From Epithemia pelagica (lineage: Eukaryota; Protista; Bacillariophyta): DNA of 64,000 nt. Of the stretch, positions 1 to 64,000 are shown piece after piece. The stretch is from the NCBI GenBank assembly GCA_946965045.2, contig OX337232.1, positions 1,488,001 to 1,552,000 of the forward strand, written 5' to 3'. The position numbers were made by a program, and so were the translations under genes. The notes under the pieces were generated by a model. The model was not told the DNA's origin. It ran no database searches and worked only from the letters and a program-made list of their open reading frames with translations. The number at the start of each line of letters is the position of its first letter. Position 1 is the stretch's first letter.

Positions 1-2
1 TG

Positions 3-1394
3 GTCGATACTGCGAGGGATGACACCGCGGTGAAAGACGAAACAAAAGATGCGCCCGTGAGCACAAAGGGGGTGCCTCAATCGCGTGATAATGACGGTAA
101 GCAGCAGCACGAAGAAGAAAACAGATCGTCTGGCATAAATGAAAAGAAGCAGGAAGAAGAGAAAGGATCATCCGAGGAAATTATTAAACAAGATGACAAA
201 GGAGGTCTATCTAAAGAAGAGAAAGATCGGGACGGTGAAGAAAGGCTTTCAAAGAAAGACATGAAAACTGATGGAAAAGACGTGGTGAAAGTAGAAGGAC
301 CACAACTGCCGAAGGAAGCAGATGTTGCATCCAGTAAGGATAAGGATGAAGAAGTTCCGGCTCATCGCAAGCCAACGGAATCGCAACCAAAAGGAGGAGA
401 TGATGAGCCCGACGACGACGAGGTCCAAGTTGTCCCAAAACCATCACCGCAGCGCTATGTTGATTTATCATCGTCACGTGACTCTAAATGGCTTCCCGAG
501 AACAACTCACAACAACGCAGAGATCAGCCCTCCCAGAGACGAGGTGGATCCGATTATAGAAGTGGATCCCGCGTAGATGACCATCGGGGTGGTGGCAAAC
601 GAGAAGGAGCAGATAACTACACAAGTCTTGGAGGAAAGAAGGACGACCACAAGTACGAATACGATCGTCCAAGCCGTGGAGATGACAATCGAGGTAGCCG
701 AGCTTCGGGTGGGAGGTCCAGTGGTGATGATCGTGGCGGCAACAGTAACAGTGATCGATACAGCAGTGGACGGACTACGCCGAACGAAGGACGTTCCCTG
801 CCTCGTGACAAGGATCACAGGTATGAGGAAAGTACGCGGAATTCTGGTGATGGTGGTCGATCATCTGATGATCGTGGTGGGAATTCCCGGAAACCTCCTG
901 GCAATGACGGCCGTGGAAGTGGTTCACGATCCAACAACAACAAGAGTGACGATACCACGAGAGGCAAATTGGACACGGGTGGAATGCGCCATGACGATCG
1001 AGGAGGACGACCCACAAGTCGTGGTGGTGAGGACCGATCCTCAAATCGAGATGACGACAATCGACTTGGTGGTGGCTGGTCCAACGAAGGAACACAGCTT
1101 GATGACGTACGATCGACCAACTATGGAGGTCGTGACCGTTCCATGGAACATCGCGGCGGTGGAGGTCGATATTCTTCGGACGATCGCGGGAATAGTGGAT
1201 GGGGAAGTGGAGATCGTAGTGGTGATCGTCGTTCCGATGATCGCCGCAGTAGTCGAGGGGATCGTCGTGGAGGAGAGGACCATGGCGGTAGTGGTGGTGG
1301 TGGAAGCTCGCGAGGTGGGGATTGGAGAGGAGGTGGTGATCGGAGCCGTAGTCGAGGTTCGGCTCATCGCGGGGACCGTCGACATCGGCATTAA
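3..1394 (+). CDS. 3' part of a low-complexity, disordered Lys/Glu-rich then RGG/RS-rich protein (gene starts upstream of the window)
   Basis: The frame is open from the window edge to TAA 1392-1394. Repeated DDRGG, RGGD and SSRGG motifs; no folded domain is visible. Confidence 0.7.
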   Translation, partial: VDTARDDTAVKDETKDAPVSTKGVPQSRDNDGKQQHEEENRSSGINEKKQEEEKGSSEEIIKQDDKGGLSKEEKDRDGEERLSKKDMKTDGKDVVKVEGPQLPKEADVASSKDKDEEVPAHRKPTESQPKGGDDEPDDDEVQVVPKPSPQRYVDLSSSRDSKWLPENNSQQRRDQPSQRRGGSDYRSGSRVDDHRGGGKREGADNYTSLGGKKDDHKYEYDRPSRGDDNRGSRASGGRSSGDDRGGNSNSDRYSSGRTTPNEGRSLPRDKDHRYEESTRNSGDGGRSSDDRGGNSRKPPGNDGRGSGSRSNNNKSDDTTRGKLDTGGMRHDDRGGRPTSRGGEDRSSNRDDDNRLGGGWSNEGTQLDDVRSTNYGGRDRSMEHRGGGGRYSSDDRGNSGWGSGDRSGDRRSDDRRSSRGDRRGGEDHGGSGGGGSSRGGDWRGGGDRSRSRGSAHRGDRRHRH

Positions 1395-1789
1395 ATGCCT
1401 CATACTCGTTGGAATCAAATTGGAATTTCAAATTGCAACATTGGTTCGCGAAGATGCTATGTATTTGATCTACATGCAGACTGCAAATTTTACGGCGAAT
1501 CGGTGATACCGAAGATCTTTCGTGTGCGCTTGGAAGGTTAAGATTTTCTCATGTAAAGGTGAGAAAGGACGCAGCGTTGACGTTGAATGCTATAGTCATT
1601 TGCTCTTCTACCGTTAGTCGAGGTCCTATGTCATTGCCATTGATAGCATTTCTAGCTAGCGATTCCAAAATTCCAACACATTCAAGAAGATCCGGTCGCA
1701 CATCTTTTGCATGCATTCCCACCTTTTCTCGAATCTAAAAAACACAACAACCAACAACAACGAAACGAATTGGCAGAAAGTATAAAAAG

Positions 1790-3649
1790 ATGCTTCTGAT
1801 CGGAAGACAAAAGTTTGTTATGTTTGTTATCCTTTGCCTGGTTTTGTTTGTCCAGCGATGCAGTGCCACGTTTGACTTGAGTCGGCATGTGTTTGTCTTT
1901 CGCAGTTGCGTCGGACGACCATCGACTCACGTGAACTTGTACGATGACACGTCGTCGTACCCCAATGACATTTCGGCCTATATGAATGCAAGTCTCCCCA
2001 ATTGGCAAACTCCAGTGGACAGGTGCACAGAAGTTGGCGTAGACCAAATGAAGGCCATGGGCCGAGAGTTGATGAAACTCTTTGATGCCAGTTTGTACGA
2101 TCATACCGACCTGTTGGAGATGGAATTTATTACAGATACCAATGAACGTGATGTAGCGTCAGCCTTTGCCTTGTCACAAGGGCTTGGTGAAGAGGCACGC
2201 GAGCGACAGCGTGAGGTTCAAGGATTGGACAATCTCAAGTACGAACCGATACTGTTCAATCCTTCCAAAGGTGTACAAGACCCACTCCTGGGCGTCCCTA
2301 GCGATCCTCAGGACCAGCTCTGCCAACGACCTCAGCGTGACATTTTATTTCAACAAATCAATGAGCGTCTTCAAGAGGTCTCCCGTCCCTCGAATCCCAC
2401 TCTGTATGAAGCCATTTCCATTGTGGAAGAACATTTGGGTGTTGGAACGGCTGGTTCCTTGCACACAATTCTCCAAGATTTGAACGATACCTTTACCCTC
2501 GATGATCGAACCCTGAACATTGTCGGTCCCGTAAATGTCATTAGTATCCTCTCCGAGATTATTTTTCATGCCAAGGTATCCGGTATTGAAGATTTTGTAC
2601 CCGACATGTCAGTAAAGCATGTAATGGCGCTCCTCTCCTGGCATGATTGGGTCCGAGACGTTGTGAATGTCGGTAATGGTTGGGCTGCAGCCAGGGGAAG
2701 TGTGCTAGTTCATCGTGTACTTCAATTGCTGGATCGACCCACTAACGTTTCACCACAAACCAATGATCGTGTCACCTTTGTCATTGGTCGCCAAGGAGAT
2801 TTGGAGGGCATTGCCACCGCATTGAATATACGGTGGGATTTGCCAGCTCCCTTTCCCTCGTTGCGACAGGGTGGTAATTCCAGGAATGTCGGCAATGTTC
2901 CCGTCCCTCCAGGATCCGGTCTTTATTTTGCCAATAACTTTGGCGATGACAATAACAGAGATGACTACCCAATATCTTTCGTCGATATTAGTATTGTGGT
3001 TCCAACCTATGTTCAGAAACAAACGAATTCCGAAAACGAGTACGAATTCAATGCTTCGGGCGAGCCGACTGCTTTGCAAGTGATTTTTCTGGAACCTCTT
3101 TCGCCGCAAATCAAACATGTGGAAGAAGATGATAGAATATTTGCGCGAGTTCATGGAACCAAAAGCACGGACCCAGTGCAAGTATTGCGAAACCGATTGC
3201 TCGATACCGTGACGTCCGTCTATAATACTACACCCGAAGCATTGAAGTGCTACCAGGCAGCTATGGAATACTATCCAAAAATTGTGGTGACAGACCCTCC
3301 CACCCCCTTTCCTATATCTCAAACACCGCCAACACCGGCTCCATCTTTCATGTACTACCCTGCACCAACATTTCCAACCGTCACTCCCACAGTTGGTCAG
3401 AATTCGGAGTGGACCGTGCCATCCAATGAAGCACCGTCATCCATGAATGAGGATCATGACGAGGACATTGCCAGTTGGAACTTTTTGGCTGGTTTAGTCG
3501 CTGGAACCTGTGTTGTGGGAGGTGCTGTGGTGTGTTGGAAATTGGTCACCAGACGTTTGAGGCGTCGTGCTTCATCCTACCGAGTCGACTACAGAGGAGT
3601 CGAAACCGATGGCTTTGGTAGTGATGAACATACACTGGAACTGACTTGA
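1790..3649 (+). CDS. Secreted, type-I membrane histidine acid phosphatase-like protein (AppA/Agp/phytase clade), catalytic motifs degenerate
   Basis: Signal peptide; VFVFRSCVGRP at the RHGxRxP position; VTFVIGRQGDL at the GHD position; PVPPGSGLYF resembles TPPGGELVF; Pro/Thr-rich stalk; C-terminal TM helix (WNFLAGLVAGTCVVGGAVVCW). Confidence 0.6.
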   Translation: MLLIGRQKFVMFVILCLVLFVQRCSATFDLSRHVFVFRSCVGRPSTHVNLYDDTSSYPNDISAYMNASLPNWQTPVDRCTEVGVDQMKAMGRELMKLFDASLYDHTDLLEMEFITDTNERDVASAFALSQGLGEEARERQREVQGLDNLKYEPILFNPSKGVQDPLLGVPSDPQDQLCQRPQRDILFQQINERLQEVSRPSNPTLYEAISIVEEHLGVGTAGSLHTILQDLNDTFTLDDRTLNIVGPVNVISILSEIIFHAKVSGIEDFVPDMSVKHVMALLSWHDWVRDVVNVGNGWAAARGSVLVHRVLQLLDRPTNVSPQTNDRVTFVIGRQGDLEGIATALNIRWDLPAPFPSLRQGGNSRNVGNVPVPPGSGLYFANNFGDDNNRDDYPISFVDISIVVPTYVQKQTNSENEYEFNASGEPTALQVIFLEPLSPQIKHVEEDDRIFARVHGTKSTDPVQVLRNRLLDTVTSVYNTTPEALKCYQAAMEYYPKIVVTDPPTPFPISQTPPTPAPSFMYYPAPTFPTVTPTVGQNSEWTVPSNEAPSSMNEDHDEDIASWNFLAGLVAGTCVVGGAVVCWKLVTRRLRRRASSYRVDYRGVETDGFGSDEHTLELT

Positions 3650-3844
3650 AGATGGAAGAACGTTCTGTGTCGCTAGACTGTGTACACATTTGACGAGACA
3701 GTTCCCTTGTTTTGCGGGTATGATTGATCCAGTCCGACACACGTTGAAGAACTGTCACCGCCTCAAACTACCATATCAACAGGCATCCAGTTAGATGTGG
3801 CTTTGAAGAAAAAAAAGTGAGAAGCAGATCATCGTCTATCGACT

Positions 3845-5596
3845 TCACACCTTACGAACTCTTCCCACAAAAAAGCCGTCCATTTGATTGTCTGTCTGTG
3901 GAAATACTCGAAGCCATCCATTCGGGTCAATCGTACAACCGGGTATATTCCAAACTTCCTCCAAATCAAAGGGAATAATTTCGAGACGGGCATCGCTCTT
4001 CTTAGAGATATTGCAACGATCCACAAGGCGATTCATTTGATCTTCTCCTTCTTGTCGCAAAAGGCTACAAGTGGCATAGACCAATACACCACCGACACTA
4101 ATGATATTGTCCACCGCATGACAGGCCAAGTCAAACTGCGTCGCGAGAAGATCGCTGTAGTTGGAATCTCGTCTCAGTACATCGGGACGCCGACTCCCCG
4201 TACCGGTTGCGGTGCAAGGGACATCCAACAAGACGCCTTGAATGGGCGTAGAAGTGCTATCGTCGGGACGCCATTGTGTGCCATCGGCCACCACCACATT
4301 GCACTCCAAACCCAGCCGATCCAAATTCTGTCGCAGTCGGGTAGATCGTTTGGATGACTTTTCGACGGCCGTGACTGAAAAGCCATGGGAACACAATTGA
4401 AAGGTTTTGCCACCCGGTGCGGCACACAAATCCACCACCTGGGTTCCCACAACCGATGTGGTCCCCTGGTTACTGAGGGTATTGTACAACGCAATGGCTG
4501 GTAAGGTGGCAGAGGCATCTTGGACAAACCATTTGCCCTCATGGAAACCGGGCCATTTTGAAACTGCGCCCTTGGGAGGGACACGCAGTTGGATGGATTT
4601 CTGAGCAAGCATTTCCACAGTCGCATTCCCCGCAGTCGTCAACTCGGTGACAATCTGTTGTACCACCTCGTTTCGGTCTTGCATGTCGTGCGATTTTTGT
4701 ACAACGGTCAAAACAATGGGACTTGGTTGCATGGCTTGTTCTACAATCTTCATGGTCCGTTCGTGACCCCATGCTTGGTTCCATTCCTCCAACAACCAAG
4801 GAGCGACATTGTCTGTGATCGAGGTTGTATTTTCCAACCCTTCCAGGTCCGCTCGAGAGATGCCTCGAAGGACGGCATTGACAAACTTAATCTTTCCTTC
4901 GGAAACGACAAAGTCTTGCGACAGTCTCAAGAGATCGACTGTCTCTTTACAGGCAGCGTGGTGTGGTGTTTGCAGAAACAAGAGTTGAGCCACACCTAAT
5001 CTAAGTACCCCTTGAACATATTGGTCGATGCGACTTGTTTTGGTCGATTTCGGCTTTTTCCGTGACGGCTTTTGTTGAAGTTTTCCTTCTTGTTGTTGTT
5101 CTGACTGAAACTGCTGCAAGATCTTGTCAATCTGTCCTTGTCGCCGTTCTACGGTAGAGACCAATAAACGGGCAAAGGCTCGATCGATACTCGGCAAGGA
5201 TTTGTAGGTTTGGCTCGACTCCAATCGATCGACGGCAAAGGCAAGATTTTTTCGTTTCGGCACGAGCGCTCGAAGCGCTTCGTTCCGAGCTGTTTTGATT
5301 TCCACCTCCTGTACAGACTTTTTCTCGAGCGTATTCGACGACAAAGCGAGCGCCACCAAGCTTCGAGAATGGGAGGGGAGTTTGAATGGAACGTACAAAT
5401 GACAGGGCCGAGGTACAGACGTAATGAAAGCCATTTCTCCATGTCCAAAACCTAGGATCATGTTGGTGGTATCTCTGTATTGCTGAGGCCGTTGCTGCCG
5501 ACCACCAAACATTCCAAACTTGAGGGGTATTATCGGTTCCTGAAAAGCCTGGCAAAACGAAACGTAGATGCACAGGTATACATATTTGTTTAGCAT
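3845..5596 (-). CDS. rsmB: Plastid-targeted RsmB/Sun (NusB + NOL1/NOP2) rRNA m5C methyltransferase
   Basis: ATG 5596 gives a signal peptide ending CQA-F. NusB-like LRLGVAQLLFL...ETV; motifs DLCAAPGGKT, LLDVPCTATG and YATCSL. Confidence 0.9.
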   Translation of the reverse strand: MLNKYVYLCIYVSFCQAFQEPIIPLKFGMFGGRQQRPQQYRDTTNMILGFGHGEMAFITSVPRPCHLYVPFKLPSHSRSLVALALSSNTLEKKSVQEVEIKTARNEALRALVPKRKNLAFAVDRLESSQTYKSLPSIDRAFARLLVSTVERRQGQIDKILQQFQSEQQQEGKLQQKPSRKKPKSTKTSRIDQYVQGVLRLGVAQLLFLQTPHHAACKETVDLLRLSQDFVVSEGKIKFVNAVLRGISRADLEGLENTTSITDNVAPWLLEEWNQAWGHERTMKIVEQAMQPSPIVLTVVQKSHDMQDRNEVVQQIVTELTTAGNATVEMLAQKSIQLRVPPKGAVSKWPGFHEGKWFVQDASATLPAIALYNTLSNQGTTSVVGTQVVDLCAAPGGKTFQLCSHGFSVTAVEKSSKRSTRLRQNLDRLGLECNVVVADGTQWRPDDSTSTPIQGVLLDVPCTATGTGSRRPDVLRRDSNYSDLLATQFDLACHAVDNIISVGGVLVYATCSLLRQEGEDQMNRLVDRCNISKKSDARLEIIPFDLEEVWNIPGCTIDPNGWLRVFPQTDNQMDGFFVGRVRKV

Positions 5597-5716
5597 GGTG
5601 GAAAACAATGGCTTACTCCCACAATCACCAACGCACTGCCATTTAGATGGACGGTGAGAATGAATGGTTGTCGACTCATGATGGCAAAATAGAGCGGGGT
5701 ACAAAAATCGTACGGT

Positions 5717-5788
5717 TGGATAATGGGAGGATCGAACTCCCGACCTTCCGCATGCAAAGCGGACGCGCTGCCGCTGCGCCAATTACCC
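5717..5788 (-). tRNA. tRNA-Ala(UGC), intronless
   Basis: The reverse complement folds as a cloverleaf: GGGTAAT/ATTATCC acceptor stem with G3:U70, anticodon loop TTTGCAT, T-loop TTCGATC. A T5 Pol III terminator lies about 10 nt downstream. Confidence 0.95.
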
Positions 5789-6320
5789 AGCCCACTTCTG
5801 CATCTGCTCATTCTTTGATACACAATCATTAGATTTTTCTGAGCTATCCACTATCCACCCATTTTCTCGTAGGCGTAGTTCTTTCAACTACTCCTACTCC
5901 TACTCCTACATCCTATGATAAGAAGGAGATCATATCTCTCTTTGTTCGCTTGTGCATCTTGATCCACTCCACCATGCTTGAGTTAGGAGTTCATTGAAGG
6001 CTTCGCTGTTGTCATCTAGCTAGACCTGGTAACATTCCCACTTGTCGTCACTCTTCACAGAAGATCCAGCCTTACGAAGTACCAAGACCTCGACGAATGA
6101 TATGTACTATCTTGCAGCGACAACGTATACATTGAATACCATAAGTTCCTCATGTTCTCATTTGTTTCAAATAAGTTCAACAGTTCCAGTGGAGGTTTTG
6201 TTTCGTCTAGTCCGTCCGTTAATAGACCTCTATCTAGAAGGCAAACATGCAATATGCATCCTGTCTGTTTCCAATGTTCGAATGAAAGCATGAATTTCAT
6301 TCCAGACACCATTCATATTG

Positions 6321-7256
6321 TTATACGGGAACAATATGGCATCCCAGCAATCCTCTTCCATTCCAAGGCTTTGGTGTAAGCTGTAACATATGAATCATGG
6401 AAGGAGCAGATTCGTTATCGTCATCTGGATTGCCTATGCGGCGGCGAATGAAGAGGGAAATGCTTTGTTGCTCTCCTGCGGCAGCCGGTACGAGTTGTGC
6501 CACCTGTTGTAAGGGATCTAGCCCGTCTGCAAGACATGACTGTTTGGTAATGGTCCCAAATTTTACAATCAAATCATTTTCTTGTAACCCAGCGAGGGAC
6601 GCCGGGGAATCGGCTGCGACACCATCCACCTTAGCGAACGGATCCGTTACGGGAATCGTGGAAGAAGAAGAGGACGTCTCTTGTTGAGTTGTTGTGGTTG
6701 TTGTTGCAGGCACTGATTCTGACTGAACCGACAAGTTCGCAATGGAGGCCAGTGCGGAAGGAGTGGGCGCCGAAGCGCTGTCAATGCTATCAAAGGCTCG
6801 AATCCCATCTCCATTGCTTGAGCCAGCGCCTGTGATGGTACCATCCCAGTTTTTTACCACCCACTTGCCGGTGGCAGGGTCGTATTTGGGTTTCGGTTTC
6901 TTTTGCATGCGAGCCTCTTGTTCCGTTTGCGTCTTATCCGTTTCACCATTGGACGACGCAGAAGAATTCGATAACATGATGCTCTCCATTTCTTTCATGA
7001 GTTGTTTGTGATCGGTTTGTATTTCTGCCAGTCGGCCTCGTAAGGTACGAGCGAGGTACAAGTCAATGTCGGCTCGTGGGTACCCATCTCGATCTACCAA
7101 CGGTGTATCAATCCCGATTGGAGGTCCGGTTAAATCACTTCCTGTGGGACTGGTCAATTGCAGAGTTAATTCTTCTGCTTCTTCTTCCAGTGCCTTGCGT
7201 TGAGCATCCAAGGAAACCAATTTTTGTTGGTGCTGGGTCGTCGATTGCGAATCCAT
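6321..7256 (-). CDS. PSMD9: 26S proteasome regulatory-particle assembly chaperone p27/Nas2
   Basis: Nas2 N-domain (PLVDRDGYPRADIDL), PDZ domain (FAKVDGVAADSPASLAGL) and C-terminal WNGRGLLGCHI. First in-frame ATG is at 7256. Confidence 0.92.
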   Translation of the reverse strand: MDSQSTTQHQQKLVSLDAQRKALEEEAEELTLQLTSPTGSDLTGPPIGIDTPLVDRDGYPRADIDLYLARTLRGRLAEIQTDHKQLMKEMESIMLSNSSASSNGETDKTQTEQEARMQKKPKPKYDPATGKWVVKNWDGTITGAGSSNGDGIRAFDSIDSASAPTPSALASIANLSVQSESVPATTTTTTQQETSSSSSTIPVTDPFAKVDGVAADSPASLAGLQENDLIVKFGTITKQSCLADGLDPLQQVAQLVPAAAGEQQSISLFIRRRIGNPDDDNESAPSMIHMLQLTPKPWNGRGLLGCHIVPV

Positions 7257-8029
7257 TGTGAGTGGTTCACTATTCTGCTTTCGGTGCCTTTGCTGTGGAA
7301 ATGGAGGTTTTGTCTCTTGCTTCAATTTGTTGTTGTTATTATTTGTGGGCAAAGAGGGTTTGGAATGAGAGGACTGCCATGCATATACAAGTACAACACA
7401 CGAGTGAAGAAGGCTTCCCTTGACATGGAGGTGGGTGTCGAATCAATGAGAAGGTATGATGTCAACGACGGGGAACCCTGCGTCACTCCCACCGCTATAC
7501 CAACGAAGGAACCGCTGCTATCATAGCTACCCCTATACATCGATTGATCGACAATCGACACACAGAAATGAAGGCGTGTGGCTCTGGCCTGTTTGGTTGA
7601 AAGCAAAGTTTACCTGGGGGCCTTAAAGAAGAGGAAAGAAAAAACTAACTTTATGACATTGAAGAAGAAGAGCAAAACGACACAAACACACTCCTACCTA
7701 ATCTAGAAAAAGAACACCTAGTTGACTAATCCAAGAAACAGCTGAACGCACATCCAATTGTTGTCTACCAATGCCTAGAAAGGGAAGATGGCTGCTGTTC
7801 GGTTGCATGGAATGTCGACTATTCCTTTCTGTAATCCGCATTGCATAGGACTGCGGCATTCACTCCGCAGTTTTAGAGGGGAAGCACAGTAGAACCTAAT
7901 GATAAGGTCATGGAATGAATTCCAGAAAATACATGCAGATATGATTCTCCGAATGCCAGTCTCAAAAGAAACCTTTCGTCGTTCGATCCATGTGAATTGT
8001 CGTTGGCTGCTCAGTTGGACGGCGTCGTT

Positions 8030-8951
8030 TTACCGAGCACCCAAGTTTTGACGTGCTCCATCAATGGCAATGCATTCGCCCGTCAAAAACTTGGCCTTGT
8101 TGGACACCAAAAAGCTAATGAGTTCGGCTACTTCCTTCGGTTCACCAACTCGTCCCAAACTGGCCGCCAATGGATGCGTCACCTCTCGACTTCTTGTCAA
8201 AAAGGCTTGATAGGCCTCGTCCGACATGCCTGAGGTCTGAAGTTGAAAGAACGAGAGTGGGAGATCAGGCATGTAAGAATCCTCGTGAGGATTATACAGT
8301 ATGAAAATAAGAATAAAAACAAACGACAAGGGCCGTCGTACTCACCTTGTGGAGATTGGTTTCAATCACGCCAGGATTGACGGCATTGACGCGAATTCCA
8401 TCCTTGGCCAAATCGACCGACGCGCATCGGACCAGTTGATCGACGGCCGCCTTGCTCATACAATAACTGGCACAACCCGCAAAGGATTGCTTGCCATTGA
8501 CCGAACTCACAATGACAATGGAGGGATTTCCTGGTGATTTCTTCAAGAATGGTACCGCGGCATGGACAATTTCAAACGGCGCTTGCGCATTGACTTTCAT
8601 GTTGTAGTGGTAATTCTGGATATCGGCATCCCCCACGGCACCACCTTGGAGGGCCCCTGCCGCAATGACCACTGTGGTCAAGGCCGGATCCGTCTCAACA
8701 CCCAAGAGTTGCGCTGCTGTACGCACAACTCGGTCACATTCTCCCTCTTGTGTGACATCGGCCACAATATGATGTGCAATAGATCCTTCGTCTTGGAGTG
8801 CTTGTAACGCCTCTTGGCTACGGGCTGTTCCCACCACCTTGGCACCGTAGCTTGTCAACACTTGACAGGTTGCCTTGCCAATACCACTGGAGGCACCCGT
8901 CACCAAGCATTTAAGTTCCGATAACATCTTGATGTTTTCGACGGTGCTCAT
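8030..8951 (-). CDS. Classical short-chain dehydrogenase/reductase; exons 8951-8346 and 8236-8030
   Basis: TGASSGIG, SSVNG, YCMSK and NAVNPG motifs. A GT-AG intron at 8345-8237 joins ETNLHK to TSGMSD in frame. C-terminal FLTGECIAIDGA. Confidence 0.92.
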
Positions 8952-9107
8952 GACCAAAGCTTTTGAAAATGGGAAAAGAAAATCACAATACCCACCCGGA
9001 TATACAAAGATTGCAGTGACATACGCAGACGTGCGTGGCACTCATTTCTTTTCTACCAAGAAAAAAGATCCAAAGCCATCAACTGACCTCTCCTGTTCCT
9101 TCTTGAC

Positions 9108-10271
9108 ATGAACTATCGACAACTACCACTGCTGCTTGCCTTTTTGGTTCTGAATTGGATAGCAGGACCATGTTGTTGTTTCGGTTGGTCCTTTCCTTTT
9201 GCAGGCAAGCAACCGTCATTGGTTTCCACAACCACCACTACAACCCGTCCGTACAACCGACATGAGAACGGTGGCCCTGTTTCACCGGGGAAAACCGATC
9301 CTGTTGAATCGTCAATGTCCTTGCCTTTGGGATGGAATCGTCGTACGATACTACAGTTGTTGGGTGTTTTCGTGGGCAGTGGCATGATTCCGGACCAAAC
9401 GGGTAGACAAACTGCCTGGGCCGACGAGGGCACTGCCGCTACGGCAGCGAACGAAATTCTCACCATTGCACCATCGGGAGACGTGAGCAAGTTCTTTAGC
9501 GAAGCGCGAGCACTGGAATCGCAAGGCAATATGGCGGCAGCTCAACGATTGTACGCTCGTATTACACAAGTGGAACCTCAATTTATTTATGGATGGAGTC
9601 AATTGGGCAACACACAAACGGCCTTGGGCGAGTTGCCCGCAGCTCTCTCCTCCTATTCGCGAGCCATTGAGTTGTGTGTGGAAAACAATCGACGCGTCGA
9701 TGAAGCCAGTGCGGTGCCCGGTGGAGGCGGTGGTCGCAAATGCAGTGACTTGTACGTGTTGTTGTTGAATCGAGGGAGCATTCGATTGAATACGGGAGAA
9801 CCAGCCTTGGCCTTGCAAGATTTGAACCAAGCCAATTTGTTGCGTGGTCGACCGGATGCGGTAATTTTGCAAAACTTGGCGCGGGCCAAGGAAATCAATG
9901 GTCAATACGGGGGAGCCGATCGAGATTACACGACGGCCATTATGATGACCTCCAATGAGGTTAGTCCCTTTTGGTTGCGATCGGCCATGGTCAAGTTTCA
10001 GCTGGGAGATGGACAAAGTGCCCTGGATTTATTGAAACGTGTGGAAAACAAATTTCCACAAGCACCGGAAGTAAGAGCTGCCTATGCCGTCTTGTTGTCG
10101 GCCGTCAAGGGCGATCCCATTGCCGGCCAGCAAAAGTTTTTGGAAATTCCCGATCGAGCACGGGCCCGCTACGTGGACGAAACGTACTTGACAAAAAACA
10201 TTGCCTGGCCACCGGCCATGCGAGAAGAATTGGCCAATATTGCAAAGGCCGTCGGAGACCTTCCAAGATAG
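9108..10271 (+). CDS. TPR-repeat protein with bipartite presequence and probable thylakoid-lumen (twin-Arg) targeting
   Basis: Signal peptide, then NRRTILQLLG...TAWA-D (RR, hydrophobic stretch, AxA), then several TPR-like helical repeats. Confidence 0.75.
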   Translation: MNYRQLPLLLAFLVLNWIAGPCCCFGWSFPFAGKQPSLVSTTTTTTRPYNRHENGGPVSPGKTDPVESSMSLPLGWNRRTILQLLGVFVGSGMIPDQTGRQTAWADEGTAATAANEILTIAPSGDVSKFFSEARALESQGNMAAAQRLYARITQVEPQFIYGWSQLGNTQTALGELPAALSSYSRAIELCVENNRRVDEASAVPGGGGGRKCSDLYVLLLNRGSIRLNTGEPALALQDLNQANLLRGRPDAVILQNLARAKEINGQYGGADRDYTTAIMMTSNEVSPFWLRSAMVKFQLGDGQSALDLLKRVENKFPQAPEVRAAYAVLLSAVKGDPIAGQQKFLEIPDRARARYVDETYLTKNIAWPPAMREELANIAKAVGDLPR

Positions 10272-10759
10272 GAGGGTACAGTAAGACTTTTTCCATTGAG
10301 TATTGAGTCTAGTGAAAGCTGGTGTACCTAGTTGTAAAAAAGCATCTTCTGTTGGATGGATTGAGTTACTCCAGGTTCCGAAGAGGATGGATGGAAACAT
10401 AAGATGTTCCTATTTTCAGCCTATCATTGCTAGCTTTTCGCACGGACCCGCTCCTTTGTAGTCGTCTATAGGTCGCCCTCATTTCTTTCTGGGGACTGAC
10501 GCAACGACTTCACCCGGTGAGTACTCACAAGTCTATGGGTCACCTACAAAGTACGCCACGTGGATCTTCGGTGCATGTCGCAGGGCGAACAAACGATGGA
10601 CGTCCGGTCGGTCTGTGTGGTGGTCGGCTGTCGCATCACTCGCATCACCACAACACCTATTCCATCGTTTGGTCTACTTTTCTGTCGAAGAACACACCAA
10701 CAAGTCAACAAGGTTTTCTTGTTCACATTCATCATCTCTTTGTGGTGCAATTTACCATC

Positions 10760-12133
10760 ATGATCTCTTCTTCGTTTTCTCGATGGATGGCTGTCGCAGT
10801 GTTGTGGACTGTTTCGACGACGTCGTCGTCCGAGGCCTTTGTTCCATCGCCACATCAGGGATTGCGTCCCTCTTCCTCGGCCACCTTTTTCTCGACAGAA
10901 ACCAGAACCAATGGTGTCGTTGGAGGCCGCTCTACTTCTACGACGAAAACTCGCTTGTACATGAGCACACGCAATCGAACGAATCGTGATTTTTATGCCA
11001 TTTTGGGTGTGGGTCGAACTGCCGATGCCAAGGAAATCAAGTCGGCCTATCGACGATTGGCCAAACAATACCACCCCGATGCCAATCCAGGTGAAGACAC
11101 GACAGAAAAGTTTCAAGAAATTAATCGAGCCTACGAAGTCTTGAACGATCCCAAACTCAAACAAAAGTACGACATGTTTGGCGAGCAGGGATTGGGCACT
11201 TCGGCCGCTTCCGATGCGGCCGGGGCCGGTTCTCCTTTTGGAGGACCCGGAGGATTTGGACAAGAAGTTGATTTGGGAGATATCTTTGACTCCTTTTTCG
11301 GCGGTGGCGGTGGTGGAATGGGCGGAGGCATGGGTGGTCGAGGCCGAGCTCGATCGGCCGGACCGGTGGTGGGCGACGATTTGCGGTTTGATTTGACGGT
11401 CGACTTTAAGACGGCCGTGTTTGGTGGAGAAGAAAAGGTTCGTATCCGACACTTGGAAACTTGCGATACCTGTTCCGGCACCGGTGTCAAACCGGGCAGT
11501 AAGGTATCAACCTGTTCGACCTGTGGCGGATCCGGTGTCACGGTCCAAGTCACGAGAACGCCGCTTGGAAACTTTCAGACGCAACAAACCTGTCCCACTT
11601 GTCGAGGAACGGGACAAATTATTGAAGAATATTGTGGAACCTGCGGTGGTCAAGGTGTCAACTCCAAATCCAAGCAAATTGCTGTCACCATTCCAGCTGG
11701 TATTGAAGATGGCAACAAATTGCGAGTTCGTGGGGAGGGTGACGCCGGTCCCAAGGGCGGACCGTCGGGTGACTTGTACATTTTTCTCAAGGTGAAACCG
11801 GATCCCCGATTCCGACGGGAGGGTCCTGAAATTTATTCGGAAGAAACCATTTCCTATGTCGATGCCATTTTGGGTGCCTCGGTGAAAACACCGGTTGTGG
11901 ACGGCGAAGTGACCATCAAGGTACCGCCCGGTACACAGCCAGGCCAAGTCATGAGGGTCAAGGGCAATGGTGCGCCAAGATTGGGGAACCCCGACTCGAG
12001 GGGAGACCATTATGTGACCATGAATGTGGAAATTCCAAAGGATTTGTCCAAGGAGGAAGAAGAATTGATCCAAAAACTAAAAGAAGTCCGGGAAAAGAAG
12101 GGCGGCAATGGCTTTTTCAACCGAAAGAAGTAA
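10760..12133 (+). CDS. dnaJ: Plastid type-I DnaJ chaperone
   Basis: ATG 10760, signal peptide ending SEA-FVP, J-domain with HPD, G/F region, four CxxCxGxG repeats and both C-terminal domains. Confidence 0.95.
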   Translation: MISSSFSRWMAVAVLWTVSTTSSSEAFVPSPHQGLRPSSSATFFSTETRTNGVVGGRSTSTTKTRLYMSTRNRTNRDFYAILGVGRTADAKEIKSAYRRLAKQYHPDANPGEDTTEKFQEINRAYEVLNDPKLKQKYDMFGEQGLGTSAASDAAGAGSPFGGPGGFGQEVDLGDIFDSFFGGGGGGMGGGMGGRGRARSAGPVVGDDLRFDLTVDFKTAVFGGEEKVRIRHLETCDTCSGTGVKPGSKVSTCSTCGGSGVTVQVTRTPLGNFQTQQTCPTCRGTGQIIEEYCGTCGGQGVNSKSKQIAVTIPAGIEDGNKLRVRGEGDAGPKGGPSGDLYIFLKVKPDPRFRREGPEIYSEETISYVDAILGASVKTPVVDGEVTIKVPPGTQPGQVMRVKGNGAPRLGNPDSRGDHYVTMNVEIPKDLSKEEEELIQKLKEVREKKGGNGFFNRKK

Positions 12134-12273
12134 ATTTACGAAAAATGTTAGCTATGTAGTTTGATTTTGCTTTCATACGCATGTCTACTTTGAGCCGTTT
12201 TGGTAGAAGTAACCAAAACAACTTAGAGATAATATGTGGAACATGAACGGACAAGTAATGTCTCCTCATTGGA

Positions 12274-14382
12274 TCAAGCCTTTTTCGTGGCCGTAACCAC
12301 ATAGAGTGGATCCCCCACAATGCGCCCGCTGCGAGGATTGCGGACCGACAGGTCCTGCGCATCAATGGTGGCAAACAATTCTGGCTGACAAAAATGCAGA
12401 TAAGATCCTACTGTATAGGCATGATCGACGTCATCGGCTCCTGTCCACAAGGCCACGGCCTTGCTCAAAAACAAGCGATTGGAAAAGAGAATGTGAACGG
12501 CACCTCCAGGACGGAGGATTCGTCCAATCTCACGACAAACCTCCAATGGTTGCGTCAGATAATCAATCGACAATTGACAAAACACAACGTCAAACGAGGC
12601 ATCTTGAAAGGGCAAGACGGGATTGTCATTCAAATCTTGTACGGTCCATTCTGTCAGCGAGGGATTTGCTCTCAATTCATTCGCATTCATACCCAACCCC
12701 GCCACCCGAAGGGGTCTTGTGGTTGCTGTTGTGGTCAACGAGGATGGAAAGTGACTGGTCCAACTGGAACACAAATCAAGTACGGCAACGTCATCCTTTT
12801 GTGTACTGACAACCGTTTTCAACACATTGGCAATATAGGACGTCATGGTTTGCACCGCCTGCTCATCGACATGCTCTACGAATCGAGGTTCTTGATAAAA
12901 CAAGGAATCTTGGGAGGAATCGAGTCGCGCAAACAGTTTGGAATTGCGTTGACTGGTACCATCCAGGACAAAGGGATTGCCGTCGGCTTCCCACTGTTGG
13001 GGAATGGCCGAAGCGATTTCTCCCACATCCGGTAACAAGGTACCTGTCTTGGAGTCGCTGTACATGGCCGACGCTAGCTCAGGAACAAGAACTCGACTAA
13101 TGACTCCAAACAGGCCGACGGATGCTGCCGTGGACAAAAAAGATGCTCGGTCAAGTGCGAGTGGAATTGGTGAGACTGCTGCTGTGGATTTGGGTGTGGG
13201 TCTCAGAATGGAAAAGGAAGAAGACGAGGAGTTTGGCGAATCCGATAAGGATGAAAAGGAGCTGAAAGTGGAGCCATTCTCGGTTCCTGAAGAAACAGTA
13301 GTATCCACGCTTGTGGTTGTGGTGGTGGTTGCTGGTGTCGTTCGTTGTGCGTTGCGGACCAGTTTGCAGGAATATCGATGAATGGGCGAGGGACCGTACT
13401 GACGAATGGCGGCCAAATGGGCCGGTGTCCCATATCCCTTGTGTCGTTCCAAGCCATATTTGGGATACCGTTGGGCCAAGTCGTCCAACAGACGGTCTCG
13501 GGTCACGTGCGCCAGTATTGAGGCCAGGGCAATGGTATAGACGGTATTGTCTCCTCCCACCCATGGACGAGAAAGAACCGACAAGCCCTTGGGAGAGGAG
13601 GGTCCATCCACAATGCTCAATATATCATGACGAAAATCAGTAGTTGACATAGCAGAAGTGGCATCGACTGGTTCTATCGTAGGAAGAGAATCCACCTTGA
13701 GTCCTCGAGTCGGTTCGAGTTCCAGTTCCGTGACTAGTCGTTCAATAGATTCGGCAAAGCAGTCAGCTATTGCATGGGAGACGGATTCAGCGGCATCAAT
13801 CTGTTGAGGCGATCGTATCGAAATAGTCCATTTATAATACTGTGGTTGTTCTTGTATCTGTTGAAAAATTCGGAATCGTTCCCTTCGAGACAAGCGCTTG
13901 CCATCTTCGACACCAGGAATGAACCAGTCAGGTTGAGGAAGACTTGGGTCCTGACGAACCCGGTGTTGAATGCTCCGATTGGTGTTGTTGCAATCTTTCT
14001 CGTTCTTGAGTCCCACAAGACAGCAAGTTGCCGTGACAATGGGACCTGCCAAGCTTCCTGTACCCGATTCATCACTTCCCAAAATGTATCGTTGAGGAAG
14101 ATCGTATTCAACAGCCAAGGGATCTTTTTGACGAGGTGCATGATGGAGGGGTCGATATCGTTGGTGATTGTTGTTGGGGTATATGCTATTCGAACTGGGG
14201 CGCTGTCGTCGCCGTCTCTTGGAAGTGGCATAGCCAGAAACACTCATGCAACCACCAACAGTGGAAACAAGCACAATCCAAACAATGAATCGACCTCCAG
14301 CAAAGTGTCGCTCATCACTGGTGGCGTACGAGAGTAACATATTGCTGGTACAAAACACTAGTAGGCATTGGAACGAGATCAT
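12274..14382 (-). CDS. rnhB: Fusion of a bacterial-type RNase HII (N-terminal half) and a class I SAM-dependent methyltransferase (C-terminal half); start ATG 14382 or 14340
   Basis: One uninterrupted ORF. RNase HII motifs GSDESGTGSLAGP, DGKRLS, IVDG, GGD...IALASILA and KGYGT...HR. Methyltransferase motifs FYQEPRFVEHVD, LDLCSSWTSH, LPFQDASFD and LRPGG. Confidence 0.85.
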   Translation of the reverse strand: MISFQCLLVFCTSNMLLSYATSDERHFAGGRFIVWIVLVSTVGGCMSVSGYATSKRRRRQRPSSNSIYPNNNHQRYRPLHHAPRQKDPLAVEYDLPQRYILGSDESGTGSLAGPIVTATCCLVGLKNEKDCNNTNRSIQHRVRQDPSLPQPDWFIPGVEDGKRLSRRERFRIFQQIQEQPQYYKWTISIRSPQQIDAAESVSHAIADCFAESIERLVTELELEPTRGLKVDSLPTIEPVDATSAMSTTDFRHDILSIVDGPSSPKGLSVLSRPWVGGDNTVYTIALASILAHVTRDRLLDDLAQRYPKYGLERHKGYGTPAHLAAIRQYGPSPIHRYSCKLVRNAQRTTPATTTTTTSVDTTVSSGTENGSTFSSFSSLSDSPNSSSSSFSILRPTPKSTAAVSPIPLALDRASFLSTAASVGLFGVISRVLVPELASAMYSDSKTGTLLPDVGEIASAIPQQWEADGNPFVLDGTSQRNSKLFARLDSSQDSLFYQEPRFVEHVDEQAVQTMTSYIANVLKTVVSTQKDDVAVLDLCSSWTSHFPSSLTTTATTRPLRVAGLGMNANELRANPSLTEWTVQDLNDNPVLPFQDASFDVVFCQLSIDYLTQPLEVCREIGRILRPGGAVHILFSNRLFLSKAVALWTGADDVDHAYTVGSYLHFCQPELFATIDAQDLSVRNPRSGRIVGDPLYVVTATKKA

Positions 14383-14587
14383 CCACAAGCGGCGGTTGCC
14401 ATCATCTCATGGCGCTTTTTGTGCGTCACGATGATGCGCGCTCCATCAGCGAATGAAAAGAGCCCTTTGGTCGCTTTTAAGCAGTCACGTAAAAAAGTAG
14501 TCGTGATTTAGACGTCATCGCAGCCGATTTTGCACCAGATTTCAATTGACCTTTGGAAACGAGAGAGAACGCCATAGCTTGTACATC

Positions 14588-16489
14588 ATGACAGTGTTTG
14601 ACGCTCAAGAACGTCTCTTGGCATCACCTGTTATACTTGTTCCTCCCGCCAACATTGACGGCACAGCGTCACTGGAAAAGGACTACAAAAAGGGACTTCC
14701 CGATGTTTGGGATTTCCGCTTGGAAACCTTGCAACAAGTGGGCCTCGTCCGTCCTCACGCTGCTTCGTCTTCTTCCGAACAAGAACCGAGTTCATTACTG
14801 TCTCTTGCCTGGTCGCCGTTCTCAGTGTCGGAACAAATGCTATACACACTGGTCGAAGAGCATAAGGTTCTAACTATCCAAATTCAAGTCGCAAGTCAAG
14901 CATATGCATCCTACCCAGTGTCGCCCTTGGATGGAACGAAACGTTTGGGAACAGAACATGGTACTGTCAAAACGGATCATCCGTGGAACAGTCCTTCGGG
15001 TGTGACGGTGCTAGTGGAGTTTGGGTCTGATATTTCCTCCGTTTCGTACGAGCACCAAAGGCACCACTTTGGTCGGGTCCTCGATTACATGTTGCGACAA
15101 CGATGGGTCTTGGCCTCCTTGGGGAATTCCGTGGACAGTCGTCGGTTACACCGCCATGTTTCCGCCACTTCTTCCACCAATCACGACAATACCACGACGA
15201 TTATTATGAGCCTGACACTTCCCACGGATGGAGGAGCGGCATTGTCTTCCGAAGGCGTAGAGGCCGTGGCTACCCATTTGTGGCCTTGTCAGGGAAGAAA
15301 GGGCCTTGCAGGTCTTTATTCTAGTACAGAATGGTCCAGTCGATTGCTGGGTACTATGTCCTCCACAAAGTATCCCAAACTACAAACATCACTCGGACTA
15401 GCCGGACACCGCCGTCGAGGATGGTGGATGCAGTTGGATTTGCAGGCATTCTCCCATCACAACCCAAACGATCTCATTTCACTCTCGACGGGCGTGCACT
15501 GGAGTGCCCTGGCAAAACCCATGCTCCCAAAAAATAACAAAAATGACGCTTCTCCTTCCCAGTTCTGGAGCCATGTATTGGGTGTCTCGGAGGAGCAGTT
15601 TCAAAAGACGGTTCAACACTGTCCCATGGTACGAAACACGTCTCTGGAAATCATGGCAGACTCCTTCAAGCCATCAATGGTCGACACCGAACCAAATCAC
15701 ATCAACTGGAGTGCGGTGGACCAACCCTCCCCACGGTTGCAACTCTTTTCTCATTTGGAGCGACCGAATGGGCCTGTAAATCACGGTCGGCTGCTTACGA
15801 CCTTGGAAAATCATGATCCACAGTGTACGGCATCTGTTGACCTCTTTCATGCCATTCCTCGCCTTCTTTTGCATCCCCTGTGGCATTCTTTTGAGGCCAG
15901 TGTTCAAAATATTCACAATGCCCAACCACAAGAAATTGTCATGCCCATGGTAGAATTCCTGCCCGACGACATGTACCTCTTGTCCTTGCTCAATGCCACT
16001 GTGCCACCCCTCAGTCGTGTCACCATGGCATTGGACTACGAACCGGCCTTTTTGCCATCCTTTGAATGGTTTCCGGGTGATGCCAATCGAGGCATTGAAT
16101 TTGCTCCAGCACGGGCCCACGTCAGACTCCAGTGTCCTCCTCCACAACACTCGGAAGCACGCGAATCGACGACAACCACCACACTGTGGTTGTTTGCCGA
16201 ATCCCTCTTGTTTTTGCCACCCCTTCCGGACATGAGCATGCCCTTTAATGTCTTGTCCCTCTCCTGTACCTTGGCCAGTTTTGTCATTGGTGCCTTGCTC
16301 AATTCACTCTTGCGACGAGGACGAGACAAACTCAAGTATGACTTGTATCCGGAATCAAAACCTACTCGCCGAGGGCTGTTGACAAAACTCAAGGACGTGC
16401 TTTCGAAGAAAAAGAAGAAGAACCAGTTGAAAGCATCCAACAAGGACAAGGACAAGGACAAGGAGTCTTCCAAAGTCAAAGTGGAGTAG
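14588..16489 (+). CDS. PIGT: GPI transamidase subunit PIG-T/Gpi16-like
   Basis: C-terminal LPPLPDMSMPFNVLSLSCT followed by a TM helix matches the PIG-T PDFSMPYNV signature. LWPCQGRKGL resembles LLPCxxKAGL. Lys-rich cytosolic tail. Confidence 0.8.
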   Translation: MTVFDAQERLLASPVILVPPANIDGTASLEKDYKKGLPDVWDFRLETLQQVGLVRPHAASSSSEQEPSSLLSLAWSPFSVSEQMLYTLVEEHKVLTIQIQVASQAYASYPVSPLDGTKRLGTEHGTVKTDHPWNSPSGVTVLVEFGSDISSVSYEHQRHHFGRVLDYMLRQRWVLASLGNSVDSRRLHRHVSATSSTNHDNTTTIIMSLTLPTDGGAALSSEGVEAVATHLWPCQGRKGLAGLYSSTEWSSRLLGTMSSTKYPKLQTSLGLAGHRRRGWWMQLDLQAFSHHNPNDLISLSTGVHWSALAKPMLPKNNKNDASPSQFWSHVLGVSEEQFQKTVQHCPMVRNTSLEIMADSFKPSMVDTEPNHINWSAVDQPSPRLQLFSHLERPNGPVNHGRLLTTLENHDPQCTASVDLFHAIPRLLLHPLWHSFEASVQNIHNAQPQEIVMPMVEFLPDDMYLLSLLNATVPPLSRVTMALDYEPAFLPSFEWFPGDANRGIEFAPARAHVRLQCPPPQHSEARESTTTTTLWLFAESLLFLPPLPDMSMPFNVLSLSCTLASFVIGALLNSLLRRGRDKLKYDLYPESKPTRRGLLTKLKDVLSKKKKKNQLKASNKDKDKDKESSKVKVE

Positions 16490-17479
16490 GCAGGGCCGTT
16501 TTCGTTTTCGCTTTGCTGTTGTTGTTCTTTTTGGTTCTCTCTACAGGAAGAACCACTATTCAGCATGACATGACGCTGGAAATACATGATACTATTCTAA
16601 TGTTTTTGTTGGTTGGATCAACTTGATTCATTCACAATGCCTCAAAAGCAAAACGCTGTGGAATGGCCAATGCGAAACCACGCAGTGGGTAAAGTGCTGA
16701 CAGTCAGCATTCCTCCTTGGACAAGAACGGCCCGTGCCCTCTCTCGTTGCAACTGTATTAGACTAGCCCATACACTTGCTTGTGTTGTAACTGCCGACTA
16801 TAGCGTATCCAGTCTAGAGCAAGTGGGTGATGTAAGAATATCTCATACCTTCCTGTTTGTGTTGGCTTTTGTTTTGTTGTGTCTTGGTGCATTTTCCATC
16901 CATTGTCGGGAATAGAAGTCTTGCAATCCAGGCTGGCAGACATGGGCTTCCCAAAACTTTTGCTTGTCGAGATAGGAATAACAGGAGGCACTGGGAGTCA
17001 CACTAAGGGCTGAAACCATGACAATGAGTCGTAGTGACAATGATGATTGGGACAAGGAATCCAGTCGGTTTGTTCCTCGCACAAAGAAACTTCGTCCAGA
17101 CATTTCCGAACCTGATCCTGCACTCGACTCATTGTACTGTCATTCCTGTATCGAATCTCTTTGTAGTTCTTTGGTTTTCAGAGTGTCCCAGAAATTTCTC
17201 TCTGCCATTGCCATTGTAGATGTACTTTTCGATCCTCTCCCACGGGACTACAACTGCACGCGCGACTGCCTTTTGGGGGCATGATCAAAAGGTGAGATAG
17301 CAACCGCGAGGGTTTAATCGAGGGAATCTTTTTTTCTTGTGGGGCGCCAAAAGATTTTGTCGGTCGAGTTTCGCGTTTTGACCATGGTGGAAGGAACGCA
17401 ATCACGACGACCGACAATGCCAACCATAGATCGAAACAGTTCACTGGTATTCCGAGGAAGCTCTTGCCGACGTTCAAGA

Positions 17480-18538
17480 ATGATTTATAGTTTCATTCTT
17501 ATTGGGTGTTGGTGCGCGATGGGATCTTATTCCCTGGTCCTTCCGATCACCACCATTCCACGTCGTCCAATGCCGGGGACGACCCCTTCTTCTTCTTCTT
17601 GCAACTCTTGGTCGTCGCATGCTTCATCATCACCACCACGACCGTCTCGTCTTTCCATAATGACTCGCACCAGGCGCAATATCCTGCAGCTTGGACTCTC
17701 CAACGACAAGGACAACCACGTTCGTCGACCCGCGTCTTCTTCTTCCAACTTGGAAGTGAGTATTCAAACCTTGCAAATGCTGACCAATCCCAAACGACGA
17801 GGACGATTGCGCAACGATATTGCCACAAAGTATCCTCTGGTACCATCCACGTTGATTGACTGGGGCATTGATATGGTCGCTTCCACCTTTTCCTCCCTGT
17901 CTCCCCAGTTGATCCAACAAGCCTTGGAACCCGGTGGCATGAAACAGGTCCGTCCCAAACTCAAAGAGCGAGTCATTACCTTGGCCTTGCAACAAGAAGT
18001 CGTCCAAGATATTCCTTTGTTATCGACCGTCGATAAGCGTCGTGTCTTGGATGCCATTCTCGATGCCATGCTGGATCGGGCCTTGCAAGATGTCGAATGG
18101 ATCTTGTTGCCACCCGAACAACGCTTGCAAAGTTTATACGATGAATTGCACGATATTGCTCATCTCGAAATGACTCGGTGGCAAGTTGTATGGTTTTATC
18201 TGCAACGACCATCCCTGATCGTTTCGCCCTTTTCCAAGACTGTGGCGGGTATCCTGTGGATGGGGACCGCATCTGTCATGGCATGGACCATGGTGCGCCT
18301 TCTTTTGGGGTCCCTACTGACGACATGCATCTCCTCGTGGGTACAATCGACAGTCCTCGCTTCACCCTGGAGTCAGACAGTCGTGACAAACTGTCAAGGA
18401 GTTCTTTCGAACCTTGCTCAAAGCCTACTGTCGACACAAATTGGTTCCTCCCTTTCCTCCCTTGGATTCCTTGGTGGTTTGTTTCCTGCTCCACCACCAC
18501 CCGCTACGGGAGGCTTTTGGAATTGGCTGGTTCGGTAA
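17480..18538 (+). CDS. Hypothetical protein with signal and transit-like peptide and C-terminal hydrophobic helices (probably plastid)
   Basis: ATG 17480 gives MIYSFILIGCWCAMGSYS, then a Ser/Arg-rich stretch, a helical core and a TM-like segment. Confidence 0.6.
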   Translation: MIYSFILIGCWCAMGSYSLVLPITTIPRRPMPGTTPSSSSCNSWSSHASSSPPRPSRLSIMTRTRRNILQLGLSNDKDNHVRRPASSSSNLEVSIQTLQMLTNPKRRGRLRNDIATKYPLVPSTLIDWGIDMVASTFSSLSPQLIQQALEPGGMKQVRPKLKERVITLALQQEVVQDIPLLSTVDKRRVLDAILDAMLDRALQDVEWILLPPEQRLQSLYDELHDIAHLEMTRWQVVWFYLQRPSLIVSPFSKTVAGILWMGTASVMAWTMVRLLLGSLLTTCISSWVQSTVLASPWSQTVVTNCQGVLSNLAQSLLSTQIGSSLSSLGFLGGLFPAPPPPATGGFWNWLVR

Positions 18539-19231
18539 AAGGGTCCAGAATTCGGACCATATTCCATGCGAGTTGTTACAAAACTGTGTTTGGATCTCGT
18601 GCAGTACCGAGCCGAATAATATGGACAAGAAACACCAACGATCCATGGTGTGGTGGCAATCGAACGAGCCTGCTATTACTCGACGCCATTTTGCAGAAAA
18701 AACTGTCATAGTTATACGTGGCAGTACTTCGTCCCATAGAGCCATTTAGAAACACGAGACGTGGTCGAGTGATGTTGTGAACTCCAACCGTTGAGACAAC
18801 AGACCAATGTCTTTTTTTTCAAAAGTTTACATGCAGCTCGAAATCTCTAGAATTGTACCATGGAACGAACTATGTTCTTGTAGGTAGTTTCGTAGGAGAA
18901 GGGGTGTGAAATCTATACAGTGTGTTATTGGGATAGGCGACAATGATGAAATCCCTGCTGGCTGTTGGAGAGGGAGTGTTTCAAAAACAAAACTCCCAAG
19001 GACTGCACATGGTTTGTGGATTGGTAAACGCAGTTTTGTTCCAGAGGATGTGGACCAGGCGCCTCGTTTCGATAGTGTGTGTGTCGAACACATTCCGAGA
19101 GTGAATCACGGCTTTTGGTGCCCATTTCAGTCTCTTTTTCCCATACGAGACAGTTAACCCCCTCTGCCTCACCTTACACGGTCTACCGTGACCTGTGCGT
19201 ACAGGTACAGACGCCTCTCTATGTTTTGTAG

Positions 19232-20878
19232 TTACGCAGGGGTACTGGAATAAAAGTCGGAAAACCCATCGTCATCATCGTCCTCATCCTCCTTGTTGTC
19301 GTGCGGATTGGGAACTGTGGAGGCATTGTTTCCTACACCATGAGCTGGAAGAACATGATTGGGAACGTGTCCTCCTTGTGCGACAATCAAGTGTGCCACA
19401 CGTGTCATGAGATGCGGCACAGTCGGACGTTGGTCGGGTTGTGCGTGCAACAAGGAAGGAATCAAATCGTGGGTCAATTCACGAGAATACCAGGCCGCCA
19501 CGGGCGAGTCGACGGGTGGTTCCGGTACACGGGCATTGAGAATGCGCAAGGTGGTACAATCGACAATTTTGGGTCGTCCGCCCTGATTGTAGGAAAAGGC
19601 ACATTCCATGGGTGAGGCTCCGTACAACATGGCAAAGAGTGTACATCCCAAAGACCAAACATCTACGGCCCGGTAATCCAAAACAGTTCCAACGGACAGG
19701 GATCCTTCCAACAATTCCGGTGGTCGATAGGGTAAGGTGGTGTGTTGTGCGGCCAACTCCACGGCAGACAAAACGTCTTGTCGGCTATTCAACGAAACGA
19801 CCAGTGGTCCCGCCGATCCAAAATCCATCAAAATGGGTTCCTCGTTAAAAGTAGTATCATCCGAAGGGTGCGTTGTGGTACGATCTGTCTGAATCAAAAT
19901 GTTTTCCAATTTGATATCACGATGGGTATAATTGGCTTGATGCAAGGCATGAGCGGCAGAACAAATTCGAAGAAACAAGTGCAACGCATGACTTTCTGAC
20001 CAAGGAGCCTCCGTCAGGTCGGTGCTGGCAGTGCTCTTTGGGGGCCCATGAAATGGCTGCTGGTTTGGTGAATTTGGTGGAGATTCCAGTATTCCGGTGC
20101 GGCGATTGACTTCGTCACGCAAGGAATGGGAACAGAGTGGAAACAACATGAAACAATATTCATTGGTTTTCAAAAATCCCAACAGTGGCATGAGATTGAC
20201 ATGATGAGCCGCATGATGAACATTGGCTTCTTCCATACATGCTTGTCGCAATTCGTCATCGGCACCAATGTAGATTCGTTTCAAGGCATAGTTCTGGTAG
20301 TTGCTATTATTGTTGTTGGAACTGGAAGATGACCGACGATGAGAGGAATTGGAAGGAGGATCTTCTTCGTCGTGACTGGATTTGGAAAAGGCATACCTTG
20401 TGTTGGCATCGTTATTGCTCTTGTCGTCTTGGACCAAGGTCGCTTGAAAGACATAGGAAAAGCCTCCTTCGGCCAATTGAGATCCAATTCGAACTTGCAG
20501 GCCATTGTCTAGGGTAATCACCGGTCCGGTCCATTGATGCCACAAGGAAACCAACATTTGATACCAGGCACACAAGGTCGACCACACGAGCACCCAAATC
20601 ATGTTGGTACTGTGGCGAGTCGTCCTGACAAGGCGCGACACCCACCACGGTCCTTGTTGTTGCCGTGGAGTAGCAGGCGTGACAAACGACGAACTACTAG
20701 AATGCAAGGAAGAAGTTGTGGAAAACGGGCGTCGTCGGTTTCCTCCTCCTTCCACACGCTGTCCTCCTCCTTGGATGGGGGCGTTGTTTGCTGGTGGTGA
20801 AGATGGAATGATGGCAGCAGTCACTGGTTTTCGTAGTCGATGATTCGTGAGAGACTGGGTCGTTCGACGAGGGATCAT
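19232..20878 (-). CDS. Ser/Thr protein kinase, NAK family (STK16/Env7-like)
   Basis: LAEGGFSYVF, YALKRI, HRDIKLEN, DFGS, TLPYRPPEL and DVWSLGC motifs. Likely ATG at 20878. Confidence 0.88.
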   Translation of the reverse strand: MIPRRTTQSLTNHRLRKPVTAAIIPSSPPANNAPIQGGGQRVEGGGNRRRPFSTTSSLHSSSSSFVTPATPRQQQGPWWVSRLVRTTRHSTNMIWVLVWSTLCAWYQMLVSLWHQWTGPVITLDNGLQVRIGSQLAEGGFSYVFQATLVQDDKSNNDANTRYAFSKSSHDEEDPPSNSSHRRSSSSSNNNNSNYQNYALKRIYIGADDELRQACMEEANVHHAAHHVNLMPLLGFLKTNEYCFMLFPLCSHSLRDEVNRRTGILESPPNSPNQQPFHGPPKSTASTDLTEAPWSESHALHLFLRICSAAHALHQANYTHRDIKLENILIQTDRTTTHPSDDTTFNEEPILMDFGSAGPLVVSLNSRQDVLSAVELAAQHTTLPYRPPELLEGSLSVGTVLDYRAVDVWSLGCTLFAMLYGASPMECAFSYNQGGRPKIVDCTTLRILNARVPEPPVDSPVAAWYSRELTHDLIPSLLHAQPDQRPTVPHLMTRVAHLIVAQGGHVPNHVLPAHGVGNNASTVPNPHDNKEDEDDDDDGFSDFYSSTPA

Positions 20879-21311
20879 GCAAAACACACAAGACGAGGAC
20901 GGGAACAACCATGCACGAAAATGGAGAATGAAAGAGAAACAACGGTGTAATTTGAAAGTGTGAATGACCCCATCTCGTCGTTCGGCAAGAATCAAAGCCA
21001 CGTACTCCCAAGCGGATAGTGAGTCATGAGTTTTCGTGACTCGCGTATTTTTGTGTGTTCTTTCTCTCATTCACGAAACCGCTACGACTCACCCTCCGCT
21101 GGAGACTAAAAACCCACGGTGGATTCGTGTGAACGTTTTTAATCACGGACATACGGGACTACGTCGGGTAGAGTACTGCTCCCTCTAGCTTTCATTCATT
21201 GAAGTTAGCCTCTAGAGGGATTACAACTGATCATTAAACGCGACGGATAAGCGATAGGGCAGACGTGTTTTTACCTTCGGCGAAGGTCCCATACTGTTTT
21301 TGATTTCTACC

Positions 21312-22942
21312 ATGGTGGTGTCCGCCTCGTCGTCGTCGTCGTCATCGTCGTCTTCGTCTTTGCTGGGCGACGACAGGGTCAAAGAATCATGCTCGGAACC
21401 AAGAACGATCCATGATGATTCGCCGTCGGCTGGAACGGCAATGATTGTGGAGGCAGCACCTTCTCCCACCAACACGAACGACAGCCACCCTTCCGACCAC
21501 CAACCACAAGAAGAACAACCAGAGATACCGTCTTCGAGTTTGAAGAACGACACGGCTTTGCAAGCAGATGGAGATTCTCTTCATGGTCTACCAGATAAGT
21601 TCGATCCAGAGTCTGCAGATTCTTCCAAGCCAACTGTTCTTCCCAGTCTCGCGTTGGACAACAATGGGACCATTGAAACAAATCAGATGGTGGAAGGTTC
21701 CCCATTGGAACAACCAAGTAGACCGCAGTCATTGACAGGGAAGCGGAAACGTGTTGGTGATAGTTCGGGATCGGTCGAACCAGTCATGGAGGACGAATCC
21801 AAACAAAGCAACGAACCACTGGGTTCCGTCGAACACGGATACTTCTTGTTGGTCAACCAACCCATTTCCTTTCATCCGGAAAAACCATGGTCCACAATAG
21901 AACAGGAGGATGGCAAGGAAACAGGTACTGGTTGGTGGAATCAACTCTTGAATTATGCGAAACTGTCGTGGCAGTCGGTCGACATTGTTCATGGTGGTCA
22001 CACACCCACCAGTCCACCAAACGCACACGAGAAGGAAAATGGCCAAGAGGTTCATGGCAGTCGTGAAGGTAGTCCATACCAGAGTGACCACAATGACGAT
22101 TGCGTGGATGAAACACAAAGAAACCACAAGGACATTCAACCCATTTCCGTGACCTGTCACACAACTGGTCCTCCTCCACGTTTGTCGTTGGATTGGTCTC
22201 TGGTGGCTCGATTTGATGGCCTGGTGGAATCCTCCACGTCGTCGTCCAAAGGATCAGACCGGAGTAGCGAACGCAACAACAACAAGCGCAACAACCATTC
22301 TCTGGATTCCAATTCACAGGCGTGTCAGAACCATTCGTCACGACTATCCGATCTGGCTTGTGTCCTGGGTATGCTCAAAGAGTTTCCAGACTTGGTGTCC
22401 CTTGGCTCATTGCAAATTCTCGTCATGTCACCACCGCCGTCCAGCTCGAATGAGTCGAGTGGTTCCAGCGATATTTCGAAGGACGGCTCGTTGGATTTGG
22501 AGTGTGCCATTGTTGTCACGGTGAGATTTCCTCACTTAACATCCACCACCACCAGCACATTAGACGCTACCAGACAAGGAGCGAAACGAAAGAAAGCGCC
22601 TTGTTCCAATAGCAGCAGGAAACGTATTCTCCCCATGGGAGATCGTGCCACAAAGAGTAATAAGATGGTACTGCCATGTGCGCTTCAAGTACTCTTGCAA
22701 ACCATTCGTTGTGATTGGAAACACTTGGATCACGTCATGAAAACCTTGTTGTTGTTACCAGCTCCCCACACTGGACACGGTCCCCTTCCACCACCACCTC
22801 CATACACACCGCATGGACAAGGGCAACAACAACGAGGACGACGATGGTTTCCCACCCACATCTCACTGGAAGAGTTGTATCGAAGCATGGAATGTTCACG
22901 TGGACCGCGACTCCTGCCATTCGACGACACTCGACACCATTC

Positions 22943-22991
<49 letters not shown>

Positions 22992-25900
22992 GAATGTCCA
23001 TTGGTTCGCTTGATCCCGCAAGAAATTTTGACCCAGCGCATTGCACCCTATCTACGAGCGCGGTCCTTGGATGCCTTGAGACGGACCTGCCACTATTTGC
23101 GTCATGTCTGTCAAGGCATTGTACCAGGCCTAGTTGTTGGATCCACAACAACATCATCTTTAACACATGGACCACAACACCAACAACCACACATGTTGCT
23201 GCGTCTGTATCAACATCAAGTATCGTCCTTGGCGTGGATGCGACAACGAGAAACCAGGGCATGGACAGAACTGGATTGTCTGACAGGAATACCCAACAAA
23301 CAGGGGTCGCAGCATGTGGGTGACCCTCCGGCTTGTCATGTCGATGGAGATGCACATCGTGCCGTCACAGCGGGACAATCTACCCTGTTGCAAACTCGAA
23401 ATGGGACGTGGGTGTGTCGCCTCGATTCCACCACGGGTAAGGAACTGAACCTTTCGGAATCGTCCCTCCAACAGCGGCGTCGAGCCATTGCTCGTGGAGG
23501 ATTGTTGGCAGGTAAGTAGCTTTTTGTAACACTAGAACGCGGCGTCCTTTTCGTGATCCAATTGCCTCACACAGTTGATGCTTGTGCCTATTTCTACCGA
23601 ACTGGGTTCTATCATATTATTGGAGACAGACGAACCAGGACTGGGCAAGACCATTACAGTCCTTTCGCTAATTTTGCAAACCAGTGGTTTGACCGTCCTC
23701 AAAGAGGAAAGTGCACCAGCTACCAATGCATCGCCGATTACAGAGCAAGAAGAGATATTTCGAGCCTATTGGCAGGAATCAATGCCACCCGACTTTCGTC
23801 GATCCTCTCTTTTGTCGTTGGTAAACCGATTTGCACAGCAAGACAAGTTGGCAATTTACGTTCCCGTTACGCATGTGAAAAAGAAGATTCAAACAAATGT
23901 CTATGTGGAATTTGAACCATTTCAACAGGATATGCTGTACGTTGTGTTGATGTTTCTTTCGAAACAGAAGTGATATTGTCTTGTCTCACAAAGACCCGTT
24001 GTTTTCTTCTCTCCAGGGATGTCATTGGTACAACCTTTCCCTCCGATCGAGATCAAGAATGTCAAACCAACGGTGAGCGCTTGAAAAACCACTTTTTGCG
24101 GTTGGTACAAAGCTTCAAGCAGAAACAGCATCTTTCTGCAGTTCGATCGAGTTCCAAGAGTCGACTTGACTCGACCGTGGCTGCTCTTTGTGAAGCCCAC
24201 GAACGTAAAAAGTTCCTCGACTCTTTGATGCCTTCCAAAGGTACACTCATTGTTGTTCCATTTGTATTGCTGGATCACTGGAGGGTAAGTGTCATATTTT
24301 GTCGTTTCCACAGGAGAGGGATTTTCTCTGGCAACCGCACGCAGCGTTCTCATACTATAGACTTATGAACGATCTTAAATGTCCAGGATCAAATACAAAC
24401 ACATGTTGATTTCTCCTACTTGACGGCCAAGGAGCCCTTGATTTTTGAATACGACGTGTCATGTGGAGCCGAAGCCATGCAGAGAATGGTGGACAAGGTG
24501 CGGAACTACGAGGCGTACGAGCCGCTCGTGTTTATTGACCGCATGACGACCAAACCGCTGCCGGATGCCGATATTCTAGGATCCTTTCAGATTGTAATTA
24601 CATCCAACAATCGATTCATGCATGAGTGGAAGAATGGGTCGTTCCAGGAAGAAGTCAAAAGAGTATCTCAAGAAGCCGGAAGTGGTGGTATTCCTGCCTA
24701 TTTTACTACTGTTGACAATTTTCATCGAATTGGCTCACCTTGTTCGTTGCTCAAAGTTCATTGGTTACGATTGATTGTGGACGAGGGACACTCGATGGGT
24801 CGTTCGCAACAGAACTCGAGTGTTAAGTTTGCTTCATGGATATCGGCAGAACGGAGATGGGCCATGACCGGAACTCCAACCAAGCATGGGACTGGGGCTA
24901 TTGGACAGATATTTGCTTTGTTGAGTTTTTTACAACATGACTTTTTCACACAACGATGCGATGGGGAATCTCACTGGAGAAACAGCATTGCCAGACCATG
25001 GAAGCTGGGGGATCTATCGGGTTTCTTCCGGCTCCGGTCGTTGTTGAGCGTGTTAATGAAGAGACATACCAAGGCCGACATTGTTGAGTTGCCACCTGCT
25101 CCGTTACAGACCTGCACTGCAGTCCCGATGTCATCTTCTGAAGTGGAGACATACAACAGCATTGCAACGGCCGTTCAAACAAATCTCGTCCTCACTTCCC
25201 TCACTGATGATGGATGGCAGGATTCTCTCTTTCATGTTTCCAATCGGAAACACGCAGCATTGGCACTTGCCAACTTGCGCAGAGTTTGTGTGGGATATTC
25301 TCGAGTTATCCCCACTCTTGCTGACAAAGCCTGGAACGAGACGATTGAACTATCAGATAAGTATGGGCTTTCGGAAGAGGCAAAGCAGAATGTACGAAAT
25401 TTCATGGCGAGAGCCATCAGGGGGGACCTCTCTGTCTGCGACTGTTGTGGAATAAACCTTACGGTGCACCTAGTTACACCTTGTTGCGGCACCCTCATTT
25501 GCACGGACTGCGTCAATACCGATATTGACTCCAACAACTGTATTGAGTGCTTGATTTGCTTACGGTCCTTTGATGTCAACACACTCCAACGCTTCCAGCC
25601 AGGATTTGTCATGGAATGGGTTGAAAATCTTCAGGAAAATGTGACAAGACGTAATACAGACAAAAGAGCTACAGCGAGTGAAGCATCATCCCTTCCTCTC
25701 GCCCATTTGCATGGTAATGGAATGGGGGGAGGAGCATTTTCTCATCCTTTACAACAGCGACGACCCACACGAAAGTTCGGCGACGGACATGAGTGCAAAT
25801 ACGACCAGTGCTCTGTGAGTGGCCGGTGTACGTTGTGTTTCGCTGAACACGACTGCAACTTAGTTTCCACAGGACGGTGTAACGTCTGCTACCGATTGGC

Positions 25901-26855
25901 AATAGAATGCCCCGAAGAAGAATCCAAATCGTCTTATTTGGTAAGCAAACTGCTTCACCTAGCAAGATCCCACAAGAACTGTTCCTCCGATAATCGGCCC
26001 TTGAAAGTTATTGTATTCTCGCAGTACAGAGCTGCCTTGAATTTAACAGGTTCCCACATGCTCCGTCGATTCGGTGCCGCTTGCGTGGCCGAGTATTGGG
26101 GCAGGTATCGCACGCAAGAACTCCGCAAATTTGCGCAAAGTGATGAATGCTTCTGCATGTTGCTTGGAAAGGACGGAAGCGAAGGCTTGGACTTGAGTTT
26201 TGTCACCCGTAAGTTTGAAGAATGACTGAAAACAAATGTTGCAAATGCAACATAATGTTACTGATCAATACATGTTTGCATCTATGGTTGTTTTGTTTTT
26301 CCAGACATTTTCTTTTTGGAAGAGATTTGGGATCGTTCGTTGGCCGATCAGACTGTGTCTCGAGCTTGGCGCATGGGTGCTCGCGGGCGTGTCCAAGTGG
26401 AAACACTGGTGGCCGAGAATAGCGTCGAAGAGACCATGGCCGAGTATGAACAATCAACGTTTCATCGCAGTGACGACCGGACCGCAGTGGAAATGTCCTC
26501 CTCCAAGGAGTACTTGGCCGCCAAAACGCACGCCTTGTTGCGGTCCTTGCGGTATATGACCAACTTTCAGAGCTTTCACGCGAGCAATTCGCAGATACAA
26601 GGCACAGTCCACAATGTTCCCTCGACGGTTAAGCAAGAGGATTCATCAACAACAGTACCATCTCCTGTAAGTCGATTGCAGGACCTGAACGAGAAATGGA
26701 ACCGTTCGTATAATTGCCATGAGAGATGGAGTGGAAACGATCGTGATACAAGTTCTCTTGGTAAAGGACTATCTGAACGACGACATGTCACGTTCGAAAA
26801 ACCCAAGAGCGAATCACATGTCAAATTAGACAGAATCAAGAGTGAAGAAACCTAG
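21312..26855 (+). CDS. F-box + SNF2 helicase + RING-like protein; exons 21312-23511, 23630-23936, 24017-24284, 24387-26208, 26305-26855
   Basis: Splicing restores GGLLAD-EPGLGKT (motif I), LLDHWR-DQI, DEGH, MTGTP and EGLDLSFVT-HIF...SRAWRMG. F-box-like LIPQEILTQRIAPYL...LRRTC; Cys-rich RING-like region. Confidence 0.85.
22944..22991 (+). repeat. (CAA)16 microsatellite encoding polyQ
   Basis: Pure CAA run within exon 1 of the SNF2 gene. Confidence 0.95.
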
Positions 26856-27004
26856 GTGTAGACAGGACATTGTGACCTACCGTATGGGTTAAGTGCATGG
26901 TTGTTGCTCTTTCAAGGTTTTTGTTAACTTCATTCAACTAGCTAGCTAGCTCTTATTACCATGGACGCTGCAAGGGTTTCCGAAACCCCTCGTGTTTGTT
27001 TTGT

Positions 27005-28027
27005 TCAATGGTCCTTTTTCTGGTTGTTGCTCTTCATATCGGGGTCGAGTTGATTGACCATTTGAATCAAGTCTCGGACCGATTTATGCACAAGTTCTTG
27101 TTGAGATTGTCGATCTTCGACAGTTGTCAATGGTATCGTATTGTCCTTTAGCAAGAATGGATACTGAACGCCATGTTTGGAACAGTAGTACAGCAAGTGT
27201 TTCTTTTCAAGCTCATCATAGCAGGTCCAAATGGTGGCAGTTTTGGGAGTGGTGGCGGTAGCCGGTTCCTCGTCTCTGCTGTTGTGCTTGGTATCATTCT
27301 TGGAGTGTGTAGAGGATGCACTCTCAGTATTCTCGTCCTTCTCTTTGGTGTTCTCATGGAGCATGGAATTCTTCTTATTGTTAGAGGAGGAGTCAGGGGG
27401 TGTCATGGTCGTCGACGACGATGACAAGACAAAGGTTCCGTCACGATGAATCTGCAACCGTTGCAAGGAATGACGCACAATCCAATCGGCATGGTTTTGT
27501 TGCAGATACAACAGGACCATATTGGACAATGGATGCACATAGACGGGTTGCAACAACCTCTGCGGCGAAGGGACGTGCTTTTTGGAAGAAGCTGATGAGG
27601 ATGAGCTCTTGCCGTCATCGTCTTTGTTCTGCAATGGTTTGGCACTCCTGCCTTGGGATATGGTTGTTGCACGAGACTCTTGTCGTCCAGGTTCCAATAG
27701 CAAAACATCAGTTTGGTTCGTGACTGTGCTGGTGGAAGTGGCAGGGGAGGACGACACAAGGGGAGTGTCGTTGGTTTTGGAGCTCATGGTGTGACGATTC
27801 GCGGTCGTCTCTTCCAAAGTGAGGGAGGATTGTTTGAGACTGGCATCAGTGTTGTTGTTGTTGTTGATGCTTGTCCGGTTGGTCGTTGTAGTGGTACCTT
27901 GTCCGGAAGACGAGGATGACAAGAGCCTTTGAAAAGAACGAAAATGAGACGCTTGGCGCATCTTCGTCCTTCTTTCCATGGAAATAAAGAGATGCCGTGG
28001 TTGGATTGACATCGCAACTGTCCTCAT
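27005..28027 (-). CDS. Hypothetical protein with an N-terminus resembling a mitochondrial transit peptide
   Basis: Long ORF with ATG at 28027 and an Arg/Ser-rich N-terminus (MRQASHFRSFQRLLSS). One ordered block, PVYVHPLSNMVLLYLQ...RDGTFVL. Confidence 0.6.
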   Translation of the reverse strand: MRTVAMSIQPRHLFISMERRTKMRQASHFRSFQRLLSSSSSGQGTTTTTNRTSINNNNNTDASLKQSSLTLEETTANRHTMSSKTNDTPLVSSSPATSTSTVTNQTDVLLLEPGRQESRATTISQGRSAKPLQNKDDDGKSSSSSASSKKHVPSPQRLLQPVYVHPLSNMVLLYLQQNHADWIVRHSLQRLQIHRDGTFVLSSSSTTMTPPDSSSNNKKNSMLHENTKEKDENTESASSTHSKNDTKHNSRDEEPATATTPKTATIWTCYDELEKKHLLYYCSKHGVQYPFLLKDNTIPLTTVEDRQSQQELVHKSVRDLIQMVNQLDPDMKSNNQKKDH

Positions 28028-28921
28028 GTTTCTTGTTTTATTTTTTAGCAAGGGCACGGAGAAAAGATACGACGGTTGGAGCTTACAACGAGAGTGGCCT
28101 GGCTCCTTTCTATGGATATTTTCTCTGAAAGGAGGGCCTTTTCCTGTCAAGGACATTCACAGCGATGGCTCTTTTGGAAAGTCTTTTTCACCACCGTGCC
28201 TCACTTCTATTCTTATTGCACAGAATGCCGTGATTGTGTTTCGTCTTGTTGGACTCTCAATCAACAAGAAGGTCGGCTTGTTGCTTGTTGATCCCAATAT
28301 ATCCCAATGGCAATTGGCCCATCTGCAATTCGGATCTGTTTTTCGGCAAAATCCGTGACATTCATTTGGTCTTGATTTTGGTCCTGCTTTGATCTTGCGC
28401 GGCAGGCGATCCGCGCTGTTCACCTGACCCTCAAAATCCGGACCGGATACGATTACCTACCGAAGGTAGTTCTACAAAACAGAGGAAAGGATCGCATTGT
28501 CGATGGATCTGAGTAAAAGTTCATTTTCCAAAACCCAAATGATATCCCGAGTCTTTTTTCCTCACATGTTTTCGTGTTCTGGATTTTGAATCCAATGCAA
28601 GTCTGGAAGGCCTTCTATCTTCGATGATTGCTTGACTTCATCCATGCGGAAAGGGACAACAATCAACACCAGACCTACTTCTACAGCTCAACTGTAACAA
28701 CAATGCTGATAATGAAGCAGACATCGATATTCGATGTACATGAACGCGAAAAGGATACCGCGGAAAAGACCGACCGGGCGTCTTTTCCGTGACTGAAGCA
28801 GTCATGCTTCTGAAAAATTATCCATTAATCCTATAAGGTTAGGGATTGAGTTTCCAACCGCCAACCGCCACAGTTGTCTTTCATTGAGAAATTTTCGTGC
28901 CCACATTATTTATCTCCCACC

Positions 28922-31900
28922 ATGAAGGTTACCCAACGGCACATGACCGTTTGGTTTCTTTTGCTTCCTCTCTGCGCAACGGGAGAACCAATATCTAATC
29001 CCTACATCCCTTTTCGAACTTCACCGTTTGACCAAAGTGGATTTATTCATCACGAAATCACATTTCCCCCTGAACACAAACGAAGCAAAATCTTCCACAG
29101 CGGATCGACCAAACATGATCACTGTCCACTTCATTTTTCTCTTGGTATTAGCAAGCGGTGGCATGAAAATCTCGAAGGACCGGCCATTAACAATCCACCT
29201 ATAATCCGCACAGTCTTTCCAGCAGCTGGTCCTGGAAAACAAGTTGTATACTTGACGCAGTACGAGCATTTGGATTTGCTGTCGCCTGCCTTTTACGAAC
29301 ACAAAGAGGGACGAGCAGTGCAAGAAGCGCTCTTGCAAGCACCTCAGTTTCCACTACTTTGGGAATCAAGTTCATTTCATGGGTCCCCCGTTCTCCACGA
29401 TGTGAATGGAGACGGAATCATGGATGTCATTGTTGCAGGTACGTACTCATGTTTGGGATCGAACACTATGTAATATTGGAGTAAAAGCCAGCTAACTCGA
29501 GTTTTGACCATTTCTGACGTTTGTGTTTGACTTAGATTATGATGGAGGCATATCCATCATGGCATTGGCACAGGAACCAGGCAAAAGTCGCTACTTTCAT
29601 CATTTTCAAGTACCACGTCTATACGTTCGTCGGAATTGGATTGAAAGCAGGATCATGAAAGAAGTGAATGGAACCCAGACGGAAGCTGATGATTCACATA
29701 GAGATCCCTACCATTCGTACTTTGAGTACTACTCTTCCGATAACAATGAAGAGCATATTCTACGCGGTGTCGCTGCGAATGTCCTGGATCAGGACGAGTC
29801 GTCCGCAAAATCACTTCAGGAGAGAAGAGGTCGCAGGGTGTCTCATTTGGACGATGTCAAACCTGTAATCGAAGAACACAAAAAGAATAATGAAGAAGAA
29901 AATAATGCAGATGAGCCTGCTACTGGTAGCTTCCTGTCCCAAGCCAAAACTGAAGAAGAAAAGATTCGCCAAGCAGAGTTTGCCGAAGAACTGAAACGTA
30001 GACATCAAGAAGAGCAGGCCAGCGAAAATCAAGAAAACCGTCATCAAGATAAACAACGGGAGCAGTTGCTTGATCAGAGACAAAAGCTGGAGAAACAAAT
30101 GCATTTGGGGACTGAAGCAGACAAGTCTCAACAAGCAAATCTTATGGAAGAGCTCAAACGCCGACAAGAGGAAGAGCTTGCCGTTGAAACTACGGACCAT
30201 ACCCATCAAGATGAACAGCGAAAGGAATTGTTAAATTTAGAAGAGCATAAACATGTGACGACTCAAGCCGATAAGGTTCAACAAGCAGAACTTGCTGAAG
30301 AACTCAAGCACAGACAAGCAGAGGAACTTGCCGTTGAAACTACCGATTACATTCTTCATGAGGAGCAGCGAGAGAAATTGCTCGGTCCAGATCAGCACAA
30401 ACATGTGACGGCCGAAGCCGATAAACTTCAACAAACAGAACTAACTGAAGAACTTAAGCACAGAAAGGAAGAGGAGCTTACGCTTGAGAAAAAGGAACAC
30501 GCGCATCAAGAGGAACAACGAGAGGAATTGCTGGATCTAGATAAGCACAGACATGCCACGACCGAAGCCGATAAAGTTCAACAAACAGAACTTACTAAAG
30601 AACTCAAGCACAGACATGAAGAGGATCTTGCGATTGAGAACAAGGAACACGCGCACCAAGAGGAGAAGAGAGAGGAATTGATAGATCTCGATGAGCACAA
30701 ACATGTGACGACCGAAGCAGATAAAGTTCAACAAACAGAATTCACTGAAGAACTAAAGCACAGAAAGGAAGAGGAGCGAGCGATTGAGAACAAGGAACAC
30801 GCTCACCAAGAGGAGAAGAGAGAGGAATTGATAGATCTAGATGAGCACAAACATGTGACGACCGAAGCAGATAAGGTTCAACAAACGGAATTCACTGAAG
30901 AACTAAAGCACAGAAAGGAAGAGGAGCGTGCGATTGAGAACAAGGAACATGCGCACCAAGATGAGAAGCGAAAGGAGCTACTCGATGTGGAGCAGAACAT
31001 CTCTCCCGCCGATGACCTTCGCAGTCAACTGGAGCGTGCCCTTGCGAATACCGAAGCGAGCGACCACACCCGTTATCAGGAAAACGAGCCACTGAAACTC
31101 ACTGAGAATCAGGTTTTGACACGAGAAAACGAGGCACACATCCACAATGATCAGGAGCTCGGAGAAGCGGAAATGACACACCGCCGTTTGGAAGAGCTCA
31201 TCGGGACAGATGACATGCAGTATATCGACGATGGATTACTGACGAAAGGTACTGCTGATGACATGTTTCCTGATACAGACGATGGAATTGATTCTGAGGG
31301 AATGGATTTGGGGAAAACAGGAAAAGAAGACGATGAATTGCCTCCGCCGTATTTAGATGATGACGCGAATTACGGACGTGAACGAGTAAGTCCTTTTTTC
31401 AATGGGTATTTTTTTGAATTTTCCCATCATGTTCTCAACATCTATTCTGCTGGTCTCTTAGTATGATGACGATTATCGAAGGTACACTGGTTATGATGAC
31501 TACTATGGTGACTATCGTAAGTGTTGACGGATATGAAGCTACATGAGATTGGTCCGATTCTAATGTTTGCTTGCTCTACCAGATCACGATGACTACTATG
31601 ATGACAAACATTATATTCGAATCCCTCCTCATGTTCTGACTACACCTGTCCTCGTTGAGATGCCGCGTCTATATGGGAATAACGAGATTGATGAGCTTCT
31701 CTTGGTCGCTGCCACCTACTATTTTGATGAAGATGAGTACGAAGGCCGGTTTTCTTACAAACGGTTCAGTGGTAGTGACCATGGAGACGAAACCGAACTG
31801 AAGCGTGGCATGTACGTTGCCAGCGCCATACTAGCCTACAACCTCGAGCATGGTGGTCGATGGTCTTCACAGACCCATTTGGAACTAAGCACAGACTTTT

Positions 31901-33381
31901 CGTCCCCAGAGAATGCTACTCTTGTGGGGACAATCCCGATCAAGGCAGACATTACTGAAATGGGGGCTTTTGCGCTGGCTAGTCCAACGGTTGCTGACAT
32001 TGATGGTGACGGGACTCTCGATGTCCTGCTTGGCACCTCGATGGGTCTTTTGTACGCATTGGATTGTAGAAATCTTTTCAAGAAAGAGAATTGGCCCATT
32101 CAGATGAAGAACCCAATCGAATCTCGCCCGCTAGTCGAAGACGTGGTGGGCGACACAAATCTTGAGGTGTTCGTTGTTGATATTGGTGGCATCGTGGCGT
32201 GTTATTCGCACGAAGGAAAGCTCATCTGGAGCCGGGATATTCTAAGCTCACTAGGCTTTGGTAAATCCATAACTGGAGCAAGCCCTATGTCCCTCGGAGA
32301 CGTTGATGGTGACGGATACCTTGATCTTGTAATGACGGTGGAAGTTAACGGTCGATGGCTGGTTCTTGCGTTTCAGGCAGCAAGCGGCAATGACTTGAAA
32401 AACTTTCCAATTGAGCTTGAAAAGCTACGGAAGGCCGGAAAATTCAAGAACAGGGAGAGTGATGAAAAGAAAGAACGCACACGCCTAGCGCAACCCTTGT
32501 TGGTGGATCTTCATGCCGACCAACATTATATTCTCGATTACATTCGGCGTGGTTCCCAAGCTTTCAGACGAGAAGTCGACATCGCACCAAGCGAATACCC
32601 GCAAGGAGGGTCTTCTGCTGGGATCCACATCGTGCAACCTATGGAAAAGCAATTGTACATTGTAGAGGGTGGATCTGGTTGTACACAAAAGGTTGTGATA
32701 GGTGAAGAAATAGGCACCATGGTTGGAGTTGATGACATCCACGGAACGAACCATTTGGACCTTCTTGTTGCTACCAAGGAGGGAAATATTGTAACACTTG
32801 AATCGTCTGCGAACTATCATCCGCTTAACACGTGGACCGGGGGAGATGTACGAGGGAAAAACTCTCATACTCATGGGTACAGCGCATCACAAGGCATATT
32901 CGTCCACGAGGTTAGTCGACAGTACAAAGACATATTTGGTGTCTATGTCCCAGTCACTTTCGAAGTATTCGACAACCGTCCAAACATCGATCAGGAACCG
33001 GGGAAACGGATATACAAAATTGAAGTTCGAGATGGGTCGTCCTCACAACGGACTCTTCATAGAGTTGAAGTCCAGCAACCTGGAGTGTACACGGAGCGCA
33101 TTTATGTTCGATTCGGCCCGGGATATTATAATCTCTGTGTTCTTATGAGTACCTCTCATGGCATTACGTACGAGGACTGCTTTGCGACAGGATACAACGT
33201 ACATTTTATGGCTGGATTTGGAGTAATGCTGTGGCTTCCACTGTTGGTTTCTTTTGTCACAATTCTGTTGTGCGGTGTCAGTAAGAAGGGGAATTGGGAC
33301 GACGAAGACGGTGCCGAGGACGAACAAGAGAGCCGTGACAACCGCAGTCTTGGCATCTTGGGTAGAGCACTTCCTACCTAA
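28922..33381 (+). CDS. DEX1-like FG-GAP/integrin-alpha beta-propeller type-I membrane protein; exons 28922-29438, 29536-31385, 31462-31516, 31583-33381
   Basis: Signal peptide; Ca-binding loops DVNGDGIMD, DIDGDGTLD and DVDGDGYLD; C-terminal TM helix. All three GT-AG introns keep the frame. Confidence 0.82.
29949..30990 (+). repeat. Coding tandem repeat, about 7 copies of a 150-bp (50-aa) unit
   Basis: Unit starts at 30111, 30261, 30411, 30561, 30711 and 30861, plus a degenerate copy at 29949. Consensus TTEADKVQQTELTEELKHRKEEELAIENKEHAHQEEKREELIDLDEHKHV. Confidence 0.92.
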
Positions 33382-33513
33382 TTTCGTCCTACTTTAGTCA
33401 TGTCATTGAATGTGATGTCTAGAGAGCTATCCTACCCTTGAGATCTGGGGTAGAGCATACTTCCTGTCATCCAGATCAGAATGTGACGTCTAGAGAGTTA
33501 TCCTACCCTTGAG
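33356..33513. repeat. Degenerate tandem duplication spanning the stop codons of two convergent genes
   Basis: GTGAYGTCTAGAGAGYTATCCTACCCTTGAG occurs at about 33412 and 33483. GGGTAGAGCA(TA)CTTCCT occurs at about 33360 and 33448. Confidence 0.75.
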
Positions 33514-36500
33514 CTTCGCGGTGTTCGACAGCTCTACTCTTTGTGCCTTACCTTTTTCAACGAGATCAGGTAAGCTATTTGACCGAGCAGATACAGTACC
33601 AGACTGGCGCCAGAGAGTGATGTGCGTAAACTTGTTGAACGAAGCCGGTAGAGACGTGCCTTCATCGGTAGTTTTCGGAAGTTCCACCTCCAATGCAGCG
33701 GTTTTCCCATCCCACAGAACTGCACGAACTATGACTTCTGCTCCATGGCCTTCGACTTCTCCATACTTGAGTCGCATCTCGTCCTGCGAAGCACTTACTT
33801 TGTGAACCAATGTCACGTGAGTTTTCAAGACGAACTTTTTGTCCACGCAAAGACTTCCAACTAGGACATCATTGGCAGAATTTTTTCCTGTGATTTTTTT
33901 CCACAAACTTTCTAGTCTCCAATCATCGACATTCTTGAGTAGAAGATTGTGGACATCGTCGACGGATACGTCAACTGAAACGTAGTCAATCATTCTGGTA
34001 GCTTTCTTTTTCAGGTCTTCTTGGAATGGTTTGTCGTCGACATGATCAAAGATTTCACCTTGATCAGCTAGTTCCACCACTTTCTTCACCTTGTCCAGAA
34101 AAGCCTGCTGGGACACTTCCACACCAACTGTCAAGGAATTCAAATACGTTTGGTTTTCCTCCAGAGAAGTCCGTAGCCTTGACTCAAGATCGTCGAGATA
34201 CTCATCTTTTTCTTTTCCCACATCTTTGAAGCCATTTCGAGCTTGAATGGCTTCGACAAGGATATTCTTCAAATCAGTAGGAATGTCGACTTCATCGGAT
34301 CGGAAGAAAGGACTCTCGAAGAAAGGAATCTCAATTGGCTCTCGAGCGATAAATGCTCCAGCATTTTCGAACTTCTCAGATAGAGTAGCCAAGAATTCAT
34401 CAGCTGTTACTCTTTCGTACAAGCAATAAAACATGACGACGATCATGCAAGCACGTTTATGCGACTGGTCCAGCTTTCCTGGGTGTGAATTGGGCGGTCG
34501 GGACATTACTCGGAGCATACATACGGCCAGATAAGTCAGACTGAAGGGGTATCGGTACGTCCTGTCCATACAGATCTCACCATCCCTCTTTCGGAAACCT
34601 TGAACTACCGTAGTAGACAGTGCATGCTCCGGTATTGCTGGGACACCCACCGACGACGTGTCGGCGCATATCCCGGAAAGTGCATCCCAAGTGCCCGACG
34701 GCACGTTCTTATCGGCTATGTAGAGACTTGAAATGTCTTGGCGTTTTTCCTTTGTCACTACTTGCCAGTATTTTCCTGGTGTCTTGTCACCCATTCTTAC
34801 TTTGAGGTTTCTCCTGGGCTCTGTTCTCTTAGATAAAAACTCGTGTAGATTCAGCTCCGCCGATTCATCTATGAGACTCGACTTTCCGCATCCAGGAATC
34901 TGAGGGAAGAATACAAGTATCCCTATTGCAGAAGCAATGTCGTCCAGGTCATCGGTTTTCGAAAATTGCATTATGGGTTTGAGCAAAGTCTCGGTATCTT
35001 TCTTGGAATCTTCGTCTATCTCCATCGCATCGTTACTTAGAATCGCAGCCAAAGGCAAGTCGACTTTCACAGAGGCCGCATTCTTCCTCCATCCATTCAG
35101 ACGATTGAAAACGTTGTCCACCTTGTCCTCTCCGACAACTGATAAAATTTCATCCCATTCACAACCATAGTAGACAATGGCAGTTTTATCGTCAAGACGA
35201 CCTTTCAGGATATTTCGGTATCGACCAGAAGAGTCTTCTAAGCAAACGGAACATACCGCTCCTTCCGTGGTCCCATTAGGAACTGCACTCAGTCCATCAT
35301 AACGAATTTTACATCCCACTTGTTTGGCAACATAATCAGCCGCAGTTTTGGCAGTGTCTTCATCAGGTCCTACTACCACCACAAATCCATTGAAGGAGTC
35401 TCCCGATCGCTCGATTTTACCAGCGTCGTACAGCTCGATGAATTGTTCCAAATGCTCGAGGTAGTTGTCCTGACTCAAGGGTTGCAGTCCTGCGTCTCGT
35501 CTTCGTGAGTACTTCGACAACCGTGGCGCTGCATAGTCTGCCCACGCTCGGAAGAATGGCATCCATGTTTTGCGTGCTTCGGACGACATTTTCCACTTGG
35601 TTAACAGATTGCTCGTGTATTTGACAAACCCCTCACTCCCTCCTTGTTTCAAGTGTTTGAGTCCGTTGCGACATCCAAAGGTTCGCACCATATACGGCAA
35701 AAATTTCATTTTCAACATGAGACCTTTCTCTTCATCCAAGTCGGACATGAATGTTGTTTGATTGTGAGACAATTCGTTTGCGGAGAATTCGTCATCCGCG
35801 GAGAGTTCCAATGCAAATCCTCGAAAGAGGGCCATATCACCAGGACGCACACTTTTGCGATATTTCGAATGGGCATGGTCCAAAATTACATGAATGATAC
35901 AGAGCCATCTCGAGAAGCCATAATTTGTTATTTCTTCCCGTACAATCGAATAATCAACACGGATATTCAGTCGATCCAAGTCCTCAATGACTTGAGCAAT
36001 CCGTCGAGTCTCGACATCGTCGGAATCCCGCAATTTCCGAAGGACGGATGCCACATGTTTGGTTGCCGATTTGGACATTCGTACACCAATGCGGCGGTCC
36101 GGTGTCTCCAAGAGCTGTTTTACTTTGGATGCAAAAGAATTAGGCGCCTCGTCGTTAGTCGTGGATTGCGTTTGAGCAAAAATGGTTCGAAGGTCGGTCG
36201 ACAAGCATTTTGGCAACTTCTTTCCGTAATGACATGCTGTAATCAACTCAAAACAATCGGGTAAACTGGATGGAACCTTTGTGGAACACAGATCGTCTGC
36301 GACCCTCGCCAAGGACGCCATGTCGCGATTGATCTCATTCTCATCCATAGTTTCCTTGCTGTTTTCGGGATGGGGGACGTATCGAATGACAATGCCTTCC
36401 AGGATATCGCCCTGGAATTCGGTATGAGGATAGAGACTCCGCACTCGTGTTTCCGCTGCCTTTGTCAAGGTGTGTTCGACAAAGGAAGCCAAACTGGTTT

Positions 36501-38268
36501 CACGGCAATGGTCGTAAAACTCAAACAATGCCTTTGTGCTTTGGGGAGACGTGAACTGCCAAAAATCATTGTGCGGCAATCGAAACCGTTGCGCCAAGGC
36601 GACGACTTGTGCCGTCGAGTAAAATTGTTCCCGAGTTCGATCGGCCACAGCGGTCAAGATTAAAAAGTCACGCTTTGGCTTGTCGCCATGATCACCCAAG
36701 ACAGCCGTCACTACCTCAAAGGCCAAGGTCAATCGTTGCGACTCGACAAAGTCACTGCATTCGTGATAGTGTGCTTCAGCTTGCCAGTCAAGTTTCATGT
36801 TCGTATCCCCTTCCGTGTCTTTGCTGTCGTCCTGATCATTCCAAAATGCTCGAATAAAGTGTTGTCGAAGCAGAATTTCTCCCACATGGGTGAACTTATT
36901 GTCCATGGAATTCTTACTGTAGTAGCGCTGTCCTCCACTCCACAACAAGAGGGATCCAGAGTGTTTCAAACTAACTTCCAAATACCCGTCTCCCTGTTGA
37001 ACTTTTTCTTGCATGGCCATTCGAATCTTTTTGTCTCCTTCATTGTCAAATTTGGGATGAAAAATGGCCTCCAACCGAATTCGTGTGGTGTCGGCCAAGG
37101 ATGGTGGGGATGCTGTCGCTACTCTAGCCGCGTGAGATTCTTGGGTTTCGTTATTCCCATTGCCAGTCATTGTTTTAATGCTTCGTTTGGCATGTGATAC
37201 CAATTGGTCCATGCTTCGCTTGCGCGAAGATCCACTGGACAAGGAAGCAGAAGATGTTGTGGTTTCTTTCTCATCCTTTCCAGTGTTGGTGAAAGTTTCA
37301 CAATCAATGGATTGTGCCTCGAGTTGTTCTCTTACTTCGCTCGTTTGCCGAGAAATGGATACTGTCCCATCGATGGGTGCTTCTGCCATGTTCTGGTTGG
37401 CATCTTCTTCTTGTTGATACCGTTCCATGGCTTGTTGGGCCAATTGTCGACGAATGTTTCGTGCGGCTTGATTGCGATTTTGAATGTCCATTTGGTGTAG
37501 TTGCTCTTCTTCCAACCGATGCATGGTTTGACACGCCGTTTGAATAGCCTGCCACGTTTCGGGATCAATGGACGTTGTCGACGTTTCACCCGATTGAAAG
37601 ATGCGATCAATGCGTGATTTGCGATCCCACAAGATATCATCCGCCTGCACTGCAGGCAGAGATGCAGTACTACTAGTTGGTCCAACTTGCCGTCGAAAGT
37701 ATTGAATGCGATGTTCTGGAATGTCTCCTCCTCCTCCTACAGCATTGTCTCCCACACGGACAAAATCAGACACAAAAGTCTCCATTGGTCCATGAATGCG
37801 ATCGTCGTACCCAATAATGATTTGATTGGGATCGTACATGGTCGAATCGTATTTCAAGCGATTTAATACATCGTGCGATGTTCGCAAGGAGGGGCGTGAC
37901 TCTGATTCGTCATCCTCGGCATGCCGTCGTGCGTGGTGCTTTTTCTTGGTGGACGACGCCTTTTTCTTTCGAGGATTTGGTGACATGGAGGACCTGAATG
38001 ACTCTTGCGCAAACAACAAAAGAGGGAAATAGGAAAATTGGCGTCCAACAACAGAGGAGCGAGGGAAACCGGAATAAGTAAGGGACCCCAAAGACGGTTT
38101 CCTAGTAGATAATGAGAAGGGAACCAAAGTCAGGGTATCCACAGCCTTGGTCAGTCTATGGGACTTGGAAACCAACGAACGCGAAGGACCACTACGAATA
38201 AAGGCAGACGTTTGTGCAGCAGTAGTGAGGAAGGAAACCTGCACCCACGTGAGGATGGCCGCTCTCAT
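33490..38268 (-). CDS. RNL: Plant-type tRNA/RNA ligase (ligase + polynucleotide kinase + cyclic phosphodiesterase) with an N-terminal MJ1316/DUF504-like domain
   Basis: Ligase motifs SLKHSGSL, FEVVTAVLGDHG and LKMKFLPYMVRTF. Kinase motifs FFPQIPGCGKS, IADKN and LRVMSR...HPGKLD. Phosphodiesterase HVTL and HITL. MJ1316-like DVLNRLKYD...IGYDDR...DIPEHRIQYF...ILWDRKSRID. Confidence 0.88.
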   Translation of the reverse strand: MRAAILTWVQVSFLTTAAQTSAFIRSGPSRSLVSKSHRLTKAVDTLTLVPFSLSTRKPSLGSLTYSGFPRSSVVGRQFSYFPLLLFAQESFRSSMSPNPRKKKASSTKKKHHARRHAEDDESESRPSLRTSHDVLNRLKYDSTMYDPNQIIIGYDDRIHGPMETFVSDFVRVGDNAVGGGGDIPEHRIQYFRRQVGPTSSTASLPAVQADDILWDRKSRIDRIFQSGETSTTSIDPETWQAIQTACQTMHRLEEEQLHQMDIQNRNQAARNIRRQLAQQAMERYQQEEDANQNMAEAPIDGTVSISRQTSEVREQLEAQSIDCETFTNTGKDEKETTTSSASLSSGSSRKRSMDQLVSHAKRSIKTMTGNGNNETQESHAARVATASPPSLADTTRIRLEAIFHPKFDNEGDKKIRMAMQEKVQQGDGYLEVSLKHSGSLLLWSGGQRYYSKNSMDNKFTHVGEILLRQHFIRAFWNDQDDSKDTEGDTNMKLDWQAEAHYHECSDFVESQRLTLAFEVVTAVLGDHGDKPKRDFLILTAVADRTREQFYSTAQVVALAQRFRLPHNDFWQFTSPQSTKALFEFYDHCRETSLASFVEHTLTKAAETRVRSLYPHTEFQGDILEGIVIRYVPHPENSKETMDENEINRDMASLARVADDLCSTKVPSSLPDCFELITACHYGKKLPKCLSTDLRTIFAQTQSTTNDEAPNSFASKVKQLLETPDRRIGVRMSKSATKHVASVLRKLRDSDDVETRRIAQVIEDLDRLNIRVDYSIVREEITNYGFSRWLCIIHVILDHAHSKYRKSVRPGDMALFRGFALELSADDEFSANELSHNQTTFMSDLDEEKGLMLKMKFLPYMVRTFGCRNGLKHLKQGGSEGFVKYTSNLLTKWKMSSEARKTWMPFFRAWADYAAPRLSKYSRRRDAGLQPLSQDNYLEHLEQFIELYDAGKIERSGDSFNGFVVVVGPDEDTAKTAADYVAKQVGCKIRYDGLSAVPNGTTEGAVCSVCLEDSSGRYRNILKGRLDDKTAIVYYGCEWDEILSVVGEDKVDNVFNRLNGWRKNAASVKVDLPLAAILSNDAMEIDEDSKKDTETLLKPIMQFSKTDDLDDIASAIGILVFFPQIPGCGKSSLIDESAELNLHEFLSKRTEPRRNLKVRMGDKTPGKYWQVVTKEKRQDISSLYIADKNVPSGTWDALSGICADTSSVGVPAIPEHALSTTVVQGFRKRDGEICMDRTYRYPFSLTYLAVCMLRVMSRPPNSHPGKLDQSHKRACMIVVMFYCLYERVTADEFLATLSEKFENAGAFIAREPIEIPFFESPFFRSDEVDIPTDLKNILVEAIQARNGFKDVGKEKDEYLDDLESRLRTSLEENQTYLNSLTVGVEVSQQAFLDKVKKVVELADQGEIFDHVDDKPFQEDLKKKATRMIDYVSVDVSVDDVHNLLLKNVDDWRLESLWKKITGKNSANDVLVGSLCVDKKFVLKTHVTLVHKVSASQDEMRLKYGEVEGHGAEVIVRAVLWDGKTAALEVELPKTTDEGTSLPASFNKFTHITLWRQSGTVSARSNSLPDLVEKGKAQRVELSNTAKLKGRITL

Positions 38269-38606
38269 TTAATCCTCTTGGTTGTGTCTGGTCCTCAGAC
38301 CTCAGACCTCAGACCTGCACCACACTGGCCGGCAGTGCCCGAGAAATTGTGAGAGCGTCGATGTCGCGAAAGATACACCAAATCGATCTTCGTGGCGAGG
38401 AATCGGCAAAAATTGCAACCACTGGGAGATGGGGTAATCCTGAGCAGGTCGCTACCTTACCAGTCAGATACTGACTGTGACCTATAGGAGTTACCGAACG
38501 CTTTTTCTGAATAAAGAACACTCTAGCGACAAAAGATGATATACTGACTGCTAGTACTATTATAACCCACCACCACCCGGTTCATAACCGCTACATATTT
38601 GTACTG

Positions 38607-39545
38607 CTAGTCATCTTCCACTTCGATCTGAAACACTTTCGCCTCACCATTTTCAATCTTCATCTGAACCAGATTCACCACTGCTCCAAACACCTTGTGA
38701 TGCCCATCCAGATCTCCTCTGTATTTCTCCTTTAAGATATTGTAATGTTTCAGTAAATTGTTGACAGTTTCATGTCTCGCCCTGGCATCTGCCATCATCT
38801 TGTCTTGATAGTCATTTCTTCCAGTAGGTGTGACAAAGTAGCATCCAGAATCGTTGTAACCACCATCAGCAATCACTTTCTCATTCGGTAGTAGCTCTTG
38901 AACAAGCCAGTCTCTGGCAATCCGTAGGTCTGGCCGAGCGCCACAAGGGAATGCACCATTCCACCACACTATCCAGCCAGTTTTCAGGCAGATTCCCACC
39001 TCATACCTCACACCTGCTCCCTTAAACTTGTGTGAGTACCATTTTGGATCAAAAGGTGACGGCTCCAAAATCCTGAAGTCAGTACCATCCAAACTAATGA
39101 AACAGACCTGTCCAGGTACACAACAATCAAACCTATTGTCCCATACAATCTGTAATAAGAACAACAGCAATGGTCAGATATGAGGAGGACGACTTCATGG
39201 CAAATTCATGTAGGGCCATGTACTTACATAATGAAGACCACTATACAACAAATCTACAAACACTTTGACCCACTTCCTGAAGGTCTTCCTTGTTGTTTTG
39301 GCTATTGAGACCATAACATCCTCTGTAGCATAGACTTTCAGAAAAGCCAGTGTCCACAACAAATGACGAGGCGATGCACCTTTGGGCAATGAACTGTCAA
39401 GTTCATCCCACACATGAACACAGAGCAAAGGAGACATTCCAAAGTAAGAGCAAAAAGCACGTGAGAAATCAAGTGAATGTGAGTGTCTTGCTCTACCAAG
39501 CATTGGCAGAGCCAAGTTAATGAATGTTCGTTGTGTCACCAACAT
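38607..39545 (-). CDS. Harbinger/ISL2EU-like DDE transposase; exons 39545-39228 and 39149-38607 (286 aa)
   Basis: Catalytic triad in ISLDGTD, IADGGY and RHETVN; WYSHKFKG. A phase-0 GT-AG intron at 39227-39150 joins the helical N-domain. Confidence 0.88.
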
Positions 39546-39884
39546 GGTGGGAGAAAATCGCTTTGGAAAATTTATGTTTGCTCAGTTTGTGTCGCGATGC
39601 TGACCACACCTTCACTCTGATCTTGGTCTGTCTCTGTGTAGTACTGTCAGTTCATTGGAACAGGTTTTTTGAAATTTCATCACGTGCATTTGATTGGCTG
39701 GTCAGTTGAGCAGTGAGACTAAACTTTGTACTGTTCTACATATAGTGACTCATTCGAATTCGTGTCCGGTCATTGGAACCGGCCTGGAACGGTGCAGAAA
39801 TCGATTCAAAAATCGTTTTCATTCAAAAACTGGAATTTCTGAAGGGCCCTACCTCGCCAACATCCTATTCCTTGCTACATCTTA

Positions 39885-40107
39885 AGCGACCCACATATTG
39901 CCCTTATCTTGGGTAAACTGTGGGTCGCTTGATTATATCATTTGAACCACTAGAAAGTGTCCTGGGTCGGTTTTGAAAAAACGACCTGGCTCGAAAAAAC
40001 GACCCAGCTCGTTTTTTTAAAACCGACCCAGGACACCTTATAAGTGCCCAATTCGTTTGGACGAACGACCCACGGTTGACCCAAGGCAAGGGCAATACGT
40101 GGGTCGC
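39885..40107. repeat. Nested imperfect palindrome between the two divergent Harbinger genes
   Basis: Outer arms of about 43 bp (CGACCCACATATTGCCCTT...GTGGGTCG and its reverse complement). Inner arms of about 30 bp (GTGTCCTGGGTCGGTTTT...AAAACGA). Confidence 0.85.
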
Positions 40108-40608
40108 ACTACTTTCAGAATTGGAGCCAAATTGGGCATGGCCTCCTCGATTGAAAAATGGAGTCCATGATGAAAACCGACCCAGTTTGGATTTTGGTGA
40201 ACTGTTTTTAGGGTCATAATTAGTTTTCGTGCGAACAGACCAGTCTGGTTTTGCACTCCCTCGCGCTACAGTTTTAAGTACTAATAGTACCTATACTCCG
40301 ATGACCAGGTCTGGCCGCAACACTTTGGGCGAGGGTGCCCTGCTTTCGTGGGATTTGAAGTTGAAAGATGCCGAATTCCTTGACAAAATCGTGTCAGAAG
40401 GCTTGATTCTGGAGAGCGCCACACCCAAATCTGTGTGGTTGGAACATGCTGTTTTCCAAAAGTACAAATTGGAATCATTCAGGTCGGCCCTCAACAAAGC
40501 CAAAAAAAATATCAAGTCCACTTGAAGGATCAACATGAGAGAGAGACTGGTCATGAGTTGTTGGGTGGTGGTGAGACGGCCCCATCTATGGGTGGAAAGG
40601 TAAGGAAC

Positions 40609-43400
40609 TAGAGGTGGCTCCAGCGGTAAGCGGACGCGCAGCTCCAGCGCTGGAGCTCCAGCGCTGGAGAAACTCCAGCAGAGATTTTCTGTTGCGAGAA
40701 AACAGCGCTACATTGTGGTCGCCGTTCTCTGTGACTGTTCTGCCTGTTGCATGTCATTCATTTGCTCCGCACTGGTCATTGCTGACCCTGTGTCATTCAT
40801 TTGCTCCACACTGCCTTCCACAATGTCTGATTACAATGATGATGATGACTCATCAAAGGTGGAAGAGCTTGATATGGATGGCACTTCGAAGGCCACGCAG
40901 AAAAAGAAGGTTCTCTCGGATGGATACAACAGGCCACCCATCATTGTATCATACCGAGGAGAGGATATTGATGTAACCCAAAAGTATAAAAATGCTACAG
41001 ACAAAGTATATGTTCCTTCTTCGGAGAAGAAAGCCTTCTATTGGAATTTTTATCATTGTGGAGTACAAAATTGTCCGGGGGGAAAAGAAGAGAAGCAAAC
41101 ATCTGTTGCGATGTGCAACCTTTGTGGCAAGGTATTGACTATCAAAAGCAGGAACTATTCCACATTGGAGAAGCACCTTCTGTCAGTCGTCCACTCTGGA
41201 TTATATCGGGCTGCCTTAGAACAACATACGGACAAGCTATCAAAAAGCCAGAAAGCTCTGATTCAAGATGCCTCACGACAACAAAATGCTACAGGATCAA
41301 GGAAAAAGCCACCACACCAGAATTCCATACTTCCTTTTGCAAAAAGGAAGTCAGCTCAAGATGTAGCAAAAGAGAAGGATGACCTTACTATGGCAGCACT
41401 CGATGCCCATGTTAGATTTAGAGTTGAGACATTCACTCCACTTCAAAGGTTTGATCACAAGTCATTTCGGGAGCTTTTGAATGTCGTTGCACAATGCGGA
41501 ATGAAAGGAGCCTGCTATTCCTTTGGCAGAAAAAGGATTGGAGAACGGACAGCCGCTCTGGCAGAGATTGGCCGACAAAAACTAAAGAAAGAGTTGCAGG
41601 GGCAAGTATTGAGTATTACGACCGACCATTGGACGAGTCGTCGTGGTCATACCTACGCAACCCTTACTGCTCAGTACATTTCACAGGATTTTGTGCTTAA
41701 AAATCTGGTACTCGGTGTTTATCATTATAGTGGAAGTACTACAGCAGATCGGATGGAGGCCGACTTGAAATCCCAACTGCAGAAATGGGGCATTGTTAAG
41801 TCAGCTACGTTTATTGTAACGGACACTGCGGCCAACATGAACGCAATGGGCGTGTCTCTTGAAAATGACAAGAATGAAACCAAAATGGAGCACATCTACT
41901 GCCTTGATCATGTCGTCCAGTTAGTTGCCAAAATTGCCTTTGATGCCAAGATAAATGGGCAAGCTCTAGGGACAGTAGACGACATGATGCAGAACAATTC
42001 TGACAACGATGACGATGACGATGAAAATGGTGTATCCCTTCTAAAAAAAATGCGCGGTCTCATTGGCTATTTTAATCGGTCGTCTCAGGCACAGGAGACT
42101 CTAGAAGAAATTGCAAAAAATGTTGCAAAGAGCAGGAATGATGACACCAAGGCATTCTCTCTCGTCCAGGACGTCGTGACCCGTTGGTGGTCTACTTTGA
42201 ATTCGATTGAGAGACTCTTGAAACTGAAGCCAAGTCTCATCCAGTTTTTTTCATTAACTGAACAGTCCAACCTCAAGCGGTGGGCAGGAAAGAAAAAACC
42301 ACCCACATTGCCCACTCAAGAAGAATTCAGTGCCCTCCAGCAACTAACAATTCTTCTCGCGCCCTTCAAAGAGGCGCAGAAGAAGTTGTCTGGAAAGTAC
42401 TACGTGACCTCCTCAATCACAATACTTCTCCTACTGAGTATATCAAAGAACTTGGATGACCTAATGGAAGAAGAATATATGAATAGCGATGTGATACACT
42501 TGGCAAAACAAATGAAAGAAGAGTTTGTGAAGCATTTCGGGAACATACAGGAGTCATTCACAAGATCCGTTGTCCGTGGTTCTCGCAAACGACAGATGGG
42601 GCTACATCCAGCCTTTTTTAAGGCCTACGCCTTGGATCCGAGGACAAAAGAAATGAAAATGCTCTCGACAGACACCCAATCAAAAATTTGGGATGAGTTG
42701 TTGAAGGAGCTGGTGGAGTGGGGACCGGAAGACCAAGACAGCGAAAACATGAAGAGAACGACCAATCAGCCAGATGATGGTGTTGATCCTGGCACCACAG
42801 CTTCTTCACCGCTACAAAAAAAGCAGAAAGCTGAGACTGAAATTGAAGTTAGTGACACACTAGGAAATATCCTGGAAAATGAAGACAGTGACGGAGAAGA
42901 AATGACGAGCTATGCGGGTCATGTTCCATTTCAAACCATCTGCCATCTTGAAATGGATAGGTTTCGTAGATCCAAGGGACTCAAGTTGTCATATAAAGTC
43001 AATGATACAACAAGATTCACGGATCCTTTGGCGTCATGGTGGAAGATGAAAGAAAGTGAATTTCCCAACATTTGGCGCCTAGCAAGAAAATATCTTGCGT
43101 TGCCTGCGACTGCTGCCTCTTCTGAACGGGCATTCAGTATTGCAGGACTGATCATATCTGCGAAACAAGCATCACTGGACCCTTCCACCGTTACAGATTT
43201 ACATTTTTTACGTGAGAATTGGGAACATGTGTTCTCACCATAAGATAGATTCACTAGGAGTAGCTTCTAGCTAAGCATTTTCATCCTGGTAGCATAGGTA
43301 GTCTTTTCTCCAGCTGGAGGCGCTCACCTAGCTCCAGCAGAGACGTCTCCAGCGCTTACCTAGCTCCAGCAGAGATGAGCTGTTGCTGGAGCCACCTCTA
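40609..43400 (+). mobile_element. Intact autonomous hAT transposon
   Basis: Perfect 16-bp TIR TAGAGGTGGCTCCAGC; identical 8-bp TSD TAAGGAAC at 40601-40608 and 43401-43408; subterminal CTCCAGC arrays at both ends. Confidence 0.96.
40823..43243 (+). CDS. hAT transposase with BED zinc finger
   Basis: CNLC...LEKHLLSVVH, ITTDHWTS, VTDTAANM, CLDH, TRWWST and SSERAFS. Uninterrupted 806-codon frame. Confidence 0.95.
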   Translation: MSDYNDDDDSSKVEELDMDGTSKATQKKKVLSDGYNRPPIIVSYRGEDIDVTQKYKNATDKVYVPSSEKKAFYWNFYHCGVQNCPGGKEEKQTSVAMCNLCGKVLTIKSRNYSTLEKHLLSVVHSGLYRAALEQHTDKLSKSQKALIQDASRQQNATGSRKKPPHQNSILPFAKRKSAQDVAKEKDDLTMAALDAHVRFRVETFTPLQRFDHKSFRELLNVVAQCGMKGACYSFGRKRIGERTAALAEIGRQKLKKELQGQVLSITTDHWTSRRGHTYATLTAQYISQDFVLKNLVLGVYHYSGSTTADRMEADLKSQLQKWGIVKSATFIVTDTAANMNAMGVSLENDKNETKMEHIYCLDHVVQLVAKIAFDAKINGQALGTVDDMMQNNSDNDDDDDENGVSLLKKMRGLIGYFNRSSQAQETLEEIAKNVAKSRNDDTKAFSLVQDVVTRWWSTLNSIERLLKLKPSLIQFFSLTEQSNLKRWAGKKKPPTLPTQEEFSALQQLTILLAPFKEAQKKLSGKYYVTSSITILLLLSISKNLDDLMEEEYMNSDVIHLAKQMKEEFVKHFGNIQESFTRSVVRGSRKRQMGLHPAFFKAYALDPRTKEMKMLSTDTQSKIWDELLKELVEWGPEDQDSENMKRTTNQPDDGVDPGTTASSPLQKKQKAETEIEVSDTLGNILENEDSDGEEMTSYAGHVPFQTICHLEMDRFRRSKGLKLSYKVNDTTRFTDPLASWWKMKESEFPNIWRLARKYLALPATAASSERAFSIAGLIISAKQASLDPSTVTDLHFLRENWEHVFSP

Positions 43401-44398
43401 TAAGGAACCCCAATGATGGAGATCTCAAACCAGCTCCTTCTTTGTTTGGGTCGTCCAAAGGACAAGGTAAGTGCCAGTGTACACTGTTTGTTTGATTGTT
43501 GAGTCACTGTCCTTACCTGTGGTGGTTTATTGTCTTTTATGACCAGGTGTTGCTGCCAAGGTCACTCCTGAGTCTGTTGTCAGTGATGATGCTATGGTGA
43601 AGAAAAGGGCGGCAGGATCCATGCCATTACAGGAGACACTACAGGTACAACTACAACAAAAGAGGAAAAAGACAAATGAAGAAGACAGTGGTAATGACAT
43701 GATGAGGAATTGGGAGCCTCCTCATGTCTTGACACAGTGGGTCGACGACAAGAAACAGCGTCATTTGGTGATTTTGGTGGTGTTGCCTACAGGTATTGCA
43801 CATGAAGACACAACAAATTGCTTGATTGAAGTGGATCCAAGCCAGCTACAGGTACATGTGAAGGTAATTTGGCCTGACAACGCAACTCATATCCAGTATC
43901 TAACCCAACACATGCACAGAGAGTGGCATGTCGAGGAGAAAAACCTACGAATGAAACTTGCTTTGGAAGACGCCATGAATCAGATGCGAAAAAGAGAAAC
44001 AGACTTTGTCAGGTCAAAGTTTTCTCTGACTCTTCCTTTCATGGTCCAAAGCAGGTTCGACTACGAATTTATGTACGACACAACAAACGGATTCAGAGCG
44101 TTGTTGATTTCCCTACATGAGCCGGACGCCAAGTTTGAAGGTGGCATGAAACACAAGATGGTGCGTCTGTAAATAAATGTAGTATGATTTGGGGTGGTTG
44201 CAAAAACCGGGTGGTGGTGGGCCTAAATCTTTCTATTAGTTCTCTATTTGTCCATGTTCATAGTTTATGCTATAGTACATCGATTAAGCGTTCTGGTCGT
44301 GTTCCACTTTGTAGTCAGACTTTGCCTGGCATGACAGCGAGCTGCTCAGGATTACCCCAGCTCCCTGTCATTCACGACCAGGACTCACCCTCCGCTAA

Positions 44399-44434
44399 GG
44401 GGGTAGCTTCGGGGGGAGGGGCTGAGGGGGGGGG
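44399..44434 (+). other. Potential G-quadruplex
   Basis: G5-tagcttc-G6-a-G4-ctga-G9. Confidence 0.6.
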
Positions 44435-44548
44435 AGCGGTACCCTTTTCCTACTCATAACTCATAATCGTAATGCCCACACAACTTCCTCTCCTCATTCA
44501 AGCGCATTTGAGACAGAGGATTACACCAAAGTCCGTATCATCAAAACC

Positions 44549-45293
44549 ATGACAAATCCCACAGACCCAGACCTTGCTGAAACCACTGACATGCAGGTAT
44601 GTCGTTATATGATGAACATTGACTGACGTAGTGATCCTTTATCGTATTGGCTATCGGTATGGGTCTAAGACACCGAGATGGGAGCAAAAACTGCGCTTTG
44701 CTGCAGAACGTGACAGGAATTGGGAAGCGCCATGGCGGAAGAAAAGAGAACGGAACAAGAACGGAAACTGAAACTTTAACCGATTGCTGTGCAATGTCTT
44801 TTGTCTAGTTCTCACTTGTCACTTCCTCATCTTCACATTTGTGTAGGTGCAACTGAAAAAGTGCCTGGAGCACAACAAGCGAACCTGGACCGGTGTGTTC
44901 ACAGGAATCCCAGTCGCATCAAATGCTTTGGCATGTGCGCATCTCGCGGTAGCCCATGATCTTTCCAAGGCCTCCGAAAAGGCCGCGGAAGATCTTTCCA
45001 AGGCACATAAGGAGGCAGCCGAAACGGCCGCCAGAGAGGTTTCCAAGGCACATGTAGAAGCATCTGGAGAGGTTGCAAACTCGTTGGTGGAAGCTGCAAA
45101 ATCCGTCGCACTGGCCTATGTAGTGGCCACTGTCATCAACACAGCACCTTCGTGGGATGGCCTCATCCTTTTCTTTGTCGCAATTGGCTTGTTGTTCGTC
45201 AGTCGCTGGACGGCGGTCCTTCATTTCATAATCCCGCTGTGGGCTCGAACATATGGGTGGGAAGGGAACACGAACCACCTTGGAAGTTCCTGA
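44549..45293 (+). CDS. Possible small Ala/Glu/Lys-rich helical protein with a C-terminal hydrophobic segment; putative exons 44549-44596 and 44847-45293
   Basis: The ORF begins right after an AG acceptor at 44846. An upstream MTNPTDPDLAETTDMQ|GTATGT exon is phase-compatible. DLSKA repeats. Gene structure uncertain. Confidence 0.35.
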
Positions 45294-45917
45294 ATTGCGT
45301 CGGCTGGATTGGATACGGTCGACGCACACCTGTCCGCGCTTCTTGATTCATCCGTATGCCCTTACGCTTGGAACGTGATCGACCGAATTGGACTCTGTCG
45401 ACAAACATCCATTTTTGCGGCATATGAGACGATTCCTCTACTTTCTTGGAGCATGTCTTGAACACACGTCCCTGTAGGTAGAGTCTCATAAAATATAGCA
45501 TAGAGATTCAAACATGACCACAAAGAGGAACTTGCGTGCTACAGACATCCCGATATCTCGTGCACAACAAATTCCACCACTACGACATAGAATCCAAGCT
45601 CCTAGGATAAAGTTGGATCGGTTCCCAAGTTTTGCAAGTGATTTTCCATGCATCCAACGCAATGAAAGTAACCACCAAAAGGTAACGTTCCATCCCCGAA
45701 AATAAAAAGTCCTGAATGACGTCTCAATACCACTACTTGGTTTAGGCATCGTCTCATTGGATCTGTAGTACTTCCAGTGAAACATGTCCCGCCCACTCTG
45801 GAGAAGGAGGATGGACCAGTCAGATTTAGAACAAGATTTCCAGTCCCACTACCATGCGTCATTCCAATCAAACTGTGCGGTCGCTAGGTGTCCGAGACGT
45901 ACATACACCACCATCCC

Positions 45918-46178
45918 ATGACGATAACGAAGCCGAGAGGGCGTCATCATGCTAGTCGATACACTCCCGGCATGGTGGTGACAGTCTTGGTTGTTTTGCT
46001 TCTCGCGGGTCTCGTGGCCTATTTCGTGGGATGGATCATGGCTGCCCAAGGTTTGGTCTTTTGTATTGTATCCGCAGCTTTATCACCGCTCTTAACAGCC
46101 TTGTATGTCCTTTCCCAGAAACAAAAACAGCAACAACGACGACGACCAGCCCAAGAGACGGAGGAAGAAGCCAGTTGA
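45918..46178 (+). CDS. Possible small two-TM membrane protein or terminal exon
   Basis: Two hydrophobic helices followed by a QKQKQQQRRR tail; no recognisable homology. Confidence 0.3.
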   Translation: MTITKPRGRHHASRYTPGMVVTVLVVLLLAGLVAYFVGWIMAAQGLVFCIVSAALSPLLTALYVLSQKQKQQQRRRPAQETEEEAS

Positions 46179-46651
46179 CGACCCTTGCAGTATAAGGGCT
46201 GGGTAAGCCGATCCATGTTCGGCTAAGTAGGTTCAGTACAAAAGCTACGTAGCGTACATAAAATCCCATAGCACACGTCATACCTGAAATGGTGGGAAGT
46301 CCGAAAAAATGCAAAAACACTCCACGATGACGGCGAGATCCGTTGATGCCGCATGCATTTACCGATGCATCGCATCAACATCCTACTACTGTAAGTTGTT
46401 TGAGTTTGCTAGTATTACTGTGTTCTGCAGCTACAGAAGATTTGTCGCGTTGGATCAAAAGGTACGCTCATTTTTCTGCAGTGATGAAATCGAACGACCA
46501 CCCTAACTCACTCATTTTTCAATGCTGACTCGACCGAATTGAAAGCATAGTTGATCTAGTAGTAAATAATCTTATTGTCAAAGCGGTCGAGTCAAGCTCT
46601 ATTATCCATGAAGTTATTGCCATGGGGGTGATTTCTTCGACCATTGTCGAG

Positions 46652-46818
46652 TGAAAAGGGGATGAATTGGGAAAATTATGATAGAAGATTAACTAGTTCG
46701 TACGTTCCTAAAAGATGCAAGTAGTGCGTCAGTCCAAGTGTGAGGCTGGTTGGGCAAGGTGACGTAGGACCTTGTGAGTCAGCTTTAGGCTAGTCTCCAT
46801 TAGGTCGCACCCTTTTCA
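46652..46818 (-). repeat. 3' LTR (167 bp)
   Basis: TGAAAAGGG...CCCTTTTCA. Differs from the 5' LTR by one substitution and one 2-bp indel. Confidence 0.95.
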
Positions 46819-46827
46819 CTCCCTCTC
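46819..46827 (-). promoter_or_regulatory. Polypurine tract
   Basis: GAGAGGGAG directly abuts the 3' LTR on the minus strand. Confidence 0.85.
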
Positions 46828-46888
46828 AGCCGAACACGGATGAGATAATGGACTTTAAAGGTGTAAATTGTGAGAATAGATTTGGTGG

Positions 46889-49800
46889 TCACCATCCACA
46901 GAGGAGCTTCCGAATGTGCTCAAACGTGGATTGGGTGAGACCTTTGGTCAGAATGTCGGCGCGCTGTTGTGTCGTATCAACTTTGACGACTCGCAACCGA
47001 TCGCTTATATGTTGTCGAAACCAGTGCATCTTCACTGCGTAGTATTTCAACCGAGGTGTGATCCGTCCAGGTTCTAGGTTGGCCAAAGTCAAGGCTCCCA
47101 TGTTATCTTCCCAGACTGTCGTCTTAAATGTTGTTGTATATTCTTTGCTGAGCCCAACTCCTTCTGCAACGTGGGTCAACAGCTCTCGTAGTGGTAGGAC
47201 CGACTTCAACGACTCACTCAATGCGTTGTATTCGGCCTCCATCGTGCTCAAGGCAATTGAACTTTGTAATTTGCTTGTCCAGACCATGGGACAATTTGCC
47301 AAACAGATAGCAAATCCTGTGCGACTTTTCACACAGGTCGAATCCAATTTTTCTTCATAGGGCCACAAACCAGCGAAATTGGCGTCGACGAAACAGTCGA
47401 TGTCCAGATTCGTGGAGGGCTTAAGGATCAGTCCTTGATCTTGCGTGCGCTTAAGGTACTGTCCAATCTTTTCAACGGCTTGCTCATGTGACCTCTTTGG
47501 GCTAAAGGCAAAGCGTGCACATTGACTCACCGCATAGGTGATGTCGGGGCGACTGTGCGCTTGTAAATACTGAAGCATCCCAATCACACTTGCGTAGTTG
47601 TATCTACCTTGTGGGGGATCTCCATTCTTGTCTTCTACAAGGGGCTTAGATAAAGCTGGGGTACAGCTTCGGTCCAAGTCACCAACTTGTAAGGCAGTTA
47701 GAATTCTCTTAATCAGACCTTGTTGGGTCAATTTGATTGTTCCTTGGGTCTCGTCACGTTCGATATGGACGCCCAAGAATCCAGCCACGCTGTCTTCAAC
47801 ATCGAGCTCAGCGTTCTCTTGTTTCTTGAGTTTATCAAGTACTTCATCGATGTACTCTCTTTTGGGACTGTAAAATAGCGTGTCGTCGACATAGACTACC
47901 GCTATTACCTTGTCTGAAATAAATAGGCAGGGATCAACCGAGTCCTGGGCAACAAAGCCGACTCGTTCCAACTGCCCTTTGAAATGTTGGAAGAAATTCC
48001 GTGGGGCTTGTTTCAGCCCGTACAGTGATCGTTGTAGTTTTAGTACCTTTCCGTCTTGTCCAAATCCTCTGGGCATCTCGACGTAGACACCGCTTCTTTC
48101 ACGCTCTTGACGTGTCATCGAGTCCCATTTGGGATCACGATCAATTGGGGCGTGAAGGAATGCCGCGGTGTAGTCTACCTGCACTGTGGCGAGGTTTAGG
48201 ATAATAGATAGGATGAGCATCAAGCGGACTGTGGTCCAGTTTACCACTGGGGCAAAGGTATCGAAGAAGTCCACTCCTTCCACTTGAAAGTCTCCTCGAG
48301 CGCAAAATCTTGCTTTCAGTTTCTTGACAGAGCCGTCAGGGAATCGCTTCCTTTTGAAGGCCCATGTAGATGGGATTACGTTCATCCAAGGTTGGCGATC
48401 GACGACTATCCAAGCCTTCATGAGGCGGAATAGCGTGTCTATTTCCTTTTTACATGCCTCCATGAAGCCAGCGGCATCTGGACCGCTCATGGCTTCATTC
48501 CATCTGGGGTTATCCGCTGCATCGGCCTTGGTGATCAGTACCATTGGATGCATAGCCTCGACAGTTCCTGTCTTAGGGTTGGTGTTCATGTCCATCATGC
48601 GACTCATCAGCGTTGACTGTGTGGATTTGAGGTCACGGATGGTTGAATTCCAGTCAAGTCCTGCCAGGAATGAATCGTTTAAGCAGTCACGCTTTACCTT
48701 TAGTCGCGCATAATCATCGTGACCAAAGAGCGCGTGCTCCTGCCAACGTTCACGCGAATACGAGGCGTACTTGGGATTAGGTTTGCGTGCGCGCTTTCCA
48801 CGACCAAAGTGCATCTCGTCCGGCTGTTCCAAATGTTGCGCACGTCTTGACTTCTCTTGTGCGCGAACTGGGTCTTCCTCATCCTGTTCCTCGTGCTCAA
48901 AGATTACAATTTTGTCTCCAGAGTCGATGGTGGAGTTGTTGGGACCGTCCTACATTCCATCCACCACCAAAGGTTGAATCAAGTCATCTGGAGGAGCGGC
49001 TGGTGGATTTGGCTCCACGTTATCCAAAGGAAAAAGGTGAGGGAAAATGGGGTCTCCATCCAGTTGAATCTCACTGTCGTCATCTCCCTCTGGAGCCAAG
49101 GGCACCAGAGCTCCCTCTGGAGCAGCAGCTCCCTCTGGAACAGGGATGGGTGGAGAAGGAGGCAAAGGTAAGGGATTGATCCGAGCTGCGTCGTTTTGTT
49201 GATGGCGAAGAGCATCGGCTTCCTCAGGGGTCAGCCAGTCGTGGTGAAGGGGTGGTGGCTGAGGCTGTTCGTCGTCAAAATCGCCATCGTCAATCCGCTC
49301 CAGACCAGAGGCCACAAGATGGTCCCAAAAGGACCCTGTGAACATGTCTTCTTGTAGGACACCGCCAGTTTCGGCGTTAGGGACACTTGAAAAGAGGTCG
49401 TCGTAGACGACGTGATATTGCGGACTCACATAGCCGGTAGAAATATTGAGAATTAAGCCCACCGTGCTAGAATGGTCGGGAGAGACTCCGAGATATTGCC
49501 CTCGACGGGCACGAGGCGACCACTTGGGAAGTTTCTTCCCGTCTTGGATCTTAGGGTCCAAAACGTACACTGGGCAACCCCAAACATGGCTCCTATGTAG
49601 ATGGGCCAAGGTAGGGAAAACTGTTCCGGTAAATAATTCCAGCGGGGCAATAAAGGAACCTCGCTTGGGAAGATTATTCCACAACCAGATAGCATGATTG
49701 AGAGCGAAGGGCCATAGACTTAGGTCATGGGCGTGCTCCGGCCAATGCAATACTGCGTGCAACATCATAGTACGGGCCCAAGAGGTTACCGTACGGACGC

Positions 49801-51752
49801 CACGCTCGGCCACACCATTTTGGTGATGGGCCCCCACACCAGAAAACGACAGGGACTGACCAGCATGTTTCACTGCGTCCACAAACTTGGTATTGCCAAA
49901 AGGGGCATTATCCGCCAGATACGACTTGACTGTAACTCCATGGTCCTGTGCAAACCATTCGAATTGAAGTTTGGCTTCGATGGTTTCACCAGTGTTTAGG
50001 GAGACTTGATGTACACAATGCATCAATCCTGTAGCATGATCTATAAACAATGTACCGCCAGTGTACTGATCTTTCTTGGGTTCCTTTCCTCTGGTGTGAG
50101 GGAGACGGCCAGTTAGCGTCGAGTCATACTGGTCAAGGCTAACGCAGTCACCTGGTCGAAGATTCTCTGACCGAGTGACCATGTGACGACCATCCTTTGT
50201 GTTCGTATGTTGGGTATTAGCACCACAACGCCTCTGTTTGCCCAATTGACAAGCTGTGCAGCGCAAACCATTGACAGGACAACTTGACACTTGTCGATGC
50301 TTCGTGTGGAGAATTCGACGTCGATCCGTTTTAGGATCGCGACACAAATCCTGGATCCATTCAAAATTAGCGTGACCTAACTTCCAGTGCCAGGTCAATA
50401 GCTCTCTCTGCGCCTGGGTGACATTCTGATTTGTTTCATCCGCCACTGACATAAGACCACGACAATCAAACTCTTTGGATAAGGCCATGACGTCTTCGAA
50501 GGCAAGGCCCATCTTGGTTTGCCGTCCAGAGAGCATCAAAGGGAGGTTACTGTTGGGATGAAAGGGGAACTCCAGTTCGCTCCCATCGTGAAGAGTCAAT
50601 CGAGAAACGAAAGGCATTTACCAACAATTCGCCTTTTGCTTGCTCTTGGAAGTAGGTTTGGGGGCTAAACAGGCGTATCTGCGCCTCTGGAACGTAGTAG
50701 GCCCGTGTTCGGATGGTTCGGACCACACCAAACACGTCCCTTAACGTCCAGGCAGCCATTCCTACTCCAACCACGGCTGTTGTGCTGGATAAACCATTCA
50801 GCTCAGTGGTCTCACACTCTTTGAGTGGTCCATCAAAGTCTTCTAGTCGAGGAGTCAACGATGTGGATGCTCCTGTATCGATCACCACGGGCAGGTCTGC
50901 ATCGTCTGCTGCATTGAGATAGACAGACATGCGATGCTGCAATGCTGGTGGCAACAAGGACTCAGGATCAGTTCGAGGAGGCAATTTTCCGGTTAACTTG
51001 GCAGCGGCAATCATTGCTTGCTGCATTCGTTGCTTGGGTGACCGAGATCTTGAGAATGTGGAGCCACTCAATGCTCGAATGGCACAAAACTGGGCCAATG
51101 GATCCGGCCCCTTGCTCAGCCATGGCTTCCAAATTGCAGACTGAAGCTCCTCAGCTGACCCAAACCAACGAGATAGTCGCTCTGATGTTGGATCTAGAGG
51201 CGGCTCGTCTTGTATTGTCCATGTTGTAGGGACATAGATGCCTTGGTAGTTGAAATCATAGGTGTCATGCGTAGTTTTCTTTGGTCTGGTAGTTTTCTTG
51301 TGTCGCCTTTGCGCTCGTTTCTTGTCTCGCCTCGCGCGTCTTCGGACAGAGGGCACTCGGGCCTTAGTAAAAGGGGTCCGTTGACAGTCAATCGTACCAG
51401 CCCATGTAACCGTTGAATCCGTTGTGCAGTCAAAGGCCATTATATTAGTAGTAAACCGGCGTCGCACGTGATAAATTCGAGTCTTGTAACGCCGTCGTCG
51501 TCGTTGCATCTGGTTGGGACCAAAGGTGGCATAAGGGAACGAAGAATAGCCACCACGCGGACCTCCCTCTCGCAACCAGATTGCGACGAAAGATAGGGCC
51601 CAGGGCATCATTGAACAGAAATGCAAGGACAAAAACACGCTCAGAAAAACACAAAGCAACAACCAAACTAAATCAACCCAGGTATCCCTCCTGGGAGATG
51701 AGGTTATCGGGAAAAAGAGGCCTACATCGACAGGACGTCGACGGCCACACCA
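46889..51752 (-). pseudogene. pol: Copia pol (protease, integrase, RT, RNase H) with a +1 frameshift near 50615 and an in-frame TAG at 48950-48952
   Basis: Protease VIDTGAS; integrase HWKLGH..CTAC, SLDQ, ADNA and QNGVAER; RT LYGLKQAP and YVDD; RNase H EAEY, WEDN and ADILTK. Confidence 0.9.
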
Positions 51753-53321
51753 TCAAGAGAGGTTTTGCACCTGGGTCATCAAAGACTCCAGGGTGCGTTC
51801 AATTACGCGACGAGATTGGGCATTCGTCGTTCCTGTGGTTCCAGTGGAAGCAACATTGGCAGTAGCGCCAGCAATTTGCACTTGAGTGGTCCTATCGGTT
51901 GGAGTGGTGTCGCCATCAGTCGCGACATTCCCTTGAGTCTTGTTCCAACGCTTGGAAGAGGCATCCCAGTACATGGTCTTGCCATCAATGACTCGCTTGC
52001 CGTTCTCTTCAGACGAAGGGGGACGCCATTTGTTGGAGGTGCGAGAACGATCACCCGATCCATTCTTGCGAGCTTTCTTCTTGGCATTGTACTTCTGGCG
52101 GTTGGCTTCGATCAAGGCTTCATTTTTGGGCTTGGGACAATCCTTGATCGTATGCTCGCCACCGCAGTTCCAACAGACGGGCTTCCACTTGCGGCCACCA
52201 GAATCGGTCTTGGTACCACCAGCTGTGAAGGTCGAGGGACTTCCTCTTGTCTTGATGCCCGTCCAGTCGTTGGAACGGCACAATGAGAGGTACTCTTGTT
52301 CGGCTAGATCCAACAAGGCTTCAACAGAAGGGATCTCGAATTGAGCTTGGGTAGAGGGTGTAGATCGTGACAGAGCACCGGCGATTCGTGCTTGACTCTC
52401 GATTAGTTCAAAGACTTTGTTGAACTGATCCACAGAACTAGTCTGTAGAACTTTTAGAACAGTTTTAGAGAAGTCGTCGGGGACATTCGCAATAGCTTCC
52501 AATCGCTCGTGTGCGCCAAGGATAAGGCTCACAATTTTCGAGACGTTCTCACCGCGAACTTTAGAGATCTTAAGATTCTCAACAGTGTCTACTAGCGTCT
52601 TCGTAGCTTGTTCCGTGTGGGTAACAAGTAGTTTCATCATGATGACGAAAAGTAAGGGACCTCCTTGTTGCTCGGTCTTATACCGTTTATACCGTTCATA
52701 GACTTTCGTCCAAAGGGCATTTTTCATGCTTGCTTCAAGTTGCTTCGCCGTGAGCATCAAATTTTCACGATACCAGGACTTTCTTGGCCAAGTTGAGTAC
52801 CACTCATTACTGGCAGCAACGTCTTCTTCAGAAAGCTCTCCATAGTACGTATATAAGTCTTTCGGAGGAGCGTCTGTCTTAAGGTTTGGTCCTGTACCAT
52901 CGGGTGTAACAATCGTGAACACGTCGTGCATATCATAGATGATATGTTGACTCTTAAGACGGGAAACCATCAAGTTAAGATTATAACACTCTTCCAGCTG
53001 TTTCACGTCTGTGATTTTGGCTGAGAGCAGATCGAATTTGGCAGGGGTCGAAGCGGCAGCCTTCGAGAACAGTTCTTGGCGCTTCTCTGCGCCCATTCCT
53101 TCACGGTCTTCTTTCTTGAACAGGGCTGTTTCCACATCTTGGGACGGAGTGGCACTGGTATTCACTTCAACCTCTTCTCCGTATATAACGACCTTAGTAC
53201 TCATTGTTTCAATACTACTTAAGCTTGATTCGTCAGAGGACCAGCCTGGTATTCTTGAAGAGTCAGAGTCTTCTTTGTTAGCAGCTGCTCCGAGTCTGAG
53301 GAAGTCAGCTATCGTTTCCAT
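51753..53321 (-). CDS. gag: Copia gag with CCHC zinc knuckle
   Basis: 522-aa ORF from ATG 53321 containing CWNCGGEHTIKDC. Confidence 0.9.
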   Translation of the reverse strand: METIADFLRLGAAANKEDSDSSRIPGWSSDESSLSSIETMSTKVVIYGEEVEVNTSATPSQDVETALFKKEDREGMGAEKRQELFSKAAASTPAKFDLLSAKITDVKQLEECYNLNLMVSRLKSQHIIYDMHDVFTIVTPDGTGPNLKTDAPPKDLYTYYGELSEEDVAASNEWYSTWPRKSWYRENLMLTAKQLEASMKNALWTKVYERYKRYKTEQQGGPLLFVIMMKLLVTHTEQATKTLVDTVENLKISKVRGENVSKIVSLILGAHERLEAIANVPDDFSKTVLKVLQTSSVDQFNKVFELIESQARIAGALSRSTPSTQAQFEIPSVEALLDLAEQEYLSLCRSNDWTGIKTRGSPSTFTAGGTKTDSGGRKWKPVCWNCGGEHTIKDCPKPKNEALIEANRQKYNAKKKARKNGSGDRSRTSNKWRPPSSEENGKRVIDGKTMYWDASSKRWNKTQGNVATDGDTTPTDRTTQVQIAGATANVASTGTTGTTNAQSRRVIERTLESLMTQVQNLS

Positions 53322-53500
53322 TCACTGGAAAATCGCAACGAAACCACCTGGTTCTTGCTTCTTCGATGCAACACTGGCTATCGAAACTGGTAGGTCTTGG
53401 ACTTCAACGGCCGTTCAGACGGATTTCCTCAGCGTCGAACGCTTGAACTGGTCCACCGAAATCGTTATGGTCTTCTCGCAACAGGCTTTATTGCGTGATA

Positions 53501-53515
53501 CTTGGGCTCATAACC
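53501..53515 (-). promoter_or_regulatory. Primer-binding site complementary to the anticodon stem-loop of initiator tRNA-Met
   Basis: GGTTATGAGCCCA directly follows the 5' LTR. Confidence 0.85.
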
Positions 53516-53684
53516 TGAAAAGGGGATGAATTGGGAAAATTATGATAGAAGATTAACTAGTTCGTACGTTCCTAAAAGATATGCAAGTAGTGCGTCAGTC
53601 CAAGTGTGAGGCTGGTTGGGCAAGGTGACGTAGGACCTTGTGAGTCAGCTCTAGGCTAGTCTCCATTAGGTCGCACCCTTTTCA
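53516..53684 (-). repeat. 5' LTR (169 bp)
   Basis: Near-identical to 46652-46818. Confidence 0.95.
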
Positions 53685-54206
53685 TCGAGTGATGGTTTCC
53701 GGATTGCATTGTTTCTCGTGGCAGCAAGTTTTCGATTTGTGACCATTCGCCCCACTTGTTACAGTGATGAAAATAGTACTACGTAGCTTAATGTACTGAG
53801 CCTACTTAGCCGAACATGGATCGGCTTACCCAGCCCTTACGACTTGGGAATCCTTCAACGACGGTTCACTACCGCACGATTTCGGGTATGGATGCCCCAG
53901 TCAATTGTTGGAGTCTGCAAGACAATGACAACCCCTTTGATGTCTCTCTTTGCGCAATACCATGCATTTGTTAGATTTTGCAGATCAATCCAGGGTGAAC
54001 AGACGTTTGCCGCTTGTTTCAATGTAACAATGAGCAAGATACTGCCATGTATACAAGCGTTTTACTTGCTAGTTTTCATGTAAGCAATCAACTTTATATC
54101 TTCAATTATTCTTGACTCTTTCAGGGCTTAAACTCGTCATCACAAATGCTAGTCACGTGTTGATTCATGGGCGAAATACTCTTGTGTATGTAGTTGTATC
54201 ATAAGT

Positions 54207-54890
54207 CTAATCGGACGACGACCCAAACAGACCACGGAAGGCGGTCGCGGCCACAAAGGCCAGGCCTTCATAAACCAGATTTCGACGCATGTTCGCATCC
54301 ATACCTTGGCCATTTTCGTTGTCAGCGTTGTCTTTATCAGCAATGGGAACTGGAAGATTGTCAAAGGTACCAGTGTATTCCTCAGCATACAATTGTCCGA
54401 ATTCCGATTGTTCCAGTCGCTCTCGTTCTTCCTTGAGCTTTTGTCGTTTGTTGCGTACCGCCTTGAGGGCGTCGCTGGTAATGACCCGAACTTGATCAGC
54501 TTCTTCTTTCGTCGTACCACCGGTCATCCTTGGGGTGGTGGGGGATACCATCTGGTCATTTTCTTGGCGCAATACGCGCACCTTGAGGAGCTTGGCACGG
54601 CTTGGGATGGATTCATCGTCAACCGTGACGGCTGCCGCGGCTGCCACAAGGGCCTTGATGATTTCGGACGACTCCTTGACATATTCGGGTGCCGCATCCT
54701 TGGGAACATGGTCCATAAAGAGCGACTCGTCCAATTCAAAACGAGATTCCTCGTCCGGGGCGCTTTCCAGGTCCAGGACTCCTCTTCTTGTGGTGCCAAA
54801 GAAATCGAGGAATCCCTTTCTTCCATCTTCAACTCTTCCCCAACAACCTCATTGGTTACATCGGACAATAGGGTTACAGATTCGGATTCG
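54207..54890 (-). pseudogene. Hypothetical acidic/coiled-coil protein, apparently frameshifted near 54780; 5' end unresolved
   Basis: Two protein-like frames (SDVTNEVVGEELK...PQEEE and VLDLESAPDEESRF...) join if one G is added. No clean start codon found. Confidence 0.4.
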
Positions 54891-55353
54891 GGTTACTCCA
54901 AGAAGATCCCGCTAATACCTAGTATCTTTCGTTGGTAGATTCATGATGTTTTCGTCCACAACACGCGAAAGCAAAAGAGAAAGATAAGGAGTGAGGAACT
55001 TTCTCCAAGTCTACGATTCACGCACCTCCTAGCGAGGAAGGTTTTGAGGGTTTAATGTCTGTGACCTACACGCATGTACACCCACCGCTGGAAGCTCGTA
55101 AGAGTTGTAATATGTACTGTACACTCAATACACTAGCTAAAATTGAATTTCCGGAAGTCCTCGAATGTGAACGATAGTGTAGTCTACGAGTCGCTCGTCT
55201 TTTCTTCGGTCGGCATGTGTGTGTGTGCGCGATGAGACATACAACATGGACAGAACAGGCAAAATTGGTACGACCACAGACTACATCTCAAAGTTCTTTC
55301 TGTCAAGCACCAGGCATTTCCGACGGCAGTGTTGTTGGAACAAGAGAGTGACC

Positions 55354-57399
55354 ATGGACTACAGGAAATATGGACGCGGTCATTGGAGCACTTTCGTCAT
55401 GAGATTTATGTTCGCAGTGGTTTGGAGTCAATTGATCATCTCGGCGCAATTGTCATCGGCCATGTCGGTTCATCGATCCATTCGATCCATATTGGTCGGT
55501 GGACCACTTCCTGCTCGCTTCTATGGACAAGTCGCAAGCTTTGGGAATCCGTTGGATGGTAGTGATGGAAACGATATGACACGGGGTTATAACCTGATGG
55601 TAAGATGTGATGTGGCTCGTTTCCGCTCGACGAATTGAATATCTTGGTCGTCCTCAAACCATACTTTTCTTTCACTATAACAGTTTCCACCTGAAGAGCC
55701 TACTCTTTGTCAATATCCCTCAATTTATGAATCATGGAACGAAACCAACAATATTCTTTTCACAGATCAAGATCAGATCTCGACGACGTATAAGACACCT
55801 ATTGCTCTCTTGGTCAGTTTGGATTCATGTTCGGCGGAGGAAAAGGCAAGAGTGGCTCTACGCATCAAGGATGAACTGGTTAGTCAGCTCGAATTGCTCA
55901 TCATATACTCGACAGACGCCCAGAAAAACAATCTTGTCACTCTGACACCAGATGACCCTGATACAAACATGTCGACAAGCTCAATGGGCTTGCTCTACAT
56001 ACCATCCCAATACTCTAAAGAGATTGTGTCGAGGATGAATCTTGTTCATTTGTTAAATGACAAGCCTGATCCTGGTCTCCTCCTGACGAACAACTACGAA
56101 TGGTACTTCCCGATTCAGCTGTCCAGTTACAGCGATGGCAGAGGCCCCAGGGGACCTCGTGGCCGCTCTCCCAATTCGGAAGGGTCCAGCGACAGCGGTG
56201 ATATTTATTGGTTCCGAATCATTTTGTTTTCACTCGTAGTGATGTCCCCGTGCTGTCGAGCGTGCTACTTATGGTGAGCTTGCTTCTGTAAATTCTGTTT
56301 CCACTTGATGGGTCTTGCCATTGCTCACTGGTCGTTTTTGTGTAGGTATGCAGGAGGAGGTCGATTTTACTTTCGCCGCAACGAAGATGGGAGAATTGTT
56401 GGAATTCAATACGTCCCTCCAGCTCCGCTTTGGCAGTCGTCAGGCAGGGTCATGGGTGGTAACCAAGACCGTCCGGGGGGTGCAGAACGGCTGGGCACTT
56501 TGTCAGAGGAGCAGTTCCAGACTCTTCCTGAAATTGAATATAAACCTGTTGCTAGCCACTACGATGAAGACCAGGAAGAGGTAGTCGGCGGTGTTCCGAT
56601 AGAGACAACCAACAAAAAGCATGTCGAATCATATGATGAAGCAGCTTCGAGTATCAAGAGCGACGATGAGACCTCACCAGTGTCGGGGAGCTCTGACGGC
56701 GAAACGGAAGATTCTATGCGGCAAAGTGATGTGTTGACTGATGAAAACCCAGATGCATCTGAGGACTACATTCCCGACGGAAATAGGGCTCAAGAAAATG
56801 AAGGGGAAAACATAGATGGCTCTGGAAATTCTTCTAGAAAGGAGGAGGAAGGAGAAGCTAGGAGTACTTCAGATGATGATGACATGGTTGTTAACATGGA
56901 AAGAGGAGAACAATCTGGGACAAATCTCACAGGCCATGATTCGGAGGTCGAGTGCAGGTCATCCATGTGCTCGGTATGTCTCGACGATTTTTCCGCGGGA
57001 GAGAAAATTATTTTGCTTCCACGGTGTCAGCATGGTTTTCATCGTGACTGCATACACCCGTGGCTAACGGAACGGCAAGGTTGCTGCCCTTTCTGCAAAA
57101 CCCCAGTTTTCCCTGACCCAACTGATGAAGAAGGTAATGCGGATACCATTACAGAAAATGTGGACGAAGAAGCACACACTGAAAACACACCGCGGGCAGA
57201 AAACGATACAACGACTAACGATATGAACAGTAATGGTTCAATGCAGATTGAATCGAACAGACCCGATGTTGAGCGAGGAGGGCGTGGAGAGGGCGTTACT
57301 GAAGCGATCAGTCAATCAAACGACCGAATTGAAGTCTTACCCGATGATCGAGAAGTAGCGCCATTCGACGATTCTCAATCCAATGAAGCTTCGTCGTAG
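55354..57399 (+). CDS. PA-TM-RING-H2 E3 ubiquitin ligase (RMR/RNF13-like); exons 55354-55599, 55684-56273, 56346-57399
   Basis: Signal-like N-terminus; PA-like IALLVSLDSCSAEEKA; TM helix; RING-H2 CSVCLDDF...LPRCQHGFHRDCIHPWL...CPFCK. Both introns keep the frame. Confidence 0.88.
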
Positions 57400-58319
57400 C
57401 TTTGCTCATTTTTCTGATATGTGAACAGGTTTGACCGGTTTCAATTCCTTCAACCCTGAAACCTTCGACGAGCCCAGCTTTTTGCAAAATCCGGAGTTGT
57501 CGCTGGAGTATCCATCCTTTTCGATCGGGACAAGAGGGAGAAATAGTGCTTCTCCAACGTTCATATGTTTACACTCCACCTAGATCTGTCCTTGTATGAT
57601 ATTGAACTGGTTCGCCCATTGTGCTGCCTTTCACTATATAATCAGCATGGACTAGTTTGAAGAACATATGATCTGCCATTGTTGACTTTTGATAGCCTGT
57701 GAATAGGCAATTAAAATAGAATACGACACTTGGCCAATCACGTTATGTTGTCTTGGTTTGTATTGTGCCCATACACCATATCACATGAAAATCTTCATCC
57801 AGCCTCCGAAACGGGTTGTGTCACATTTAAAAGAAACAGTACAATCGATGTATCGTTTGTCAATTTCAGTTCAGTGTGTTAGAGGTTAAAATATCTTTTT
57901 GTTATTTAATTCTACAGAACCCAACAGAAACCAATCCCGCACTCACACCCATCACTAGCTTTGTGTTTGGGAGTGTCACGTGGGTATTCCTTCATTCCTC
58001 TTTTCTAATGAAAGATCCCATTGTATGCGTGGTCTTTCAGGCCATCTAGTTATCCAATTGCGCTTGAAACAAAGGTCAATTCCAACAATTCTCAGAAAAC
58101 CAGTTGCCCCCCCAGCTTTCCTCCATGATGTTGTTCTTGCGTCGTCCCAATTCTAGCATCCAAAACTGTCTTGTCGCATCTTTTGTCGACTGCTTCACAG
58201 TGTCCTTCTCTTTCGGGTTAAGCTAATCCTACCTTTCTTTTGATTTGACATCCCTCACTCTCAATCAATCCTCTTTGTTACCACCACGATTTCTACCGCC
58301 TTCAATAGTCCGTCTAGCA

Positions 58320-61300
58320 TTACGGCGTCGGTGCCGATCCAATGATAGGAACGACCTTGAGATAAATGTACAAATCACCCGCTGGTCCTCCATTGGGACC
58401 GGCATTACCTTCTCCCTGCACATAGAGTCGATTTCCATCCTCTACATTGGGTGGGATTTCGACTCGAATTTGTCTTGTAACAATGGCAAGACCTTGACCA
58501 TGACAGGTACCACAAGAACTTTCCAACCGTCTCCCTGTACCACGACAAGCTGCACAGGTGGTGGTGGCCGCCGAAGGTGTGGTGGTGGTGGTTGTCACCC
58601 CTTGACCTCCACAAGAGGGACACGCTGATTTGACATCTCCCAGCTCCCCTCCCTGCCCCAAACACGAGTCACAATGTTCCAAGTGTTGAAACTCCACCAC
58701 AATTTCCCCTCCAAAGTTCGCCGTGGCCCAATCCACTTCCTTGGTCCACATGACATCATCACCAATGATGATTTCCCTCGGCCGACTGGCCCCGCTTAAA
58801 CCACCGGTCGTACTTCGCACTCCACCAGTTGTCGCCCGAATACCACCGGCTGCTGCTGCAGCCGCTGCACCGAAAAAGGGATCATCCGGTCCTTTGGTTT
58901 TGATTCGACTATTGGTGTTCGTATTGGGCTTGGGTCGGAAAAAGTTTCCAGGAGAATTGCCATTCCGGTAGGATGATGTCGTACTGGCACCATTACTTTG
59001 GGGGATGTCAAAGGTACTTGCACCATTTGTGGTTGTTCCGTTGGAGTACATTTGCGACCCATTGGGATCAAACTTTTTATTGACCTTGCCGTTGGAATCT
59101 TTGCCATTGGTATCGGATCGATAAAAGAATGCACTGTTCGACTGGAATGGGTCGAAATCCATACTGGTTCCATTGGGATACAACCGTTGTCGAACCGTTT
59201 CGGTAGTGGTGTCATTGATCGCGAATAAGGGTTGTTCTTCTGGTTCTTGTTTTCCATTCCTTGTATTCGTAGCGTCCGAAGGTCTGGAGTGTCCATTCTT
59301 GGTCACGTGACCATTGCGGTCAATATCATATTCATGCAACTTGACGCCATTGTTTTGCTCAAAAATGGTGGTACTGTTGGAATACGAAGGCTTTGGTACA
59401 CCATTTTTCGGTGCCTCCCTCCCATTGCTGGTACTCCTCGTTTTCCCATTGGGTGGAGCATAGGTTCCCGTCCCATTTGCATAGAAAAATGGATGATCTT
59501 GACGATCTATTTGAATCTTTTCCTCTGCCTTGTTCTTGCTGTCCATCTTGGGTACCTCCTTGCCATTCTTGTCAGGGTGTTTCGTAGTCGAATCCATGTA
59601 TCCAAAATACGAAGAAGAATCCATGTATCCAATATACGAGGAGGACATGGCTTTGGGTGGTGCCCGATTGCCATTCTTGTCGGGATGGCTACTACTAGCA
59701 CTAGTACTAGTAGTACTCGTGGAACTCATGAATCCGTTGCGGGAGGTCGCCGTAGCTCCATTCATGACATTGGGTGGTGCCCGATTGCCATTTTTATCGG
59801 GATGGCTGGTCCCCACCATGGTTCGAGCATTGTTGTAGACTGTCTCCATCATCATGGCCATGACGCTATTGGTGGGTGGTGCTCGATTGCCATTTTTATC
59901 GGGATGAGTCGTACCCTTGTTGTTGTTGTTGATGGTGTTGCTGCTATTCATGACAACGGTACGCGGTGCTCGATTGCCATGCTTGTCGGGATGGTTGTGA
60001 AAGCCGGTGGGTTCTCCCTGATTGTGGAGGTTGGTTCGTGCCTTGGGACCTTCATGGACACGGAAATGCCGTGGATTGTTCCGACCATTGGCAGTTGAAC
60101 TTCCCTTGAACCCCGAAAAGGGAAAGGTTTGGCTTTGTGCCGCATGGTTGTTGTTGTTGTTGTTGGTATGGACGTTGGTGTTGGTCATGGTGGGAGATCG
60201 ATTGCCATTCTTGTCCGGATGTTGCTGTGTGTTCATCATATTATTGGTATTGGTATTGGCATTCATGGTGGCTGCAGTCGTGCGATATCCATTGCTGGCA
60301 GCTGTACTGCTGCTATACCCATTCGAAGTGGTGGACTTGGGAGGGTCATTGACTCGAAAATGAAAGGGATTGTTGCGACCACCACCACCACTACTGCCGG
60401 AAGGAGTGGATGATGCTCCATTGTTGTTATTATTGTTGTTATTGTTCATGTTGTAGGCATTTTGTTGTTGAGAAAAGGGACTTTCGGGAGACCATCCATT
60501 TTCGGCATAGGCCGTCGAGGGTTGCCCCGTGCCGGCCGTGTGTGCTTGTGTCGTCGTCGTGGTGGTCGTCGTTGTTGTTGTGGTGCCGCGATCCTTGACG
60601 ACGCTCAAGTAAATGTACAAATCTCCCGGAGGTCCTCCATTCCGTCCCGCATCGCCCTGGCCTTCCAATTTGAGTCGATTGTTCCCATCCTTGACATTGC
60701 CGGGAATTTTGACCTTGATTTGTCGTGATTTGGTATGAACGCCTTGTCCATTGCAAGCCGAACAGACAGTGCCACCCACCATGTCTTGAGGATGCTGCAA
60801 TCCCGTGCCACCACAGACTTTGCAAGTGGCACCCGTCTCGGTCCGACCGGATCCACCACAGGCGGTACAATCCGACGTACTGGTAATGACACCATGACCC
60901 GAACAGGCTGGACAAACGACCAAATGACGAATGCGAATTTCCTTTTCACCCCCAAACATGGCCATTTTCGGATCAATCTCCATATCAAAGTACATGTCAT
61001 TGCCTCGCGTCGGTTCCTTGGTATTCGTATGAGCCGACGTTGTGGTGGTAGTCGAGGCGGTCCGGGCGGCGGCGCGATTAAAGGTGGTGGAGGTGCCTCG
61101 TGGTTTGCGGGCATTGGCACCCACCCCGACACCCACTCCCCCAAAGGGCGAAGAAGGATCGCGTCCCGAAAAGGGCGACGTGGACGACGACCCAAAAAAG
61201 TCATCGTAATTCATGTATTGGCCATAGTGTTGTTGTTGCGTACTAAAGCCACGTGCCGTGGTGCCACCGCCGCCTCCTCGTTGTTTGTGTCGCGCTCGGT

Positions 61301-61970
61301 AATTGTGTTCTTGATATTGCTGCGATTCGACAAAGTCATCATCGCTCAAATCCAAACCGCGTTCTCCAAACAAGTCATACTTTTTCTTCATGGTCGGATG
61401 ACTCAAGACTTCGTAGGCTCGATTCAATTCCTGAAACTTTTCCGTCGTGCCCAAACCCGATTGGGCATCGGGATGATAAATCTTGGCCAATCGTCGATAG
61501 GCCGATTTGATTTCTTGACGATCGGCCGTTCGTTTCACTTGCAAAATGGTATAATAATCGCGTTTGGGTCCGTCGCCGCCACTGCTACTGCTCGTTGGAT
61601 TCCTCCATCTTTGTTGCGCACTCACAAAGAGTCCAACACATCTTCTCCGAAAGGAACGGTTCGGATAGACCGTCTCCTTGTCTCGGAGAAGGGAGGGAGT
61701 GGTAGTGGGGGAACCACCACCACAAGACTCGGTGGTGGGTCCTGGTGGTCGGTAAAAAGGAATGGGTGACGATGGTGGAATCACACCCACAAAGGCTTGA
61801 CCTACCCCCACCAGACAAGCAACCACAAGAAAGGCAACATGCCCTGCTGTCCGGAACGAGCCAAGGACGGTTGTCGTCGTCGACGACGACCATCTTCTTG
61901 GTGGAATTGGTCGAGAGGAATACGGCAAGGTACGTGATTCTTCTTGTCTTGATGGTGGTGGGAATATCAT
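58320..61970 (-). CDS. Atypical large plastid-targeted DnaJ: J-domain, two zinc-finger/CTD-I modules and a long low-complexity insert
   Basis: ATG 61970; GQA-FVG targeting motif; J-domain YHPD; two sets of four CxxCxGxG, each followed by G(Q/E)GxAGxNGGPxGDLYIYL. Confidence 0.88.
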   Translation of the reverse strand: MIFPPPSRQEESRTLPYSSRPIPPRRWSSSTTTTVLGSFRTAGHVAFLVVACLVGVGQAFVGVIPPSSPIPFYRPPGPTTESCGGGSPTTTPSLLRDKETVYPNRSFRRRCVGLFVSAQQRWRNPTSSSSGGDGPKRDYYTILQVKRTADRQEIKSAYRRLAKIYHPDAQSGLGTTEKFQELNRAYEVLSHPTMKKKYDLFGERGLDLSDDDFVESQQYQEHNYRARHKQRGGGGGTTARGFSTQQQHYGQYMNYDDFFGSSSTSPFSGRDPSSPFGGVGVGVGANARKPRGTSTTFNRAAARTASTTTTTSAHTNTKEPTRGNDMYFDMEIDPKMAMFGGEKEIRIRHLVVCPACSGHGVITSTSDCTACGGSGRTETGATCKVCGGTGLQHPQDMVGGTVCSACNGQGVHTKSRQIKVKIPGNVKDGNNRLKLEGQGDAGRNGGPPGDLYIYLSVVKDRGTTTTTTTTTTTTQAHTAGTGQPSTAYAENGWSPESPFSQQQNAYNMNNNNNNNNNGASSTPSGSSGGGGRNNPFHFRVNDPPKSTTSNGYSSSTAASNGYRTTAATMNANTNTNNMMNTQQHPDKNGNRSPTMTNTNVHTNNNNNNHAAQSQTFPFSGFKGSSTANGRNNPRHFRVHEGPKARTNLHNQGEPTGFHNHPDKHGNRAPRTVVMNSSNTINNNNKGTTHPDKNGNRAPPTNSVMAMMMETVYNNARTMVGTSHPDKNGNRAPPNVMNGATATSRNGFMSSTSTTSTSASSSHPDKNGNRAPPKAMSSSYIGYMDSSSYFGYMDSTTKHPDKNGKEVPKMDSKNKAEEKIQIDRQDHPFFYANGTGTYAPPNGKTRSTSNGREAPKNGVPKPSYSNSTTIFEQNNGVKLHEYDIDRNGHVTKNGHSRPSDATNTRNGKQEPEEQPLFAINDTTTETVRQRLYPNGTSMDFDPFQSNSAFFYRSDTNGKDSNGKVNKKFDPNGSQMYSNGTTTNGASTFDIPQSNGASTTSSYRNGNSPGNFFRPKPNTNTNSRIKTKGPDDPFFGAAAAAAAGGIRATTGGVRSTTGGLSGASRPREIIIGDDVMWTKEVDWATANFGGEIVVEFQHLEHCDSCLGQGGELGDVKSACPSCGGQGVTTTTTTPSAATTTCAACRGTGRRLESSCGTCHGQGLAIVTRQIRVEIPPNVEDGNRLYVQGEGNAGPNGGPAGDLYIYLKVVPIIGSAPTP
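59562..60221 (-). repeat. Six dispersed coding repeats HPDK(N/H)G(NR/KE)xP
   Basis: Plus-strand GATTGCCATT(C/T)TT(G/A)TC(G/C)GGATG-like copies near 59562, 59667, 59785, 59886, 59974 and 60200. Confidence 0.9.
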
Positions 61971-62908
61971 TGTGGAACTGGAAAAGAACAAGAACGAGTT
62001 TACTCCAATGTTCTTGTTGTTGTCTGACAGCTATGGGAAGCCTTGATATGTCAAGTGGCCAACATTCAGAATGAGGCAGAATACCAAGGGTGATGAGAAT
62101 TGAGAATGATGATGATGGTCCATGTACATGCCAACTTAAATCGAGGGGATGATGCAAGATGCAAGGAGGATGGGATCGATGATGGATGCGAGACGAGCGA
62201 ACAAGTGTCCAAAGCAGATGGCTGGACCCGGGTGTCGTTCGGTACTCTCGGTCGTGAACGCAGATGGTCGTACTGAGTTCTGTACGTACACCTGAGCGGT
62301 TGTCTCCGAACGCAAAGACACACTCGACTGCAACTGCGACATTTTTTGAAATCCTAGGCGCGTCCGGCGTCGAGCGCGCCGGTCGTCCAGAGCCAATCGC
62401 CGGCCTTAAACAATCCCTCGTTCAAATGCTCGTTTAGGATTATTCAAATCCAGGCCTCTACCACAAAAAATAGCATGATTGCTATGGCAATATTAGGAGA
62501 GTGAATAATAGAGACCATCCTCCTCGTTGGTTTAGAAGGAGTACTTGTGGCAATCATTTTCGTACATACGCGCATGAGTCAGGGTGTGTCAGTCAAGGCA
62601 GAAGGAATGGAACAAGGACAGCAGTGGTGAGGAACATGCCTCTTCCTGCCACCTCAAGCCAAAAGATCAAACGTCAACTTCGCCTCATCAGTTTCAAAAA
62701 AGTGCACGTCACCTCCATCCAGATGGCGTCAAAAGACGAAACCGGCTCCATGATGTCCTTGAAGAATCATGTCGCTCATCAAATGTTGAATGGAACGATA
62801 CGGTAGCCTCATCGTTCCAGACAATCACCAAATTGTGATGACGACGACCATGGCAAACCAACTGCTGGTGCATATCCTGTTTGTTCTAAGTGACGATCCT
62901 TTTCTCGT

Positions 62909-64000
62909 TTACAATCCCAATCGGCCACGTTTTTTGGGCATGAACCGAGGTGTGGCAGTGAGAGAACTTCGTTGTGCTCCCGGAGTGGCCACAACCGTGC
63001 CAGGTCGTCGTTGGCGCACACTGGCCTGACTGGAGGACGACGTGGTACGTTTCGATTGCTCTTCTTCTTGTCGTTGTTGCTGCTGCTGTTGCTCTCGTTG
63101 TTGCATTTCCCGTTCCATTTGTTGGGCCGTTTCGTGTTGCTGGCGACGCTTGTGCACAATGGTTTCGTAGGATTCCTTGACACTAAAAAACATGGGGCCT
63201 GCTTCGGCCAACCATTCTCCTTCGACAGCCGTCACACAAGACATGTATTCCTTGGTGGTGGAGATCAATTCATGATAACAGACATAATCGGGTGTATAGC
63301 CCAAACCAAAGAGGGCCGAACTGGGGTGGAGGGCCGAAGGGATGCCCGTCAACATGTTGATGTATTCCCCAATGCCCTTGATTTTGGAACTATTGTAAAA
63401 ATAGGCCGCACAAATGGCCTTGCGAATCACATCCCAGGCACCACCGGCCGACTTGGGCTCCAATTTTTGTTGTTTCATCAAATCCAATAATTGGGCATGG
63501 ACCTCCCGGGCCTTGCGCAAGCCCTTGGCATGAATAAAATGCTTGTTGCACCATTCACCATCAAACCGGTACTGTTTGGCTCGCAAGTACACATTCAACA
63601 AGGTCAAGTGATCCGACTCGGGGACAAAAAACTTTTCCCGTGCGGCATCGGATTCTTCCTCGCGGTCCTTGGGCCGAAAAAAGACACTGGGAACCGACAA
63701 CATGCTGACAATAATCAACACTTCCGTCGAACACTCCCCCACAGTGTGTGCCTGCAACAACATTTTGCTCAAGGGTGGATCCAATGGAAAATCCACCATG
63801 CGACGACCCGTTTCCGTCAATTCTCCCGTATTGTCCAAAGCACCCAGAATCCACAATTGGTACATGGAATTCATGATATTGTCTTGTGGCGGAGGATCCA
63901 TAAAGGCAAAATCCAAAAGGTTTTGAATTCCCAGCGACTTGAGCAACAACACTACATTGCTCAAGTTGGTACGTTGAATTTCTGGCACGGCCGACGCCAT
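62909..64000 (-). CDS. PRP16: C-terminal part of the spliceosomal DEAH helicase Prp16/DHX38 (continues beyond the window)
   Basis: [30 protein letters not shown] and [26 protein letters not shown] are Prp16-type HA2/OB-fold sequences. Confidence 0.92.

Follow-up and report, generated by a model that had tools for sequence, protein, structure and literature searches.

From fungi to plants, tRNA ligase is usually regarded as an enzyme whose three modules are fixed. The locus described here lies in a window (the whole stretch of DNA that was analysed, 64,000 nucleotides) from the diatom Epithemia pelagica, and it raises the question of whether a single gene joins such an enzyme to a fourth, MJ1316-like module, as a first-pass annotation had proposed, and what that module might contribute. 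We believe that the locus is probably one real gene, belonging to a raphid pennate diatom and orthologous to RNL, the plant-type tRNA ligase. An N-terminal module of ~170 amino acids (MJ1316 plus a long helix) was probably added to it in the common ancestor of a small clade related to Amphora, and the module would serve as a tethered accessory binding RNA ends.

Positions 33490..38268 of the minus strand translate as one open reading frame of 1592 amino acids plus stop, with no interruption. The modules follow one another from N- to C-terminus as MJ1316, conserved long helix, disordered linker, ligase, P-loop kinase and 2H cyclic phosphodiesterase. The four-module architecture claimed in the annotation was borne out, with all modules located within this one frame:

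33490..38268, minus strand: MJ1316-fused plant-type tRNA/RNA ligase, the whole frame (translation; uninterrupted orthologous frames at loci L001, 1611 aa, and L002, 1591 aa)
37987..38268, minus strand: presequence-like extension of putative function, aa 1-94 (sequence features)
37564..37905, minus strand: globular MJ1316 module, aa 122-235 (Pfam, alignment, AF2, ESM Atlas shape search)
37384..37563, minus strand: long single helix, aa 236-295 (AF2 helix, model residues 142-201, high confidence)
37084..37383, minus strand: low-complexity linker, aa 296-395 (sequence composition)
35569..37083, minus strand: RNA ligase (adenylyltransferase) domain with C-terminal helical part, aa 396-900 (motifs, AlphaFold model, BLASTP)
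34969..35421, minus strand: diatom-conserved insert in the ligase-kinase gap, aa ~950-1100 (homologue alignment)
34219..34941, minus strand: P-loop polynucleotide kinase domain, aa ~1110-1350 (motifs, colinearity with plant RNL)
33544..34023, minus strand: 2H cyclic phosphodiesterase (CPD) domain, aa 1416-1575 (Pfam tRNA_lig_CPD, PF08302)

The ligase, kinase and 2H motifs were intact, as had been annotated, and key residues of each domain were invariant in 34 diatom homologues. Ligase motifs were located at aa 435-439 (KHSGS; KHSG at nt 36952-36966), aa 623-629 (LEGIVIR, nt 36382-36402) and aa 852-856 (LKMKF, nt 35701-35715), the invariant residues being K435 of KHSG, E518, E624-G625 and K853/K855. 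The P-loop of the kinase, GCGKSS (aa 1126-1131, nt 34876-34893), kept its G, G, K and S in all homologues, as did the domain its D1161, D1186-K1187-N1188, R1253 and R1257. Two HxT motifs were found in the 2H domain, HVTL at aa 1484-1487 (nt 33808-33819) and HITL at aa 1549-1552 (nt 33613-33624), with H1484, T1486 and H1549 invariant. Among the Pfam models, tRNA_lig_CPD matched the Epithemia protein at 30.7-37 bits (cut-off 23), RNA_lig_T4_1 scored 23.4 bits, below its 28.3 cut-off (6/34 homologues matched it at E <=0.001), and tRNA_lig_kinase gave no match. When PDB chains, fungal ones included, were searched by sequence and by profile, no relevant match was returned for any domain. The AlphaFold model of the ligase (pLDDT 89.5) had its best structural matches in fungal Trl1-LIG (Z 13.8-13.9, 232-237 residues aligned, 19-20% identity) and matched T4 Rnl1 with a Z of 12. 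With RNA_lig_T4_1 below threshold, we identify the domain as a ligase because its model best matches Trl1-LIG and because the protein is colinear with land-plant RNL in BLASTP.

This colinearity extended over the entire core. An exhaustive HMMER search found plant and green-algal RNLs, and diatom aa 396-1592 aligned with aa 169-1159 of Rhynchospora pubera 'RNA ligase isoform 1' (P0170), which represents plant RNL here, at BLASTP E values of 4e-56 and 6e-37. The EVSLKHSGSL block, the P-loop and both HxT motifs are identical between the two, and the ligase-kinase-CPD order is common to plant RNL of the Arabidopsis AtRNL type and the diatom enzyme. By sequence, the core is a plant RNL orthologue, in agreement with its annotation as a plant-type heal-and-seal enzyme, whereas fungal Trl1 went undetected in this way. 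Trl1 matches the diatom enzyme in its three activities and domain order, and the diatom protein is matched by the Pfam CPD model, which derives from fungal enzymes; the resemblance of the ligases is structural, seen with the model, and undetectable by sequence or profile against PDB chains. Two features set the diatom enzyme apart from plant RNL. One is the additional insert of ~140 aa between ligase and kinase, which had no Pfam match and no counterpart in the plant RNL alignment. The other is MJ1316 itself, absent from plant, green-algal and most diatom RNLs, so the earlier statement that plant RNL has no fourth module held; we know of no Trl1 with MJ1316 either.

An MJ1316-like domain had been placed at about 37600-37900, and the N-terminal part does match Pfam MJ1316 (PF04457, curated cut-off 26.3 bits) at aa 129-194, nt 37687-37884, with 42 bits and E 1.5e-10 for the whole protein. 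When the N-terminal part was scanned alone, the score was 44-45 bits (E down to 1.5e-11), and the match covers model positions 2-68 of 75. The module carries IPEHRI..YFRR at aa 183-193 and LWDR..R.DR.F at aa 213-224, and all 13 invariant columns of the module alignment are retained. Its AF2 model has a pLDDT of 84 overall and >90 in the MJ1316 core. All ten matches of this model in an ESM Atlas shape search were PF04457 clusters (95-100% of members with PF04457), three of them with an rmsd of 1.8-1.9 Å over 74 residues, at TM scores by query of 0.32-0.45. A Foldseek search of the PDB by fold with the MJ1316 module gave zero matches, no solved structure matching it, and in a wider structure search the long helix dominated the results, returning generic coiled coils only.

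What had been annotated as a coiled linker between MJ1316 and the ligase proved to be a single long helix, conserved and part of the module, followed by ~100 low-complexity residues. The start of the helix is conserved with a family of diatom MJ1316-EEP-2H-PAP proteins, and the conserved module, MJ1316 plus helix, is larger than the Pfam MJ1316 model. Its nearest relatives, among the best 150 of 495 matches, are the N-termini of these MJ1316-EEP-2H-poly(A)-polymerase proteins (33-45% identical for Odontella, Corethron and Ditylum). The two families, the latter represented by Odontella aurita A0A7S4MSL2 and Corethron pennatum (P0186, P0228), have in common the ~170-aa N-terminal module with its invariant residues; both act on RNA ends and both have a 2H domain. 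Only this N-terminal module is shared, the other proteins continuing with an EEP phosphoesterase, a LigT-type 2H and a PAP-type nucleotidyltransferase, with neither ligase nor kinase, and the Epithemia protein matching neither Exo_endo_phos nor PAP_central in Pfam. Their predicted outcome is end healing and tailing, as opposed to rejoining by RNL. These proteins are a likely donor of the module, in a comparison in which the donor cannot be rooted. The chordate LENG9-type proteins (CCCH zinc finger, MJ1316, AKAP7-like 2H) and fungal MJ1316-PAP, both shape matches of the module model, also join MJ1316 to RNA-end enzymes, with other partners and without ligase or kinase.

We examined how widely the fusion is distributed. 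MJ1316 was present in 5 of the 120 closest homologues, all within one well-supported clade including Amphora coffeaeformis, which shows that the fusion is not the norm among diatom members of the stramenopiles. In the core tree every fused protein fell into one 10-row clade with A. coffeaeformis (support 99). Fused frames were found at L002 (98% aa identity) and L001 (57%) and in P0004, P0008 and P0009 (50-42%). Because the five fused modules form one group in the module tree (support 80/45), with the inner topology of the core tree, the data fit a single gain of MJ1316 in a small clade, the support for this grouping being moderate. P0010 branches immediately outside the clade, and the 5 kb upstream of it contain no MJ1316; it is truly unfused and never had the module. 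Within the clade, the L004 locus (P0006) retains a decayed IPEHRI relic 460 nt upstream of RLEAIF, compared with 459 nt in the fused P0008, with a score of 60 (maximum of 40 among 300 shuffles). This collinear position in a sister locus indicates secondary loss of MJ1316, and a module lost in at least one sister lineage is an accessory part rather than an essential one. Some homologues of ~1000 aa were considered as a separate CPD-less paralogue; the tree interleaves them with full-length orthologues, and they are more likely truncated gene models. Among the NCBI and UniRef sources we saw no fused MJ1316-RNL protein, and no clusters of at least 50 members joining PF04457 with tRNA-ligase domains were returned. 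The MJ1316-RNL fusion is real and conserved, but only within a small Amphora-related diatom group.

Could two neighbouring genes have been fused by an assembly or gene-model error? The same frame occurs in independent assemblies, and DNA contigs of runs X1-X3 run along the region without joints, each spanning part of it and consecutive ones overlapping, with a hole at one break possible. Nothing turned up in favour of such an artefact, and we consider it extremely improbable. Nor does the N-terminal part appear to be the product of a separate transcript, as the frame is shared and unbroken also in five orthologues diverged to 42% identity. No run recorded as RNA contains the locus. Beside the DNA and Hi-C contigs, however, there is one odd run, X4, with a contig that covers 35003-38335, links MJ1316 to the ligase and reaches to 67 nt before the first ATG. 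This run is probably RNA-derived, judging from its depth and adapter-bounded contigs. The contig is suggestive of one transcript bridging MJ1316 and ligase, although contigs are no proof that the transcript is single or of where it begins and stops.

The N-terminus leaves room for more than one start. The first 94 residues are hydrophobic at their start, carry an A-x-A↓F-like site at aa 19-23, are rich in S/T/R/L and contain only two acidic residues, and they appear to resemble the diatom signal-plus-transit type, unlike a plant transit peptide. A second Met follows at aa 95, a two-Met layout with comparable cases in P0002 and P0004 and a possible parallel to the two starts of AtTrl1 (PMC4090602); in plant RNL, alternative initiation leads to dual targeting (PMC4090602). 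That precedent also bears on a further proposal, in which the long frame is translated partly or alternatively. With a promoter or start inside the frame, close to aa 353, the main enzyme would be a normal RNL of three modules and the MJ1316 form would be minor or condition-specific, for example organelle-targeted. Internal M353 and M367 sit where unfused orthologues start, 50-120 aa before RLEAIFHPKF, and these orthologues have near their N-termini the same conserved RKR..(D/E)(E/Q)(L/I) patch that lies at aa 349-356 of the linker here. Moreover, the contig of P0003 (3968 nt, barely longer than the gene and taken for a transcript) begins only beyond the place of MJ1316 and has an upstream stop in frame. 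However, the ~400 codons upstream of the ligase stay open in five diverged orthologues, the invariant residues of the module are kept, and the X4 contig runs unbroken from before M1 into the ligase. We therefore find it rather unlikely that the three-module form is the main product; it may also be made as an additional isoform, which is compatible with the fused gene as the best explanation.

A near-identical second copy of the gene (P0001, at L002) allowed comparison of the module with the rest of the protein. Similarity between L002 and the window stops on either side after 6.3 kb; a segmental duplication accounts for this better than the other allele would, and the allelic interpretation was rejected. 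Between the copies dN/dS was 0.46, a value with little power as it rests on 53 changes only, and 0.32 for the module. The module is the region with most amino-acid differences per length between the copies, and this, together with its decay in the P0006 lineage, is what would be expected if the MJ1316 region were a decaying passenger with no function in the Epithemia genome. We think this very unlikely, as the invariant columns are all intact, AF2 confidence is high, the module has neither stop nor frameshift, its dN/dS is the 0.32 just given, and it is conserved in five lineages.

If the module is functional, what might it do? By analogy with the known RNL/Trl1 pathway, we infer a three-step mechanism for the core. 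The 2H domain would open the 2',3'-cyclic phosphate to a 3'-OH/2'-phosphate, the P-loop kinase would phosphorylate the 5'-OH, and the ligase, adenylylated at K435, would seal the ends. MJ1316 was named 'RNA cyclic group end recognition domain' from comparative genomics alone, and to our knowledge its ligand has never been measured. Recognition of 2',3'-cyclic-phosphate ends by MJ1316 is a computational prediction of Burroughs & Aravind 2016, as cited in PMC6514570. The module would be a tethered accessory that binds a cyclic-phosphate (or 2'/3'-phosphate) RNA end and would raise the local concentration of the enzyme at breaks, namely those of tRNA exon halves and perhaps of further cleaved RNAs.

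The module could instead be functional without reading RNA ends, as an oligomerisation, localisation or partner-docking device common to RNL and MJ1316-EEP-2H-PAP. Part of the conserved unit is a helix of 60 residues whose only matches were coiled coils, the MJ1316-plus-helix unit heads two different diatom enzymes, and searches of the literature on MJ1316, DUF504, PF04457 and LENG9 found nothing experimental on function or ligand. On the other hand, the partners of MJ1316 in eukaryotes and bacteria are almost only RNA-end-modifying domains (PAP, 2H, EEP and CCCH; PMC6514570), a co-occurrence more in keeping with substrate recognition than with generic docking. Its invariant His, Arg, Trp and Tyr residues, too, suit nucleotide or phosphate binding. 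A docking role thus seems unlikely to us, and we favour the tethered end-binding accessory.

A broader scheme, which we offer as a speculation more doubtful than the docking role, is that these diatoms might use MJ1316 plus helix as a shared 'broken-end address tag'. RNL (which rejoins), EEP-2H-PAP (which heals and tails) and a GGQ ribosome-rescue factor could then form a three-arm triage of cleaved RNAs, maybe partly in the plastid via a presequence-bearing isoform, with the long helix mediating competition or pairing between the arms.

RNL is the eukaryotic enzyme whose first substrate by definition is a 2',3'-cyclic-phosphate end, and nature has here attached MJ1316 to the one eukaryotic enzyme that starts from such ends. 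P0010, which never had the module, and P0006, which lost it, offer with their fused relatives a natural with/without comparison for a biochemical test of the MJ1316 prediction. Within a single diatom lineage, a tRNA ligase can acquire accessory modules and shed them again, and the shared module suggests that in diatoms several enzymes of RNA repair and RNA rescue draw on one and the same end-recognition module.

The gene that the first-pass annotation placed at 33490-38268, an MJ1316 domain joined to a plant-type RNA ligase (RNL), is borne out there by a single open reading frame and a Pfam match to MJ1316. The features of the frame are as follows.

Features of the ligase gene and its protein
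33490-38268, minus strand: open reading frame of 1592 codons
aa 129-194 (37687-37884), minus strand: MJ1316 domain (PF04457)
aa 435, minus strand: KHSGS motif
aa 623, minus strand: LEGIVIR motif
aa 852, minus strand: LKMKF motif
aa 1126, minus strand: GCGKSS motif
aa 1416-1575, minus strand: tRNA-ligase 2H phosphodiesterase domain (CPD; PF08302)
aa 1484, minus strand: HVTL motif
aa 1549, minus strand: HITL motif

PF04457, a model of 75 positions with a curated cut-off of 26.3 bits, scored 42 bits on the whole protein and 44-45 bits in a scan limited to the N-terminal part. PF08302 also exceeded its cut-off, and the Pfam ligase model gave a sub-threshold match only. Every ligase, kinase and 2H motif described as intact could be located, and the catalytic positions are unchanged across an alignment of 34 diatom homologues.

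Over aa 396-1592 the window protein is colinear with aa 169-1159 of a land-plant RNL, 'RNA ligase isoform 1' of Rhynchospora pubera (P0170; E 4e-56, 6e-37); the two share an identical lysine block, along with a conserved P-loop and both HxT motifs. A language-model look-up with the whole protein returned tRNA-ligase clusters only. Among PDB chains there was no sequence match, profile search included; fungal enzymes are distant in sequence from the plant and diatom RNLs. The AlphaFold model of aa 395-900 (mean pLDDT 89.5) was structurally closest to fungal Trl1 ligase domains (Z 13.8-13.9, 232-237 residues aligned, 19-20% identity), with T4 Rnl1 next (Z ~12). With all the defining sequence features present, the protein belongs to the plant-type RNL family. 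Diatom RNLs share a conserved insert of ~140 aa that separates the ligase from the kinase domain and includes an F.G.VVVV ... G.G.VC block (34969-35421, aa ~950-1100 in the window protein); it has no Pfam match and no counterpart in the land-plant RNL alignment. Roughly one third of the diatom homologues, including P0020, P0023, P0034, P0038, P0066, P0086 and P0109, are ~1000 aa long and end near query residue 1342 with no aligned CPD domain. We rejected a separate CPD-less paralogue because the tree interleaves these proteins with full-length orthologues; they are probably truncated gene models, or have their last part split off by an intron.

An exhaustive HMMER search with aa 95-800 retrieved diatom ligases together with many proteins matching aa 122-295 alone. 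Eighteen of the latter were scanned: all carry an N-terminal MJ1316 domain and 17 an EEP phosphoesterase domain. At full length (~1200 aa) such proteins also contain a LigT-type 2H domain and a PAP-type (poly(A) polymerase) nucleotidyltransferase, and those with a named source are from Odontella, Corethron and Ditylum, all diatoms. In the alignment, the unit common to this family and the RNL fusion is ~170 aa long, exceeding Pfam's model, and the window protein retains 13 of its 13 invariant columns, which include G-Y, G-P-x-E, an H-R-I-x-Y-x-R block and W-D-R. Its module is 33-45% identical to the N-termini of the MJ1316-EEP-2H-PAP proteins, a range equal to that among ligase-fused orthologues. 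The above-threshold PF04457 match and the retained columns confirm the proposed MJ1316-like domain, which by sequence belongs to the MJ1316 family; the window protein falls outside the MJ1316-EEP-2H-PAP family. For aa 95-310, AlphaFold (mean pLDDT 84, core >90) predicts a small helix-plus-strands domain and then a 60-residue helix (aa 236-295), so that the coiled linker suggested after MJ1316 stands as helical, modelled as one single helix. Solved structures yielded no match to the module model. Its ten nearest ESM Atlas models all lie in clusters with PF04457 in 95-100% of members, where the partners are PAP, 2H/AKAP7 with CCCH (LENG9 type) or EEP, and a ligase partner is absent. One MJ1316-EEP-2H-PAP member, P0271 from Ditylum brightwellii (1373 aa), additionally carries AAA_33/AAA_18 P-loop kinase domains, making it a five-module RNA-end enzyme.

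The fusion is not the norm in diatoms: among the 120 closest homologues, whose named organisms are all diatoms, the module is present in five (P0001, 98% identity; P0002, 57%; P0004, 50%; P0008, 44%; P0009, 42%). No further protein among the exhaustive-search hits compared has both parts, and the fused proteins come from ENA, JGI and Logan assemblies only, none from NCBI or UniRef. As anticipated for plant RNL, MJ1316 was absent from the plant, green-algal and other distant RNLs examined. In the maximum-likelihood tree of the core, all fused proteins fall within one clade of ten rows (SH-aLRT 99), of which Amphora coffeaeformis is the sole named member. The five ligase-borne modules also cluster together in the module tree (support 80/45), with an inner topology that agrees with the core tree, a pattern consistent with a single fusion event. 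The gene models of four rows in the clade (P0007, P0003, P0005, P0006) do not include the module. The P0007 sequence is cut off by a contig end; the P0003 contig, barely longer than the gene, was taken for a transcript, and an in-frame stop lies just upstream of P0003. The 591 nt upstream of P0006 (locus L004) retain the IPEHRI..R motif as a decayed relic, broken by stops (L004:330-377). The relic scored 60 compared to a maximum of 40 among 300 shuffles and lies 460 nt upstream of RLEAIF, compared to 459 nt in the fused P0008. This relic is evidence for secondary module loss in the P0006 lineage. P0010, just outside the clade, has no module in 5 kb upstream. The trees, the relic and the module-free P0010 together argue for a single gain of the module and at least one loss through decay.

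The reading frame continues uninterrupted across the module, the helix and ~100 low-complexity residues, likewise at the homologous loci L001 and L002 of other assemblies, and DNA contigs from three runs cover the region with no joints. None of the sequencing runs examined is on record as RNA. One run, X4, has a total contig size of transcriptome scale, unlike the DNA runs. An adapter-bounded X4 contig spans 35003-38335 and has a 3-nt deletion characteristic of the second genomic copy; immediately upstream of 38335, X4 depth falls ~60-fold and that of the DNA runs climbs to thousands over a repeat. If X4 is RNA, this is suggestive of one transcript that spans MJ1316 and ligase and begins upstream of the first ATG. 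Internal methionines at aa 353 and 367 occupy positions where unfused orthologues start, so a shorter isoform starting at an internal Met is possible.

The second copy encodes P0001 (1591 aa) on L002. L002:5904-12167 and window 32099-38375 are 98.7% identical over 6.3 kb only; similarity stops on both sides, so a recent segmental duplication seems likelier than an allele. P0001 has Leu in place of Pro858, a residue shared by the window copy and each of the other 33 aligned homologues. Directly upstream of the ligase gene, only ~150 nt from its first ATG, lies a Harbinger/PIF-type DDE_Tnp_4 transposase remnant (38420-39545; repeat boundaries ~38417-38429); DNA-run depth over it is in the thousands, marking a high-copy repeat. 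The convergent neighbour (31567-33381, plus strand) encodes a DEX1-like protein that combines FG-GAP repeats with a DEX1 beta-sandwich, and one X4 contig crosses the 3' ends of both genes.

Residues 1-94 (37987-38268) resemble the bipartite presequences of diatoms: they begin hydrophobic, include a TSA|F site and a stretch rich in S/T/R, and contain just two acidic residues. M95 (37984-37986), a second Met, directly precedes a Lys-rich stretch and then the module. Plant RNL is reported to initiate at two sites, giving chloroplast and nuclear forms (PMC4090602). P0002 and P0004 share the window protein's layout of signal-like start and second Met.

In RNL and Trl1, healing is divided between the CPD, which opens the cyclic phosphate, and the kinase, which phosphorylates the 5'-OH; an adenylylated lysine then seals the break. 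The window protein would heal and seal by the same steps. Eukaryotic MJ1316 fusions with various RNA-repair domains are already known (PMC6514570), and the literature searched, Burroughs & Aravind 2016 not included, has no record of an MJ1316-tRNA ligase fusion. PMC6514570, citing Burroughs & Aravind 2016, gives the reading of cyclic-phosphate ends by MJ1316 as a computational inference, and the literature searched contained no experiment on such end reading. The module may instead have another role, such as docking or oligomerisation via its helix. The fusion fits well with a reading of cyclic-phosphate ends by MJ1316, since this is precisely the kind of end on which the first healing step acts.
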